A DNA stretch of 64,000 bases from Gemmatimonadaceae bacterium (lineage in GTDB: Bacteria > Gemmatimonadota > Gemmatimonadetes > Gemmatimonadales > Gemmatimonadaceae), in contig JBJMOW010000004.1 in NCBI GenBank assembly GCA_045803545.1, forward strand, positions 1 to 64,000. The letters run 5' to 3'. Under the pieces are notes generated by a model. It did no database searches. It saw nothing but the letters and a program-made list of their open reading frames with translations, and was not told the origin of the DNA. The position numbers and the translations under genes were made by a program. Of the stretch, positions 1-64,000 are shown in pieces. Positions within the stretch are counted from its first letter, which is position 1, and every line of letters begins with the position of its first letter.

Positions 1-177
1 ATCGCACTAGGCTTCGTCGCGGGCCTCGGCGGCGCGGTCGCACTCTGCGCTAAGCAGTTCGAACACTGCTACCCGTACACGACAATGTGGGCGTCGACCA
101 CCGCAGGCTTCGCCGTCGGCTGGCTCTTTCCGACGACGATGAGGCGAACGCTTTCGACGACCGTCGTCCCGCGCTAG
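1..177 (+). CDS. 3' end of a probable membrane protein (partial)
   Basis: Open frame from base 1 (IALGFVAGLGGAVAL...GFAVGWLFP) to TAG 175-177; hydrophobic segments. Confidence 0.45.
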   Translation: MALGFVAGLGGAVALCAKQFEHCYPYTTMWASTTAGFAVGWLFPTTMRRTLSTTVVPR

Positions 178-179
178 AA

Positions 180-214
180 GCGGGAAGCGGCAGGCGGGAG
201 GCGGGAGGCGGGAG
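180..214. repeat. G-rich heptamer tandem repeat (GCGGGAR)n
   Basis: gcgggaa gcggcag gcgggag gcgggag gcgggag. Confidence 0.85.
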
Positions 215-643
215 CTAAATTGGCTCGCAGACGTCCGAGACCAGCACTGAGGAGAGCAGAAGGCGCGAAGTGCTCGAGCTGGTGTCGTAGGAGCGATCAG
301 ACCGACCGCGGTAAAGCGTGGTCGTCGTTACCGTCACCTGCCAGCTATCAGAGAAAGTGCGCGCCCGACTGCCGGTCCTGAAGTCAGGCGGCGGTCCCGC
401 CAGGCAGCCGCTGTACTCGACGTGAGAGCTCGTCTCAGTGTACTGCTCCGTCGTAACGCAGGTGCTGGTGCCGCGATCAAAGCTGCAGCTGCCACCCTGA
501 TTGGGGGACGAGCTGGTAATGGCCGCATAGGTCGGCGAAGACGGAGCGAAAAGCCGCGTCGAATCCGCCGGAGCGGTCGCTGAGTCGCAGGCGACAACCA
601 GGGGGGTCAGCAGGACGTTAAGGACAAGAAAGCGCGCAGACAT
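215..643 (-). CDS. Hypothetical lipoprotein, Ser/Thr-rich with several Cys
   Basis: ATG 643 with GGAG upstream; lipobox-like LVVAC. Confidence 0.65.
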   Translation of the reverse strand: MSARFLVLNVLLTPLVVACDSATAPADSTRLFAPSSPTYAAITSSSPNQGGSCSFDRGTSTCVTTEQYTETSSHVEYSGCLAGPPPDFRTGSRARTFSDSWQVTVTTTTLYRGRSDRSYDTSSSTSRLLLSSVLVSDVCEPI

Positions 644-713
644 ATCGGTTCTCCACGAGGACGTCACGGATAAGCGCATCATCTGTTCCGACCGCGCCCT
701 ATCAATCCAACTG

Positions 714-800
714 CCCGCCTCCCGCCCCCCGCCCGGCGCCTCCCCCTCCCGCTTTCCGCTCCCGCCTCCCGCTTCCCGCTTCCCGCTTCCCGCTTCCCGC
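714..800. repeat. C-rich heptamer tandem repeat (CCCGCYT)n
   Basis: About 12 degenerate units ending in (cccgctt)x4; reverse complement of the 180-214 unit. Confidence 0.9.
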
Positions 801-802
801 TA

Positions 803-831
803 TTGTCCAATCACGGCTCCATAACTAACTT
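803..831 (+). promoter_or_regulatory. Putative sigma70 promoter for leader-gltBD
   Basis: TTGTCC (803-808), 17 nt, TAACTT (826-831). Confidence 0.45.
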
Positions 832-841
832 CTGCATAGTT

Positions 842-934
842 ATGCATCGCCACGCCCGCGCCTATCGACTTCTCATCATCAACGCGATTACCATCGCGGT
901 GACGGGAGAGGCTGCGCGCGGTCGAAGAAGCTGA
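842..934 (+). CDS. Putative attenuator leader peptide, Ile/Leu-rich, 30 aa (MHRHARAYRLLIINAITIAVTGEAARGRRS)
   Basis: Short ORF with clustered L,L,I,I,I,T,I,V,T codons overlapping an antiterminator arm, followed by a terminator upstream of gltB. Confidence 0.75.
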   Translation: MHRHARAYRLLIINAITIAVTGEAARGRRS

Positions 935-958
935 CGACAGACTTGTAGAATCGCGCGC

Positions 959-991
959 AGGGCCTCTCCCAAAAGGACGAGGCCCTTTTTT
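959..991 (+). terminator. Intrinsic terminator (attenuator) upstream of gltB
   Basis: AGGGCCTC 959-966 / GAGGCCCT 979-986, with T-run to 991. Confidence 0.8.
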
Positions 992-1031
992 CTTGCCTGG
1001 AATTCACCGGAGCATTGCTCCAGGGATTGCG

Positions 1032-5610
<4,579 letters not shown>

Positions 5611-5618
<8 letters not shown>

Positions 5619-7080
5619 TCCGAAAGCGTTCATCACACTGCGCAGGGCGACGCCGGACCGGCAGGCAATCGCGGAGCGCGTCCACCACTGGGGCGAGTTC
5701 TATCAACCGGTCGGCGAAGCGAAGGTGCGTACCCAGGCGGCGCGTTGCATGGATTGCGGCGTTCCTTTCTGCCAGGGTGACACCGGCTGCCCGGTGCAGA
5801 ACATCATTCCCGAGTGGAACAAGCTCGTCGAGCAGGGCGATTGGCGTGCAGCGTTCGAGTCTCTGCACTCTACCAACAACTTCCCAGAACTGACCGGCCG
5901 GCTCTGCCCTGCTCCTTGCGAATCCGCATGCGTACTCGGCGTCGTCAACGAGCCGGTGGCGATTCGACACATCGAACAGCAGATCGCTGATCGTGCATTT
6001 TCGGAAGGCTGGGTCCTCCCGCGCACGCCGCGTCGGTCGACGGGCTTCAGCGTCGCCGTTATCGGGTCAGGGCCAGCGGGTCTGGCCGCTGCGCAGCAGC
6101 TTCGCCGCGCCGGTCATCGCGTGGTGGTGTTCGAGAAGAACGAGCGGGTCGGCGGCCTGCTGCGGTTTGGAATTCCCGAGTTCAAGCTCGAGAAGTCGAT
6201 ACTCGATCTGCGACTCACCCAGCTCGAGGCAGAGGGAATTGCATTCGAGATTGGCGTCAACGTTGGTGAAGACATCACGGTCGAGAGGCTGCGTGCGCGG
6301 TTCGACGCAATCTGCATCGCAACCGGCGCCGAATCGCCGCGCGATTTGCCGGTTCCCGGACGTGAGCTCGCCGGAATCCATTTCGCAATGGATTTCCTTA
6401 CTGCCCAGAATCGGCGCTTGAACGGAATCCTGCCGATCAACGGTGACATCAACGCCCGCGATCGACATGTCGTGATTATCGGCGGCGGCGATACCGGCTC
6501 CGACTGCGCCGGCACCTGCATTCGTCAGGGGGCCAGGAGCGTTTCGCAGTTCGAGCTTCTGCCTCAGCCTCCGGCCGATCGCGCGCCGGCCACGCCCTGG
6601 CCCCTATGGCCGATGATGTTGCGCTCGTCGCACGCGCACGAGGAAGGTTGCGAGCGCGAATGGAGCATTGCCACCACATCGTTCTCCGGCGACAACGGAC
6701 GGGTCCAGCGGCTGCACACTGCGCGGGTCGAGACGAGAACGCTCGCCGATGGCCGCGTGGATTTCGCGCGCATTCCGGGCTCAGAAACTGAGATCGACGC
6801 CGATCTGGTGCTGCTCGCCATGGGCTTCACTGGCCCGGTAAAATCGCGCCTGCTGACTGAGCTTGCCGTAGAACTGGACTCACGTGGGAACATCAAGACC
6901 GACGGCTCGCATCGAACCACAGTCGATGGCGTGTTTGCCGCTGGTGATGCGCGGCGTGGTCAGTCGTTAATCGTGTGGGCGATTCGGGAAGGGCGGGACG
7001 CCGCCGATGCGATCAATAGCTACTTGACGCCACGCGCCATTTCGGCCCGCGTAGAAAAACCCGCGCTTCAGTCAGTTTAA
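5611..7080 (+). CDS. gltD: Glutamate synthase small subunit
   Basis: QAARCMDCGVPFC, GRLCPAPCE, GSGPAGL, GGGDTGSDC, FAAGD; overlaps gltB stop. Confidence 0.97.
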
Positions 7081-7501
7081 GACGTAGCGTATCCACTTCG
7101 CCGGCGTGAGCCGAGCGTATGTCGCCGATAGATTCGTAGCCGACCCGGCGCACGATCAAAGCGTAGTCACCTGGCGGGATGCGCGGCACTACAAACCCGC
7201 CGCGCATGTCCGTGATGATCGAGATGATTTTGCCGTCGCCCGGACGTCGAATCAGGATTTCGGTCGCACCGAGGGGCTGACCCGAATCTGAATTGACCAC
7301 GGTACCGACGAGCGCATGCATCGCCACCGAATTTGTATCGTGCGTCGCCGAATCCGCGTTATATGCCGGGATCGCGGCCACCATGTGCAGTGTGCCGAGG
7401 CCTGGCTCGGGCGTATACGTAACCATGCGCTCGCCTCTGTGGGGTACACAGGCGGTCGCCGCCAAAGCTGCCAGGACGATAGTGATAAAGCGCTGTTGCA
7501 T
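7013..7501 (-). CDS. Lipoprotein with carboxypeptidase-regulatory-like domain
   Basis: ATAC lipobox; GTVVNSDSGQPL..TD.RGGF...IPPGDY.L.VRRVGY. Confidence 0.75.
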   Translation of the reverse strand: MQQRFITIVLAALAATACVPHRGERMVTYTPEPGLGTLHMVAAIPAYNADSATHDTNSVAMHALVGTVVNSDSGQPLGATEILIRRPGDGKIISIITDMRGGFVVPRIPPGDYALIVRRVGYESIGDIRSAHAGEVDTLRLKLTEARVFLRGPKWRVASSSY

Positions 7502-7586
7502 ACCTGGCAGACGGAGCGAACTCGCAGCAGGTAACCGCAACAGGCGCGCATTTTGGCTGGCCCGGTGGAACAGCCTGCCTTAGCGC

Positions 7587-9908
7587 CTAAAGCCTGAACA
7601 AATAGCTGTATTTCGCGAAGAAATAATCCGCACTGCGACGTAACGGCTGCCAATTGAACCGATCGATCGGATTCGGATCTCCGTCCGCCCGACTCCCATA
7701 GCCGAGGAAGAACACTGTCCCCGGTGTCGGCTGATACGAGAACAGGTAGTCGCCGTGCACTGATCTCGAGCGTTCCGCCGAGGCTAAGGCCCCGTCGATG
7801 ACGAGCGGGTAGTCGGTTCGCGTCTCGTCGCGCAGATCATCGTGCTCGCTCAAGTCGTACTCGCCAACCAGTCGCATGAAAATCGCGCGCGTGATCTGGT
7901 ACTCGAACTTCAGTCGCGGGATCATATTGCGACCCACCAGCGAATGATCGCTCCGCCGCCAGTAATCCTGATAGTCGAACGTGCCCTCGACGCGCGCGCG
8001 ATCGCTCGGCCGAAATGCCAGCCCCAGCTGCACCAGATCGATGTCGGCCTGCGCCCATTCGAAGAAGTTTTCGTCCTGTCCGCCGACGTAGAGCAGATTG
8101 CCGTTGAACTTCTTCCACTGCGGTGTCGACAGCGAGAAAACGTAATCGTGATTGGTGATACGGGGCCGACCAGTGAACGGGATCAGTCCCGTCGGCGTTT
8201 GGATCTGATAGTCGGAATAGAGTTGCTGATCGAATCCGAACGTCTCCAGGTAATAGCCCGCACCGACCTGCCAGCCGCCGCGCAAACCGAGAGCACTGCT
8301 CCAGTGAATCTTTTTGTCCTGCGCGTCGCCGCGACGGAAGAAGTGCGAGTATTGCCATTGATCGTCGAGGGTGAAGTCGGCAGTGATCGTCTCGACGAGC
8401 GAGCCCGGCGCGTTGAATCTGGTGACACGATGATCGATGTCGGCGCGCACGACTCCCGGCCGCGAGATGAACCCGCTGCGTGCGCGAAAATCCTCGCCGA
8501 GTCCAGTGAAGGTGTAACGCGCGCCAAACTTTTTGCCGTCGCGAGCGAACACTGCGCCGAACAGCGGGGCGCGGAGCGTCACCCCAGCGGTGCGATCGAA
8601 ACTTCCTGCTCCCTGCAGACGCAGACTGTATGCGTCACCAAAGACCAGTCTGCTGTCGACATCGGCAACTCGATTGTAATCGTTGCCCACCACGCGGTCG
8701 GTGTATGCAATGCCAATCCGCGACTGGCCACCCAGATCCCGCTGCGCGCGAACGATGTTGAAGAAAGTCCGATCGCGACCGGTTGGTGACAGACTGCGAT
8801 CGTCAGCCGCTGAGAGCACACCAAGACTGTTTGCGCCGACTTTGCCCGTGAGCTTGAGCGCGACATCGGGCTGCACTATCCGTCGCGTGTAAATGAGGTT
8901 ACTCGGAGTATTGAACGCGTCGAGCCCTTCCAGGAAAAACGGCCGCTTCTCGGGGAAGAACAGCGCTTGCCTCGGATCGATCACGAACTGGCCAGCGTCG
9001 GATTCGACTTCCGCAAAATCTGGATTCACTGCCGCGTTCAGCGTCAGGGTGTTGGTGATTCCCCATTGGACCCGCCCGCCGAGCTGCGGCGAGCCGCGAT
9101 CGTAATTCCAGCCCGATGGACCGGACGCGCCAGTCACCTTTTGCGTGACCGAAGGGTTCACGTCCAGCACCAATCCGCGAGTCAACCCGGTCAAGCCGTC
9201 CAGCGAGCCCGACTGGGAGAGAAACGACGTGTTCGAGCGCTTTGCGGGCACCCACGAATCTTCGTAGCCCGAGTGCTGCACCTGGCGCACGACGTTGAGG
9301 TCCCAGCTCTGGACGTCCGCCGACTGATACTTGATACTCTTGAGCGGAATCTTCACTTCGATTTCGTAGCCGTAACCGGTCACCCGGCCCTTCGACGTGA
9401 AGACGAAATCCTGACTCAGATCCGGAGCGACTCGCCCGGAGAGGGTCGGCGTCCACGCCCCGGTCAGCTGTTGCCCCTGCTCGACGATCATCCCGTCCAT
9501 CTGCACGCCAAGGGGATTCACCGCGAACACATACGCCTGGCGATGGTCGTGGAATGTGCCGAGCAGGATCTGGACGTTGTCGTCGGCCGAGATCTTGTCG
9601 CGATCGGCCAGAGTTGCGTGCACACCGCCATGCGCTTCGAATGCACGAATGCCGAAATACACCGCCGTCGGCGAGTACCACACCAGCACCTGGGTCGAAT
9701 CAGCCGCCTCGATCCCATCATGCGGCGAGAACTGCGAGAACCCCGTGAGAACCGCTGCCTGTTGCCAAACCGGCTCGGTGAGCGCCCCGTCAATCGTCGC
9801 ATCCGCCTCGATGCGGGGCAGCTTGACGTTGATCTGATTCTGACGCCCGCTGTAAACGAGGATGGCCGCCGTACCAATACGGCTCCAGAGAACCAGGCTG
9901 GAAATCAT
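7587..9908 (-). CDS. DUF5916-type outer-membrane protein with CBM9-like N-domain
   Basis: IDGALTEPVW, FAVNPLGVQ, NPDFAEVESD, FPEKRPFFLEG, C-terminal KYSYLFRL. Confidence 0.8.
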   Translation of the reverse strand: MISSLVLWSRIGTAAILVYSGRQNQINVKLPRIEADATIDGALTEPVWQQAAVLTGFSQFSPHDGIEAADSTQVLVWYSPTAVYFGIRAFEAHGGVHATLADRDKISADDNVQILLGTFHDHRQAYVFAVNPLGVQMDGMIVEQGQQLTGAWTPTLSGRVAPDLSQDFVFTSKGRVTGYGYEIEVKIPLKSIKYQSADVQSWDLNVVRQVQHSGYEDSWVPAKRSNTSFLSQSGSLDGLTGLTRGLVLDVNPSVTQKVTGASGPSGWNYDRGSPQLGGRVQWGITNTLTLNAAVNPDFAEVESDAGQFVIDPRQALFFPEKRPFFLEGLDAFNTPSNLIYTRRIVQPDVALKLTGKVGANSLGVLSAADDRSLSPTGRDRTFFNIVRAQRDLGGQSRIGIAYTDRVVGNDYNRVADVDSRLVFGDAYSLRLQGAGSFDRTAGVTLRAPLFGAVFARDGKKFGARYTFTGLGEDFRARSGFISRPGVVRADIDHRVTRFNAPGSLVETITADFTLDDQWQYSHFFRRGDAQDKKIHWSSALGLRGGWQVGAGYYLETFGFDQQLYSDYQIQTPTGLIPFTGRPRITNHDYVFSLSTPQWKKFNGNLLYVGGQDENFFEWAQADIDLVQLGLAFRPSDRARVEGTFDYQDYWRRSDHSLVGRNMIPRLKFEYQITRAIFMRLVGEYDLSEHDDLRDETRTDYPLVIDGALASAERSRSVHGDYLFSYQPTPGTVFFLGYGSRADGDPNPIDRFNWQPLRRSADYFFAKYSYLFRL

Positions 9909-9943
9909 GGCTCCAAGATGGGAGACTTTCGCGGCGCGTAAAG

Positions 9944-10060
9944 AGGGAGGGGAGAGCGGGAGGCGGGAAGCGGGAGGGGATAGGCGAGGGGGGCGCGTCG
10001 GGACCGGGACGACGCAGCTTCCGCTTCCCGCTTCCCGCTTCCCGCCTCCCGCTTCCCGCC
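9944..10060. repeat. Inverted pair of heptamer arrays between divergent genes
   Basis: G-rich units ~9944-9995 and C-rich (ccgcttc)n ~10016-10060. Confidence 0.85.
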
Positions 10061-10089
10061 TTGACCCCCACCCAAACTCTTCCTATAGT
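10061..10089 (+). promoter_or_regulatory. sigma70 promoter, predicted leaderless start at ATG 10096
   Basis: TTGACC, 17 nt, TATAGT, 6 nt, ATG. Confidence 0.75.
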
Positions 10090-10095
10090 TGGCCC

Positions 10096-10167
10096 ATGGC
10101 CCGCCTCTACTTTACCGCGAACTACTTCTACGGATTCGATCGAACCCGGAGGCCGGCTCGCGCGTAG
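10096..10167 (+). CDS. Tyr/Phe-rich attenuator leader peptide, 23 aa (MARLYFTANYFYGFDRTRRPARA)
   Basis: 3 Tyr + 3 Phe codons within residues 5-14, upstream of a Phe-pathway gene, with terminator and antiterminator. Confidence 0.88.
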   Translation: MARLYFTANYFYGFDRTRRPARA

Positions 10168-10197
10168 TAGACTGATCCAGTCACACTCGACCACTCG

Positions 10198-10227
10198 GCC
10201 TCCGCAACGCGGGGGCTTTTTGTTTTT
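10198..10227 (+). terminator. Intrinsic terminator (attenuator)
   Basis: GCCTCCGC-aac-GCGGGGGC followed by TTTTTGTTTTT. Confidence 0.85.
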
Positions 10228-10269
10228 AAGACCTCGCACGGCCAGCTCTTCACCTCAATACCGGATACG

Positions 10270-11271
10270 ATGTTGAAATCAAAAAGAGTCAGTCCAGCCA
10301 AACCTCGCTTGAACGGCGCCGATCGCCCTCGCGCGGGAGCGACGCTCACCCGGGTCGCATTTCAGGGCGACCGCGGCGCCTACGGTGAGGCCGCGATCGG
10401 GCAGATCTGGCGACACCCGGTGGAAGTGATCCCGTATCCGACATTCATCGCCACCGCGCGCGCGGTCGAGGACGGCGAGGCCGACGCGTGCGTGATTCCG
10501 GTCGAGAACTCCATTGTCGGGACAGTCGACGCGGGCTGGCAGGCACTTAATTCGCATCCCGGGTTGCGCAATGTCGCTGAAGTCTCGGTCTCGGTCGGTT
10601 GTTGTCTAATGGCGCCGCGCGGCGCGACACTCGAGGGATTGCGCACCGCCGCCAGCCACCCCGTCGCACTCGCGCAGTGCACTCGATTCTTCGAGCAACA
10701 TTCGTGGATCAAATCGACGAAGGCGTTCGACACCGCCGGGGCTGCGCGTGAAGTCGCCGAACGCGGCGATGCAACCCAGGCGGCGATTGCGAGTCGTGCG
10801 GCCGCCGAGCGCTACGGCCTGGCCGTGCTCGGAGAAGGAATTCAGGACGAGCGGGACAACTACACCAGGTTCGTGGCGGCGGTTTCGAACGAATCGAGAC
10901 TTTGGCGCCGCACCCATGCCGTCCGCGGCGCGACGAGCGTGGAGCAGGACGATCCACGCCACATCTATGACGCCACGCGCGAGCTGCTCGGATCAATCGT
11001 CGAGCGCAACTGGCTCGACGTCGACGAGATCATCTCCGTCTGGTTCACCGTCACCCCCGATCTCACTTCTGCGTTCCCCGCCCTCGCCGCGCGCGAGATT
11101 GGATGGGTGGACGTTCCTTTGCTTTGCGCCAGTGAGATTCCAGTCGCCGAGGCGATGCCGCGTATTATCCGAGTGCTGATGGAAATCGAGCCCCGCGCGC
11201 CCCGCAGATTGGAGAATCATGTTTATTTGCGCGATGCGGTTGCGCTGAGGCCTGATTTGCACGACAAATAG
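10270..11271 (+). CDS. pheA: Prephenate dehydratase fused to AroH-type chorismate mutase
   Basis: PDT motifs VAFQG..GAYG, PVENS, SHPVALAQC, NYTRF; then AroH motifs AVRGAT, FTVTPDL..AFPA, HVYL...ALRPDL. Confidence 0.9.
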   Translation: MLKSKRVSPAKPRLNGADRPRAGATLTRVAFQGDRGAYGEAAIGQIWRHPVEVIPYPTFIATARAVEDGEADACVIPVENSIVGTVDAGWQALNSHPGLRNVAEVSVSVGCCLMAPRGATLEGLRTAASHPVALAQCTRFFEQHSWIKSTKAFDTAGAAREVAERGDATQAAIASRAAAERYGLAVLGEGIQDERDNYTRFVAAVSNESRLWRRTHAVRGATSVEQDDPRHIYDATRELLGSIVERNWLDVDEIISVWFTVTPDLTSAFPALAAREIGWVDVPLLCASEIPVAEAMPRIIRVLMEIEPRAPRRLENHVYLRDAVALRPDLHDK

Positions 11272-11273
11272 GC

Positions 11274-12497
11274 GTGCAAAATCGCGACAATTCGCAGGTA
11301 CTGGTGGCTGGTGGAGGCCCGGCGGGAATGATGCTGGGCTTTCTTCTCGCGCGCTCCGGTATTTCCGTTCGTGTGCTCGAGAAACATGCCGATTTCTTTC
11401 GCGACTTTCGCGGCGACACCGTTCACCCATCCACCCTCGAGGTTCTCGACGAGCTCGGCATACTCGACGACTTCCTCAAGCTGCCGCACCAGGAAGTCCG
11501 CCAACTGAGCGGACAAATCGGCGATACCAGTCTCACGCTCGCTGATTTCACGCATCTGCCAACGCGCGCCAAGTTCATCGCGTTCATGCCCCAGTGGGAT
11601 TTTTTGAACTTCATCGCCGAGCGCGCGCGAGTGTACCCCGCGTTCTCGCTCCAGATGGAGACGGAAGTAACCAGCCTGTGCTTCAAGGGTGACCGCGTCG
11701 TCGGAGCGCGAACGAAAACGCCAATCAGCGTAAGCGACATCTACGCGGAACTGGTTGTGGGCGCCGACGGCCGAACATCGACGGTCCGCGAGTCGGCGGC
11801 CTTGGAGTCGATCGATTTTGGCGCGCCGATGGACGTGCTGTGGATGGTGATTCCGCGCCAGCAAAGCGATCCATCTCAGCTACTGGGCAGGCTCGATTAC
11901 GGCCAGATCTTCGTTCTCATAGATCGCGGCGATTACTGGCAGGCGGGACTCGTCGTGCGCAAAGGTGCATACGATGAGATCCGTGCGCGCGGTCTGCCTG
12001 CTCTGCGCGAGGATATCAGCAGGCTCGCCCCATTCCTCGGCGACCGCGTCAACGCTCTCGAATCCTGGGACGACATCAAGCTGTTGACGGTGCAAGTCGA
12101 TCGACTGAAGCAGTGGTACCGCGAGGGCTGCCTGTGCATCGGCGATGCTGCACACGCGATGTCGCCCGTCGCGGGCGTCGGAATCAACCTCGCCATCCAG
12201 GACGCGGTTGCTGCCGCAAACTTTCTGGTTCCGGCTTTGAGGAACGGTGGCAAAATCACCAATGACGTTCTGCGGCAAATCCAGAAGCGACGCGAAATGC
12301 CGACACGCGTGGTTCAGCGCGCGCAGCTGCTGATTCAAAACTCAATCATCACTCGAGTACTCGCGCGAGCCGGCCAACGCATGCGAGCGCCCTGGATTAT
12401 TCGGCTGCTGGGCTCGTCCGATCTGTTGCGGCGGATTCCCGCGCGCCTCGTCGGCCTCGGCTTCCGCCGCGAGCACGTTCACACTATTCCTGCGTAA
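11274..12497 (+). CDS. FAD-dependent oxidoreductase (UbiH/monooxygenase family)
   Basis: GGGPAG, RDFRGD, GADG, IGDAAHAMSPVAGVGINLAIQDA. Confidence 0.9.
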   Translation: MQNRDNSQVLVAGGGPAGMMLGFLLARSGISVRVLEKHADFFRDFRGDTVHPSTLEVLDELGILDDFLKLPHQEVRQLSGQIGDTSLTLADFTHLPTRAKFIAFMPQWDFLNFIAERARVYPAFSLQMETEVTSLCFKGDRVVGARTKTPISVSDIYAELVVGADGRTSTVRESAALESIDFGAPMDVLWMVIPRQQSDPSQLLGRLDYGQIFVLIDRGDYWQAGLVVRKGAYDEIRARGLPALREDISRLAPFLGDRVNALESWDDIKLLTVQVDRLKQWYREGCLCIGDAAHAMSPVAGVGINLAIQDAVAAANFLVPALRNGGKITNDVLRQIQKRREMPTRVVQRAQLLIQNSIITRVLARAGQRMRAPWIIRLLGSSDLLRRIPARLVGLGFRREHVHTIPA

Positions 12498-12576
12498 CGT
12501 GGAGGTTCAGGGTATCACCTGTGCTCAGGTGCGCCCTATGCTGCGTATAATGGATCAATAAGACACTGGTCTCATC

Positions 12577-12661
12577 CCGCAGCTAGCCCGCAACCCGCAA
12601 CTAGCTCGCAACCCGCAACTAGCTCGCAACTCGGACTGATCCGTTAGCTCGCAGCTCGCAA
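12577..12661. repeat. 18-bp (11+7) tandem repeat with CGGACTGATCCG tail
   Basis: (YCGCARCTAGC YCGCAAC)x3 then tcggactgatccgttagctc. Confidence 0.8.
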
Positions 12662-12675
12662 TCAAAAATTGAACG

Positions 12676-14481
12676 ATGTATAAACTAGAGGGCGATCCCT
12701 CTCCGCTTGGCGATTTCACAACTCGCCCCCGCGTCATCACCATCAGCGTGATGGCAATCGTCATCGGCATCATCAGCGCCTACGTTGCACTCGCGCTCCT
12801 CAAGCTGATCGGATTTTTCACAAATCTCTTCTTCTTTCAGCGCTTCAGCACTGCGCTAGTTTCGCCCGCCGGCCATCACCTCGGTCCGTTCGTCATTGTC
12901 GTTCCCGTCATCGGCGCGCTGATCATCGGTTTCATGGCGCGTTACGGCTCGGAGCGAATTCGCGGTCACGGAATCCCGGAAGCGATCGAAGCGATCCTGA
13001 TCAATGGCAGTCGCGTGGACCCCAAAGTCGCGATACTCAAGCCCATTTCGTCGGCGATCTCGATCGGATCTGGCGGTCCGTTCGGCGCGGAAGGCCCGAT
13101 CATCATGACCGGTGGCGCGTTCGGCTCACTGATCGCGCAGTTCTTCCATCTGACTGCCTCGGAGCGAAAGACATTGCTCGTCGCCGGCGCTGCCGCTGGA
13201 ATGTCCGCCACGTTTGCAGCTCCGGTTGCTTCTGTTTTGCTGGCCGTCGAGCTGTTGCTGTTCGAGTGGAAGCCACGCAGCATGATTCCCGTCGCACTCG
13301 CGTCCGCGGCTGCCGCTGCAGCGCGTCGCTACATCATGGGAATGGGACCGTTGTTCCCGGTTCCTCCACACCCGGCATTCATCGGACCGGGTGGTCTCGC
13401 CGGTTGCGTCCTGGCGGGCATTCTCGCCGGCGCGCTGAGCGGCCTGCTAACGCTCGCTGTCTACTTCTTCGAAGACTCATTCGCGAAACTGCCGATCCAT
13501 TGGATGTGGTGGCCAGCTATCGGTGGACTGATCATCGGTATCGGCGGCTACATTTGCCCGCAGGCACTCGGCGTCGGGTACGACATCATCGGCGCGGAGC
13601 TGCAAGGCACCATCGCGTTGAAACTCATTCTGCTGATTCTCGTCGTTAAGTCTATCATCTGGTCCGCATCGCTTGGCTCTGGCACATCCGGAGGTGTCCT
13701 CGCCCCGTTGCTGATGATGGGTGGCGCGCTGGGAGGACTCGAGGCGCTCGTCCTTCCTGGCGAGGGTGCGGGTTTCTGGGCGCTGGTAAGCATGGGCGCG
13801 ATCCTCGGCGGTACGATGCGCTCGCCGTTTACCGGCGTGATCTTCGTGTTAGAGCTCACCCACGACGTGAACATGCTGCTGCCGCTGCTCGTCGCGGTGA
13901 CGCTCGCACACGGTTTCACCGTTCTCTTCCTGCGCCGGTCCATCCTCACCGAGAAAGTCGCGCGCCGCGGATTTCACTTGAGCCGCGAGTACGCGGTCGA
14001 TCCGCTGGAGATCTTGTTCGCGAAAGAGGTGATGCACCAGAATGTCGTAGCGCTGTCGACGACAGCTACTTTCGACACCCTTACCCAGGCGCTGAAGATC
14101 GACCCGAAGAAGGGGCCACAAAGACTTTTCCCGATCGTCGACGAGTCCCGCCATCTGCTTGGCGTCGTCACTCGCGTCGATCTTCAGAACGTCGTCAATG
14201 GCGGTGCGGCTGCTGCCAGCAATGCCCTTACGAAAGCAATTCGCAACACGCCGACCGTTGCGCATCCTGACGAGCCTCTTCGTGTGATCGTACATCGCAT
14301 GGCGCACACCGGCCTCACTCACTTCCCTGTCGTGGAACGTGAGAACGGACAGCAATTTGTCGGTTTGATCGCTCTCGACGACCTGCTTCGTGCACGCGCT
14401 CTCAATCTGGAAGCGGAAAGAAGACGGGAGCGGGTATTCAAGTTCCCGCTCTTGCTGCCTTTCGGAAGGAAAGCCACCTAG
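12676..14481 (+). CDS. ClC chloride channel/antiporter with CBS pair
   Basis: GHGIPE, GPFGAEGP, GTSGGVLAP, many TMs, C-terminal CBS domains. Confidence 0.92.
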   Translation: MYKLEGDPSPLGDFTTRPRVITISVMAIVIGIISAYVALALLKLIGFFTNLFFFQRFSTALVSPAGHHLGPFVIVVPVIGALIIGFMARYGSERIRGHGIPEAIEAILINGSRVDPKVAILKPISSAISIGSGGPFGAEGPIIMTGGAFGSLIAQFFHLTASERKTLLVAGAAAGMSATFAAPVASVLLAVELLLFEWKPRSMIPVALASAAAAAARRYIMGMGPLFPVPPHPAFIGPGGLAGCVLAGILAGALSGLLTLAVYFFEDSFAKLPIHWMWWPAIGGLIIGIGGYICPQALGVGYDIIGAELQGTIALKLILLILVVKSIIWSASLGSGTSGGVLAPLLMMGGALGGLEALVLPGEGAGFWALVSMGAILGGTMRSPFTGVIFVLELTHDVNMLLPLLVAVTLAHGFTVLFLRRSILTEKVARRGFHLSREYAVDPLEILFAKEVMHQNVVALSTTATFDTLTQALKIDPKKGPQRLFPIVDESRHLLGVVTRVDLQNVVNGGAAAASNALTKAIRNTPTVAHPDEPLRVIVHRMAHTGLTHFPVVERENGQQFVGLIALDDLLRARALNLEAERRRERVFKFPLLLPFGRKAT

Positions 14482-14487
14482 CTCGCC

Positions 14488-15117
14488 CTACTGCGGGATT
14501 TCGCTGTCCCGCAACAGGCGCCCAAAGAAAGCAAGGTTGCGCGCCATTTTTTCTGCCGCCTGTGCCGTGTTCTTGTCCTCGCGGAACTTTCTGCCGAGCG
14601 ATTTCTTCGTGGCGCGAGTGTACTCGTCCTGATACGACACCGAGCAGTGCGGCGGCAGGGTGAGACCCATGTTCAGCAGGAAGTTGGAGATATTCCCGGT
14701 GATGTGCTGTTCACCGTCTTCCTCGCCAGTGATGATGATCCCGCCAACCTTGTTGTTCAGTCGCGACTTCCCTGTCTCCAGCAGCTCGTCGTGCAGCTCG
14801 TCGAGGCGCTCGATGACGCGCTGCATCAGCGACGACTGAATTCCCCACCAGATCGGCGTGGCGAAGATGATGATCTCGGCAGCCAGAATCTTTTTGAGAA
14901 TGCCTGGCCACTCATCGCCCGATCCCATGTTGCTCTTCGTTCCGGGCGGGATGTTGCGGTCGACGAGTCGGACCATATCGCTGCGTACGCCATTTTCGCG
15001 CAAACACTCTATCACCACCTCGCACAACGTTTCCGTGTGCGAGAATTCCTGGCCTGAGCGTTTGTGTTTGAGCGTCGCGAGAAGGATGACTGCTTTTAAA
15101 TCGGCCGCTGCCGGCAA
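14488..15117 (-). CDS. Flavodoxin-family NAD(P)H-dependent oxidoreductase
   Basis: IIFATPIWWG, NKVGGIIITGEEDG; start uncertain (TTG). Confidence 0.8.
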   Translation of the reverse strand: MPAAADLKAVILLATLKHKRSGQEFSHTETLCEVVIECLRENGVRSDMVRLVDRNIPPGTKSNMGSGDEWPGILKKILAAEIIIFATPIWWGIQSSLMQRVIERLDELHDELLETGKSRLNNKVGGIIITGEEDGEQHITGNISNFLLNMGLTLPPHCSVSYQDEYTRATKKSLGRKFREDKNTAQAAEKMARNLAFFGRLLRDSEIPQ

Positions 15118-16944
15118 TTATTTGCTCGCTGGTTGAGACAAAGTCGAATCCACCCACGCTCTGATGCGAGTATCGAGCACGTCGAGGGGGAGAGCGCCCT
15201 GACTGAGCACCTGATCGTGGAAACTCCGAATATCGAACCGCGGCCCCAGTTTCTGCTCGGCGTGCCTGCGCAGCGCTTTTATCTCGAGCTCGCCACTCTT
15301 GTAGGCCAGAGCCTGCGCCGGCATGACGATGTAGCGATCGACCTCCTGCACGATGTCCTGCTCGGTCTTGGCGCTATTGGATTTGAAGTAGTCGATCGCC
15401 TGCTGGCGAGTCCAGCCGAGTGAGTGGATACCGGTGTCGATGACGAGTCGGATCGCGCGCCACATCTCGTAGGTCAGCTGACCGAACTTGGAGTACGGAT
15501 CCTTATACAGTCCGAGCTCAGGCCCGAGACTCTCGGCATAGAGTCCCCAGCCTTCGACGAAGGCGGTGTACCCGCCATAGCGCCGGAAGTTGGGTATCCC
15601 CTCGCGTTCCTGCGCCAGCGCGATCTGCAGGTGATGGCCGGGCACCGACTCGTGCGCGCTCAGCACTTCCATCTCCCAGATCGGCCGCGCGTCGAGCTTG
15701 TAAGTGTTGACCATGAACTGTCCAGCCCGGCCCGAGGCGACCGATCCCGGTTGATAGTACGCCGTTGTTTGCGATGGCGCCGAGTACGATGGAATCGTCG
15801 ACACGCCGTAGGTGAGTCGCGGCAATCTGCCGAATAATTTTGGCAACTCGGGATCGATACGCTTGACGACATCGCGGTATCCGCGCACGAGCGACGCCGA
15901 ATCAGTGTAAAAGAACTTCGGATCGGTGCGAAGCATCGTCACGAACGCATCGAATCCACCGGTGAACGTGGTCGACGCGATCAGACTGTCCATCTGCCCG
16001 CGAATGCGCTTCACCTCGGACAGGCCGAGTGCGTGGATCTCCTGTGGCGTGCGCGTCGTCGTCGTTTGCACTTTGACGTTGTACGCGTACCAGGCGGCGC
16101 CGTCGGGGAGCGCGCTCATGCCGATGCTTTGTCGCGTGTGCGGGATGTACGCCGTTACGAGATAGCGGTGAAGTCGCTGGAACGCCGGGCGATCGAGCTC
16201 TGCATAGACTTTCTGCGCCTCCGAGCTCAGGCGCGACTGCTCTCGCTGCGGGATCCCCACAGGAAAATGGGTGAACGGCGACAGCAGTGCGCTGGAGATC
16301 GCATCGTCGGGAATCAAGTTCTCCACCTGCGCCGGAACATCACGCAGTGTGACGCGGGGCGGCGTGACACCGCGCTTGAGACCACTGTCGAGCAGCGCGA
16401 TCGTCTGATCGACGACTGCTGGCAGCGTACGCAGCCGGGCGATGATGTTCTCGTAATCCTTGATCGTCGCCTGCGGAGATGATTCGAGGGTCGACGCGAG
16501 ATACTGCGGACCGTTCCGTTGATCGACCGGCATCAAATCGCTCGGGAAGCGTTGGCCCTCCAGCGCTTCCTCGAATCCGCGTTTGAAGATGTCGTAGCTC
16601 AGTTGATCAGCCGGATTCAGTCGCGCGCGATCGACGGCGCGTATGGTGTTTAGCTCGGTCCTGACCAGCGCCCGCTGGGCCCGGATTGCAGGGAAGGAGA
16701 GATTCGACCAGCGGTCGTTCTGACCCGGGTAGCCAGTGTAGGTCGCATATTCCGGGAACGTGACGTTCGTGTATTCCCAGTCGAGATCGAGTAGCTGATG
16801 GAATTTCGCGCTGTCGGTAAGACCAGAGGCAGTCGCCAGGGTCGCAAATCGCTTCGGAAAATCCGACGTCCCCTGCGCTGCACCGCTCTGGGTGACCGCG
16901 ACCACCGCCGTCAGCAGGAATGCGAATCGCTTCGACCGAGTCAT
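15118..16944 (-). CDS. DUF885 family secreted protein
   Basis: Signal peptide; HESVPGHHLQ, AFVEGWGLYAE, RAIRLVIDTGIH, PAQALAYK. Confidence 0.92.
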   Translation of the reverse strand: MTRSKRFAFLLTAVVAVTQSGAAQGTSDFPKRFATLATASGLTDSAKFHQLLDLDWEYTNVTFPEYATYTGYPGQNDRWSNLSFPAIRAQRALVRTELNTIRAVDRARLNPADQLSYDIFKRGFEEALEGQRFPSDLMPVDQRNGPQYLASTLESSPQATIKDYENIIARLRTLPAVVDQTIALLDSGLKRGVTPPRVTLRDVPAQVENLIPDDAISSALLSPFTHFPVGIPQREQSRLSSEAQKVYAELDRPAFQRLHRYLVTAYIPHTRQSIGMSALPDGAAWYAYNVKVQTTTTRTPQEIHALGLSEVKRIRGQMDSLIASTTFTGGFDAFVTMLRTDPKFFYTDSASLVRGYRDVVKRIDPELPKLFGRLPRLTYGVSTIPSYSAPSQTTAYYQPGSVASGRAGQFMVNTYKLDARPIWEMEVLSAHESVPGHHLQIALAQEREGIPNFRRYGGYTAFVEGWGLYAESLGPELGLYKDPYSKFGQLTYEMWRAIRLVIDTGIHSLGWTRQQAIDYFKSNSAKTEQDIVQEVDRYIVMPAQALAYKSGELEIKALRRHAEQKLGPRFDIRSFHDQVLSQGALPLDVLDTRIRAWVDSTLSQPASK

Positions 16945-17044
16945 GGCGCCTCGAATATGCCGGTCGGGAGATGGCGCAGCAACGTGCGCTATCGGACAAT
17001 TGCAGTCCCCTTACATCGACCGCTTGCTTTGCAGATTATGGGGC

Positions 17045-17581
17045 GTGACGCAGATCATTTTCCTGTATGGCCGCCCGGGCGTCGGCAAGCTCACCGTTGG
17101 TGAGCATCTGACCAACGAGACGGGCTACAGTCTGCTGCACAACCATTCAGTTGTCGACCTGGCGACGTCACTGTTTCCGTTCGGCACCCCAGCGTTCGTC
17201 ACGCTGCGGGAAATACTCTGGCACACGTGTGTGGATGCTGCGCTCAAGTCCAAAGCCGGCGGCGTCATCATCACCTTCGCGCCTGAAGCGACAGTGACCG
17301 ACAACTTCATCCCTGCGCTGCAGAAGCGTGTCGCCTCGGGCGGCGGCACGATCCACTTCATCGAGCTCAAATGCAGCAATGATGAATTGGAGAAGCGCAT
17401 CCAGTCCGAGCCGCGCGAGCGTTTTGGCAAGCTGCGCGACGTCTACAAGTTCCGGAAACTCGATGAGGCCGGCACCTTCGATAAACCGAAGATGCCGACC
17501 CCGGAGCTCGTGATTGACACTACGACTCAGAACCCACTCGAGTCCGCGCGCGCAATCGCGCGCCATCTTCGTCAGCGTTAG
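17045..17581 (+). CDS. Small P-loop kinase-like protein
   Basis: GTG start; IIFLYGRPGVGKLT Walker A variant. Confidence 0.75.
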   Translation: MTQIIFLYGRPGVGKLTVGEHLTNETGYSLLHNHSVVDLATSLFPFGTPAFVTLREILWHTCVDAALKSKAGGVIITFAPEATVTDNFIPALQKRVASGGGTIHFIELKCSNDELEKRIQSEPRERFGKLRDVYKFRKLDEAGTFDKPKMPTPELVIDTTTQNPLESARAIARHLRQR

Positions 17582-18372
17582 CCGTGATGCTCGGAGTGGT
17601 CGTCCTCGCCCGAGTGATCGTCGTCCTCGAACGCGTGGAAGGAGCGGCGAATGTTATCCTCGATTCTCGATAGCGCCTCACTGCCCGGCGTCGCCGAGGT
17701 TGGATCAATTGCGTTACCATTGCTGTCGAGGAACCACTTCGCAACGTCGAGACTGACGGTCGCATTCGTCGTTGTCGCGTCGATCACCAGCGGCGGATCG
17801 AATTCCATTTCGAGTCCTGAGCGCGCCGCTGACGTGAACACGAAGGCAGTGCCTTTGTAAGTGCCTTCGACCCGAATGCTCTTGCCAACAAGAGTTGGAT
17901 TGGCGGCGTTGAACGCCGTGGCGTCGTCGCGAGCCGGCTCCAGCTTCGCCTCCAGCTTGCGATAAGTTCCCGCCGTCAGCGGCACCGAGAGAACCACGTG
18001 CCAAGCATCATCGACCGGAATGTCGACGAGCACGGGATCGCGCGATACATCCTCGCACTCTTCGCCGGCTTCGCCATGATCGTCGCCGCCGTCCTCTATC
18101 TCGCCGACGCAGCTCGTGTTGTCGTCTTCGTTGAGCTCGATTTTCCCGACGACCACCTGGACCTTGCTCAATACCAGCTCGTTGTTCGCACCGACGGTGA
18201 TGTCGGGCGACATGCGGATGCCGGTAGCAGCAACACTCGAGGCGTTATTGGTAGTGAATGAAAGTTGAACGCTTTTCTTATTGGTTCCAGTAAGATCACT
18301 GCTGCACGCCGCCAGCGCGATGAACACAGCTGTGAAAAAGAGCGGCTTGGCGAGGGATTTCTGTGCGGTCAT
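17578..18372 (-). CDS. Hypothetical lipoprotein (DUF4382-like beta fold)
   Basis: AGGAGGAG RBS; LAAC lipobox; acidic/His-rich tail. Confidence 0.75.
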   Translation of the reverse strand: MTAQKSLAKPLFFTAVFIALAACSSDLTGTNKKSVQLSFTTNNASSVAATGIRMSPDITVGANNELVLSKVQVVVGKIELNEDDNTSCVGEIEDGGDDHGEAGEECEDVSRDPVLVDIPVDDAWHVVLSVPLTAGTYRKLEAKLEPARDDATAFNAANPTLVGKSIRVEGTYKGTAFVFTSAARSGLEMEFDPPLVIDATTTNATVSLDVAKWFLDSNGNAIDPTSATPGSEALSRIEDNIRRSFHAFEDDDHSGEDDHSEHHG

Positions 18373-18594
18373 TTCTCCTCCTGTTCGGTTGGCGCAACAC
18401 TGCGCAGGCATTTGCTGCTGCCCGCATCCGAATGACGCCTTACTTACAACCTTCGCTACCTAGTTTGCGGTGGTCGGCGTCTTTTGATCGGTGAAAAGCG
18501 GGGTTGGTGTGCCAGGAGGAGGCTACGAAGAAACAGTGTTAGCGAGAGTCGTCAACGTCCTTTGCGGATCCGTGCCGCTGCGACATGAGCCGGC

Positions 18595-18623
18595 GTAACG
18601 ATTCGTTGCAACGATTCGTTGCA
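18595..18623. promoter_or_regulatory. Tandem palindrome, candidate regulator site
   Basis: AACGATTCGTTGC twice; TGCAACGA-T-TCGTTGCA perfect palindrome at 18607-18623. Confidence 0.45.
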
Positions 18624-18730
18624 CCGAAATCTTGCAGCGAGATTCGCGCATAATCGGTATCAAAATCATTGGGTGGTTAGTCATTCAAGTGGTACGGTCA
18701 GCGTGCCACACTCTCTCCTGGAGTACCCAG

Positions 18731-19108
18731 ATGACATCCAACAAAAAGGGCTTTACGCTCATCGAGCTGCTGATCGTCGTCGTGATTATTGGTATTCTCG
18801 CGGCGATCGCAATCCCGAAATTCTCCAATACGAAAGAGAAAGCCTACGTCGCAGCAATGAAGTCCGACCTGCGTAACCTCGCTACCTATGAAGAGCAATA
18901 CGCGGCAGATAACAACGGCGCGTACTTCGGCGGCACCGCAACCTCGGCCGCAACTCTACAAGGGTTCAGTCCGTCGCAAAACGTGACGATCACCGTCACC
19001 AGCGTCGCTGGCCCGCCGCCAAGCTGGACCGCGACCGCGGTTCACTCGCAGACCGCAAAGACCTGCGACAGCAACGTGACCGCACAGGGCGTTATTACCT
19101 GCACGTGA
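18731..19108 (+). CDS. Type IV pilin-like protein
   Basis: KKG|FTLIELLIVVVIIGILAAIAIPKF class III signal; C-terminal Cys pair; GGAG RBS. Confidence 0.93.
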   Translation: MTSNKKGFTLIELLIVVVIIGILAAIAIPKFSNTKEKAYVAAMKSDLRNLATYEEQYAADNNGAYFGGTATSAATLQGFSPSQNVTITVTSVAGPPPSWTATAVHSQTAKTCDSNVTAQGVITCT

Positions 19109-19132
19109 TTCTGACATTCAACCGCATCTAAG

Positions 19133-19286
19133 AACAAGAAAAGGTAGGCAGGTTGCAGAGTTTGCTCAGGTAGAAGTCAGCAGCGTTGGAGTTCGCAACC
19201 GTAGCGCAATGCTCCTGAAATGCGACACTCTTACGCTGCGACCTGCAGTCTGAGCCCTCTGCTACCTGCCTACCTTTGTTCTTGTT
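19133..19286. repeat. Long hairpin element, family A copy 1 (REPIN/MITE-like)
   Basis: Arms aaggtaggcaggttgcagag..gctcag / ctgagc..ctctgctacctgcctacctt; related to 47770 and 50058. Confidence 0.85.
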
Positions 19287-19300
19287 GTTCACCAGTCGTA

Positions 19301-20779
19301 TCACTGATTGAAGTCGAACGCCGCCGTCATATCGTGCGCCGCTGCGTCGCGGGTGCCGAGCGGCTTGAGCCCGAATCGCTTCTCGATCAGCGCCAGAATC
19401 GAGCTCGTGTCGTAGCGCGTGTGATCGACGTAGTTGTGCTTCGCGTAAGGCGAGATGACGATCGCCGGCACCCGAGCGCCCGGTCCCCAACGGTCTATCG
19501 TCGGCGGCGCGACGTGATCCCAGAATCCGCCGTTCTCGTCGTAGGTAATGATCACTGCTGTTGATTTCCACTCCGCGGTCGATCGCAGCGTCCCCAACAG
19601 CTCGACGACGTGCTGCTCTCCGCTCAGCACATTGGCATAACCGGGATGTTCGTTCAACTCGCCCAACGGTTTCACGAACGAAACTGCCGGAAGTTTGCCC
19701 GCACGCGCGGCAGCGACGAACTCGATTTCATCCTTCAGATGCTGAGCGCGACCCGGTGTGCCGTCAGCGTAATTGGCGAAATACGCGAACGGCTGATGGT
19801 GAAACTGAAAGAGCTTGTCCGGATGCCCTTGTACCGCGTGATTCCAACCCCCGGAGTACCACGCCCAGGAGATTTGTTTCTCCGATAACCGGTCGCCGAT
19901 CGTCGGCATCGTCTGATTCGGAACCAGCGACGCCCGCGACGCGTTCGCCGGATGCGGTGAATTCACAGTGAACGCAGTGTTGACGACGAAACCGTCCGGC
20001 GTCACCGTGCCGTCCCTGATCATGTTGCCGCGCGAATCCAGTCGGGCCTTCATTGACTGCGGCGCATTCGGAAACAGCGGCGCCTGCAGTGAAACGAAGA
20101 AGATGTGATTCAGGAAAGAACCACCAAACGCCCCGTGAAAGAAATTGTCGCAGAGCGTGTTCGTCGCTGCTTCCTGAGCAAGCGGCAGGTTCGTGGTATG
20201 GTAGTATCCCATCACCAGACCCTGCGCATCACTGATCGCAGCGAAACGATCCATCCGTCCGCCGTCGATTTGCGCCTGCTGTTGATAGAACCGGTGCACC
20301 AGATCCGGTGTCTTCGCGTTGATCGGGATGTAGCGCTCGATGCTGAACGGTGCATTCGGCAAATCGGCGGGAAACGCTTTGCCCGGCGGCCTCGGCAGAT
20401 GCTTATAGGGGTGACCGGCCCTGTCCACTTGTGTCGCGTGGTCGCCCGCGTTGGACAGCCCGTTCGCGCCGCTGAACTCGCCGTACAGATTGTCGAAGCT
20501 GTGGTTTTCGAGGTAGATCACGACGATGTGCTGCAGCTTCTCGAGTCCTGCCGGCGGATTCGTCGCCGCCACAGCCTGGTTCTGCGCGCCCGACTTCGAA
20601 TCAGTGAAGGCGTCGCGAGAGCAGGATACGCCAACCGCGGCCAGCAGCAGCGCTGCTACAACCGTGGCCGTTTCGTGACGAAGCCTAAACCACAGTGCAG
20701 TGTGATCCGTACGAGTGACCGCGACTTTCGGGTGACCGCACAGGAGATCGCGATGGATGAAGTTGTTTTGCGGAATCAT
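19301..20779 (-). CDS. AcpA-like acid phosphatase / phosphoesterase, probable lipoprotein (start uncertain)
   Basis: [50 protein letters not shown]. Confidence 0.88.
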
Positions 20780-20824
20780 TCCCCCAAGCAGACGCGACTT
20801 GCGTACCCAGGCGAACGATTGACG

Positions 20825-21976
20825 TTAGCCGATCCGTTCTCCGCTGACTGCGTCGAAGAAATGCGCTCGCTCGAGATTGAACGAGAGCACGATGTCGGAG
20901 CCGAGGGGTGGCAGCGGCTGCGGCGGGGAGAGTCGCGCAGTGAGATCGTGCCGCCCCGCCCGCGCGTAGATGAACGTCTCATTACCGAGCGACTCTACGA
21001 GATCGAGTCGCGCTGTCGTGGTGGCCGGGGAAATCCCTGGTCCTGCGACTACTGACAAATCTTCGGGCCTGATCCCGAGCGTCACTGCCTTGCCCCGCGC
21101 AGAGGTGAGTGCATTAGCCACGCGCGTGGGAAGATGTAGCTCCCAATCTCCGCCTTCGGCGACGAAGCTCGCTCCTGGCGCTTGCCCCTTCTCGCTTCCC
21201 CCATCCCCCATCCCGCTTCCCGCCTCCCGCACTACGCCGTCAACAAAATTCATCGCCGGATTCCCAATGAACCCCGCCACGAACCTGTTCTTCGGCCGCT
21301 CGTAGAGATTGAGCGGCGTATCTACCTGCATCACGTGCCCGCGGTTCATCACCACGATGCGGTCGCCGAGCGTCATCGCCTCGACCTGATCGTGGGTGAC
21401 GTAGATCATCGTCACCTTGAGCTCCTGATGCAGTCGCGCGATCTCGCGCCGCATGGAGACTCGCATCTGAGCGTCCAGATTCGACAACGGCTCGTCAAAC
21501 AGGAAGACCTGTGGCTGTCGCACGATCGCCCGCCCAAGCGCCACGCGCTGTCGTTGCCCGCCCGAAAGCTGCCTCGGCTTGCGATCGAGGAACTGATCGA
21601 GTCCCAGCGTTGTGGCGGCGCTTTGCACACGCTGATCGATGTCGCTCGCCCGCATGTTCCTGAGTTTGAGAGCGAAGCCCAGGTTCTCCCGCACGCTCAT
21701 GTGCGGATAGAGTGCGTAATTCTGGAACACCATCGCGATGTCGCGCGCCTTGGGCGCCACGTCGTTGACCACCCGATCGCCGATGGTGATGGTGCCGGCG
21801 CTGATCGACTCGAGGCCAGCGATCATGCGCAGCGTTGTGCTCTTTCCGCACCCTGATGGCCCCACCAGCACCACGAATTCCCCGTCGCCAACGTCGACAT
21901 CGACGCGATCGACGGCTACCTGCTGTGGCCCTTCTGTATAGATTTTGCGAACCCCTTCGAGCTTCACTCTCGCCAT
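20825..21976 (-). CDS. Sugar ABC transporter ATPase (MalK/MsmX family)
   Basis: GPSGCGKS, LSGGQRQR, FDEPLSNLD, C-terminal TOBE; AAGGA RBS. Confidence 0.95.
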   Translation of the reverse strand: MARVKLEGVRKIYTEGPQQVAVDRVDVDVGDGEFVVLVGPSGCGKSTTLRMIAGLESISAGTITIGDRVVNDVAPKARDIAMVFQNYALYPHMSVRENLGFALKLRNMRASDIDQRVQSAATTLGLDQFLDRKPRQLSGGQRQRVALGRAIVRQPQVFLFDEPLSNLDAQMRVSMRREIARLHQELKVTMIYVTHDQVEAMTLGDRIVVMNRGHVMQVDTPLNLYERPKNRFVAGFIGNPAMNFVDGVVREAGSGMGDGGSEKGQAPGASFVAEGGDWELHLPTRVANALTSARGKAVTLGIRPEDLSVVAGPGISPATTTARLDLVESLGNETFIYARAGRHDLTARLSPPQPLPPLGSDIVLSFNLERAHFFDAVSGERIG

Positions 21977-21987
21977 AAAATTCCTTG

Positions 21988-23349
21988 ATGAGCGACAGCT
22001 ACAAATTCCCCGTTGATTTTTTGTGGGGAACGTCGACTTCCGCGTATCAAATTGAAGGCTCCCCGACCGCCGATGGCGCGGGTCCGAGCATCTGGCATCG
22101 TTTCTCGCATACGCCCGGCAATACCTACATGGACCAGACGGGTGATGTCGCGGCCGACCATTATCGGCGGTACAAGGAAGACATCGCGCTGATGTCCGAG
22201 TTGGGGACCAACGCCTACCGGTTCAGCATCGCATGGGGCCGTATCATTCCGAATGGCACCGGCGCCATCAACAAGCGAGGCATCGACCACTACTCCCGCC
22301 TCGTCGACGAGCTGCTGAAGCGAAACATCAAGCCGAACGTCACACTCTACCACTGGGATCTTCCCGAAGCCCTCGACAATCGCGGCGGGTGGCTCAATCG
22401 AGACATCGCAGATTGGTTCTGCGATTACGCCGTCACGCTGTTCGACGCGCTTGGCGATCGCGTCGAGATGTGGTCGACGCTCAACGAGCCGTGGGTGGTG
22501 ACTGATGGCGGATACCTGAGCGGGCTGCTCGCGCCCGGGCACTCGAATTTGTACGAGGCGCCTTTGGCGACGCACAACCAGCTCCGTGCGCACGGGATGG
22601 CTGTTCATCGATTCCGCTCCACCCGCGCGGGAGAGCGTGGGAAGATCGGCATTGTCGTCAACCTCGAGCCGAAGTACCCCGCTTCGCGCTCGTCCGCTGA
22701 CCTCCAGGCGACCAAGCGTGCCGATGCATATATGAATCGGCAGTTTCTCGACCCCGTTTTTCTCGGACGATATCCAGAGGAGATGGGCGAAATCTTTGGC
22801 GAGGCGTGGCCCGAATGGTCCGAGGAAGACATGCAGCTGATAGCCGAGCCGATCGATTTTCTTGGAATCAACTACTACACGCGGAAGGTCGAGCGATTCC
22901 ACCCGGACATCCTGCCGCTCAAGACCAAGCACGTCCCGCAGCTCAATCACACCTACACTGAGACGCACTGGGAAGTTTTTCCCGAAGCGCTGACGCAATT
23001 GCTGCTGTCGGTCACCGAGCGCTATGGGAAGCTGCCGATCTACATCACCGAAAACGGTGCCGCGTTCTATGACCCACCGTCGCCGATCAATGGCCGCATC
23101 GACGATCCGCTTCGCATCGAGTACTACCGCCAGCATCTCCGCGCCGCGCACGACGCGATGAGGCAGGGCGTCGATCTGCGCGGCTACTACGCCTGGTCTC
23201 TCCTCGACAACTACGAGTGGTCCCTCGGCTTCTCCAAAAGGTTTGGCTTGGTCCACGTCGACTACGAAACCCAGCGCCGCACGGTCAAAGCAAGCGGCCG
23301 CTACTACTCGGAAGTGATTCGCAGCCAGGGCGCGAGACTTAACGAATGA
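21988..23349 (+). CDS. GH1 beta-glucosidase
   Basis: FLWGTSTSAYQIEG, TLYHWDLP, TLNEP, YITENG, WSLLDNYEW. Confidence 0.97.
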   Translation: MSDSYKFPVDFLWGTSTSAYQIEGSPTADGAGPSIWHRFSHTPGNTYMDQTGDVAADHYRRYKEDIALMSELGTNAYRFSIAWGRIIPNGTGAINKRGIDHYSRLVDELLKRNIKPNVTLYHWDLPEALDNRGGWLNRDIADWFCDYAVTLFDALGDRVEMWSTLNEPWVVTDGGYLSGLLAPGHSNLYEAPLATHNQLRAHGMAVHRFRSTRAGERGKIGIVVNLEPKYPASRSSADLQATKRADAYMNRQFLDPVFLGRYPEEMGEIFGEAWPEWSEEDMQLIAEPIDFLGINYYTRKVERFHPDILPLKTKHVPQLNHTYTETHWEVFPEALTQLLLSVTERYGKLPIYITENGAAFYDPPSPINGRIDDPLRIEYYRQHLRAAHDAMRQGVDLRGYYAWSLLDNYEWSLGFSKRFGLVHVDYETQRRTVKASGRYYSEVIRSQGARLNE

Positions 23350-23351
23350 GA

Positions 23352-23397
23352 GCTGGTGGCTAGGCTGGTGCCTAGGCTGCTCCCTAAGCTGGCAGCT
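23352..23397. repeat. Degenerate 12-bp tandem repeat
   Basis: gctggtggctag gctggtgcctag gctgctccctaa gctggcagct. Confidence 0.55.
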
Positions 23398-23453
23398 CCC
23401 GGCTTTAGTTCCATCGATGCCCGCCACGCGTCCCACACCCAGCCCGGAAACAA

Positions 23454-26400
23454 TCATCGCGCGTACCTGATCGTCACCGTGGCCGGCAGCTTCCGAATCC
23501 GCACCTCGGCGCCGCGCACCGGCGCCATCTGCCCGTCGACTGTCGCTGACAAAATGGGCTGATCGAGCGGGCTGTAGATCACGATCCCGCCCGGCGGCAT
23601 CCGCACCCCGCTGCGCAGATTCACTGTCACAACTCTACCAACCGCGCGCATATCATAATTGAGCGGCCCGTACTCGGTGCTCAGATTCGACACTCGAATC
23701 CCCGGATCGTCCTTCACCCACTCATCGCGCACCCCGGCGCCGATTACGAGCGAGCTGTCGCTTTCGCGCTCATAGGCGAGCATGTCGAGAAAGCTGCGGA
23801 TGTAGTCGCTGCCGACCCAGGTGTGCGGCATGTCCCCGATGAACTTTGGCGTCTTCGGATCGCGGAACACGACTTCTGCCCACTGATGCCACGCCGCAGG
23901 CCGCTGTCCCTGAAAGAAAAGTCGAGCAGCTCCTGCGCGCGGGCCCTTTGGCCAAGTCTCACGTGCACGCCGACGTTCCGCAGCTCGTACGGTGTATACG
24001 CGTCCCACGGTTTGTAGCCGAGTGAGCGCTGACGCGCCTCCTGGAAGTACTTGTCGAAGGTGCGATTGAGCAGGGGGCCGGGCAGTCTCCCTGCTTCGCC
24101 GCCGGGACTTACCGCAATTGTCGTCGACGTCGGATCGAAATCGGCGAGCTCGACTGAGCCCGGGATGTAATCGATCTTGCGCGTGATCACTACCTGGCGA
24201 ATCGACTCGAAAAGATTCGAGCGAAAGCTGTTTCGGATCTGCGCGTAGTCGTTGGCTTCCGGCTTTCCCAGCTCTTTGGCAATGAACGCGGCGTCCTTAA
24301 AGCCACGAAGCGCAAAGAAATCATCCCAGTAGGAATGCATCGGTTTCGCGCTATAGCCTTCATGGCTTATGGACTGTGGCAGCAGTCCATAGAAGGCTCT
24401 GTTGGCGCCGACGGTGTATTGCTCCGTCATCCGCTCGTGGCGCAACGAATCCATGTAGGCCACTGCTCTCGCAACGTGCGGCCACATTTTCTCCACCTCG
24501 GCCTTGTCGCCCGTATGCCGATAGTACTCGGCGACGAGATAAATGAATTCGCCGTGACTGTCGTTCTCTGGAACCGGCGTCGCGCCATGCTCGTCGACAC
24601 AGCAAGGGACTTTGCCGTTGTCGTACTGGTACTGCGCGAACCAGTCGATGAAGTCTTTGACGTCCTGATCGTGCCCGAGTCGCAGGAGCGCCGTCGATGT
24701 CAGCGACCCGTCACGAATCCACGAGCGTGAATAGCTGCGCGATCCGGGCTGAATCGCAGGACCGTCGCGATTGATAAGAATGTCAGCCAGCTGAGTACGC
24801 AGAGTCTGAGTGTAGCGCGCTCCAGAGAGCGGAAGCGTGATGCTCACCGGCCCAAGCTTATTCCGCCACTCGCCTGTAACCTGTTCGAGCCAAGTCGAAA
24901 CGGCCCGCTCTCCCTGCCCTGGCAGAAGAGTTGTACCGCTTCCCGCTTCCCGCTTCCCGCTTCCCGCCAAAAGCTGCGCCAAATTCAAATCCCCGCCATG
25001 CAAGGACACCGCGATGTCGATCGGACTCGACGTGGCGCGTGGGCCGAGCTCCAGCTGATAGCCGAAAGCGGCCGATGCGCGGCCGGTCGGATCGGTCAGC
25101 GCGACGCGACTTGGCAATTTTCCAGCGCGCAACCAGTCAACGATGTTGCCATCGTCAAACGAAACGGCGCCGAATCCACTCGCTGACGTCAGCGACCGGA
25201 CGAACTTGTTGCCCGTGACTCGCGCCGAAGATCCGCTGAGCGAAATCGAATCGACCCGCGCGACACCGCCGGGAAGATTGAGGAACTGCCACGGCGGATT
25301 CACCTGCAATGGGCGAATTGCCACGTAAAGCGTCGGCTTCGGGTACTTTCGCGAATTGTTGGCGATTTGATAGCGCACATAAAGCACGCTGGAGTCGGCC
25401 GGGCCCGCGACAAACGCATTGATGATCAAGTCGAGATCGTTCGCGCTCCACACGACTTGGGGTAGGGGTAGTCCCTCCGAATTACCGACAACCGATGTCT
25501 TCACATCGTTCCAAGTCAGCAACTTGCCGTTGACGTACAAGAATGGTTCGATCGAGAACTGGCCGCGCCCTACCTCGACCATTCCTTCTTCATTGATCAA
25601 CGCCTCGGCGCTATCGCGATCGACGCCCAGTACCGTCCAGTACGACTGCTCGTTGGACAGATAGCGCGGATAGCTGCCCCGTGGCGCTTCCCGCGCCATC
25701 GCGAAATACAAATCGTTTGCCGACGCGGCCCAGTCGAGCGGTTTGACGCTGATGTCGCGAATGCCGTAGCCGAGTCCACCTTCCGCTGACTTCAGAATGA
25801 CGCGGACGAATCGCGCATCGCTCTCCGGCAAATAGAGATAGTCCCTGAACACCGGCGAAGAAACGAGATTCTGCCGCTCCACGCCCGCCGCCCGCCTCCC
25901 GCCTCCCGCCTCCCCCGCCAACGGTGCCGATGCAGTTCGATTGAAGCTGTAAACCGTTTCCCAGTTCTGACCCTCCTTTGACGCTTGAACATCGTACGAG
26001 TTCGCGCGTCGCCCAGGCTCCCACCCGATCACCAGGCCGCCGAACTCGCGTCGTTTCTGAAAGTCTATGTTGATGGTATCGGCTGACGAGCCACTGACGC
26101 TCGCGCGCGGAGCGCTGCGCCACGACGTCGTCTGATCGATGTCAATCGTGCGGAACGCTTCATACCCGGTGGTTTGCGTTGAGGCGGTGATGGTCGGAGT
26201 CAAAGTGTACGCCGTCGAGGGATCGAGAGGCGTAAGCGTCAGATCGTCGAGCCAGACACTGCCCTTGCCACCCGAACCCGCGGTTATCGCGATCTCGATC
26301 GCGGCAAAGCGCTTCAGATCTCTGTCATTCGTCGGTCCCCAGGCAAATGAGATCTGCCGCTTCTTCCGCGTCACCGTCGTCCACTCTTTTGGAAAGACGA

Positions 26401-26911
26401 AGTTGGGATTGTTGGACCACCAGACGTTGTCGCCCGTGGAGTCGATCAACTTGAACTCGAGAGTGTTCGTCGGCGCGTCGCCCTTGATTGCGAAAGAGAA
26501 CTCGTAATTCGGCGGCAGCGTCAGATTCAACGGACGATGAATGACACCGTAGCCGCCGTGACCATGGAAATCGAAATCGATCCGCATCGCCGAGCCGTGC
26601 AATCCGCTCGGATCGGGATGCACGGATATGTCGACACCCTCGGCGGGTGTCGTCGTCCACTGCGACACGGTTTCAAAGTTGTCCAATACTATAGTAGAGG
26701 GTGCCACCACCGGATTGGCCGGCACGACAGTGGGAGTTGGCGTCGGCGTCGGAGCAGTTGATGGTCGAGTCGGGGACGGCGGGTTTTGAGCTCCTGCCTG
26801 CAAAGATGCGATGACGCTAACGGCCAGCATCGCGCGCAACGCGCAATGCCTTCCGCCTCCCGCCTCCCGCCTCCCGCCTCCCCCTTCCCCCTTCCGGCTG
26901 CCCAATTTCAT
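23454..26911 (-). pseudogene. Secreted CBM-like + F5/8C discoidin + (alpha/alpha)6 glycoside hydrolase-like protein, frameshifted near 23917-23920 (real lesion or sequencing error)
   Basis: YSRSWIRDGS, SISHEGY, HSYWDDF in ORF 23744-26911; C-terminus (QRPAAWHQWAEVV..IGDMPHTWVGSDY) in ORF 23454-24008; one extra T restores DFFFQGQRP. Confidence 0.8.
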
Positions 26912-27831
26912 CCCTTAACGCTCCCCGCCATTACACCCTGGATGTAGTACCGCTGGAGGAACAGAAACACTGCGATCACCGGAATCACCGTGAGCACCGA
27001 GCCGGCCATCATCAGCTCGGTGTCCTGCACGTGCTCGCCCGACAGATTTGCCAATGCGACCGGCAGCGTGTAGTGAGCCTCGTCACTCAAAACGATTAGC
27101 GGCCACATGAAGTCGTTCCATGTCGCCAGAAATGTCCAGATCGCCAGCGTCGCGAGAATCGGCAGAATCCCCGGTACCACCACCGACCAGTAGATCCTCA
27201 GTTCCGACGCGCCGTCGATCCGCGCTGCATCGAGCATGTCATCCGGAATCGAGAGCGCGTACTGCCGAATGAGAAAAATCCCGAAGATGCTCGCCATCCC
27301 CGGGATGATCACGCCCCAGTAGGTGTTGATGAGATGGAGATTCTTCATCAGGAGGAAGAGCGGCAGCATCGCCACTTGCACCGGCAGTACCAGCCCCAGC
27401 GAAAGCATTCGGAATGCCCGATCGCGTCCGCGGAATCTCAGCTTCGCAAACGCGTAGCCCGCCATCGAGTTCACAACCAGTGACACCGCCGTCACCACTA
27501 CCGCGATCAGCGCGCTGTTGAAAAGATATCTGCCCAGGTTGAGTCGCGTGAACAACTCGCGATAGTGCGTGAACGTGATCCGCGACGGCAGCAAATGCGG
27601 CGGATACTGACTCGCCTCCCCCGTCGGCATAAACGACGCCGACACCATCCACAGCATCGGAAACAGCGCGATGATCGCGCCGATAATCAGCAGGGCGTAT
27701 AACACCACTTGCGACAATCTCCGGCGCGTACTTGCAGATCCAGAGGCGCTTGCGGCTTGCGGCTTTCCGCCGGCTGCCGGCAGAAGGCCGCCAGCTGCCA
27801 GCGCCTCGACTTTTCGATTCGTCCTCGACAA
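26908..27831 (-). CDS. Carbohydrate ABC permease (MalG-like)
   Basis: MAGYAFAKLRF, IPDDMLDAARIDGA EAA loop, WNDFMWPL. Confidence 0.95.
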   Translation of the reverse strand: MSRTNRKVEALAAGGLLPAAGGKPQAASASGSASTRRRLSQVVLYALLIIGAIIALFPMLWMVSASFMPTGEASQYPPHLLPSRITFTHYRELFTRLNLGRYLFNSALIAVVVTAVSLVVNSMAGYAFAKLRFRGRDRAFRMLSLGLVLPVQVAMLPLFLLMKNLHLINTYWGVIIPGMASIFGIFLIRQYALSIPDDMLDAARIDGASELRIYWSVVVPGILPILATLAIWTFLATWNDFMWPLIVLSDEAHYTLPVALANLSGEHVQDTELMMAGSVLTVIPVIAVFLFLQRYYIQGVMAGSVKG

Positions 27832-28827
27832 CTATTCTTGCTCCCTCTGCAGCCTGAACTGAATCAGCGTCGCAATCAGAATCACGATGAATAACACGAA
27901 CGCGATCGCCGCCGCGTATCCCATCCGCCACCACCTGAATCCTTCCTCATACATCATCAGCACGACCGACGTGGTCGCGCGCAGCGGACCGCCAGCCGTC
28001 ATCACGTACGGTTCCGAGAACAGTTGGAAGTATCCGATCATTGTGATGACACTGACGAACAGCATCGTCGGACCGAGCAGCGGTAGCGTCACACTGAAGA
28101 AACGGCGCACCGGGCCGGCGCCGTCGATTTCCGCCGCGTCGTAGAGATCCTGCGGAATCGCCTGCAGTCCGGCGATGAAGATCAGCATGTTGTAGCCAAA
28201 CTGCTTCCATATCGCGAGCAGAATGATCGCCGGCATCGCCCACTTCGGATCGCCGAGCCAGTCGATTGGCGCGATGCCGAAATGGCTGAGCATGTAGTTG
28301 AGCAGGCCGTAGCGGGTGTGATAGAGGTAGCGCCAGACGATTGCCACAGCGACGAGCGTCGTCACGAACGGAGTGAAGTAGATCGTACGGAACAGGCTCT
28401 TGAAGCGAACGAGCCGCGCGTTGAGGAGAAGTGCGGCTCCCAGGGCCACAGCGATCGTGAGCGGCCCACCGACGAGCGCGAAGTAGAATGTGTTTCGGAG
28501 CGCCTGCCAGAACTCCGGCGTCTTGAGAAGCTTGCTGTAGTTCGCGAGACCGACGAAGCGCGTTGTCGACGGGTTCGCAATCGCGTAGATATCGAAGTCA
28601 GTGACGCTCAGGACGAGCGATGCGAGAACGGGCAGGAAAAAGAAGACGAAAATGAGAATGAGCGCCGGCGCCAGGAACCACCACGCCGCCTTCCCTACAT
28701 CAGACGGCGTGCGTCCGGCGGGATCCCGGGACCGCCGCAATCTTTGCCGCCAGCCCAACATCGCCGGAGTGGGCTCCGACAAAAGCTCCGTCGATGCAGC
28801 GCCACTCGGCGGAATGGTAGCGCTCAC
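27832..28827 (-). CDS. Carbohydrate ABC permease (MalF-like)
   Basis: FVGLANY, AGLQAIPQDLYDAAEIDGA, GYAAAIA. Confidence 0.95.
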   Translation of the reverse strand: MSATIPPSGAASTELLSEPTPAMLGWRQRLRRSRDPAGRTPSDVGKAAWWFLAPALILIFVFFFLPVLASLVLSVTDFDIYAIANPSTTRFVGLANYSKLLKTPEFWQALRNTFYFALVGGPLTIAVALGAALLLNARLVRFKSLFRTIYFTPFVTTLVAVAIVWRYLYHTRYGLLNYMLSHFGIAPIDWLGDPKWAMPAIILLAIWKQFGYNMLIFIAGLQAIPQDLYDAAEIDGAGPVRRFFSVTLPLLGPTMLFVSVITMIGYFQLFSEPYVMTAGGPLRATTSVVLMMYEEGFRWWRMGYAAAIAFVLFIVILIATLIQFRLQREQE

Positions 28828-30098
28828 TTAGTCCCTTGTGCCAACAGGTATCTCCGCTTCTCGAGCATCGCATTGACATCCTCATCCAGCGACTTCAGTG
28901 TGGCATCGGCCGTCTCCGCCCCGCGAATCGCCTGCTCTCCGTGTTCGAAGATCGTCGTCGCGATTTCCTCCCACTCCGGCACCTGCGGCGTCGGCACCAC
29001 CCGCTCCAGCTGCTGGCGGAATGCCTGGGTGTACTTGTTGTTCGCCAGCGCGGTATCCTGCCACGCTGTTTTTCTTGGCGGAAGATCACCCGTGAGATGA
29101 TAGAATTCGAGCTGGATCGACGGGCGAGAGAGATACTCCATTAGCTGCCACGCTTCTTTCTTGTGACTGGAGGCGGCGAAAAGCGACAGAGACGAACCGC
29201 CAGCGGTTGAGACGCCGGGGCCGCTGACGCCCGGCATCGGCGCGGTATTCCAGTTAGGCTGCATCGCGGGGGCGAGCCTGTTCTTGAATTCGCCGATCAT
29301 CCACGGCCCCGAGATGTACATCGCGATGTTTCCGCGCTCGAACTCCTGAAACAGGTTGGATACCTGCGAGCTGGAGACCGGCGACGCGAGTCCCTGTCGA
29401 TAAATGCCGGTGTAAAAATCGAACGCGCTGCGGAATGGTGGCTGCTCGAACGCTCCGTATCGCCCGCCGTCACGCAGAATCGGCGATCCCTCCTGCAGCG
29501 CGAAGATTACCGGCTGCACCCACTCGTTGGTCGGCATCAACAGCGGAAACTGGCGATCGCTCATTTGCGACTTTATTCGCTTCATCGCCGCCGTCCAGTC
29601 GGTCCAAGTCGTGGGGAAGGTTTTGTAGCCGGCCTTGGCGAGCAGATCGCTGCGATAGAAGATCAATCTCGTGTCGACATACCACGGGATGCCGTACGTG
29701 TAGCCGTTGACGACGTTGGTTTTCCAGATCCCGTCGAAGAAATCGTCGCGGTGGATCTCCCTGGATTGCGTCGTCAGACTATCGAGCGGCGCCAGTGCAT
29801 TGAGGGCGACGAACTCCGGCACCCATGTATTGCCCAGCATTGCGATATCGGGCGTTGCCTCGCCGACGAAGGCAGTAAGTAGCTTCTCGTGCGCCGCAGT
29901 CCATGGTATTTGCTGAACCTCGACGTGGATGTTCGGGTTTTCTTTCTCGAACCCGGGTATCATCTGCGCGAGCACTTCCCCCTCGCGCCCCATTGCCCAG
30001 ATCCTTAGTGTAGTCCTGTCGCCCGCGTTCGCGGCCGAGCAAGCGGCAGTAACAATCGCGCCGAACACCGCGACGATACGACGCAACTGCTGGCTCAT
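28824..30098 (-). CDS. Sugar ABC substrate-binding lipoprotein
   Basis: TAAC lipobox; YGIPWYVDTRLIFYRSDL, SGPW. Confidence 0.93.
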   Translation of the reverse strand: MSQQLRRIVAVFGAIVTAACSAANAGDRTTLRIWAMGREGEVLAQMIPGFEKENPNIHVEVQQIPWTAAHEKLLTAFVGEATPDIAMLGNTWVPEFVALNALAPLDSLTTQSREIHRDDFFDGIWKTNVVNGYTYGIPWYVDTRLIFYRSDLLAKAGYKTFPTTWTDWTAAMKRIKSQMSDRQFPLLMPTNEWVQPVIFALQEGSPILRDGGRYGAFEQPPFRSAFDFYTGIYRQGLASPVSSSQVSNLFQEFERGNIAMYISGPWMIGEFKNRLAPAMQPNWNTAPMPGVSGPGVSTAGGSSLSLFAASSHKKEAWQLMEYLSRPSIQLEFYHLTGDLPPRKTAWQDTALANNKYTQAFRQQLERVVPTPQVPEWEEIATTIFEHGEQAIRGAETADATLKSLDEDVNAMLEKRRYLLAQGTK

Positions 30099-30150
30099 GT
30101 TATGCCGCGAAAGTATAAGGGTCAGAACCGAGTTAACCACGGAGGTCCGC

Positions 30151-30585
30151 ATGCGCCTGAATCGTCTGAATATTCTCCTCGCCGCTGTAATTCTGGGATG
30201 CTCCCAGAGCACTGAGCCCGTCCACCTTAAGGGTACCTATCGTCTCAACGACATCGACGGACGCACACTCCCAACTCCTCCTGCATTCACTCCCGGTTTG
30301 ACTCCAACGATCGTCTCCAGTGAGGTCGTGCTTCACGACGATGGCACGGCCACAGTTACTGATCATCGGATCGAATGGAACGGCGTCGATAATGTTCTCA
30401 CATACTGGTACACATATACCATCAGCGGGCTCGATATCTCCTTTGTCGTGCCACCGTGTCCACCCGACGCAATCTGCGCCTGGGACAACAGCGTTGGCAT
30501 CAGTGGCAAGATCATTGGCGACAATCTGTCGCTCATCCGCGGACACGTGAATGAGGATCCCATCGTCTACCATTATCACTCGTAG
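30151..30585 (+). CDS. Lipoprotein paralogue 1 (lipocalin-like)
   Basis: GGAGG RBS; ILGC; YRLNDIDGRTLP; CPPDAIC. Confidence 0.8.
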   Translation: MRLNRLNILLAAVILGCSQSTEPVHLKGTYRLNDIDGRTLPTPPAFTPGLTPTIVSSEVVLHDDGTATVTDHRIEWNGVDNVLTYWYTYTISGLDISFVVPPCPPDAICAWDNSVGISGKIIGDNLSLIRGHVNEDPIVYHYHS

Positions 30586-30630
30586 CACACTTACAGGCCA
30601 CCCGTCAAACTCTCACTCAGGAGGTGCTAA

Positions 30631-31071
30631 ATGCGTCTGCTTGGTAAATGCGTTGTAGCGGTTCTGATCGCACCAGTCATTGCGTGTCACGACGTGTCCG
30701 GTCCACCCGCGCTGCCTGCGAATTACATGCTCGTCAGCGTAAACGGGCAACCGCTGCCGGCTATCATCTCGCCAATTCCCGAGTCCCCGACAGTGCTCGA
30801 CGGAACGCTCTTCCTTGATGGCTCTGGCAAGGCGGTCGTGAGGGACCACCAGAGGGTGATGATCGCGCCCGGCGAAGTGACTTACACCACCAACTACACG
30901 TATACGATTAAGGACAACAAGATCCAGTTTGATTTCGCGTGCGTTGGTGGTCCTACTGCCAACTGCCCTCGATCGCCGATTGGAACTTTTGTTGGCTCGC
31001 ATCTCATACTCGATTTGAGTGGCACTGCGAACGAACTGGTATATGACTACGTCCTGGTGATGCCTGATTGA
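30631..31071 (+). CDS. Lipoprotein paralogue 2
   Basis: AGGAGG RBS; VIAC; YMLVSVNGQPLP; CVGGPTANC. Confidence 0.85.
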   Translation: MRLLGKCVVAVLIAPVIACHDVSGPPALPANYMLVSVNGQPLPAIISPIPESPTVLDGTLFLDGSGKAVVRDHQRVMIAPGEVTYTTNYTYTIKDNKIQFDFACVGGPTANCPRSPIGTFVGSHLILDLSGTANELVYDYVLVMPD

Positions 31072-31520
31072 TATCTCGGCGAGCTGCTGCAGCGTTACTG
31101 ATCGCAATTGGAGTCACGGGGTGCACTGCGCCGAGTGCACCCTCGTACTTCACTGCTGACTTCGTGCTCATCGACGTCGATGGGCTTGGACTCCCGGTCG
31201 ACGGTCCCTCTGTCCACGGAATGCCTGGATCACGACTTATCTCCGGCTCCATGTCCCTCGATGAAGCCGGCACCGGCTACATGTTCGAAGAGCGCGTTGA
31301 CGGACAGAACAACCATTTCAGTGTCGCTACTCCGTATCTCTACGGCGTAAGCGGAGCCAGCATCAAGTTCGATTACGCGATTCCCTGCCCATTCGGCGTC
31401 GATTGCCCCGCACCGCCTTCGGGCGAGATCATCAACGAAGGTCTGCAAGTCCGGGTGACGTTCCCGCCCACTTCTAACTTCAAGGTTTACACCTTCCGCA
31501 CAATTCCGCGAACGATTTAA
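31068..31520 (+). CDS. Lipoprotein paralogue 3
   Basis: TTGA overlap with paralogue 2; VTGC; FVLIDVDGLGLP; CPFGVDC. Confidence 0.8.
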   Translation: MISRRAAAALLIAIGVTGCTAPSAPSYFTADFVLIDVDGLGLPVDGPSVHGMPGSRLISGSMSLDEAGTGYMFEERVDGQNNHFSVATPYLYGVSGASIKFDYAIPCPFGVDCPAPPSGEIINEGLQVRVTFPPTSNFKVYTFRTIPRTI

Positions 31521-31552
31521 ATCAAGCCACTCGATTCTGATCGGAGGTACGT

Positions 31553-31981
31553 ATGAATCTGCGTCGTAAGATTGCTCTGGTTTTAATGATCGGTGCTGTA
31601 ACCGCGTGTCATGACACTTCTGCAACTGGAATTCCTGCGTCCTACGCCCTGACGGCGATCAACGGGAATCAGCTCCCCGCATCGTACTCTGGGATCCCCA
31701 CGGGTTCTACGGTCGTGTCGGGAGCGCTCATTCTCGACGGCGCTGGTCTCGCAGTCTTCCTGGAGGAACGTCGCGATGCGAACGGAGTTCAGTCAACCGT
31801 CACAACGAAATACAGGTACACGATAAAGGACAACGTTATCGAGTTCGACTACCCCTCGTGCCGTCAGGCGCCATGCATCAGTCTGCCCAAGGGAACTCTG
31901 GCTGATGACCATGCACTCATCGATTTCAGTTCAGGCCAGGGTCGTCAGATCTTCGATTACATGCTCGGCGGAGACATCTAA
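31553..31981 (+). CDS. Lipoprotein paralogue 4
   Basis: GGAGG RBS; VTAC; YALTAINGNQLP; CRQAPC. Confidence 0.85.
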   Translation: MNLRRKIALVLMIGAVTACHDTSATGIPASYALTAINGNQLPASYSGIPTGSTVVSGALILDGAGLAVFLEERRDANGVQSTVTTKYRYTIKDNVIEFDYPSCRQAPCISLPKGTLADDHALIDFSSGQGRQIFDYMLGGDI

Positions 31982-32007
31982 CACCGCTGGATAGGACGGT
32001 GCCTGGC

Positions 32008-33453
32008 TCAATTCCCCAGCCACCCGCCGGTGAAGCCAGCTTTCTTCAGTCCGGCGACGATGTAGGGATTCTTCCGCATCGTCTTCCAGATCAGATCCGA
32101 TCGATAATTCTCGATCATTGCCACGATCGGCCCTTGATCGATACCGAGGTAGTCGGTGTCGAACCAGCCAACGCCCGGCACAATGCGGCCATACCTGGAT
32201 TGACCGCTGACGAGCGTTGGATTGAAATCGTCGACGAATCCATAAGGCCCAAACAGGTTGTCGCCGTACTTCTCCCGCATCGCGATCAATGCGGGTATCG
32301 TCAACTCCGGTGCAAAGGCAACTGATCCGCCGGCAGCCGTCGGGGCAATCGTTCCGTCATCCTCGATCCCGTCCGCTGCCGCGCCGCGCGCGCGATATGT
32401 AAAGAATTGTCGTGTGCGACCGCCGACGACGAAGGTCGTATCGAAGGGTCCGTCGCCCGCCGTCAGACCCCAGACGTTCGCTCCATAACCATTCCACTTA
32501 CCCGGGTTGTCGATCGCGTACGACCGCTGCGAGATCGTCGCTCGGCGAGAGTTCTCGAAGTAGTCGATTCCCTTTCCGCGCATGTACGCGTCCTGGATTC
32601 CACGGAACTCGATCCAGATGTGCGAGTACTGATGCCCGAACAGCGGCGGGAAGTTCACGTGCGTCTGGCCGTAGAAATCAGCCCACTTATACGTCTCCGT
32701 CCATCCGGCCCACGCTGCTGGATCGATTGGGTGTGTCGGGGAGCCGAGTGCAAGCACGTACACAATCATGCCTTCGTCGTATCCGCGCCAGTCGGCGGGA
32801 ATCCAACCGTCCTCCGGCTTCCATCCCATACTGACATATGGGGACGTGTGAATTGCCCACTGCCAGTCGACCCGCAGGTAAAGCGAATCCGCATAAGCTC
32901 GAACCGCGCTTTCGACCGGATCGCTCCCTGTGTAGTACGACTGACAGAACAAGACGCCGCCGAGCAGCAGAGACGTGTCGATTGTGGAGAGCTCGACCTG
33001 CTCGAATCGGTAACCGGTTTGCATGTCGAGAAAGTGATAGAAAAATCCTTTGTAGCTGGTGACGTTGCTGGCCTGCGCGCCCTGCGGAGCATTGTACATG
33101 AAGCGCAGGGTGTTCAGCGTGCGCTGCGCTGCATCCGCGCGCGAGATGTAGCCGCGTTCGACCCCGACGGGATAAGCTGTCAACGCAAAGCCAACCGCCG
33201 CCACGCTCGAGAAACTCTTTGTTGGCCAGCGATCGGGCGTTAGTCCGTTGTTTGGATCCGACCGCTCCCAGAACCAGTTGAAGGTTCGGCGTTGCAGCGT
33301 GTCGAGGAACGCAGCCTGCCTCGACGAAAGTCTCGAAGGCGGCAGCGAACCGCTCGCACCGCTGATGCCAGTGATCGATGTCGCCGACGTACATGCCGAC
33401 GCGATCGTCGCAGCGACGAGAAGCCAACCGCGCCAACGTGGGAGCGCTCGCAT
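32008..33453 (-). CDS. GH144-like (glucoamylase-like family) probable beta-1,2-glucanase, lipoprotein
   Basis: ELSTIDT, YDEGMIVYVLALGSPTHP, PLFGHQYSH, YFENSRRAT, WGLTA, LGIDQGP; GGAGG RBS. Confidence 0.88.
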   Translation of the reverse strand: MRALPRWRGWLLVAATIASACTSATSITGISGASGSLPPSRLSSRQAAFLDTLQRRTFNWFWERSDPNNGLTPDRWPTKSFSSVAAVGFALTAYPVGVERGYISRADAAQRTLNTLRFMYNAPQGAQASNVTSYKGFFYHFLDMQTGYRFEQVELSTIDTSLLLGGVLFCQSYYTGSDPVESAVRAYADSLYLRVDWQWAIHTSPYVSMGWKPEDGWIPADWRGYDEGMIVYVLALGSPTHPIDPAAWAGWTETYKWADFYGQTHVNFPPLFGHQYSHIWIEFRGIQDAYMRGKGIDYFENSRRATISQRSYAIDNPGKWNGYGANVWGLTAGDGPFDTTFVVGGRTRQFFTYRARGAAADGIEDDGTIAPTAAGGSVAFAPELTIPALIAMREKYGDNLFGPYGFVDDFNPTLVSGQSRYGRIVPGVGWFDTDYLGIDQGPIVAMIENYRSDLIWKTMRKNPYIVAGLKKAGFTGGWLGN

Positions 33454-33516
33454 ATTCCTCCGGCATTCCACCGGGTTGTCCGGATTGCCCGGGTTGTTGT
33501 GCAAGATTTTCACCTG

Positions 33517-33558
33517 AAAAGAAACCGGCGCTGACTGCGTCTCCGCAACCAGCGCCGG
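33517..33558 (-). terminator. Intrinsic terminator after the TBDR gene
   Basis: CCGGCGCTG/CAGCGCCGG stem followed by TTTCTTTT on the minus strand. Confidence 0.75.
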
Positions 33559-33588
33559 CTCACTCATTCAGTCAAGCCTTCGCGTCGA

Positions 33589-36585
33589 TCAGAAGTTGAT
33601 CTCTGCGCCGAGCTGATACCTGCGTGCATCGGTAGCTACATCGCGTGCGTTGCCAAACGTGGCGACAGGCTGGCCATTCGCCTGCAGGCCCGTGTCGTAG
33701 TTGGTGAGGTTGACATGGTTCAGCGCGTTGAAGACGTCCAACGTCAGACCGATCCGCGCCGCCGTTCTTCCGAACTGAGGCAGGTCTTTGCGAAGACGCA
33801 TGTCCAGATTCTGATACGGGAATGTTCCGGGAACCGTAAAGCCGCTCCGCTGGAAGACAGGGCAGAACCGCTGACAGCCAGCGTCAAGCGTATACTTCCC
33901 GCCCAACGTCAGCAGTCCCGACCACTCGATTCCATACAACCACGGCATGTAGGTAATCCAGTTGCCGACGATGCGATGCCTCTCGTTGTTCGGTGCCGCG
34001 TGCTTCTTGATCGTGAAAGCCTGCGGAAACGCAAAGGTGTCACCCAGGTTGTCTTCGCCCTGCAGATAACGCGTCGCGTAGGTGTACGTCAGGCCTACAC
34101 CCCAGGCAAACACATCCATGTCCGGACGGCTGTAAACCTTCTCCAGTTGTAGGGTTACGGCGTCGTACCACGTCTTCACGTCGTTGCTGGAATAAATCAC
34201 CGACGAGATTCCGTGCGCTCCCCAGTTGAACGGGAAGTTGCAGCAGGTTCCGTTGTTATTCAGTCCACCCGCAGCCACCTGCCAGGTAAACTGGTCGGTG
34301 CCGCGCTGCGCACCGTACGTGAGCGTTCCCGCGAACTCGCCGAACAGCTGGCGCAGACCCACGCTCCATTGAGTGGTCTTCGGAACCTTGAGGTTGTTGT
34401 TCATCAACCAGAGCTCGCGCGTGCCGAACTGCGACACCAACGCATCGAGCGCGACCGTGTCGGCGGTCAGATAAGAATTCTGCCAAGCCACCTGACCGGG
34501 GACCGGCGTCGCGCCCTGCGGCGCGAAATTAATCGTGTAGGTCGGATTTGAGATCTTGAGCTTTTCATCGACCGCCACGTCGAACGGTACGCGATCGTAA
34601 TACAAGCCCCAGCTCGCGAACACCGTCGTACGGTACGCGTCGTCGATTCCGTACGAGAATCCGACACGCGGTTGGAACGCCTTTTTGAAAGGTTTGCGAT
34701 TGTCTCCAGTCGCGATGTACTGATTGAGATCGAGTGGCACGAACAAGTTCACCCCGGAAGGCGAATTGGGATTCGGCTGGTTCATATAGAGCCGCAGCGT
34801 GTCGAGATAAGCAATTCGACCCGTGTTCGGCGTCACGTAACCCGTGTTGAGCATGTTGCTCTCGTAATCCCAGCGAATGCCGAGGTTGAGTATCAACCTT
34901 TTGACCGGAGTCCAATCATCCTGGAGATACGTACCGATCTGATTGTTGTTCTCCTTCATGAACGGATCGCCGCTACCAAATCTCAGCTCAAACGGTACGG
35001 CAAAGTTGTAGGTCTGGTTGCCGTTGCCGGTGTTCGCGGTTTGCGCATAGTGGAACTGCGGTACGAAATCGTTTCGCTTGTCGATGTCGTACGTGTCATG
35101 ATTGAAGTTCAGGCCGCCCTTGAAAACGTGCTCGCCGAGCCACTCGAAGTTGGTGAACGTCACGTCGTCGCGGAAGCCAATGCGCTTCTGGATGTATTCC
35201 TGGATCGACGCTGCCGATCCAATCACGTAGTCCGTTCCGTTGACTGTGTAAAGGCGACGGGGCTGGCCCAATTCATTCGGGCTGAAGCCCCGATGGAAAT
35301 TCGAGAAATCAATCTTCGCTTCATTCAACCACGGGCCGGTAAAAAAGTTGTGTTTCGCTTGTACGACAGTATTGTAGTTGTGAAAATTCACCGCGGCGGC
35401 GGAAGCAGTAGCCCCGCCAAAGTCTCTGATGTCAGTTTCATGTCGATTGTTGAAACTGATTTCAGCCGACTGAGTGTTGCTGATATCCGCGTTGACTTTG
35501 CCGAACCAGAGATTCTCGCGGAACGGTGAAGCTGCATTGCCAGTGTACTGGGGAAGATTCACCGTGTCGAGCGCGGGGAAGCCCGCCGGTGGGGCAGCGA
35601 TGTTCACAAAGTTGAACCGGTTCTGATAATTCCCCTCGTAAGAGCCGAAGAAATGCAGCTTGTCCCTTACGATCGGGCCGCCAATGCTGAAGCCGGCAAG
35701 CGTGCGACGATAATCCGGCTTCGGTGTGTTGTTCGCGCGCTGGAAGCTGTCGAGTTGCACCATGCTTTTATTCTGGAAGGCGTAAAGCGCCTGGCCCGCC
35801 CAGGTATTCCCACCTGATTTTGTCTGCGCAGTGATGACAGCACTCGCCGCGTTCTGGTACTCTGCCTTGAAGTTCTGCGATATCACGCGGTACTCCTGCA
35901 CGGCATTCCGCGGAAATGGGTTTCCGCGACTCGCGTCCTGACCCGACACACCACCTTGGGTCAGCTCGTTTTTGTAGCTGGTGCCGTCGATGAAAAGATT
36001 CACGGCCGACGGAGGCTGACCACCCGCCGTTACCGTTCGGAACTGTCCGTTAACGCGATCTTCTGTCACCTGAACGCCCGGCGCCAGCTGTGCGAGATCC
36101 AGGAAATTTCTGCTCGGCGTGGGAAGCTGGTTGATCTGCGCCTGCGTGATGTTCGTCGCAACTTCAGAGGTGCGCGTCTCGACACCTGATGCGGCGGTTA
36201 CTACCTGAGTCTCGAGGACAGCGGCCTGGGCTGTCAGCGAGAAGTCCTGTGCCTGCATCGCGCCGATTTGTACGACGATCCTGCGGCTCTCAGGCGCGCT
36301 GCCGATTCTGCGAACGTTGACGTCGTAAGTACCCGGCGGAAGCCCTACCAGCGCGTACGCCCCGGCCTCGTTGGAGAGCGCCGTCCGCGTCGCCCCGGTG
36401 CTGATGTTCCGCGCGACAATTTGCGCGCTCACAATCGGCGCACCTCCGGCACCTGTAACTGTTCCACGGATCGTGCCCGTTGTGTTCTGCGCCGAAACGT
36501 TCACCCCGATGAGGCTGGCCAGCAGTCCGACTACTGCAAGCGCTCGAGTCAAAAAGTGAGAATTCCACAGCTGAAAGTGTTTCAT
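33589..36585 (-). CDS. TonB-dependent receptor (carboxypeptidase-like N-domain, Oar type)
   Basis: Signal peptide; [42 protein letters not shown]-terminal F. Confidence 0.93.
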
Positions 36586-36642
36586 CTACATCTCCATTTT
36601 GTTGTTGTTGCCAAAGCGACTGCATCTGACGAAAAGTTCTGT

Positions 36643-37698
36643 CTATACGACTGGACTGAATCCTCTGTTAACGGTTGATGGAGGCGGCCGCTCCGCTGGC
36701 GCTTCCTCCGCGCCGGTCGAGCGCCGGATGACGAGTTGGGTCGACACGCGCTCTCGGCGACGCGCGTGATCGTTTTTGTGGGTGATGCCGTGCAGCAAAA
36801 GATCGACGGCGCGGGCGCCGAGCTCACAGATCGGAACGTGAACGGAGGAAAGCGGCGGATCCATGTAACGCGCCAGCGGAATGTCGTCGAAGCCCGCGAC
36901 GCCCATCTCCTCCGGCACCGCGACACCTGATTCCTTGAGCGCGCTCAGCGCGCCGATCGCCATCGAGTCGTTGGCGGCGAAGATCGCCGTCGGACGATCC
37001 CGCAGATCGAGCAGCTTGAGCGCCGCGCTGTAGCCGGCGGCTTCAGTGAAGTCACCATCGAGCTCCAGCGAGGAATCGCGCTCAACGCCGGCTTCCTTCA
37101 ACGCCAGCCGATACCCGCGCAATCTCTCCGCCGCGTCGTAGTTGCGCGCCGCCCCCTTGATGATCGCAATGCGACGGTGGCCGCGCTCGATCAGGTGCGC
37201 GACCATCTCACGCGCACCGCGACAATTTTGGATTGTCAGAGAATCGACCTCGTCGCCCTGCGGCACCGAGCACAACAAAACCACCGGAATCGTGCTGGGA
37301 AGATTGAGCAGCGCATCCGCGTCGAGATCGGGCGACATCGCGACGACACCGTCCACGCGACCGCGCATCGCGCGGATCGCCGTCTCGATGCCATGCCTGT
37401 CAGCGTAGGCGCGGGAGATCAGCAAGTGAAATCCGTTCTTCTGCGCGGTGTCGTCCATGCCGCGAATGACTTCCGAGAAGAATTCGCCATATAGATCCGG
37501 TAGCAGCACTCCCAGCGTTTGGGTCTTGCTCGTGATCAGGCTTCGTGCGCCACTGTGCGGGACGTAACGCATCCTGCCCGCGATCTCACGAATGAGTCGC
37601 TTCGTCTCATCGCTTACGGGTCCGCTGCCGTTGAGAACTCTGGAGACGGTGGCAACCGACACGTTTGCTTCGCGGGCTACGTCCTTGATCGTGACCAT
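36643..37698 (-). CDS. LacI-family transcriptional regulator
   Basis: TIKDVAREANVSVATVSRVLN HTH; FAANDSMAIG, GFDD. Confidence 0.97.
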   Translation of the reverse strand: MVTIKDVAREANVSVATVSRVLNGSGPVSDETKRLIREIAGRMRYVPHSGARSLITSKTQTLGVLLPDLYGEFFSEVIRGMDDTAQKNGFHLLISRAYADRHGIETAIRAMRGRVDGVVAMSPDLDADALLNLPSTIPVVLLCSVPQGDEVDSLTIQNCRGAREMVAHLIERGHRRIAIIKGAARNYDAAERLRGYRLALKEAGVERDSSLELDGDFTEAAGYSAALKLLDLRDRPTAIFAANDSMAIGALSALKESGVAVPEEMGVAGFDDIPLARYMDPPLSSVHVPICELGARAVDLLLHGITHKNDHARRRERVSTQLVIRRSTGAEEAPAERPPPSTVNRGFSPVV

Positions 37699-37728
37699 GC
37701 TCCCCGCGGGTGGGCTGATATCGCAAAA

Positions 37729-37744
37729 ATGTAAACGATTACAT
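37729..37744. promoter_or_regulatory. LacI-family operator
   Basis: ATGTAAACGATTACAT near-perfect palindrome with central CG, 30 nt upstream of the lacI start. Confidence 0.8.
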
Positions 37745-37778
37745 AGAGGGCGCTAGGGTCTTTTGCTACCTTTGGCGG

Positions 37779-39062
37779 GTGACTATCCGAAACGTTGTTC
37801 TAGTCCTGACAGCTTTAACCGCACTAACGACTACCGGCTGCCGCGAGTCGGCCGCTGCCTTCGGCCCCAACCTTCCGCTCGCCCGCCAGAACGCCGAAGA
37901 ATTCTTTTACTCGGTCGGGTCTCGTTTCACCAACATCCAGCGACCGCAACGAATACTTCGCGCCCGCGCGCAGTTCGGCCACTACGCACTCACTCCGTCG
38001 GGCATCTATAACGACACCAGCATCTGGCTGTCGATCGGCCCGGACAGCGCGCGATTGTTCGGCGACGAGGGACATTTTTCCGTCGATCGCTACGTCGTCA
38101 ACACTGCGCTCTCCAACGAGTCGCCCGACCAGCTAACCGAATCGCGCGAGATCGTGCGGCTCAGAAAATTGAGCAGCAACGACTACGAGTGGTTCACCAA
38201 CGTCGAGGTCGCCATCGGCAGAATCGGCGCAAAAAGTATCGCCGACGTCATTGCTGCATCGCTTGCCGCCGGCGAAGGCAAATCGCCCACCGCAATTCGC
38301 GCAAATTACAACGCCGCATTTCCGCATGCCGCCGCCGCACTGGGCCGGCTTTTCACGCTCGACACCATTAGCACCACCGCCGACAGCGAAGGCGCCACCA
38401 CCTTCGAGCTCGCGATCAAGCTGGCGCCGAACATCCTAAAGGAGACGATGCCGCACTACGCGGCGTACATCGACAAATACATCAGCAAAGGCAAATATCG
38501 GATCACGCTGACCGATCAAACCGGCGCGCACTGGTTCGACGCCTGGGCCGCCAATTACTACATGCACTTCAGGATGCGCAGCAAGAACGGCCACTTCGCC
38601 CCACTCGAGGGAGGTGTGCGTCCGATGCCGCCGTCACTCACCATCCATCTCGACATGTCGATGAAGATCCTGCTCTTCACGGTCGGCTGGTCCGAGATGA
38701 TGGGAGACTTCGACATCATCGATACTCCGCACGAGCGCGGTTGGTCGATGCGCTTCAACAAGGAGCCCGACTGGCACCTGCCGCCCGCCGTCGGCGCCCT
38801 GCTTAGATCTCCGCTCCGCCGCCCGTTCCAGGGTCAGGGCATCCCGGTACGAATCTCGGTACGCGACAACCCCGGCTCCCAAAGCATCCTCAATCGACGC
38901 GGATCGCTGGTGGTTCAGGAGAGTGGCGTCCTCCGCTTCCTCAACCGTCTTAGCGGCACCGCCGTTGGAGATTTTCTCGGTCCATCAGAGCGCGAGGCCA
39001 ATCGGTTCAACGCCGATGCTTTTCGAGCACTTAGGGCGGACGTCGCCGATGTCCTTAAATAG
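37779..39062 (+). CDS. Hypothetical lipoprotein, 427 aa
   Basis: Long ORF, TTGC lipobox-like; extended -10 TGcTACCTT 6 nt before GTG. Confidence 0.8.
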   Translation: MTIRNVVLVLTALTALTTTGCRESAAAFGPNLPLARQNAEEFFYSVGSRFTNIQRPQRILRARAQFGHYALTPSGIYNDTSIWLSIGPDSARLFGDEGHFSVDRYVVNTALSNESPDQLTESREIVRLRKLSSNDYEWFTNVEVAIGRIGAKSIADVIAASLAAGEGKSPTAIRANYNAAFPHAAAALGRLFTLDTISTTADSEGATTFELAIKLAPNILKETMPHYAAYIDKYISKGKYRITLTDQTGAHWFDAWAANYYMHFRMRSKNGHFAPLEGGVRPMPPSLTIHLDMSMKILLFTVGWSEMMGDFDIIDTPHERGWSMRFNKEPDWHLPPAVGALLRSPLRRPFQGQGIPVRISVRDNPGSQSILNRRGSLVVQESGVLRFLNRLSGTAVGDFLGPSEREANRFNADAFRALRADVADVLK

Positions 39063-39094
39063 TGCTCTTAACATTCGTTTCGCTTCGTCTATAC

Positions 39095-39239
39095 CTACAA
39101 AACTAAAGTCGGCAGTCCGCAGTTAACTGTCTGGAGTTGGGAGTTGTGCTACACGCGTTCGCAGCGTCGATCGCCTCGGACGCGTGAATGAGAACTGCGA
39201 ACTGCCAGCTGTGAGTCTGCAGACTGCCGACTTCAGTTG
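39095..39239. repeat. Long hairpin element, family B copy 1
   Basis: Arms aactaaagtcggcagtccgcag / ctgcagactgccgacttcagtt. Confidence 0.85.
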
Positions 39240-39362
39240 AAGAATGGCCAGCGCTCAATGGAGACCCAACCAAAGAGGAGTAAGCTCAGCAGTAGGAGCG
39301 GGTTTGTGACGTCTCGCCCATTGCTCGCGTCAAAAACTGCATCCATTAGTGGGCGAGTGGGC

Positions 39363-39815
39363 ATGATCGAAACTGAGCAGGCTACAGCGACTGAGCAGGA
39401 TCCAACGATCACCGCGACCGATAATCTCGCGATCGCGCGACGCTACCTCGAAGTAATCGAGGGTGGCGCCGAGCGCGGGGCTTTGGCGGAGTTCTTCACC
39501 AAGGACGTCGTTCAGGAAGAATTCCCGAATCGGTTATCGCCAATCGGCCAGCACCGCAATCTGCAGGCGCTGCTCGACGCCGCCCGTAAGGGCAAGAAGA
39601 TCATTAGTCATCAGAAATACGACGTACTGAACGCGATCGCCGATGGCGACCGCGTCGCAATGGAAGTGTTCTGGAGCGGGCTGCTCGCGATTCCGCTCGA
39701 GGGCCTGCCTGCAAATTCCCAGCTCCGCGCGCACGTCTCGATTCACTTCGAGTTCCGCGACGGGAAGATCTGCCGCCAGCATAACTACGATTGCTTCGAT
39801 CCCTGGTGGGTATAA
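39363..39815 (+). CDS. SnoaL/NTF2-like protein
   Basis: DVVQEEFPNRL, ADGDRVAME, FEFRDGKI..QHNYDCF. Confidence 0.85.
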   Translation: MIETEQATATEQDPTITATDNLAIARRYLEVIEGGAERGALAEFFTKDVVQEEFPNRLSPIGQHRNLQALLDAARKGKKIISHQKYDVLNAIADGDRVAMEVFWSGLLAIPLEGLPANSQLRAHVSIHFEFRDGKICRQHNYDCFDPWWV

Positions 39816-39858
39816 CCCGTGAATTCGGGATCTCGAACGCTGACGCCTTAGATCGCGA

Positions 39859-40020
39859 CAACTGAAGTCGGCAGTTCGCAGAAGCAGAGAACTCAGCTCG
39901 CAGTTTTCAAACACGCATTTGCAGCGAGGCGCGCTTCGAATGCTTTTATGACGACGCGAACTCCAGACAGTCAACTGCAGACTGCCGACTTTAGTTTTGT
40001 AGACTGCCGATTTTAGTTTT
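39859..40020. repeat. Long hairpin element, family B copy 2 (inverted relative to copy 1, duplicated end)
   Basis: Reverse complement of 39959-40002 matches 39095-39138 with 2 mismatches; arm repeated at 40003-40020. Confidence 0.85.
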
Positions 40021-40121
40021 ATGGGGCGCAATCGCGCCCTAAGCCTTTGAATTCGCCTTAAGCAGGGCATGCTTCCTGCCCGATTTCCGTGCGGCATCAA
40101 CGATGTCTTCACGGAGGATCG

Positions 40122-40406
40122 ATGGCTAATCCAGGCGACAACCCCAACTTCTCCGACGTCGGCGGCTCGAACTCATCGACCAGCGGCGCGGCAGATTTCT
40201 CCGACGTCAACGCCGGCGGCTCCACAACGGCCGCGACCGGCGGTCAGACATACACCGTAAAAGCGGGAGATAGTCTCAGCAAAATCGCCAAGCACTTTTA
40301 CGGCAGTGCATCGAAGTGGAAGAAGATCCACGCAGCGAATGCCGACAAAATTCCCAATCCGGACCTCATACACCCCGGACTGCAACTCACTATTCCCGAA
40401 GCCTGA
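40122..40406 (+). CDS. Small LysM-domain protein
   Basis: GGAGG RBS; YTVKAGDSLSKIA..FYG...NPDLIHPG; two FSDV repeats. Confidence 0.92.
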   Translation: MANPGDNPNFSDVGGSNSSTSGAADFSDVNAGGSTTAATGGQTYTVKAGDSLSKIAKHFYGSASKWKKIHAANADKIPNPDLIHPGLQLTIPEA

Positions 40407-40417
40407 GGCGGATTTCA

Positions 40418-40894
40418 ATGCGCACCAAAACTCGCGCTGCGGCGCTAACGAGTTCGCTGATTTTCTTTGCCGCGCTGGCTGCATGCGGAAAAAAGGATCA
40501 AGGGCAAGTGGTTGATACGACTGCTGTCGGGACGCAAACGGCGTCCGTCGCCGTCGATACGACGCCGATCAAGGTCAGCGACATTCAGGTTGGCAAGGGC
40601 ATCGGCACCGACAAGAAGGTCGCGAATCAGACGACGGACTTTGGCGTTCGCGACACCATGTATGTGGCCGTGCTAACCGACGGCGCCGCCAAGGACGCGA
40701 AGGTCACAGCCAAGTGGACCTTCAACGGCAACCAGGTCGTCAAGCAAGACAGTCAAACCATTTCGCCGACCGGTGGTGAGAACGTCACTGAATTCCATAT
40801 CGACAAGAAGACGGCGTGGCCGAAGGGCAAGTACACCGTCGAAGTATTGCTCAACGGAGTATCTGCAGGAACGAAAGATCTCGAAGTGAAATAG
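40418..40894 (+). CDS. Hypothetical lipoprotein (Ig-like)
   Basis: LAACGKK lipobox; WPKGKYTVEVLLNG. Confidence 0.8.
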   Translation: MRTKTRAAALTSSLIFFAALAACGKKDQGQVVDTTAVGTQTASVAVDTTPIKVSDIQVGKGIGTDKKVANQTTDFGVRDTMYVAVLTDGAAKDAKVTAKWTFNGNQVVKQDSQTISPTGGENVTEFHIDKKTAWPKGKYTVEVLLNGVSAGTKDLEVK

Positions 40895-40951
40895 GGCGCT
40901 TGCGGCTGCGTGCTATCTCTCAGCTGCCGGCTTTGGATATGGAAAACAAAA

Positions 40952-40979
40952 ACGCCGCGATCTCGTAAGATCGCGGCGT
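40952..40979. terminator. Bidirectional terminator
   Basis: ACGCCGCGATCT-cgta-AGATCGCGGCGT flanked by A- and T-rich runs, between convergent units. Confidence 0.8.
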
Positions 40980-41078
40980 ATCTATTTTGGCGGTAACCCG
41001 CCGAATCGTGCCACGCGCGCCGTCATTGGAACATCATGTCCTACCGATCGGCGGCGGGCAGCTTTCAAATTTTCGCAG

Positions 41079-41151
41079 TGGAGCTGAGGGGGATCGAACC
41101 CCTGACCTCTGCAGTGCGATTGCAGCGCTCTCCCAGCTGAGCTACAGCCCC
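41079..41151 (-). tRNA. tRNA-Ala(CGC), CCA not encoded
   Basis: GGGGCTG/CAGCTCC acceptor stem with G3:U70; CTGCA-atCGCac-TGCAG anticodon arm; GGTTCGATCC T-arm. Confidence 0.96.
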
Positions 41152-41423
41152 GCGATGACGCGACAGACTATCCTCGAACCAGGTCGAGCCGATCCGTCGC
41201 ACCGGATCAAAGCAAAAGCCCCGCGAGTGTTCGGCGGGGCCGCTCTTGACTGAAGCTAGCGGATCCACCTCCAAAGTCAATACCGAAATTCAGTATCGGC
41301 CCTGTAACTCTTTGGCCGGCCTCACGATACCGACGCCGAACCGAGGTATGGACGACTGCTCCGACGTATGGTAACACGTGCATCCTCGGATCTCGGAACC
41401 AAAGCGTCAGGTCTCATAACCAG

Positions 41424-42419
41424 CTATCCAGCGAGCGTCTCCCACCCCAACACGGGCAACACGTCTCCGCTGATGTAGCTCGAGTCGATATTCGAGGCCA
41501 GGAACACGTAAGCCGGTGCGAGCTCCTCGGGTTGCGCTGGTCGGCCGATCTCGACGTCGGCGCCGAACTTTGGCACCTCTTCCGCTGGCTTCGCCTGCGT
41601 ATTGAGTGGAGTCCAGACCGGGCCCGGCGCCACTGCGTTCACCCGTATCCCCTTCTCGACGAGATTTTGCGCCAGCGATTTCGTGAAAGCGTGAATCGCG
41701 CCCTTCGTCGCTGAATAATCGAGAAGTGTCTTCTCGCCCTCGAGTCCGGTGATGGAGCCGGTGTTGATGATGCACGATCCCTTTTTCATTTTGGGAATCG
41801 CCGCCTTCGCCAGCCAGAAGTACGCGTAGAAGTTCGTGCGGAATGTGCGATCGAGTTGCTCGAAGTCGATCTCGTCAATTGACTCACGATTCTTCTGAAA
41901 CGCAGCGTTGTTCACGAGGATGTCGATCGCGCCGAGCTCGTTGACGGTCGTTTCGATGCACTCCTCGCAATAATCGAGATCGGTTACGTCGCCCGGCAAC
42001 AGCAGCGCGCGCCTTCCCTCGGCCTCGATCGCGTGTCGCGTCTCTTCGGCGTCGCTTTCTTCCTCGGCCAGAAACATGATCGCGACGTCGGCGCCTTCGC
42101 GCGCGAACAGCGTCGCAACCGCCCGCCCGATTCCGGAATCACCCCCCGATATCAACGCGACTTTGCCTTTCAACTTATCGGAGCCCTTGTAGAGCGGAGC
42201 CTTGTACTGCGGCCGAGGCCGCAGTTTCGCCTCTAGCCCCGGATATTCCTGATGCTGCTTCGGCAAGGGCGGCTTCGGATGCGCCTCGATTCGCCGCAAT
42301 TCCTTCTCGCGCGTAATCCCCGTTCGCCGACTTCCGTTCCCATTCACATTTCGGCGGGCCGCGCTGGCTTTCTTCGACTGCGTCGCAGTCGTCGATTTTC
42401 TGGTTGTCCTCGATGCCAT
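41424..42419 (-). CDS. SDR oxidoreductase (YghA/YhdF general-stress type)
   Basis: GGDSGIGRA, LVNNAA, YSATK, NAVAPGPVWTPL. Confidence 0.93.
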   Translation of the reverse strand: MASRTTRKSTTATQSKKASAARRNVNGNGSRRTGITREKELRRIEAHPKPPLPKQHQEYPGLEAKLRPRPQYKAPLYKGSDKLKGKVALISGGDSGIGRAVATLFAREGADVAIMFLAEEESDAEETRHAIEAEGRRALLLPGDVTDLDYCEECIETTVNELGAIDILVNNAAFQKNRESIDEIDFEQLDRTFRTNFYAYFWLAKAAIPKMKKGSCIINTGSITGLEGEKTLLDYSATKGAIHAFTKSLAQNLVEKGIRVNAVAPGPVWTPLNTQAKPAEEVPKFGADVEIGRPAQPEELAPAYVFLASNIDSSYISGDVLPVLGWETLAG

Positions 42420-42455
42420 CTCTCTGCTCACATCAATCAGTTCACGAGATGCATT

Positions 42456-42471
42456 AGCAAACGCCGTTCCC
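42456..42471 (-). promoter_or_regulatory. Possible sigma54 promoter
   Basis: GGGAACG-GCGT-TTGCT (GG-N10-GC). Confidence 0.35.
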
Positions 42472-42496
42472 CCTAATGGTATAACGATCGGCTCTC

Positions 42497-42666
42497 TCTC
42501 AGTCAGCTCTCCTCTCGCAGTTAGCTCTCCTCTCGCAGTTAGCTCTCCTCGCAGTTAGCTCTCCTCTCGCAGTTAGCTCTCCTCTCGCAGTTAGCTCGCA
42601 GTTCGGACTGATCCGTTGGCTCTCACCCCGCAGCCCCTCCCCCGCAGCCCCTCACCCCGCAGTCCC
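42497..42666. repeat. 18-bp (11+7) tandem repeat, CGGACTGATCCG tail, then C-rich 14-mers
   Basis: (TCGCAGTTAGC TCTCCTC) about 5-6 copies, then gttcggactgatccgttggctc and (ccccgcagcccctc)-like units. Confidence 0.88.
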
Positions 42667-42681
42667 TATATTTCGGCGCCA

Positions 42682-43611
42682 ATGTCTCTCGCCGTCCGCT
42701 TCCTCGGCACTTCCGCATCGCGCCCGACTGTCGAGCGCAACGTTTCGTCCGTCGCCATCATCCGCGAGGGCGAAACGCTGATGTTTGATTGCGGCGAAGG
42801 AACTCAGCGGCAGATGATGCGCTACGGAATCACCTTCGCGCTCACTGACATTTTCTTCACCCACATGCACGCCGATCACATGCTTGGGGTGACGGGTTTG
42901 CTGCGCACCCTGGCGCTCCAGGGCAGGACCGAGCCAATGAATCTCTACGGCCCCGTCGGGTCCGAGAAACTTCTCTGGCGCGCGATCACACTCGGCACCG
43001 AAAAACAGCACTTCGAGATAAAGGTTCTCGAGCTCGCACCCGACGCTCCGCTAAAGCGCCACGGCTATTCGATCGTGCCATTCGCAGTCGAGCACGGCGA
43101 TCGCAGCGCCATCGGCTACCACCTCGTCGAAGAAACGCGACTGGGAAGATTCAATCCCGAGAAGGCAAAAGAGATGGGCGTGCCGGAAGGACCGTTGTGG
43201 GGAAAGATTCACAAGGGAGAGACGGTCGCTCTATCCGACGGCCGCACGATAACGCCGTCGGAGCTAGTCGGCCCGAGCCGCCCCGGCCGACGCATTGTGC
43301 TGACGGGCGATTCACGTCCGTCAGAAGCAACTATTGTCGCCGCCACCGGCGCCGATCTCCTGGTTCACGAAGCGACCTTCACCACCGAGGAAGCTCCGCG
43401 CGCGCTCGAGACCGGTCACTCAACCGCTCGCGAAGCCGCGGAAGTCGCCGTCAAAGCCGGCGTGAAGAGACTGATCTTAACGCACGTCAGCGCGCGCTAC
43501 TCGCGCGACACGTCGGAGCTGGAACGCGAAGCGCGCGAAGTATTCGCGGAAACAGTCATCGCGCGTGACGGAATGGAAGTCGACATCCCGTTCGAGCAGA
43601 GCGATGACTGA
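42682..43611 (+). CDS. rnz: Ribonuclease Z
   Basis: FLGTSAS.PT..RN, FDCGEGTQRQ, THMHADH, GVPEGP exosite, HEAT, LTHVSARY. Confidence 0.95.
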   Translation: MSLAVRFLGTSASRPTVERNVSSVAIIREGETLMFDCGEGTQRQMMRYGITFALTDIFFTHMHADHMLGVTGLLRTLALQGRTEPMNLYGPVGSEKLLWRAITLGTEKQHFEIKVLELAPDAPLKRHGYSIVPFAVEHGDRSAIGYHLVEETRLGRFNPEKAKEMGVPEGPLWGKIHKGETVALSDGRTITPSELVGPSRPGRRIVLTGDSRPSEATIVAATGADLLVHEATFTTEEAPRALETGHSTAREAAEVAVKAGVKRLILTHVSARYSRDTSELEREAREVFAETVIARDGMEVDIPFEQSDD

Positions 43612-43641
43612 TCGGCTATCGCCTCGCGCGTTCGCCTCAAA

Positions 43642-43953
43642 TCAGGATGCCAGCCCGCAGATCAGGCCGGCCGAGGCAATCGACTCGATCTGGACGATCG
43701 GGCCAGCCATGTGAATGCCGCCGAGATCGTTGCGCACCTTGAATGTGACGTCGACGCGCAGTCCCTCTTGCTTGTAGCAGCCCGGCAAATTCGTCGGATC
43801 GTAGTGCACGCCATCTGCGTCACTCACCAGCTCGTAGAATCCACCCTCGATCGGGTTGAAGTGCACTGTCGCATTCGTATGCATCAGCGGCCCCGTCGAG
43901 CTCGAGCATCCTACTACCGCGCACAACGCCAGCATCGACAACACAGTCTTCAT
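43642..43953 (-). CDS. Small hypothetical lipoprotein
   Basis: GAGG RBS; VVGC lipobox; IEGGFY. Confidence 0.75.
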   Translation of the reverse strand: MKTVLSMLALCAVVGCSSSTGPLMHTNATVHFNPIEGGFYELVSDADGVHYDPTNLPGCYKQEGLRVDVTFKVRNDLGGIHMAGPIVQIESIASAGLICGLAS

Positions 43954-44045
43954 ACGGTCCTCGCTGAAAGGGTTATTCCCAGCTTATAGCCGGGACCCTT
44001 CAACGACAACGGGAAGGCCCCTGCCGGCGAGGCTGCTAAGGGTTC

Positions 44046-44339
44046 TCAGGAAGCGCGATTGACGCGCGACCAGACCGACGACACCGGCATAGACCGCCGA
44101 AATAGTCCGCTCAGTTTCTCGTCGGTCAATGTGCCCATGATCTTGTCGACCGACACGCGCGACGTAACGCTGCGTGATTCAGGTCCATCCCAGATCTCCC
44201 AGGCGTAGCGGTCGAGCCGCGCGGTCTTGCCGCCGGGATGATGAAACACGATCATCGCGTTGCTCGCGCCCGGCACCTGCACTTCCACGCCCCAGTTCGT
44301 TCCGTCCGGTCCACGGAACGGCCTGATTTGTCTTGCCAT
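44046..44339 (-). CDS. Hypothetical protein
   Basis: Fills operon slot 7 nt after the DUF2203 gene. Confidence 0.7.
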   Translation of the reverse strand: MARQIRPFRGPDGTNWGVEVQVPGASNAMIVFHHPGGKTARLDRYAWEIWDGPESRSVTSRVSVDKIMGTLTDEKLSGLFRRSMPVSSVWSRVNRAS

Positions 44340-44346
44340 CGATCTT

Positions 44347-44760
44347 TTAGTTGGTGGTCAACGCCAGCGGATGCAGTCTCTGCCGCCCGACGAATCCTGC
44401 GTCAGTTTCGTGCCAGTACATCACGCCTGGCTCGCCGAGCTTCCAGCAATAAAAAACTTCGCGACCATCCATCTGCCCACGGAAATCGACGAGGCCGATG
44501 TTCATCCCTTTACAGATGACGCCCAGCTCGTTGAGCTCGGCGATGTAGCTCTCGATGTCTTTCGCCAGACGCTGCGCTTCTATCTGCAGCAGCTCCGCGA
44601 TCACGTCGGGACGCTCGGGACTCGAGCCCGCCGTCGCCACCTCGAACTCGCGCACTTTCTCTTCCCACAGATGATGGTCGCGCACGAGATCTTCAACGAT
44701 GCGACGCACGAGTGGAAGAGTGCGATTGGCTTCGTCGACCGTGAAGATTCTTTCCATCAT
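44347..44760 (-). CDS. DUF2203 family protein
   Basis: FTVDEANRTLP, GLVDF, CWKLGEP, WH....GF.GR. Confidence 0.9.
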   Translation of the reverse strand: MMERIFTVDEANRTLPLVRRIVEDLVRDHHLWEEKVREFEVATAGSSPERPDVIAELLQIEAQRLAKDIESYIAELNELGVICKGMNIGLVDFRGQMDGREVFYCWKLGEPGVMYWHETDAGFVGRQRLHPLALTTN

Positions 44761-44802
44761 GGTACTCTGCATGCGCGAGAATCGATGGTCAAGTCCGCGC
44801 CA

Positions 44803-45360
44803 TTACTTGCGCCACTTCTCTTCCTGGATTCGCTCGGCCAGTCTGCGCTCGCGGCGGAGCTTCGCGGCTTCGTAGCGCCTCATCTCATCAGGCGTCTCCG
44901 GACGGAGTCGCGGAACTTCAACCGGCTTGCCGTTGCCATCGACGGCGACGAAGGTGAGGTAGCACGAGTTGGTGTGCACGCGCACGCCCGTCAGCAGGTT
45001 TTCCGTCTCCACTCGCACTCCGATCTCCATCGAGGTACGCCCCACGTAATTGACGCTCGACTTCATGATTACGAGGTCGCCAACATGGATCGGCTCGCGA
45101 AAATCGACCCGATCCACTGAGACCGTGACGCACGCCATGCGCGCGTGACGAATCGCGGACACCGCGGCAGTCGTGTCCATCATCGACAGCACTACTCCGC
45201 CGAAGACATGGCCTAGTACATTCGCGTGCTGCGGCAGCATTAGCTGAGCTGCCTCGTGCTGCGTCTCACTGACAGCGCGCGCGCCTTCGTCGCCGCTTGT
45301 CGCGGCAGTGTCTGGGTGCGTTGTGTTTTTTCTGGCGACTGCGCGTGAAGACCGACTCAA
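44803..45360 (-). CDS. Acyl-CoA thioesterase (YciA hotdog family)
   Basis: HANVLGHVFGG, VTVSVD.VDF.EP, VGRTSME; TTGA-coupled start inferred. Confidence 0.9.
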   Translation of the reverse strand: MSRSSRAVARKNTTHPDTAATSGDEGARAVSETQHEAAQLMLPQHANVLGHVFGGVVLSMMDTTAAVSAIRHARMACVTVSVDRVDFREPIHVGDLVIMKSSVNYVGRTSMEIGVRVETENLLTGVRVHTNSCYLTFVAVDGNGKPVEVPRLRPETPDEMRRYEAAKLRRERRLAERIQEEKWRK

Positions 45361-46244
45361 ATCTGCCGTCCGCTGGGTTTGCGAGAATGCACAGGTAATT
45401 TGCGCGATACCTGCTGGATCCGCTCGCCGTAGGCCGTGGCGTCGTTGAACGCGTGCGCTAGCGCCCGACGAGTGCGCGGATCGATGCGCGGCTTGTCCAG
45501 CCAGAACACCTGCACGAAGCTCGACTCGACCAGACCTAGTTTCCATTCGCGGCCGCCACGGTCGCGCAGAATCAGCGAGTTGGCTTTGTGAACGGAGTCG
45601 TAGCGGGAGACGACGTCGTAGCCGTCGTGCTTCCAACGGCGATTTATCAACCCACCCTCACCAGCCGCTTCCTGAACGGTCGAATCGCGTAGCATGTGCT
45701 CGAACGCGACGGTTCGGCCGTCGCGAAGATCGATGACTGTGCGCGTGGTGTCATCCTGATCGTGATCGTCGTCGCGAGCTACCGACAGACGATGCTCGAG
45801 CGCGACGTACGGGCCGAGCACATTGAGGATGTCGGTCTCACCAACGGCGGTTACATCAACGTCGTCTTCCGGATCGTCATCGGGGCCCAGCACCGGCGCG
45901 GAGGGATGCTGTCTATGGTATTGCTCGGCGAGGTGTACGATCGCCGTGTCCTCGTAAATCAGAGTCGAATCACCGGTGGCGAGATCACGCCTGAAGACCC
46001 TCTCACCGCTCAACAGGGCCTTTGGGAAAGAGCGATCGACGTCAGTGACGAAGAGCTCGTAGTAGCGCCCACCCGTTCGCGCGAGAATGAGCGGCGACCC
46101 GCGGACCCTGAGCCCGGAGTTGTCACTGTGCACCCAATAAGTCTGATCGCCCGCCGAGACGAGAAATTCGGCAAGCGGCGGCGGTGGGGGCGGAAGCGCG
46201 CAGCCAATGCTTATCGCTGCGATTGCGAGCGTGGATATGCGCAT
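45357..46244 (-). CDS. Hypothetical lipoprotein
   Basis: SIGC lipobox, poly-Pro linker; TATATT 7 nt before ATG. Confidence 0.75.
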   Translation of the reverse strand: MRISTLAIAAISIGCALPPPPPPLAEFLVSAGDQTYWVHSDNSGLRVRGSPLILARTGGRYYELFVTDVDRSFPKALLSGERVFRRDLATGDSTLIYEDTAIVHLAEQYHRQHPSAPVLGPDDDPEDDVDVTAVGETDILNVLGPYVALEHRLSVARDDDHDQDDTTRTVIDLRDGRTVAFEHMLRDSTVQEAAGEGGLINRRWKHDGYDVVSRYDSVHKANSLILRDRGGREWKLGLVESSFVQVFWLDKPRIDPRTRRALAHAFNDATAYGERIQQVSRKLPVHSRKPSGRQI

Positions 46245-46258
46245 CAAAGGCAATATAT

Positions 46259-46418
46259 CGGGAGGCGGGAGGCGGGAAGCGGGAAGCGGGAAGCGGGAAG
46301 CGTCGATGTCTAGCTCACGACGTGCGGGAACCATTGTAGGCAACCGCAAAGTACTAATTCATTGGGAAGGGCGGCGCCGGCCCGATGCGTTAACGCTTCC
46401 CGCTTCCCGCTTTCCGCT
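46259..46418. repeat. Inverted pair of heptamer arrays between divergent genes
   Basis: (cgggagg)2(cgggaag)4 at 46259-46300 and (cgcttcc)n at 46394-46418. Confidence 0.85.
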
Positions 46419-46462
46419 CTATTAGATTGGACCGTCCTTCTCCGACTCCCAAACAACCGAAG

Positions 46463-47752
46463 ATGCGTTTCAGCAACATCACGCTCGCTGCAGCTGTGGC
46501 GGCGGCGACGTTCAGCCTCGCCTGCGCGCCGCACGAACCGGGGGCGCACAGCGCAACGCCTGAAGTTCAGGCAGCTCCCGTAAGCCAGCAGCCGGCGACG
46601 GTCGAGATCTCGACTTCGAGTTCAACCGCCGCACCGGCTCCGACCGAAGGGCAGGCGACTGCCCAAGCAGGCGCTGGATCACACCCGACGCCACCTGTGC
46701 TCGATTCGTTGATCAAGGGCACTCTGGCAGCACGCGGCCTCTACGTCTTCAGATTTGCCGCCAATCAGCGCCGACTCAAGCACCTCATCGGCATTGCTGA
46801 TTCGACGGAAGTCAACGCGCTCATCATCGACGTCAAGGATGAGTTCGGCTTGAACTACGAGCCGACCGACCCGATGGTGAAGAAGAACGCCGGCACCCAG
46901 GTGAAGGCGCGCAATCTTCAGGCGCTGGTCGATACGATTCGCGCCCACGGGATTCTGCCCGTCGCGCGCATCGTGGTGTTCAAGGACTCAGTGACCGCGC
47001 GCAATAACCCGGATCACACCATCCGCAAAGCGGATGGCACTGCCTGGCACGACAAGAAAGGACAGACGTGGGTGAATCCGTACGCCAACGCGATCTGGGA
47101 GTACAATTTCCGCGTTGCCGAAGACGCCATCAAAATGGGCTTTGGGGAGATCCAGTTCGATTACATCCGCTTCCCCGAGCCGTTCAAGAGTCTGCCGCAG
47201 CAGGTTTTCCCCGAGCAGAATGGGCGCACCAAGCCGCAGGTGCTCGCAGAATTCCTCACCACCGCGCGGGCGCGCTTCGCGAAGATGGGCGTCAGAACGA
47301 CGGCCGACATTTTCGGATTGGTGACGACGGTCGGTGGCGCGCTCGAGGTCGGCCAGCAGTGGGAGCATGTGTCTCCCAATGTCGACGTTGTGCTGCCGAT
47401 GGTCTATCCGTCGCACTACCCACCGGGCTCGTTCCAGCTTCCGCATCCCAACGCCGCGCCGTACGACGTGATTCACATCGCGATCTCACGCGCGCGCGAG
47501 CGTGACGAGAAGCTTGGCATCAAGGGCGAGCACATTCGCCCGTGGCTCCAGGCCTTCAGCCTCGGCAAGCCACCCTACAGCGCACACGAAATCGAGGAAC
47601 AGAAACGCGCAGTCTACGACTCCGGCTACGATGGCTGGGTGATGTGGGAGCCCGGCTCGCGCTACGATAAGTTCCTGCCGGCCCTCGAGAAAACTTTCGT
47701 GTCGCGGAAAAAGAATCCGCCGGTTCCCAGACCGCCGAATAGGCTCGACTAG
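46463..47752 (+). CDS. DUF4015 putative glycoside hydrolase lipoprotein
   Basis: SLAC lipobox; IIDVKDEFG, ARIVVFKD, GFGEIQFDYIRFP, PMVYPSHY, RPWLQAF. Confidence 0.9.
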   Translation: MRFSNITLAAAVAAATFSLACAPHEPGAHSATPEVQAAPVSQQPATVEISTSSSTAAPAPTEGQATAQAGAGSHPTPPVLDSLIKGTLAARGLYVFRFAANQRRLKHLIGIADSTEVNALIIDVKDEFGLNYEPTDPMVKKNAGTQVKARNLQALVDTIRAHGILPVARIVVFKDSVTARNNPDHTIRKADGTAWHDKKGQTWVNPYANAIWEYNFRVAEDAIKMGFGEIQFDYIRFPEPFKSLPQQVFPEQNGRTKPQVLAEFLTTARARFAKMGVRTTADIFGLVTTVGGALEVGQQWEHVSPNVDVVLPMVYPSHYPPGSFQLPHPNAAPYDVIHIAISRARERDEKLGIKGEHIRPWLQAFSLGKPPYSAHEIEEQKRAVYDSGYDGWVMWEPGSRYDKFLPALEKTFVSRKKNPPVPRPPNRLD

Positions 47753-47769
47753 CGATGATCGCGGACTGA

Positions 47770-47914
47770 ACTAAAGGTGGGCAGTTAGCAGAGAAGCTCA
47801 GGATTCAGACTGCAGCGTATGAATTTGGCATTTGGAGAGCCGTGCCGCGCAATGCCTCACCCATACGCTGCATTCTCCTATCTGAGCACTCTCTGCAACC
47901 TGCCTACCTTTAGT
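47770..47914. repeat. Long hairpin element, family A copy 2
   Basis: actaaaggtgggcagttagcagaga.gctcag / ctgagc.ctctctgcaacctgcctacctttagt. Confidence 0.88.
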
Positions 47915-47961
47915 AAAAAAAGTCCTCTAGCAGTCGGTTCTCGCCACCTATATTACCGGCC

Positions 47962-48195
47962 ATGACGACCACCGTCTCGATCAACGGCATGTCGTGCGTG
48001 CATTGCGTCCGCGCGGTATTCACGTCGCTCGCGGGAGTTGAGGGGATTACCCGCGCTGACGTCTCGATTGGACGCGCCGTCATCGAGCACGATGGCAGCG
48101 TCACGCCGGAGCAGATCGGGGATGCAGTCGCGATCGCCGGCTACCAGGTAACCGACTCTCACACCGACCGGCGGAGTCTCCCGATCGCGCCATGA
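47962..48195 (+). CDS. Heavy-metal-associated (CopZ-like) chaperone
   Basis: GMSCVHCV, AGY. Confidence 0.92.
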   Translation: MTTTVSINGMSCVHCVRAVFTSLAGVEGITRADVSIGRAVIEHDGSVTPEQIGDAVAIAGYQVTDSHTDRRSLPIAP

Positions 48196-49622
48196 AAACG
48201 CCGACGCATAACACACCAGTGGATACCGACGAAGAGCGTACACTCGGTGTGTTGATGGCGCCGGACATCCTCGATCTTCTCGAGGCAAATCCCGAGGCGA
48301 TTCCGGCCGAGACGGAGGAGCTGCACGCGAGGGACGTCGCGGACATCGCGCAGGCGCTCCCACGCGACCTGGTAGCGCCGTTCCTGTCGGCTTTGCCCGT
48401 CGAGCGCGCGGCGGACGTTCTCGAGTACATCGACGAAGAGCTGCGCGCGGAAATCCTCGAGACGATGAACGTCCGCCAGGCGGCGGAGCTCGTCACGGAA
48501 ATGACTCCGGACGATCGTGCCGACACCCTGGAGTCGCTCGAGCAGGAAAGCGCCGACGAAATCCTCCAGGAGATCCCCGCCGCCGAGCGCGCCGAGACCG
48601 AAAAGCTACTCGCCTACGAGCCGGATTCAGCTGGCGGATTGATGACGACCGAGTTCGTCTCCGTCTCCCAGGACACTCCGGTCGAGGAAGCGCTCGGTGC
48701 CGTGCGACGCATCGCGAGATCTCAGCGGGTCGAAGCGATGAACACCATCTACACCACCGACACGAGGGGCCGCCTGCAGGGTGTGCTGTCGTTGCGCGAG
48801 CTGCTCGCCGCACCGGAGGGTGCGAAGGTCGCCGACGTCGCCTGGCAGGAAGTGCAAACCGTTCCGGTCAGCGCTGATCGTGAGGAGGTCGCGCGCGTAA
48901 CTCAAGAGTACGACCTGGTCGCAGTGCCGGTCGTCGACGACAACGGGGTGATTCAGGGCGTCGTCACCGTCGATGACGTCATCGATGCACTGGTGGAAGA
49001 ACACACCGAGGATGTGCAACGATTTGGCGGCATGGAAGCACTGGACATGCCTTATACGCAGATCGGATTCTTTCAGATGATCGGCAAGCGCGCGCCGTGG
49101 CTTGCCGCGCTTTTTCTCAGCGAGATGCTGACGACGACTGCGATGGGTCACTTTCAGGGCGAGCTCGAGAAGGCAGTGGTGCTCGCCCTGTTCGTTCCGC
49201 TGATCATCAGCTCCGGCGGCAACTCCGGTTCGCAGGCGACGTCGCTGATAATCCGCTCGCTCGCGCTCGGTGAGATCAAGCTGCGGGACTGGTGGAAGAT
49301 CGTGCTGCGTGAGCTGCCATCCGGCCTGATGCTGGGCGCGATACTCGGCATCCTCGGCATCGCGCGGATTCTACTGTGGCAGCATCTCGGAATCGCCGAT
49401 TACCCCCATCCCAATCTTCTCGCACTCACCGTCGGTTTTGCCCTCGTCGGCGTCGTCACTTTCGGCTCGCTCGCGGGATCGATGCTGCCGTTCATTCTGC
49501 AGAAACTCGGGTTCGATCCCGCGAGCGCGTCTGCTCCGTTCGTAGCGACTCTCGTTGACGTCACTGGCTTGTCGATCTATTTCTATGTCGCTTTACTGAT
49601 TCTGCGCGGAACAATGCTCTAG
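48192..49622 (+). CDS. mgtE: Magnesium transporter MgtE
   Basis: SAGGLMTTE, CBS pair, GGNSGSQ, DPASASAPFVATLVDVTG. Confidence 0.96.
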   Translation: MKTPTHNTPVDTDEERTLGVLMAPDILDLLEANPEAIPAETEELHARDVADIAQALPRDLVAPFLSALPVERAADVLEYIDEELRAEILETMNVRQAAELVTEMTPDDRADTLESLEQESADEILQEIPAAERAETEKLLAYEPDSAGGLMTTEFVSVSQDTPVEEALGAVRRIARSQRVEAMNTIYTTDTRGRLQGVLSLRELLAAPEGAKVADVAWQEVQTVPVSADREEVARVTQEYDLVAVPVVDDNGVIQGVVTVDDVIDALVEEHTEDVQRFGGMEALDMPYTQIGFFQMIGKRAPWLAALFLSEMLTTTAMGHFQGELEKAVVLALFVPLIISSGGNSGSQATSLIIRSLALGEIKLRDWWKIVLRELPSGLMLGAILGILGIARILLWQHLGIADYPHPNLLALTVGFALVGVVTFGSLAGSMLPFILQKLGFDPASASAPFVATLVDVTGLSIYFYVALLILRGTML

Positions 49623-49633
49623 GAGGGCATCGC

Positions 49634-50041
49634 ATGACGACCACGATTCAGAAGTTGGCGACTGTTTTCGGTATCGTCTTCATCCTCGTAGCAATTGTTG
49701 GATTCATCACTCCGGGCGGCATGTACATGCAGCCGAGTGATCCCGCAATGGCGGCGAAAGCCCTTGGGATATTCCCCGTCAATCTGCTGCACAACATCGT
49801 GCATCTGCTGTTCGGAATCTGGGGCCTCGCCGCCGCGCGCAGCTGGGGCGGATCGAAATCGTTCTTCGTGTGGGGCGGTGTGATCTACGCGGTGCTGACC
49901 GTGCTCGCGTTCGTCTCGCCGAGCGGGTTTGGCCTTGTTCCGTTAGCCGGCGCCGACATCGGGCTTCACTGCCTTTTGGCGATCGTGATGCTGGGGATCG
50001 GGCTCACTACGAAGCCCGTCACGACGCCGACAGTAGCTTAA
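49634..50041 (+). CDS. DUF4383 membrane protein
   Basis: AGGAGG RBS; GIFPVNLLHNIVHLLFG. Confidence 0.85.
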   Translation: MTTTIQKLATVFGIVFILVAIVGFITPGGMYMQPSDPAMAAKALGIFPVNLLHNIVHLLFGIWGLAAARSWGGSKSFFVWGGVIYAVLTVLAFVSPSGFGLVPLAGADIGLHCLLAIVMLGIGLTTKPVTTPTVA

Positions 50042-50057
50042 GCGAACTAGAACCGAA

Positions 50058-50197
50058 CTAAAGGTAGGTAGTTAGCAGAGAGGCTCAGGTCGAAGTTTGC
50101 GGCGATGTTCTTGGCAGTCAGGCGCTTCTCAGCTCGAATGCCTAGAGCAACGCTGTGAACGGTTTTCTGAGCCTCTCTGCAACCCGTCTACCTTTAG
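50058..50197. repeat. Long hairpin element, family A copy 3
   Basis: ctaaaggtaggtagttagcagagaggctcag / ctgagcctctctgcaacccgtctacctttag. Confidence 0.88.
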
Positions 50198-50220
50198 CTC
50201 AGTCGACCAGGAGACGCCGG

Positions 50221-52182
50221 CTACTGAGTGGCCCCGACCTTCGCAGTCGTCGACCCCGAACCCGCCGGCGCCGGAGGGACTGGCGCGCCTCCACTCCCTC
50301 GCCGCTTCGCGCGCTCCATTTGCGTCACGCTCGACACGATTCCCTGCTCCAGCCACGCGTGCTCACCGCGCAGCACCTCCTGCGACAGACGGTAAAGCGC
50401 GGGATCATCGACACCGAACAGCTGGTCGAAGTGGATCCGGATGCGCTCGCGCGCTTCGATGCAGAACGCATCGGCCAACCCGACGGCCCCCGTCTGACCT
50501 TGCTTGGCGAGCATCTGGGCGCGCGAGCACGCCGCTGACATCGCGAACAGCTCGGCGCCGATATCGACCGCGCGGAACAGCACCATCTGCTTGCGCTCGA
50601 GTTTGGGGCCGAACCTCACCATTGCGTGAAAGATCGAACGACCGAGGTGCCGCGTGGTGCGCTCGATGTAGCGCACGTGACGCGCGAGCTTGCCGAATTC
50701 GCCGTATCTGTTGAATCGACCAGCGTTGAGCCAGCGCGACGGGTACCACGTCAGATAGAACGGCGTCGCCTTCGCCAGCGCCGAGAGTTTCTCTTTGAGC
50801 GTCGACTCGGGGTTGACGATGTTGAACGCCAGCTTGAAGTGGTAATCGACCGCTTCGCGCGCGATGAAAAGCCGCATGATCTCCGACGATCCCTCGAAGA
50901 TCAGGTTGATGCGGAAGTCGCGCATCGCCCGTTCGATCGGAATCGCAGGCTCGCCGCGACGCGCCAGTGATTCCGCCATCTCGTAGCCGCGGCCGCCGCG
51001 GATTTGCATCGTGTCGTCGATGATACGCCAGCCGGCCTCGGTATTGAACAGCTTGGCGATCGCCGCCTCGAGCCGGATGTCGTAGTTCCCTCTCTCGTAA
51101 AGCGCCGCTGACAATTCCGCGATCGCTTCCATCGCGAACGTGTAGGAGGCCATTCGCCCAAGCTTCTGCGCGACTGCTTCATGCTTTCCGATTGGCTGTC
51201 CCCACTGGACGCGCTCGTTGCACCACTTCCGCGCGATCCCGACCATCTGCTTACCGGCGCCGGCGCAGCCGGCGGGAATGGTGAGCCGTCCAGTGTTCAG
51301 CGTAATCAGGGCGAGCTTCAATCCCTTGCCCTCTTCCCAAAGGATGTTCTCGCGCGGGACTTTGACATTGTTGAAGCTGATGACGCCGTTCTCGATCGCC
51401 TTGAGTCCCATGAAGCGGAGACGATGAACAACTTCGACGCCCGGCGTCGACGCTTCGACGATGAACGCCGTGATCTGCTTCTTCGGCTTTCCGTTCACGA
51501 CTTTGTCGGGCGTTCTCGCCATCACCACGAACAGCTCGGCGCGGGTGCCATTGGTCGTCCACAGTTTCTGCCCGTTGATGACGAAGTGCTTGCCGTCTTC
51601 GGTTGGCGTCGCAGTGCACCGCATGTTGGCTGGATCAGAGCCCGCATCTACTTCGGTTAGAGCAAACGCGGAGATCGCGCCTTTCGCCATTCTTGGGAAA
51701 TACTTTCGCTTCTGCTCTTCCGTCCCGAATAGTTTCAACGGCTGCGGTACGCCGATCGACTGGTGCGCGGAGAGCAGCGCTGTAAGCGAGCCGTCCTTTG
51801 ACGTCACCATCTCGATCGCGCGGATGTAACTCATTTGCGAGAGGCCAAGCCCGCCGTATTCCTTCGGGATCTTGATGCCGAAGGCGCCCATATCGCGCAG
51901 CTCCTGCACCGTCGCTTCCGGGATTTCGCCAGTGCGATCGATTTCTTCAGAGTCGACACGCTCCATGAACGCGCGAAGCTTTTCCATGAACGGGCGAGCG
52001 CGCTCCTCCTCCGCCGTGTCGTTGGGCGGATGCGGATGGATCAGGTCGAGACGGAACCTGCCAAGAAAAAGCTCGCGGACGAAACTCGGATTTTCCCACT
52101 CCGTCTCGCGCGCGGATTCCGCGACATCGCGTGCTTCTTTTTCGGTCGCAGTATCGGTGGAAGGAACAGCTGTGTTGCTCAT
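50221..52182 (-). CDS. Acyl-CoA dehydrogenase (VLCAD/FadE10-like)
   Basis: AHQSIG, FALTE..AGSD, NGQKLW.TNG, GGRGYE, IFEGSSEI. Confidence 0.95.
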   Translation of the reverse strand: MSNTAVPSTDTATEKEARDVAESARETEWENPSFVRELFLGRFRLDLIHPHPPNDTAEEERARPFMEKLRAFMERVDSEEIDRTGEIPEATVQELRDMGAFGIKIPKEYGGLGLSQMSYIRAIEMVTSKDGSLTALLSAHQSIGVPQPLKLFGTEEQKRKYFPRMAKGAISAFALTEVDAGSDPANMRCTATPTEDGKHFVINGQKLWTTNGTRAELFVVMARTPDKVVNGKPKKQITAFIVEASTPGVEVVHRLRFMGLKAIENGVISFNNVKVPRENILWEEGKGLKLALITLNTGRLTIPAGCAGAGKQMVGIARKWCNERVQWGQPIGKHEAVAQKLGRMASYTFAMEAIAELSAALYERGNYDIRLEAAIAKLFNTEAGWRIIDDTMQIRGGRGYEMAESLARRGEPAIPIERAMRDFRINLIFEGSSEIMRLFIAREAVDYHFKLAFNIVNPESTLKEKLSALAKATPFYLTWYPSRWLNAGRFNRYGEFGKLARHVRYIERTTRHLGRSIFHAMVRFGPKLERKQMVLFRAVDIGAELFAMSAACSRAQMLAKQGQTGAVGLADAFCIEARERIRIHFDQLFGVDDPALYRLSQEVLRGEHAWLEQGIVSSVTQMERAKRRGSGGAPVPPAPAGSGSTTAKVGATQ

Positions 52183-52862
52183 GTGCGCCTGATAAAGATC
52201 ACTAATCCAATAATAGAGATCGCCGCAAACGAAAACCACTGGATCGCGTACATGCGGTGTGGCCCTTCGTCGAGGGGCATCGGTTCAACGCGCGGAGGAG
52301 CGCTCGCTGATGGAGACGAGTCGGTCAGCACGACGTAATAGTTTGCGATCGGATACGGCAGCAACTTCTGCAGCTGAGTACGATCCAGCCGACGCAGCGC
52401 GCGCGGGTGCGCGGGGTTGGCGGACGGAAATGGCCCTTTTGTGGGGAAAGTCTCAACGAAGCCATTACCTTCGACAGCGTCCTGCTCCCGCCAGGGGTTG
52501 AGATCGACGTTCACACCGTCCGGTGAGTACACCCACCCCCGATCTATCAGCACGACGGTGTCTTTTCCGTTGCGCAGCATTGGCGTCATGATGTTGACGC
52601 CCGGCGACCCCATACGCTCACGCAGTGTGAATACGATCTCGTTGGGGTGATCGTAGGATCCTTTGATGTGAACTCGGCGGAAGTGAGCCGCCGAGGTGTC
52701 GGCCGGTAGCCCGTCCAGCTCTACCACCGGTGCAAATCGTCGCGCCGCGACTGCCGCGTTGAGTTTCTGGCGAGCGGAGAGGCGGCGCAGCTGCCAGATG
52801 CCCATACCAATGGAAAAGATCGCGAAGGAGATCGCGAGAAAACTGAGTAAGGATTTTCGCAA
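52179..52862 (-). CDS. SURF1 family protein
   Basis: MGIWQLRR, VLIDRGWV, H..YAIQWF. Confidence 0.92.
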   Translation of the reverse strand: MRKSLLSFLAISFAIFSIGMGIWQLRRLSARQKLNAAVAARRFAPVVELDGLPADTSAAHFRRVHIKGSYDHPNEIVFTLRERMGSPGVNIMTPMLRNGKDTVVLIDRGWVYSPDGVNVDLNPWREQDAVEGNGFVETFPTKGPFPSANPAHPRALRRLDRTQLQKLLPYPIANYYVVLTDSSPSASAPPRVEPMPLDEGPHRMYAIQWFSFAAISIIGLVIFIRRT

Positions 52863-53561
52863 TTAAACGGGAGAAATTGGCCGTGACGTCGCGTTGTCCT
52901 GGCGTGATGGAGGAAGAATCAGCACGCGATGGTTGTCGATCAACCACGCCAGTGGAACGAACAGCCAGATTCCCATCGTCCTCCATGCGAGAACGTTCAC
53001 GCTCGGCGGCGGCGGACCGTTGCTGGCCACATACAGAATCGCCAATAGCGCGACGTAGATCCACCATCCCCAACGGCCGATTCGGTCGACCGGACGCGTT
53101 ATCCGGGTGTAAGCAGACACGCCCGCCAGAAAAATCGTGAACTCGACGATGTAGGTGGCTGTAGACACATGCCAAAGCCCCCAACCAAACTTCGGGCTCG
53201 CACCCGGCCACAGCGGGAGATCCTTTTGATGCACCGGCAGATCGAGAAACCAATGGCTGACCACGAGCGCGCCGAGGACGAGTGACCCGCGTCCATACTT
53301 TCTGACTGCGAAGTAAAGTGCGCCCACGAGGATTCCCCAGACGATCGCCATCAGCAGACTGTGCGACCACGGGTAGTATACGAACTGCAGCGGACTCATG
53401 ATCATCAGCCCCGGCACGATGCGCACTTGTTCCACGCCAAGCAGCAGGAGTACCGGCCACAGCTCGTCGAGAAACTCGCCCGCGAACACGAGTAGCCCGA
53501 GCGACGTGCGAGGCGCAGCCCTCTTTGCCGCGAACGCCAGCCCATAGTGCCCTAGGAACAT
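52863..53561 (-). CDS. Membrane-bound metal-dependent hydrolase-like protein
   Basis: MFLGH, WSHSL, SHWFLDLPVH. Confidence 0.85.
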   Translation of the reverse strand: MFLGHYGLAFAAKRAAPRTSLGLLVFAGEFLDELWPVLLLLGVEQVRIVPGLMIMSPLQFVYYPWSHSLLMAIVWGILVGALYFAVRKYGRGSLVLGALVVSHWFLDLPVHQKDLPLWPGASPKFGWGLWHVSTATYIVEFTIFLAGVSAYTRITRPVDRIGRWGWWIYVALLAILYVASNGPPPPSVNVLAWRTMGIWLFVPLAWLIDNHRVLILPPSRQDNATSRPISPV

Positions 53562-53588
53562 CGAACCCTCGCTCTCATCCCGCAGTAT

Positions 53589-54398
53589 TTAAAACAGCGA
53601 CATTTGCTCGCCGAGCAGGTCCGGATCGACCGGCGTTTGTCCGACCTTGTACTGCAGGTCTCTCACAGTCGCGGGTGCGTGGCCCGAAAAAGTATTCGCG
53701 ACGTAACCGTATATCTGGGTCACTTTCTCTCCGAGCTCGGCGATCGCATCGCTCCATAGCCCGATCTCGTAGGAGCGGTCGACCTGCACCCGCGTGTAGT
53801 CGACGAGATCGCGGTTCGGACCCATCCATCTGATGTACGCGAAGTCGGCTGTCGGCCTCGTCGCCAGACTCAACATCAGCTTCCGCGGAATCCAACGGCC
53901 ATCGACCAGGGCCAGGGCGATGTTGTGCTCACGCAGTAATGCCAGAACCCCTTCAGTGATCCAGCCTCGATGGCGGAACTCAAGGGCGATACGCAGGTCC
54001 TTCGGTGCATGGCCGATGAAATCGACGAGGGCGGGCAATTCTCCCGGCTGGAAGTCGGGGCCCGTTTGAACCAGAACAGGGCCAAGCTTCTCGCCAAGCT
54101 CGCGTACCCGATCGAAAAACGCATCAGACGCGCCCGTCAGATCACGGAGCCGGTGCTCGTGGGTGATCTCCTGCGGCAGCTTGAGCGAGAAGATGAATCC
54201 CTTCGGAGTACGCTCCGCCCAGCTCCTGATAGTCGCCTCGGCGGGAGAAGCGTAGAACGTCGAATCGACTTCGACGGAGTCAAACGCGCGCGCATAGACG
54301 GTCAGAAACTCCGATGGCCTCGTGCCAACCGGATAGAATGGGCCGACCCACGCGTCGTAGTTCCAGCCCTGAGTTCCGAGGTGAATCTCCGCGCTCAT
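53589..54398 (-). CDS. DUF72 family protein
   Basis: GTQGWNY..W...FYP, VEVDSTFY, KLP..ITH, EFRH. Confidence 0.93.
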   Translation of the reverse strand: MSAEIHLGTQGWNYDAWVGPFYPVGTRPSEFLTVYARAFDSVEVDSTFYASPAEATIRSWAERTPKGFIFSLKLPQEITHEHRLRDLTGASDAFFDRVRELGEKLGPVLVQTGPDFQPGELPALVDFIGHAPKDLRIALEFRHRGWITEGVLALLREHNIALALVDGRWIPRKLMLSLATRPTADFAYIRWMGPNRDLVDYTRVQVDRSYEIGLWSDAIAELGEKVTQIYGYVANTFSGHAPATVRDLQYKVGQTPVDPDLLGEQMSLF

Positions 54399-54430
54399 GC
54401 GGTTCAATCGGAAGCCGCAGCGTCAGATTG

Positions 54431-55426
54431 TCAAGCGACCGTGACCGGTCTTCGCCCAACGCGCGCGAGAAATGGTGGTGAAAGAAACGTCGTCACCACC
54501 ACCATCAACGTGATCGCACTGAATAGCGCCGGAGTAATCGCCTGCGTCGCGAGCCCCATTTGCGCGAAGATCAGCCCCACTTCGCCACGTGGAATCATCG
54601 CCACGCCGATCAGGCGCCTGTTGCCCCGAAACCACCACGGTGCGTAGGCAGCCAGATACTTTCCGGCTACGCCAGTGATGATCAGGATCGCCGCGACAGC
54701 TAGCGTTCCGGATTGACCGAACGCGCGGATCTGCACCGCGGCCCCGACCGCAGCAAAGAAGATTGGCACCACCACCCAGGTTACGGGCCTGGTCACCTTC
54801 TCGGCACGGGCTCGCCACGACGTGCGGTTCACGATAATCCCGAAAGCAAATGCGATGAGTATCCCTGCCGATGCGAGGCCGCTGACGCTCGATGAATCAG
54901 GTGTAACGATCCCGGTTACGACTGACAGCACGATTAGACCGGCGATGTCGTCGAGCACCGCTGCGCCCAACACCACCTGGCCCTCGCGCGACTTGAGCTG
55001 ACCGATGTCGGATAGCACGCGCGCCGAGATCCCGATCGAAGTGGCAGTCAACGCCGCTGCGCATACGAGCGCCGGAATCGTGTGCATACCGAGTAGCCCA
55101 ACGACGGCGATGTACCCGAGTGCCATCGGCAGCACCACACCGACGACGGCGACAGTAGTCGCAACGCCCAACACGGCGGTTATCGATCGAAAGTCGGTGT
55201 GAAGGCCAATTTCAAACAACAGGACAATCACACCAATCTCTGCCAGCGCGTGAATGACGGGGTTCGTCGGATCGAGCCAGGCGAGTAGGGATTGGCCGAG
55301 CATCACGCCAGCAATCAGCTCGCCGAGGACGGCGGGCTGTCCGACACGCGTCGCCAATAGCCCGAGCAGTTTCGTTGCGAGCAGCGTCGCCGCCAATACC
55401 AGCAACAGCGCCATGGTGCCGGTCAC
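54431..55426 (-). CDS. CPA2 cation:proton antiporter (unusually short)
   Basis: QPAVLGEL, LLFEIGL, ATSIGI, AAVLDD, MIPRGEVGL. Confidence 0.85.
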   Translation of the reverse strand: MTGTMALLLVLAATLLATKLLGLLATRVGQPAVLGELIAGVMLGQSLLAWLDPTNPVIHALAEIGVIVLLFEIGLHTDFRSITAVLGVATTVAVVGVVLPMALGYIAVVGLLGMHTIPALVCAAALTATSIGISARVLSDIGQLKSREGQVVLGAAVLDDIAGLIVLSVVTGIVTPDSSSVSGLASAGILIAFAFGIIVNRTSWRARAEKVTRPVTWVVVPIFFAAVGAAVQIRAFGQSGTLAVAAILIITGVAGKYLAAYAPWWFRGNRRLIGVAMIPRGEVGLIFAQMGLATQAITPALFSAITLMVVVTTFLSPPFLARVGRRPVTVA

Positions 55427-56931
55427 CGGTATGTTTCGAAAAAGCCGGTTCCGCTGCCGTTTAACGGAACTCCGTCGACGCGACCAGAGAGCACCGCCGT
55501 GCCTTTCATCTGGATGAAGTATGGATGCGCTCTGACGCCGGCGACCGGGTTGCCACGTTCGCGAGCAGGCCGAGTGTCGGTTGCAATTGCGTCTTCAACC
55601 TGCAGATCGACTCGCAGCGTGTCGTTTCCGCGGGCGTCGAACAATGTCGCATGCGACGGTACGCGAACGACCGCGCCGCCAACTTGTAAGGTGCGATTGT
55701 CTTCGTACCTAATTGTCGTCGGCCGAAAGACAGCGCGGAAGCCGAGCGAGTCAGTCAGATAGAACAGGACTGGCGGCACCGAGATTGAGCTGTCGGGAGG
55801 ATAGACACGCCCATAAAGGAAAGTGTACTGTCCGGCGCGTGATGCGCCCCACTCCCACGTCACATTGCGCCAGACGCCCCAGTTGTGGTCATGGTACGAT
55901 TGCGCGTCGGCCAATCGGTCGCAGACGTCATCGACGCACAGCGATCCCGTCGCTTCAGCGCGCAGAGCGGGCACGACGTAGCCCGACACGAACCCGCCCG
56001 ATGACATCGACACGCCGGGAAAGTACGCATGTGGCTCGGGATGCACGCGAAGAGCGATTGAAATGCGGCCTCGACCATTTTCCTCCGGAGCCGAAGCCTG
56101 TACCGAATAGTCGCCGTCCGGCAGAACCGTTACCCGTGAATTACCGAAGACGAGATTCGCGTCACTAGTAGAGAACCGCACCTGCGATTTGTCGATCGTC
56201 CGCGCGAATCGCCGGGTTCTGTCGCCTTGTTCGCGCAGAGTTATAGCGACCTGTCCTCCCCACTTCGCCCCACGAATGTCTCCCCCGACGATAAATGAAA
56301 TAAACGCCCATCGCCTCCCGCCTCCCCCTTCCCGCTTCCCGCTTCCCGCCACAACGTTGAAATAGTGCCACTCCGCCCAGGTCTCACGATTGGCGACGCT
56401 GTCGCCCGGAATGTGGAAGTGATCGATCTCGTTCCGCAGCTCGAGCGGCGTGGGCGCAACCCACCTTCGATCACCGTCGTCGTTAACCCACTCCCCCGCG
56501 ATCATCTCCGGCGCGGCTCCCACCGCACGCGACGCGTCGGGAATCTCACCGCTGGCATGTACCGCGAACTCCTTCCCGTCGGGCGCGCGCAGGTACAACA
56601 GCCTCCCCTCGATCTGCGGCGCGACAGCTGCCACTTCCTTCGCGTACCTCGGCGATGCCAGCGCCTGTCGATACAGGAACGACGCGTGGTCGATCGAGAA
56701 GAACAGGCCGCCGATGCCTCCAGTCTTCATCACCTCGACGTCCAGGCCTTCGGGTAGAACAGTGATAGTTCCACCGCCGACAAGTTTCTCCTGGCGCGCC
56801 TGTGTCAGCATCGCCTCGCCGATCGACAGCAGCACGATCATCACTGCCACTCCGACACCGAAGCCGAAAAACATCAGCACCGACCGCCAGGGCCGATAAG
56901 TGAGATTCCGCAAGGCAAGCTGGCCGATCAT
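55423..56931 (-). CDS. MacB/FtsX permease N-terminal half fused to CrtC/AttH-like domain
   Basis: LALRNL..RPWRS + single TM + VAAVAPQIEG; then AEWHYF and YHDHNWG...WEW motifs; no C-terminal TMs. Confidence 0.75.
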   Translation of the reverse strand: MIGQLALRNLTYRPWRSVLMFFGFGVGVAVMIVLLSIGEAMLTQARQEKLVGGGTITVLPEGLDVEVMKTGGIGGLFFSIDHASFLYRQALASPRYAKEVAAVAPQIEGRLLYLRAPDGKEFAVHASGEIPDASRAVGAAPEMIAGEWVNDDGDRRWVAPTPLELRNEIDHFHIPGDSVANRETWAEWHYFNVVAGSGKREGGGGRRWAFISFIVGGDIRGAKWGGQVAITLREQGDRTRRFARTIDKSQVRFSTSDANLVFGNSRVTVLPDGDYSVQASAPEENGRGRISIALRVHPEPHAYFPGVSMSSGGFVSGYVVPALRAEATGSLCVDDVCDRLADAQSYHDHNWGVWRNVTWEWGASRAGQYTFLYGRVYPPDSSISVPPVLFYLTDSLGFRAVFRPTTIRYEDNRTLQVGGAVVRVPSHATLFDARGNDTLRVDLQVEDAIATDTRPARERGNPVAGVRAHPYFIQMKGTAVLSGRVDGVPLNGSGTGFFETYR

Positions 56932-57608
56932 CCGTCGACCACTCTGCCGTCGCGCATGTGGATCTTTCGCTTCGCCGCACTCGCCAGTTCCTCATCGTGC
57001 GTCACCACCACAATGGTTGTCCCATCGTTGTTCAAACGCTGGAACAGTGCGATGATCTCGGTTCCTGTCTTCGCATCGAGCTCGCCGGTTGGCTCATCTG
57101 CCAACAACAACCTGGGCTGGTTTGCCAAGGCTCTCGCGATGGCGACACGCTGCTGTTCTCCGCCCGACATCTCCGATGGCCGATGTCGCTGTCGATTCCC
57201 AAGCCACACGTAAGACAGCAACCCAGTCGCCCGCTTCACCCGCTCGTCCTTCGGTACACCTGCTTCAGCCATCGGCAGCGCGACATTCTCGAGCGCGCTC
57301 AGAATCGGCATCAAATAAAAGCGCTGAAACACGAAGCCGATATTTCGCAGCCGGAATTGCGTTGCCTCGCGATCGCTCATGTCATCGACGCGTTTGCCGT
57401 CGATAGTTACCGTACCGGATGTCGGCTGATCGATCACGCCGATCAGATTGAGCAGGGTCGACTTGCCGCATCCCGACGGGCCAACGATCGCGACGTAGTC
57501 GCCGCGCATCACTTCCAGACTCACTCCCTGTAGCGCGTGCACACGCTCGGCGCCTAGAGCATAGTCACGGCGTACTTCGCGCAGTGAGATGATCGGCGAC
57601 TCGCTCAC
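56928..57608 (-). CDS. ABC ATPase (LolD/MacB type)
   Basis: GPSGCGKS, IGFVFQ, MSGGEQQRVAIARA, LADEPTGELD. Confidence 0.96.
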   Translation of the reverse strand: MSESPIISLREVRRDYALGAERVHALQGVSLEVMRGDYVAIVGPSGCGKSTLLNLIGVIDQPTSGTVTIDGKRVDDMSDREATQFRLRNIGFVFQRFYLMPILSALENVALPMAEAGVPKDERVKRATGLLSYVWLGNRQRHRPSEMSGGEQQRVAIARALANQPRLLLADEPTGELDAKTGTEIIALFQRLNNDGTTIVVVTHDEELASAAKRKIHMRDGRVVDG

Positions 57609-58801
57609 GCGATCGCTTCCTTGCGCAACGTTTCAGAGATCGGGAGCGAAGCCGCCCTGAATGCGGGATAGACACCGGCGCCAATTCCGCTGGCGATCAA
57701 AAGGCCGAGCGCAGACCACGCCGCTTTCGGCTGAAAGAGAAAGAAATCAATCGCCATCGGCAATCCCGGAAACGCCGACAGGATGCTGTTGAGATAACGC
57801 GCGGTGACGAGCCCCAATGCGAGACCGATGATCGCGCCTAGAAGGCTGATGAAGAGGCCCTCCACCACGATCTGTTGGACGACATGCGAGCGCGACACAC
57901 CGATCGCTCGGAGCACCGCGATCTCCCCAGCCCGTTCGTTTACGGATACCGTCACGAGAGTCGTCACCAGCAAGAAGCCGACGAACAGACTCACGGCGCC
58001 GAGTATCAAAGCCAGCTGCCGGAAATAGCTCAGACGCTGATCGACCTGGGCGATGGCTGTTGCAATCGACAGCGCACTGACATTGGGCAGCTGCGATTCG
58101 ATCCATTGTCGTGTCGCTTCAATGTCTGCACCGTCGCGCACGCGGATCATGAACAGCGATGCGCGATCTCCGGCGCGCGTGGGCAATTGCGCGTTCATCT
58201 GCTGTAGGGTTTCCCGACGCACGGCAGCCGCAGATTGGTCCGTGGCGCCGTAGAGGAATCGGACGGTGCCTGTGATCGTCAGAGTGCGTTGCCCTGCGTA
58301 GCTGCGTGTCTGCGGGTCGAATCCGGTCGACACGGTGATCGTGTCACCAATTTTGCCGCCGAGGTCGCGCATCAGCCGCTGATTGACGACGATCCCATTC
58401 GCCACTGTCACATCGGTGCCGGAGAGCAACTCGTAGTCACCTTGCACTTTCGGATCGATGCCGAGTATCGAGGCGCTGACATCGCGGCCGCGAATGGGGA
58501 TGTGAATCGAACCGCCGAGCACAGCGCTGATCTCACCCAGATCAGGGTTTCGACGCAGCGTGGAAACGACGCTTGCGACATCGGCGATGGTAGCATCGGT
58601 GTCGAATGGCAACGTTCCCTTCGGTGCCAGTCGCAGCTGGAAACCGCGTGTCAACAGCAGCTGGCGAAACGATTCGCGCATGCCGGTGGCTAGCATCACC
58701 ATGTCGAGCAGCATTGCCGCCGCGATGGCAACCCCAAGTATCGCCAGCATGGTGCGAGCGCGGTGCCTGACCAGAGATGCCTTGGCAAGTACGGCTCTCA
58801 T
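57605..58801 (-). CDS. MacB/FtsX-type ABC permease (complete)
   Basis: TM1, periplasmic domain, SVNERAGEIAVLRAIG, YPA.RAA. Confidence 0.93.
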   Translation of the reverse strand: MRAVLAKASLVRHRARTMLAILGVAIAAAMLLDMVMLATGMRESFRQLLLTRGFQLRLAPKGTLPFDTDATIADVASVVSTLRRNPDLGEISAVLGGSIHIPIRGRDVSASILGIDPKVQGDYELLSGTDVTVANGIVVNQRLMRDLGGKIGDTITVSTGFDPQTRSYAGQRTLTITGTVRFLYGATDQSAAAVRRETLQQMNAQLPTRAGDRASLFMIRVRDGADIEATRQWIESQLPNVSALSIATAIAQVDQRLSYFRQLALILGAVSLFVGFLLVTTLVTVSVNERAGEIAVLRAIGVSRSHVVQQIVVEGLFISLLGAIIGLALGLVTARYLNSILSAFPGLPMAIDFFLFQPKAAWSALGLLIASGIGAGVYPAFRAASLPISETLRKEAIA

Positions 58802-59637
58802 CGGCCGAATAGTGCGAGGGGCGGTTGCCTTACCAGCCGCAACGACGCCGCGATCCCTGCCCCAATTCCCAACGCCAGCGACAAAGCCACTGCAGCGATG
58901 ACAATCGTCGGGGTCACGATAGAGAATGCGAGCGGAGTCCGGTAAACGGCCTCGTAATGCCAGTTCACGAACACCGACACCAGCCAGCCGAGCACGATTC
59001 CAAGCGCGCTGCCGAGCACGGCGATGAGCGCCGCCTCGATGATGATCGCGCGAACTACTGTCGCGCGAGAGATGCCCATCAGTCGCAACGCGGCGATGTC
59101 GCGCCGTCTCTCTTCCACTTTGAGCACCATGATGCAAAGAAGAAAAACTGAGCTCGCCACGATGGTGATGATTCCGATTGCGCGGTGAAAGCGACTCACT
59201 ACCTGAAACGTCCGCGATGTCTCGACAGCAATCTCGCTGGAAGGGTATGCTCTGAACCCGAACGCAATGTCGTTAACACGTTCGATGAGATTGCGTATGT
59301 CGACGCCAGACCTCGTCTGAATCGCGAAGCGGTCGACTCTGTCGCCGTAACCAGAGATGGTTTGCAGCTGATCGAGATGCATGCGCACCTTGAGATCACC
59401 GCGCGCGACCTCGGATGGGTCGGCTCCGCGCCGAACGATCGCTCCGATTATCACCGTGTCACCAGCGGCGTTCGCGCCACTCGAGATCGACACTCGATCG
59501 CCAATGTGGAGGTGTGCCTGTTCGGCGAGTACTTCGTCGATCGCGATCGTGCGGAGCCCACGCTCCTGGGTCGGGAGCGCTTGGGCAACGATCGAATCTT
59601 GTGTGAGAGCGGAGAGGAGAAGGAGCGCCAGCAGCAC
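58798..59637 (-). CDS. MacB/FtsX permease C-terminal half with its own signal-like N-terminus
   Basis: MLLALLLLSAL; IAIDEVLA....IGDRV; VEERRRDIAALRLMG; 279 aa only. Confidence 0.85.
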   Translation of the reverse strand: MLLALLLLSALTQDSIVAQALPTQERGLRTIAIDEVLAEQAHLHIGDRVSISSGANAAGDTVIIGAIVRRGADPSEVARGDLKVRMHLDQLQTISGYGDRVDRFAIQTRSGVDIRNLIERVNDIAFGFRAYPSSEIAVETSRTFQVVSRFHRAIGIITIVASSVFLLCIMVLKVEERRRDIAALRLMGISRATVVRAIIIEAALIAVLGSALGIVLGWLVSVFVNWHYEAVYRTPLAFSIVTPTIVIAAVALSLALGIGAGIAASLRLVRQPPLALFGR

Positions 59638-59646
59638 GCCCGAAAG

Positions 59647-60357
59647 CTAGCCGCGCTTCACTCCTCTGTCTGCAATTGGCGCCACCATCACTTGCGCCGC
59701 GAGCGCCGGACCGATCGAGAGCTCCTGACGCGAGATGCTCAACGTGATAGGACCATCGAACGGCGCGTGCGCCTTCACCGACAGCCGCTTGCCAGGCACG
59801 ATCCCGAGCTCAGCGAGGTAGCGCAGCATCTCAGCGTCTTCATCCGAGACCCGCACCACCACTCCCGTGCTTCCAACCTCGAGCTCGGCGAGCGATCTAT
59901 AGACGGTCTCGTCGACCGAACCGTCGCGCGATGGGATTGGCGCGCCATGCGGATCGACTTCGGGCTCGCCAATCGTCACCGCCATTCTGTCCACGAGCTC
60001 GTCCGAGGCCGCGTGCTCCAGCCTCTCAGCCTCCGCATGCACCCGATCCCACGGATAGCCGAGCGCTTCAGCGAGATATGCTTCGATCACGCGGTGCCGA
60101 CGCAAAGTGCGCAACGCCGCGCGTCGTCCACTCTCGGTGAGCTTCACCCCGTGATAACGCTCGTACGCGAGCAGTCCCTGATCAGCGAGCCGCCGCACCA
60201 TTCCGCTAACTGATGCCGGCGCTAAATCGAGTCTTTGCGCAATGTCGTTGGTCGCAGCCGCACCGGTGCCGCCACCGATCGCATAAATCGCCTTGAGATA
60301 GTCCTCCACCGGCGCCGTTAACGCCTCCCCTCTTCCGCCTCCCGCTTCCCGCATCAC
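59647..60357 (-). CDS. mntR: DtxR/MntR-family metal-dependent regulator with FeoA domain
   Basis: EDYLKAIY, RRHRVIE, EAERLEH, DPHGAPIP, LRYL..LG..PG; follows mntH. Confidence 0.9.
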   Translation of the reverse strand: MMREAGGGRGEALTAPVEDYLKAIYAIGGGTGAAATNDIAQRLDLAPASVSGMVRRLADQGLLAYERYHGVKLTESGRRAALRTLRRHRVIEAYLAEALGYPWDRVHAEAERLEHAASDELVDRMAVTIGEPEVDPHGAPIPSRDGSVDETVYRSLAELEVGSTGVVVRVSDEDAEMLRYLAELGIVPGKRLSVKAHAPFDGPITLSISRQELSIGPALAAQVMVAPIADRGVKRG

Positions 60358-60800
60358 GCCGGACTCGGCGATGGAGTTCCGCGCACCATCAACACCGGCA
60401 CCATCGAGATGTGGCGCAGCTCACTCGCCACGCTGCCGCGAATCACATCGGACAGGCCACGGTGACCGTGGGTAGCCATCGCTATCAGGTCGCAGTTCTC
60501 GCGCTCCGCGCAAGCGGCGATCTCTTTCGCTGGATCGCCCCCTGCCAGAATCGCTTCGGCACTGTAGCCGTCGCTCTCGAGGGATTCCGCGATGCCTTCG
60601 ATGTATTGGCGATCGCCGCGCATCTCCTCCGACTCGCGCAAATCGAGCTGGTTGATGTTGCGCGCAGCCCAGCCATCCGCAACGTGAATCAGGATGATCG
60701 ACGCGTCGTTGCACGCCCGCGCCAGCTTGCGAATGTGCGCGAGAATGACTGCATCGTAGGGCGAATTCTCGACGGGCACGAGGATACGCTGGTACATCAC
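60354..60800 (-). CDS. Universal stress protein
   Basis: [26 protein letters not shown]. Confidence 0.93.
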
Positions 60801-62179
60801 TTCCCCAATCCGCTAAAGAATTGGAACAGCAGCCAAATGTTGAGCCCTACGATGATAAACGCAACCAGGTATGCCGACGCCTTGAGCCAAAGCGAATTCG
60901 TGAACTCACCCATCTTCGCCCGCTCACTGGTGAACTGCACAAGTGGGAAGACAGCGAACGACAACTGCATGCTGAGAATTACCTGACTCAGCACCAGCAG
61001 CTTGGCCGTTCCGGCCTCGCCATAGAGAATGGCGACCACCGCGGCCGGAATGATCGCGATCGCGCGTGTGATCAGTCGGCGCAGCCAGGGGCGGATCCTG
61101 ATGTTGAGGAATCCCTCCATCACGATCTGGCCGGCAAGCGTTCCGGTCAACGTCGAGTTCTGGCCTGAGGCGAGCAGCGCAAGCGCAAACACGGCGCTGG
61201 CACCGGCCCCAAGTAACGGAGTGAGCAGCTTGTAGGCGTCCTGGATCTCACCCACTCCTGCGTGACCCGTGGTGTGGAACGACGCGGCAGCAATGATCAG
61301 GATGGCCGCATTGATGAACAGCGCAAAGGTGAGCGCGATCGTAGAGTCGATGAACGCGAATCGCACCGCCTCGCGCTTGCCCTCACTCGTCTCGTCGTAC
61401 TGTCTCGTCTGAACGATCGACGAATGCAAATAGAGATTGTGCGGCATCACCGTCGCGCCGAGTATGCCGACAGCAACGTAGAGCATTGCCGGGTTTTTGA
61501 TGACTTCCGCTGACGGTACGAAGCCACGCATCACAGGCAGGAACGGTGGCTGGGCGAGAATGATCTCGAACAGGAAGCACGCGCCGACGGTCGCGATCAA
61601 CACAATCACGAGCGCCTCGAGCAGTCGAAAGCCCTTGTTCTGCAGATAGAGAACGATCAGCACGTCGAGCGACGTGATCAGGACGCCGTACGCGATCGGG
61701 ATGTCGAACAGAAGGTTCAGCGCGATCGCCGTACCGATCACTTCCGCCAGATCGCACGCGGCAATCGCAATCTCGCACGCAATCCAAAGGACAAACCCAA
61801 CGGGTTTTGAATAGTGATCGCGGCATGCCTGGGCGAGGTCGCGTCCGGTGACGATGCCGAGCTTGGACGCGAGACCCTGCAGCAGAATCGCCATCAGGTT
61901 CGAGGCGAGGATGACGCTGAGCAGCGTATAGCCGAACTGCGCCCCGCCGGCGAGGTCGGTCGCCCAGTTGCCCGGATCCATATAGCCGACGGCGACCAGG
62001 TAGCCCGGTCCGGCGAATGCGAGAATTTTTCGCCACCAGTTCGCTCCGCCAACCGGAACGCTGCGATAGACCTCGACCAGCGATGGAGTTGTCCGAGCAC
62101 GACGCCAACCTGGCGGTGCGACTCCGCTCTCGTCGGCCTGTTTCGATTTCCGCGCGTTGCGAAGGAGCTGTATGGCCAA
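60797..62179 (-). CDS. mntH: Nramp Mn2+ transporter
   Basis: [35 protein letters not shown] start with GGAG inferred. Confidence 0.95.
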
Positions 62180-62213
62180 ACCTGTCTCCGTTGTTACTGC
62201 TACCCTAGGAAAT

Positions 62214-62232
62214 AGTTTAGTACATCCTAACT
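62214..62232. promoter_or_regulatory. DtxR/MntR-type operator
   Basis: Minus strand AGTTAGG-ATGTA-CTAAACT resembles TTAGG-N5-CTAAA boxes; AT-rich, upstream of mntH. Confidence 0.7.
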
Positions 62233-62369
62233 TTTTACGCAACTGTAATTCACATCTGCTTAGGTAGTGTTCACCCGCGTTGAGCGGCCGTTGGCGCGCA
62301 CAACTACACCCGAGCCGGCCGGGTGCCCGTAGTATTGGACAGCAAAGAGCTTCCTACGACGAGATTGAA

Positions 62370-62885
62370 ATGTTTTCCTGGCCCTACTCGCATCTCCTGA
62401 TCAACCACTTCCCTGTAGTTCTGAGTGCCGTCGGCCTCGGCGCATCGGTCCTCGCGCTGCTGGTCCGACGGCGAGGGATTTGGCAGGCTGCGATGGGGGC
62501 ACTGGTAATAGCCGGTCTTTTCATCTTCCCGGTTCACTTCACGGGAGATAAGGCTGACCACGCGTTGCGAGACCCTTGGTACATCAAGCCGGGCACGATC
62601 GAGGCACACGATAATGCAGCTGGGATTGCGATGTGGGTGATCCTGCTCGTCGGCGCGTTTGCCGCCTATTCCTGGTGGCGATCTCTCAAGCGGCCGCAGG
62701 AGCTCATTCCCACCTGGGTACGCACCGGCATTTTCGTTGGCGCGATCGCAGCTGTCGGAACGGTCACGTACACGGCTTACCTGGGTGGCAAGATCATTCA
62801 CGACATGCCGATACTGCAGATGCCACAGGCTCCTCAGGGATTGCCTCCGGGGATTGCAGCTCCCAGGGATTCAACCGATCGCTGA
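62370..62885 (+). CDS. Four-TM membrane protein (DUF2231-like, conserved His)
   Basis: HLLINHFPV, TG..A, IEAH, TAYLGGKI.H. Confidence 0.8.
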   Translation: MFSWPYSHLLINHFPVVLSAVGLGASVLALLVRRRGIWQAAMGALVIAGLFIFPVHFTGDKADHALRDPWYIKPGTIEAHDNAAGIAMWVILLVGAFAAYSWWRSLKRPQELIPTWVRTGIFVGAIAAVGTVTYTAYLGGKIIHDMPILQMPQAPQGLPPGIAAPRDSTDR

Positions 62886-62944
62886 CTCAATGGCTGCGTA
62901 ATGAGAGCCAACTAATCGATGCGGGCTGCGATCTAGTTGAGAGC

Positions 62945-63004
62945 TCGCAGTCAGCTCTTATCTCGCAGTTAGCTCGCATCTCGGACCCAGCTCGCAGCTC
63001 GCAC
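62945..63004. repeat. Degenerate 11+7 repeat
   Basis: tcgcagtcagc tcttatc tcgcagttagc tcgcatc tcggacccagc tcgcagc. Confidence 0.7.
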
Positions 63005-63043
63005 CAATTCGTTGGTTCTCCTCCCGCAACAACCAAGGCGCGA

Positions 63044-63661
63044 TCAGCCAACCATCCTTAGCAACTGCGCGAGGATTCTTTCCGTCATTCCCCAAATGAC
63101 ATGGTCCTGGTGCCGGAAGACCCGCGCGTTCAGCTGAATACCGCTCGCGAAAACGGTGTCTTCACGCCAGGCATCGCTCGTTGCGAGCGAGCCGAACGGA
63201 ATCCAGAAGGCCAGCGCGACTTCGGAGCTGAGACTTAGCGGCTCACTCCGCTCCAGCGCGAAGACAAACGGTCGAACCGAGATTGGGGGCAAGCGCACGC
63301 TGCGGGGATAGAGATCGTCGAGCGTGCCGATGATTCGGCCGTCGCGCTCGAGATCGATGCCCGTCTCCTCGCGCGTCTCTCTGACGGCGGTGTCGACCAG
63401 CGATACATCTCCGTGCTCCTCGCGTCCGCCCGGAAAGGCGACCTGACCGCTCCACGGATCGCCAGGATATTCTGCGCGCTTGATGAACAACAGCTCTGGC
63501 CGTCCTTCCTCGCCTGCGCGAAAGATCAACGCCACTGCCGCTCGGCGAATGCCCGCTTCGTTGACCTCGACCGGTTCGTGCGCGACGAACGCCGCGCGCA
63601 GGCGCAACATCGTCGGATGTGCCAGCAGCGCGTCGATACCATTTGTGGAATGCTCGCCCAT
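63044..63661 (-). CDS. Nudix CoA pyrophosphatase
   Basis: AAVAL, SGQVAFPGG..E....L..TA.RETREETG, IWGMT. Confidence 0.92.
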   Translation of the reverse strand: MGEHSTNGIDALLAHPTMLRLRAAFVAHEPVEVNEAGIRRAAVALIFRAGEEGRPELLFIKRAEYPGDPWSGQVAFPGGREEHGDVSLVDTAVRETREETGIDLERDGRIIGTLDDLYPRSVRLPPISVRPFVFALERSEPLSLSSEVALAFWIPFGSLATSDAWREDTVFASGIQLNARVFRHQDHVIWGMTERILAQLLRMVG

Positions 63662-63669
63662 CTACCAGC

Positions 63670-64000
63670 TCACTTCTTCGCCGTGTTACGCAGAAAGAAA
63701 TTCGTCGTTTCCTTTATCACCTTCTCGAGCGACGGTGGAACGTCACTCAGGGGATGCTTCGCCTCGAACGTATGTCCGGATCCCTCGATCAGCCGTAACG
63801 TGCTGACTCCCTTAGCCGCCGAGTGAAGTCGCTCCGCCTCGGAGCTCGGCACGGTTTCATCCGCAGTGCCGTGCAGGATCAGCCACGGCACTTTGATCTT
63901 TCCCGCGGCCGCCTCGATGTTCACCTTCGTCTTTCCATTTAGCTCGACATCCTCGAGCAGGCTGGTGCCGAGGCGCATCACCTGGCCAGTGCGGGAGTTC
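63670..64000 (-). CDS. Alpha/beta hydrolase, C-terminal part (partial)
   Basis: PWLILHGTADETV, IEGSGHTF. Confidence 0.85.
   Translation of the reverse strand, partial: NSRTGQVMRLGTSLLEDVELNGKTKVNIEAAAGKIKVPWLILHGTADETVPSSEAERLHSAAKGVSTLRLIEGSGHTFEAKHPLSDVPPSLEKVIKETTNFFLRNTAKK

Follow-up and report, generated by a model that had tools for sequence, protein, structure and literature searches.

A predicted leader-peptide attenuator in front of the glutamate synthase genes gltBD in soil Gemmatimonadales and the mixture of codons that it may read

Ammonium is assimilated by two main routes, one of which is glutamate synthase, an enzyme that consumes glutamine as its substrate. In the Gemmatimonadaceae genome considered here, its genes are preceded by a leader region, and the question is whether this leader is a regulatory switch and, if so, which signal it reads. 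The window, that is, the whole stretch of 64,000 nt that was analysed, forms the start of contig C2 of a 3.7 Mb genome with 93% completeness. The large-subunit gene gltB lies at 1032..5618 on the plus strand, with an ATG at 1032 and a frame open from a TTG at 993; its product matches NF008730 with 1785.8 bits against a cut-off of 1047, and it is the single match within the host genome. The small-subunit gene gltD follows at 5614..7080 on the plus strand, its product matches TIGR01317 with 670 bits against a cut-off of 447.7, and the next long ORFs beyond it lie on the minus strand. The preliminary description had named the downstream genes as gltBD, as borne out by both family matches. A gene of the Glu/Leu/Phe/Val dehydrogenase family is also present in the host genome, so that glutamate synthase may not be the sole source of glutamate. 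Upstream, a divergent ORF of 155 aa (215-682, minus strand) has a lipoprotein-like N-terminus and no NCBIfam match.

Regarding the leader itself, a sigma-70-type promoter is predicted on the plus strand at 803..831 (-35 hexamer at 803-808, 17-nt spacer, -10 hexamer at 826-831); it was picked by rule and is not listed by a stricter promoter scan, and homologous pairs of -35 and -10 hexamers precede 59 of 71 candidate leaders. From this promoter-like pair, transcription is expected to start at approximately 837-839, a few bases 5' of the ATG of a short upstream ORF (uORF; 842..934, plus strand, ATG..TGA). The uORF, present as the 30-codon frame reported previously, is nearly leaderless, encodes the peptide MHRHARAYRLLIINAITIAVTGEAARGRRS and has no NCBIfam match. 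A protector (1:2) hairpin at 866..916 on the plus strand (approximately 866-899 with 900-916) brings its control codons into pairing with the antiterminator's 5' arm; this hairpin is found in the MFE fold of 838-930 at -32.0 kcal/mol, and its consensus fold across the genus is weak (-0.65). The antiterminator (2:3; 904..970, plus strand) joins 904-923 with 948-970: 904-913 pair with 961-970 and 914-920 with 952-958, giving 17 bp with a 2-nt bulge at 959-960, and folding lengthens the helix by 921-923:948-951. The fold of 900-975 reaches -42.6 kcal/mol (z = -6.55), with 0/200 shuffles as good. Folding also yields an intrinsic terminator (3:4) with a U run at 959..991 on the plus strand, of which the hairpin 959-985 and the U run amount to -19.3 kcal/mol, with 6/200 shuffles as good; a simple terminator scan did not list this bulged structure. 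Segment 959-970 is common to terminator and antiterminator, which makes the two mutually exclusive. The 17-bp helix, its bulge and this exclusivity had been proposed beforehand, and the sequence together with the folding of both conformers confirms them; the element seen at that time was real, but the protector hairpin and a palindrome at 833-846 had been overlooked. In the ranked genome-wide scan for leader candidates (an initial looser scan had passed 517/694), the gltB leader ranks first among 236 candidates by antiterminator duplex energy, and a uORF with the antiterminator geometry found here accompanies only 20 of 536 strong terminators. A small GC hairpin at 1008-1024, directly before the gltB start, encloses a possible ribosome-binding site and recurs by eye among the gltB leaders of the genus; it could provide additional translational control of gltB. 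Three of 4 aligned contigs from RNA runs span the junction of uORF, terminator and gltB (859-1100 with 1 difference, 877-1102 with 2, and 883-1166 with 21 and 4 gaps). The matches made up small shares in 16/16 of the RNA runs that contained them, and upstream DNA was covered as well; the contigs fit read-through RNA but also carried-over DNA, and are not counted as evidence of read-through.

A footprint model, in which the ribosome masks 12 nt beginning with the first base of its A-site codon and the RNA is folded to equilibrium, places the stall window at Y8-T17 (YRLLIINAIT; 863-892), with A7 and I18 borderline. Codons A19-V20-T21 of the Ile/Leu-rich cluster emphasized in the preliminary description fall outside this modelled window. 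Without a ribosome, the modelled probability of the terminator is 0.97; termination is also predicted with the ribosome at codons 2-6 and from A19 through the stop codon, read-through is predicted at Y8-I12 and A15-T17, and A7, I13, N14 and I18 are intermediate. In terms of the model, this behaviour is the classical four-segment pattern. In the proposed mechanism, RNA polymerase would start near 838 and a ribosome would load on the almost leaderless uORF. When tRNAs are charged, the ribosome would reach the stop codon and cover 904-923, the terminator would form and gltBD would be off; a stall within Y8-T17 would mask the protector strand, the antiterminator would form and gltBD would be transcribed. 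Among the 59 leaders collected from relatives, termination without a ribosome was modelled in 49, and the equilibrium model switches in 33 overall and in 5/19 within the genus; the non-switching leaders stay terminated at equilibrium and would require kinetic control.

The distribution of this layout was followed through genomes in which gltB was matched (28/61 relatives, 87/301 family genomes and 91/251 phylum genomes). The leader is present in 20 of the 23 genus genomes in which the gltB 5' end is covered, and the three genomes lacking it carry amtB- or glnK-like genes directly upstream of gltB. It is found in 30/34 genomes of a sister family, plus 2/5 further ones, in 11/63 loci that belong to different genera within its own family (two of these picks are doubtful), and clearly in 1/13 loci examined from three more distant families, in which 21 had matched. 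The promoter-anchored rule was passed by none of a further 79 named loci, which come almost entirely from other phyla; two Blastocatellia loci among them have a terminator and a uORF. In a Blastocatellia sample of 31 loci, which are the best matches among 64/121 genomes, 21 show a strong terminator preceded by an ORF whose end lies 25-40 nt away from it, and the antiterminators are weaker. The uORFs of the Blastocatellia gltB leaders are longer and contain many Ala, Lys, Val and Ser codons. The conservation set comprises 59 leaders from 18 genera, and 28 of 29 newly added loci contained the gltB 5' end. In 58/59 leaders, the uORF stop codon lies 19-35 nt 5' of the terminator, a clustering partly constrained by the picking rule, which placed the stop codon between arm 2 and the terminator. 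The gap between the -10 hexamer and the start codon is 3-11 nt in 35/59 homologs, suggesting that many uORFs are leaderless or nearly so. Among loci without the leader (7 noted), translations show amtB- or glnK-like genes often directly upstream or divergent; this suggests a swap between P-II-linked and attenuator control of gltB.

Pair changes were counted in alignments from which the consensus structures themselves had been derived, the inner antiterminator pairs of the sister family being set by hand. Across 20 genus sequences, 95.6% of the antiterminator cells are paired, with 3 pairs changed on both sides, and 99.5% of the terminator cells, with 2 such pairs; the corresponding values for the sister family are 89.2% and 98.5%, each with 4 two-sided changes. 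Slid controls gave clearly lower pairing than the real alignments. Many antiterminator and terminator pairs are invariant, and covariation in the sister family is modest, its measures being reached by 7 to 93 of 500 shuffles. The alignment of the relatives' gltB upstream regions shows a retained uORF and stems with two-sided pair changes, and the attenuator geometry claimed at the outset recurs as a conserved layout in both the genus and the sister family.

The amino acids to which such a switch could respond were examined in the 12 codons immediately preceding arm 2, with the 59 leaders averaged over 18 genera. Ile, Leu and Val together make up 0.335 of these control windows, compared with 0.195 +/- 0.019 in 1000 shuffles (maximum 0.26), 0.195 and 0.046 when the two remaining frames are read, and 0.217 for long ORFs. 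The shares of Asn, Ala and Lys are 0.094, 0.147 and 0.044, and those of Glu and Gln are 0.005 and 0.006; the windows are depleted in Glu, Gln, Asp and Gly, and order-wide also in Phe and Tyr, and the end products of the operon, Glu and Gln, are not represented by tandem codons. As the genera are kin, the z and p values given here and below are overstated: Asn is the strongest order-wide enrichment in simple shuffles (z +9.6), and shuffles preserving base use per codon position, applied to 57 leaders after the two doubtful picks were dropped, gave z +6.1 for Asn, +4.4 for Ala, +3.2 for Lys and +3.0 for Leu, with no enrichment of Ile (z -0.3) or Val (z -0.6). When the genus is taken by itself, the amino acids that stand out are Ile, Ala, Arg and Tyr; Asn has z +1.2 and occurs in 12/19 windows, and Ile and Leu both occur in the control window of 19/19 leaders. 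Blastocatellia windows are enriched in Ala (z +10.2), Lys (+9.2) and Val (+4.0), and Asn has z -1.7. The control codons of the leader studied here would be a diluted mixture of Leu, Ile, Asn, Ala, Thr and one CGA Arg codon, and those used order-wide would be Leu, Ile, Val, Ala, Asn and Lys, with Glu and Gln avoided.

For comparison, 39 ilvD/leuA leaders from the same lineages served as a paired control (40 loci were tried and 1 gave none; at 5 loci with two candidate ORFs, the richer ORF was taken). A convincing ilvD leader was found in 0/29 sister-family loci, and leuA leaders were therefore used there. These leaders share their design and codon style with the gltB leaders and, in the genus, a common terminator arm, but they carry dense runs of Leu, Ile and Val, which the gltB leaders do not. 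The best 12 codons contain approximately 5.0 branched-chain residues in gltB leaders versus 9.5 in ilv/leu leaders, with gltB higher in 0/13 genera, and the longest Ile/Leu/Val run is 2.3 versus 5.3. Conversely, gltB leaders exceed ilv/leu leaders in Asn in 13/13 shared genera (Asn amounts to 0.8% in the latter) and in Ala in 11/13. Regarding codon choice, Leu is CTT/CTC in 85% and Val is GTT/GTC in 90% of cases in gltB leaders, and Ala is written as GCC in 69% compared with 17% in ilv/leu leaders. The preliminary description had taken the signal to be simply Ile/Leu-tRNA charging, a claim that these densities and the Asn and Ala excess do not support in this simple form.

The common thread of the control windows is, as far as their codons can tell, the pyruvate and aspartate families of amino acids. 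These families obtain their amino group from glutamate, directly or via aspartate. A summed shortage of the control amino acids would therefore report low glutamate output, and the signal is somewhat more probably than otherwise a mixed gauge of glutamate-dependent amino-acid supply. Glutamate is named as the primary amine donor in PMC9436414. Under nitrogen limitation in E. coli, ribosomes stall at Gln codons, according to 10.1101/224204; as the gltB leaders lack Gln codons, they would not detect nitrogen starvation in the way that E. coli does. Avoidance of Gln fits a glutamine-consuming enzyme, and the leader would then report on the supply of glutamate and not on nitrogen starvation itself. 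Gln-tRNA formation appears to be GatCAB-dependent in this organism, and Gln codons are nonetheless avoided. Several observations run against a mixed gauge: Phe and Tyr are depleted order-wide though they are also transamination products, Ile and Val are unenriched once base use per codon position is kept, Asn is unenriched in the genus and in Blastocatellia, at least one Asn codon is also found in the his, leuC, ilvD and pheA leaders of the genome, and the equilibrium model switches in no more than 33/59 leaders.

The main rival for the leader studied here accepts the same attenuator and restricts its signal to the branched-chain amino acids, with Ala and Asn as fillers in a weakened ilv-type leader that would open only under strong Ile/Leu/Val shortage. 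Ile and Leu contribute most to the stall window, accounting for 6 of the 11 codons Y8-I18, and at least three Ile/Leu/Val codons occur in 19/19 genus and 28/29 sister-family windows. The gltB and ilvD terminators of the genome also have an identical 12-base 5' arm, and in the two sister-family genomes that were mapped gltB is divergent from leuA-ilvBN-ilvC-leuCDB, each of the two sides having its own leader. However, a density half that of true ilv/leu leaders, the Asn and Ala excess, the bias of the Ala codons to GCC and the many Blastocatellia windows that are rich in Ala and Lys with few Leu or Ile codons make this reading rather unlikely, though it deserves serious consideration. Asparagine as the key sensor, reporting the supply of glutamine amide, would explain why Asn shows the strongest order-wide enrichment in both kinds of shuffles and why N14 is kept in the nearest relative, in which adjacent codons differ. 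The 93%-complete genome contains AsnRS and AsnB-like genes with no AsnA match, so that Asn synthesis should need glutamine; as AsnRS is present, tRNA-dependent Asn formation was ruled out as the only route. Most windows, however, have at most one Asn codon, and 7/19 genus and 5/29 sister-family windows have none; Blastocatellia windows are unenriched in Asn, and it would be awkward to induce a glutamine-consuming enzyme on glutamine shortage. An asparagine sensor is accordingly considered quite improbable.

Codon choice has been weighed in the same manner. In 19/19 genus leaders, CGA encodes the Arg that precedes the cluster, and ATT (75%) and AAT (67%) are far more frequent in gltB leaders than in long ORFs of the genome (26% and 35%), as would be the case for a general sensor of elongation speed, in which slow codons (CGA, CTT, ATT, AAT) let any translational stress open gltBD. 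Since ilv/leu leaders also use ATT (56%) and CTT (37%), slow-codon style seems common to the attenuators of these bacteria, and the set of amino acids is skewed rather than random; such a sensor is improbable. It is very improbable that there is no ribosome-coupled switch, the leader being instead a constitutive terminator, a site of nascent-peptide arrest, or a protein- or ligand-controlled element with an incidental ORF. Small ORFs ending 19-35 nt before a terminator do occur by chance, at 129/536 terminators, and the equilibrium model is non-switching in 26/59 leaders. Nevertheless, two families whose RNA sequences differ both retain an ORF that begins just after the promoter and stops at a constant distance. 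An arrest peptide is disfavoured by the divergence of the uORF peptide between the families and by the reading of arm 2 in two frames (15 versus 14 leaders). As for ligands, Rfam gave 5 weak matches in positions 1-3000 of the window, all far under the gathering score, and 0 matches to riboswitch, T-box or leader models across 6 homolog loci. The gltBD leader is, on this evidence from modelling and comparison, very probably a ribosome-dependent transcription attenuator.

A second layer of control may act at initiation. A 14-bp palindrome at 833..846 covers the ATG of the uORF together with the predicted transcription start, and is the only perfect match in the genome to a pattern that was itself a consensus fitted to this site. 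We take the palindrome to be an ArgR-type box on the basis of that consensus and of the argC/argR genomic context: a related tandem pair of boxes lies between argC and argR-argG. Both features expected of a member of the ArgR regulon are present, as the promoter bears a box and the genome encodes argR, the box being single here and tandem at argR. Boxes with at least 10/12 matches occur at 37/59 gltB promoters versus 4/38 ilv/leu promoters. The 833-846 site is thus probably an ArgR operator on gltBD, and ArgR bound there would add arginine-dependent repression to the attenuator. E. coli gltBDF is repressed by ArgR, according to PMC1784095.

Other leaders of the same genome bear on the plausibility of the gltBD attenuator. 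Codon-matched leaders precede hisG (His), metY (Cys/Met), ilvD and leuC (Leu/Ile) and pheA (Phe/Tyr), where hisG, metY and leuC were named from translations and not by family scan; together with the shared terminator arm, they make a working gltB attenuator very likely. The arm suggests that one RNA cassette may have been reused between leaders. An amino-acid biosynthesis cluster at C4:1495000-1522200 has separate leaders before leuC, ilvD, metY and hisG, and the ilvD leader has an extra hairpin. Within the window, the Phe/Tyr leader (10061-10224, plus strand) has promoter-like hexamers at 10061-10066 and 10084-10089 and a leaderless 23-codon uORF from 10096 with three Tyr and three Phe codons, followed by a terminator; the next gene (10270-11271) encodes a prephenate dehydratase-chorismate mutase fusion (PF00800, PF07736). 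As judged from its sequence, this leader is a pheL-like attenuator. Short tandem heptamer repeats occur at 745-800 and 10020-10060, directly upstream of the promoters of the gltB and Phe/Tyr leaders, and similar repeats precede the hisG and leuC starts. At C2:744230-744385, a 32-codon uORF with 10 Cys codons and a terminator stands before a gene of the beta carbonic anhydrase family (PF00484); it is a candidate cysteine-sensing attenuator.

Classical leader-peptide attenuators are represented by trpL, hisL, leuL, thrL, pheL and ilvL of E. coli and Salmonella. The gltB leader resembles them in having uORF control codons in segment 1, a predicted protector, an antiterminator and a terminator, with read-through on stalling and termination when untranslated both being predicted. 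It differs from them in its target, glutamate synthase, in the near absence of Glu and Gln codons, and in a diluted mixture of codons instead of a run. It is not an ilv/leu attenuator, as it lacks a dense Ile/Leu/Val run and the downstream genes are gltB and gltD. Nascent-peptide arrest leaders of the TnaC/SpeFL type have a conserved peptide near the stall site, unlike the gltB uORF, whose peptide is not conserved. Hauser and Hatfield 1984 reportedly described, by title, an E. coli ilvB attenuator that responds to substrate-related amino acids, which would be a precedent, in a different operon, for reading amino acids other than the end product. Actinobacterial ilvB(NC) uORF attenuators use four branched-chain control codons (LVVI) in M. 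tuberculosis, according to the consulted parts of PMC10272879 and PMC13236596. The gltB leader resembles them in its short uORF, few branched-chain codons and terminator/antiterminator switch; in those parts, however, they control branched-chain biosynthesis, and no Asn/Ala/Lys enrichment or gltB target is described. PMC1784095 describes E. coli gltBDF, the same operon as in the window and likewise subject to arginine/ArgR repression (predicted here), as controlled at initiation by Lrp, IHF, Crp and ArgR, all protein factors, and the word attenuation is absent from that paper. It also reports that Lrp control is relatively insensitive to leucine, which weakens the parallel with Lrp drawn in the preliminary description. 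No description of gltB leader-peptide attenuators was found in the literature as judged from titles and abstract starts; an earlier mention may exist in Vitreschak 2004, Lopatovskaya 2010, Hauser and Hatfield 1984, their supplements or subscription journals. The main text of PMC2965389 contains no gltB or glutamate synthase, and its supplement gives 6 predicted terminators upstream of proteobacterial genes of the glutamate synthase type, without assigning an attenuator type to any of them; the parts of PMC13236596, PMC4833913 and PMC10272879 that were seen describe no gltB attenuator. The gltBD leader is very probably a conserved leader-peptide attenuator of known mechanism, with a target and a codon mixture not found described.

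A broader proposal would be a class of gltB attenuators in Gemmatimonadota and Blastocatellia that, with different RNA sequences and in combination with ArgR repression, sums the charging of Leu, Ile, Val, Ala, Asn and Lys tRNAs as a proxy for glutamate; this generalization is tentative and less likely than not to hold. If it is true, central nitrogen assimilation would be set by the speed of a ribosome, with the codons of the product itself left unused. An attenuator on gltBD would take amino-acid attenuation from end-product feedback to the sensing of metabolic demand. In the soil Gemmatimonadales considered here, at least five amino-acid operons besides gltBD have leader peptides, and together these leaders would chart regulation in bacteria that are abundant in soil and mostly uncultured.
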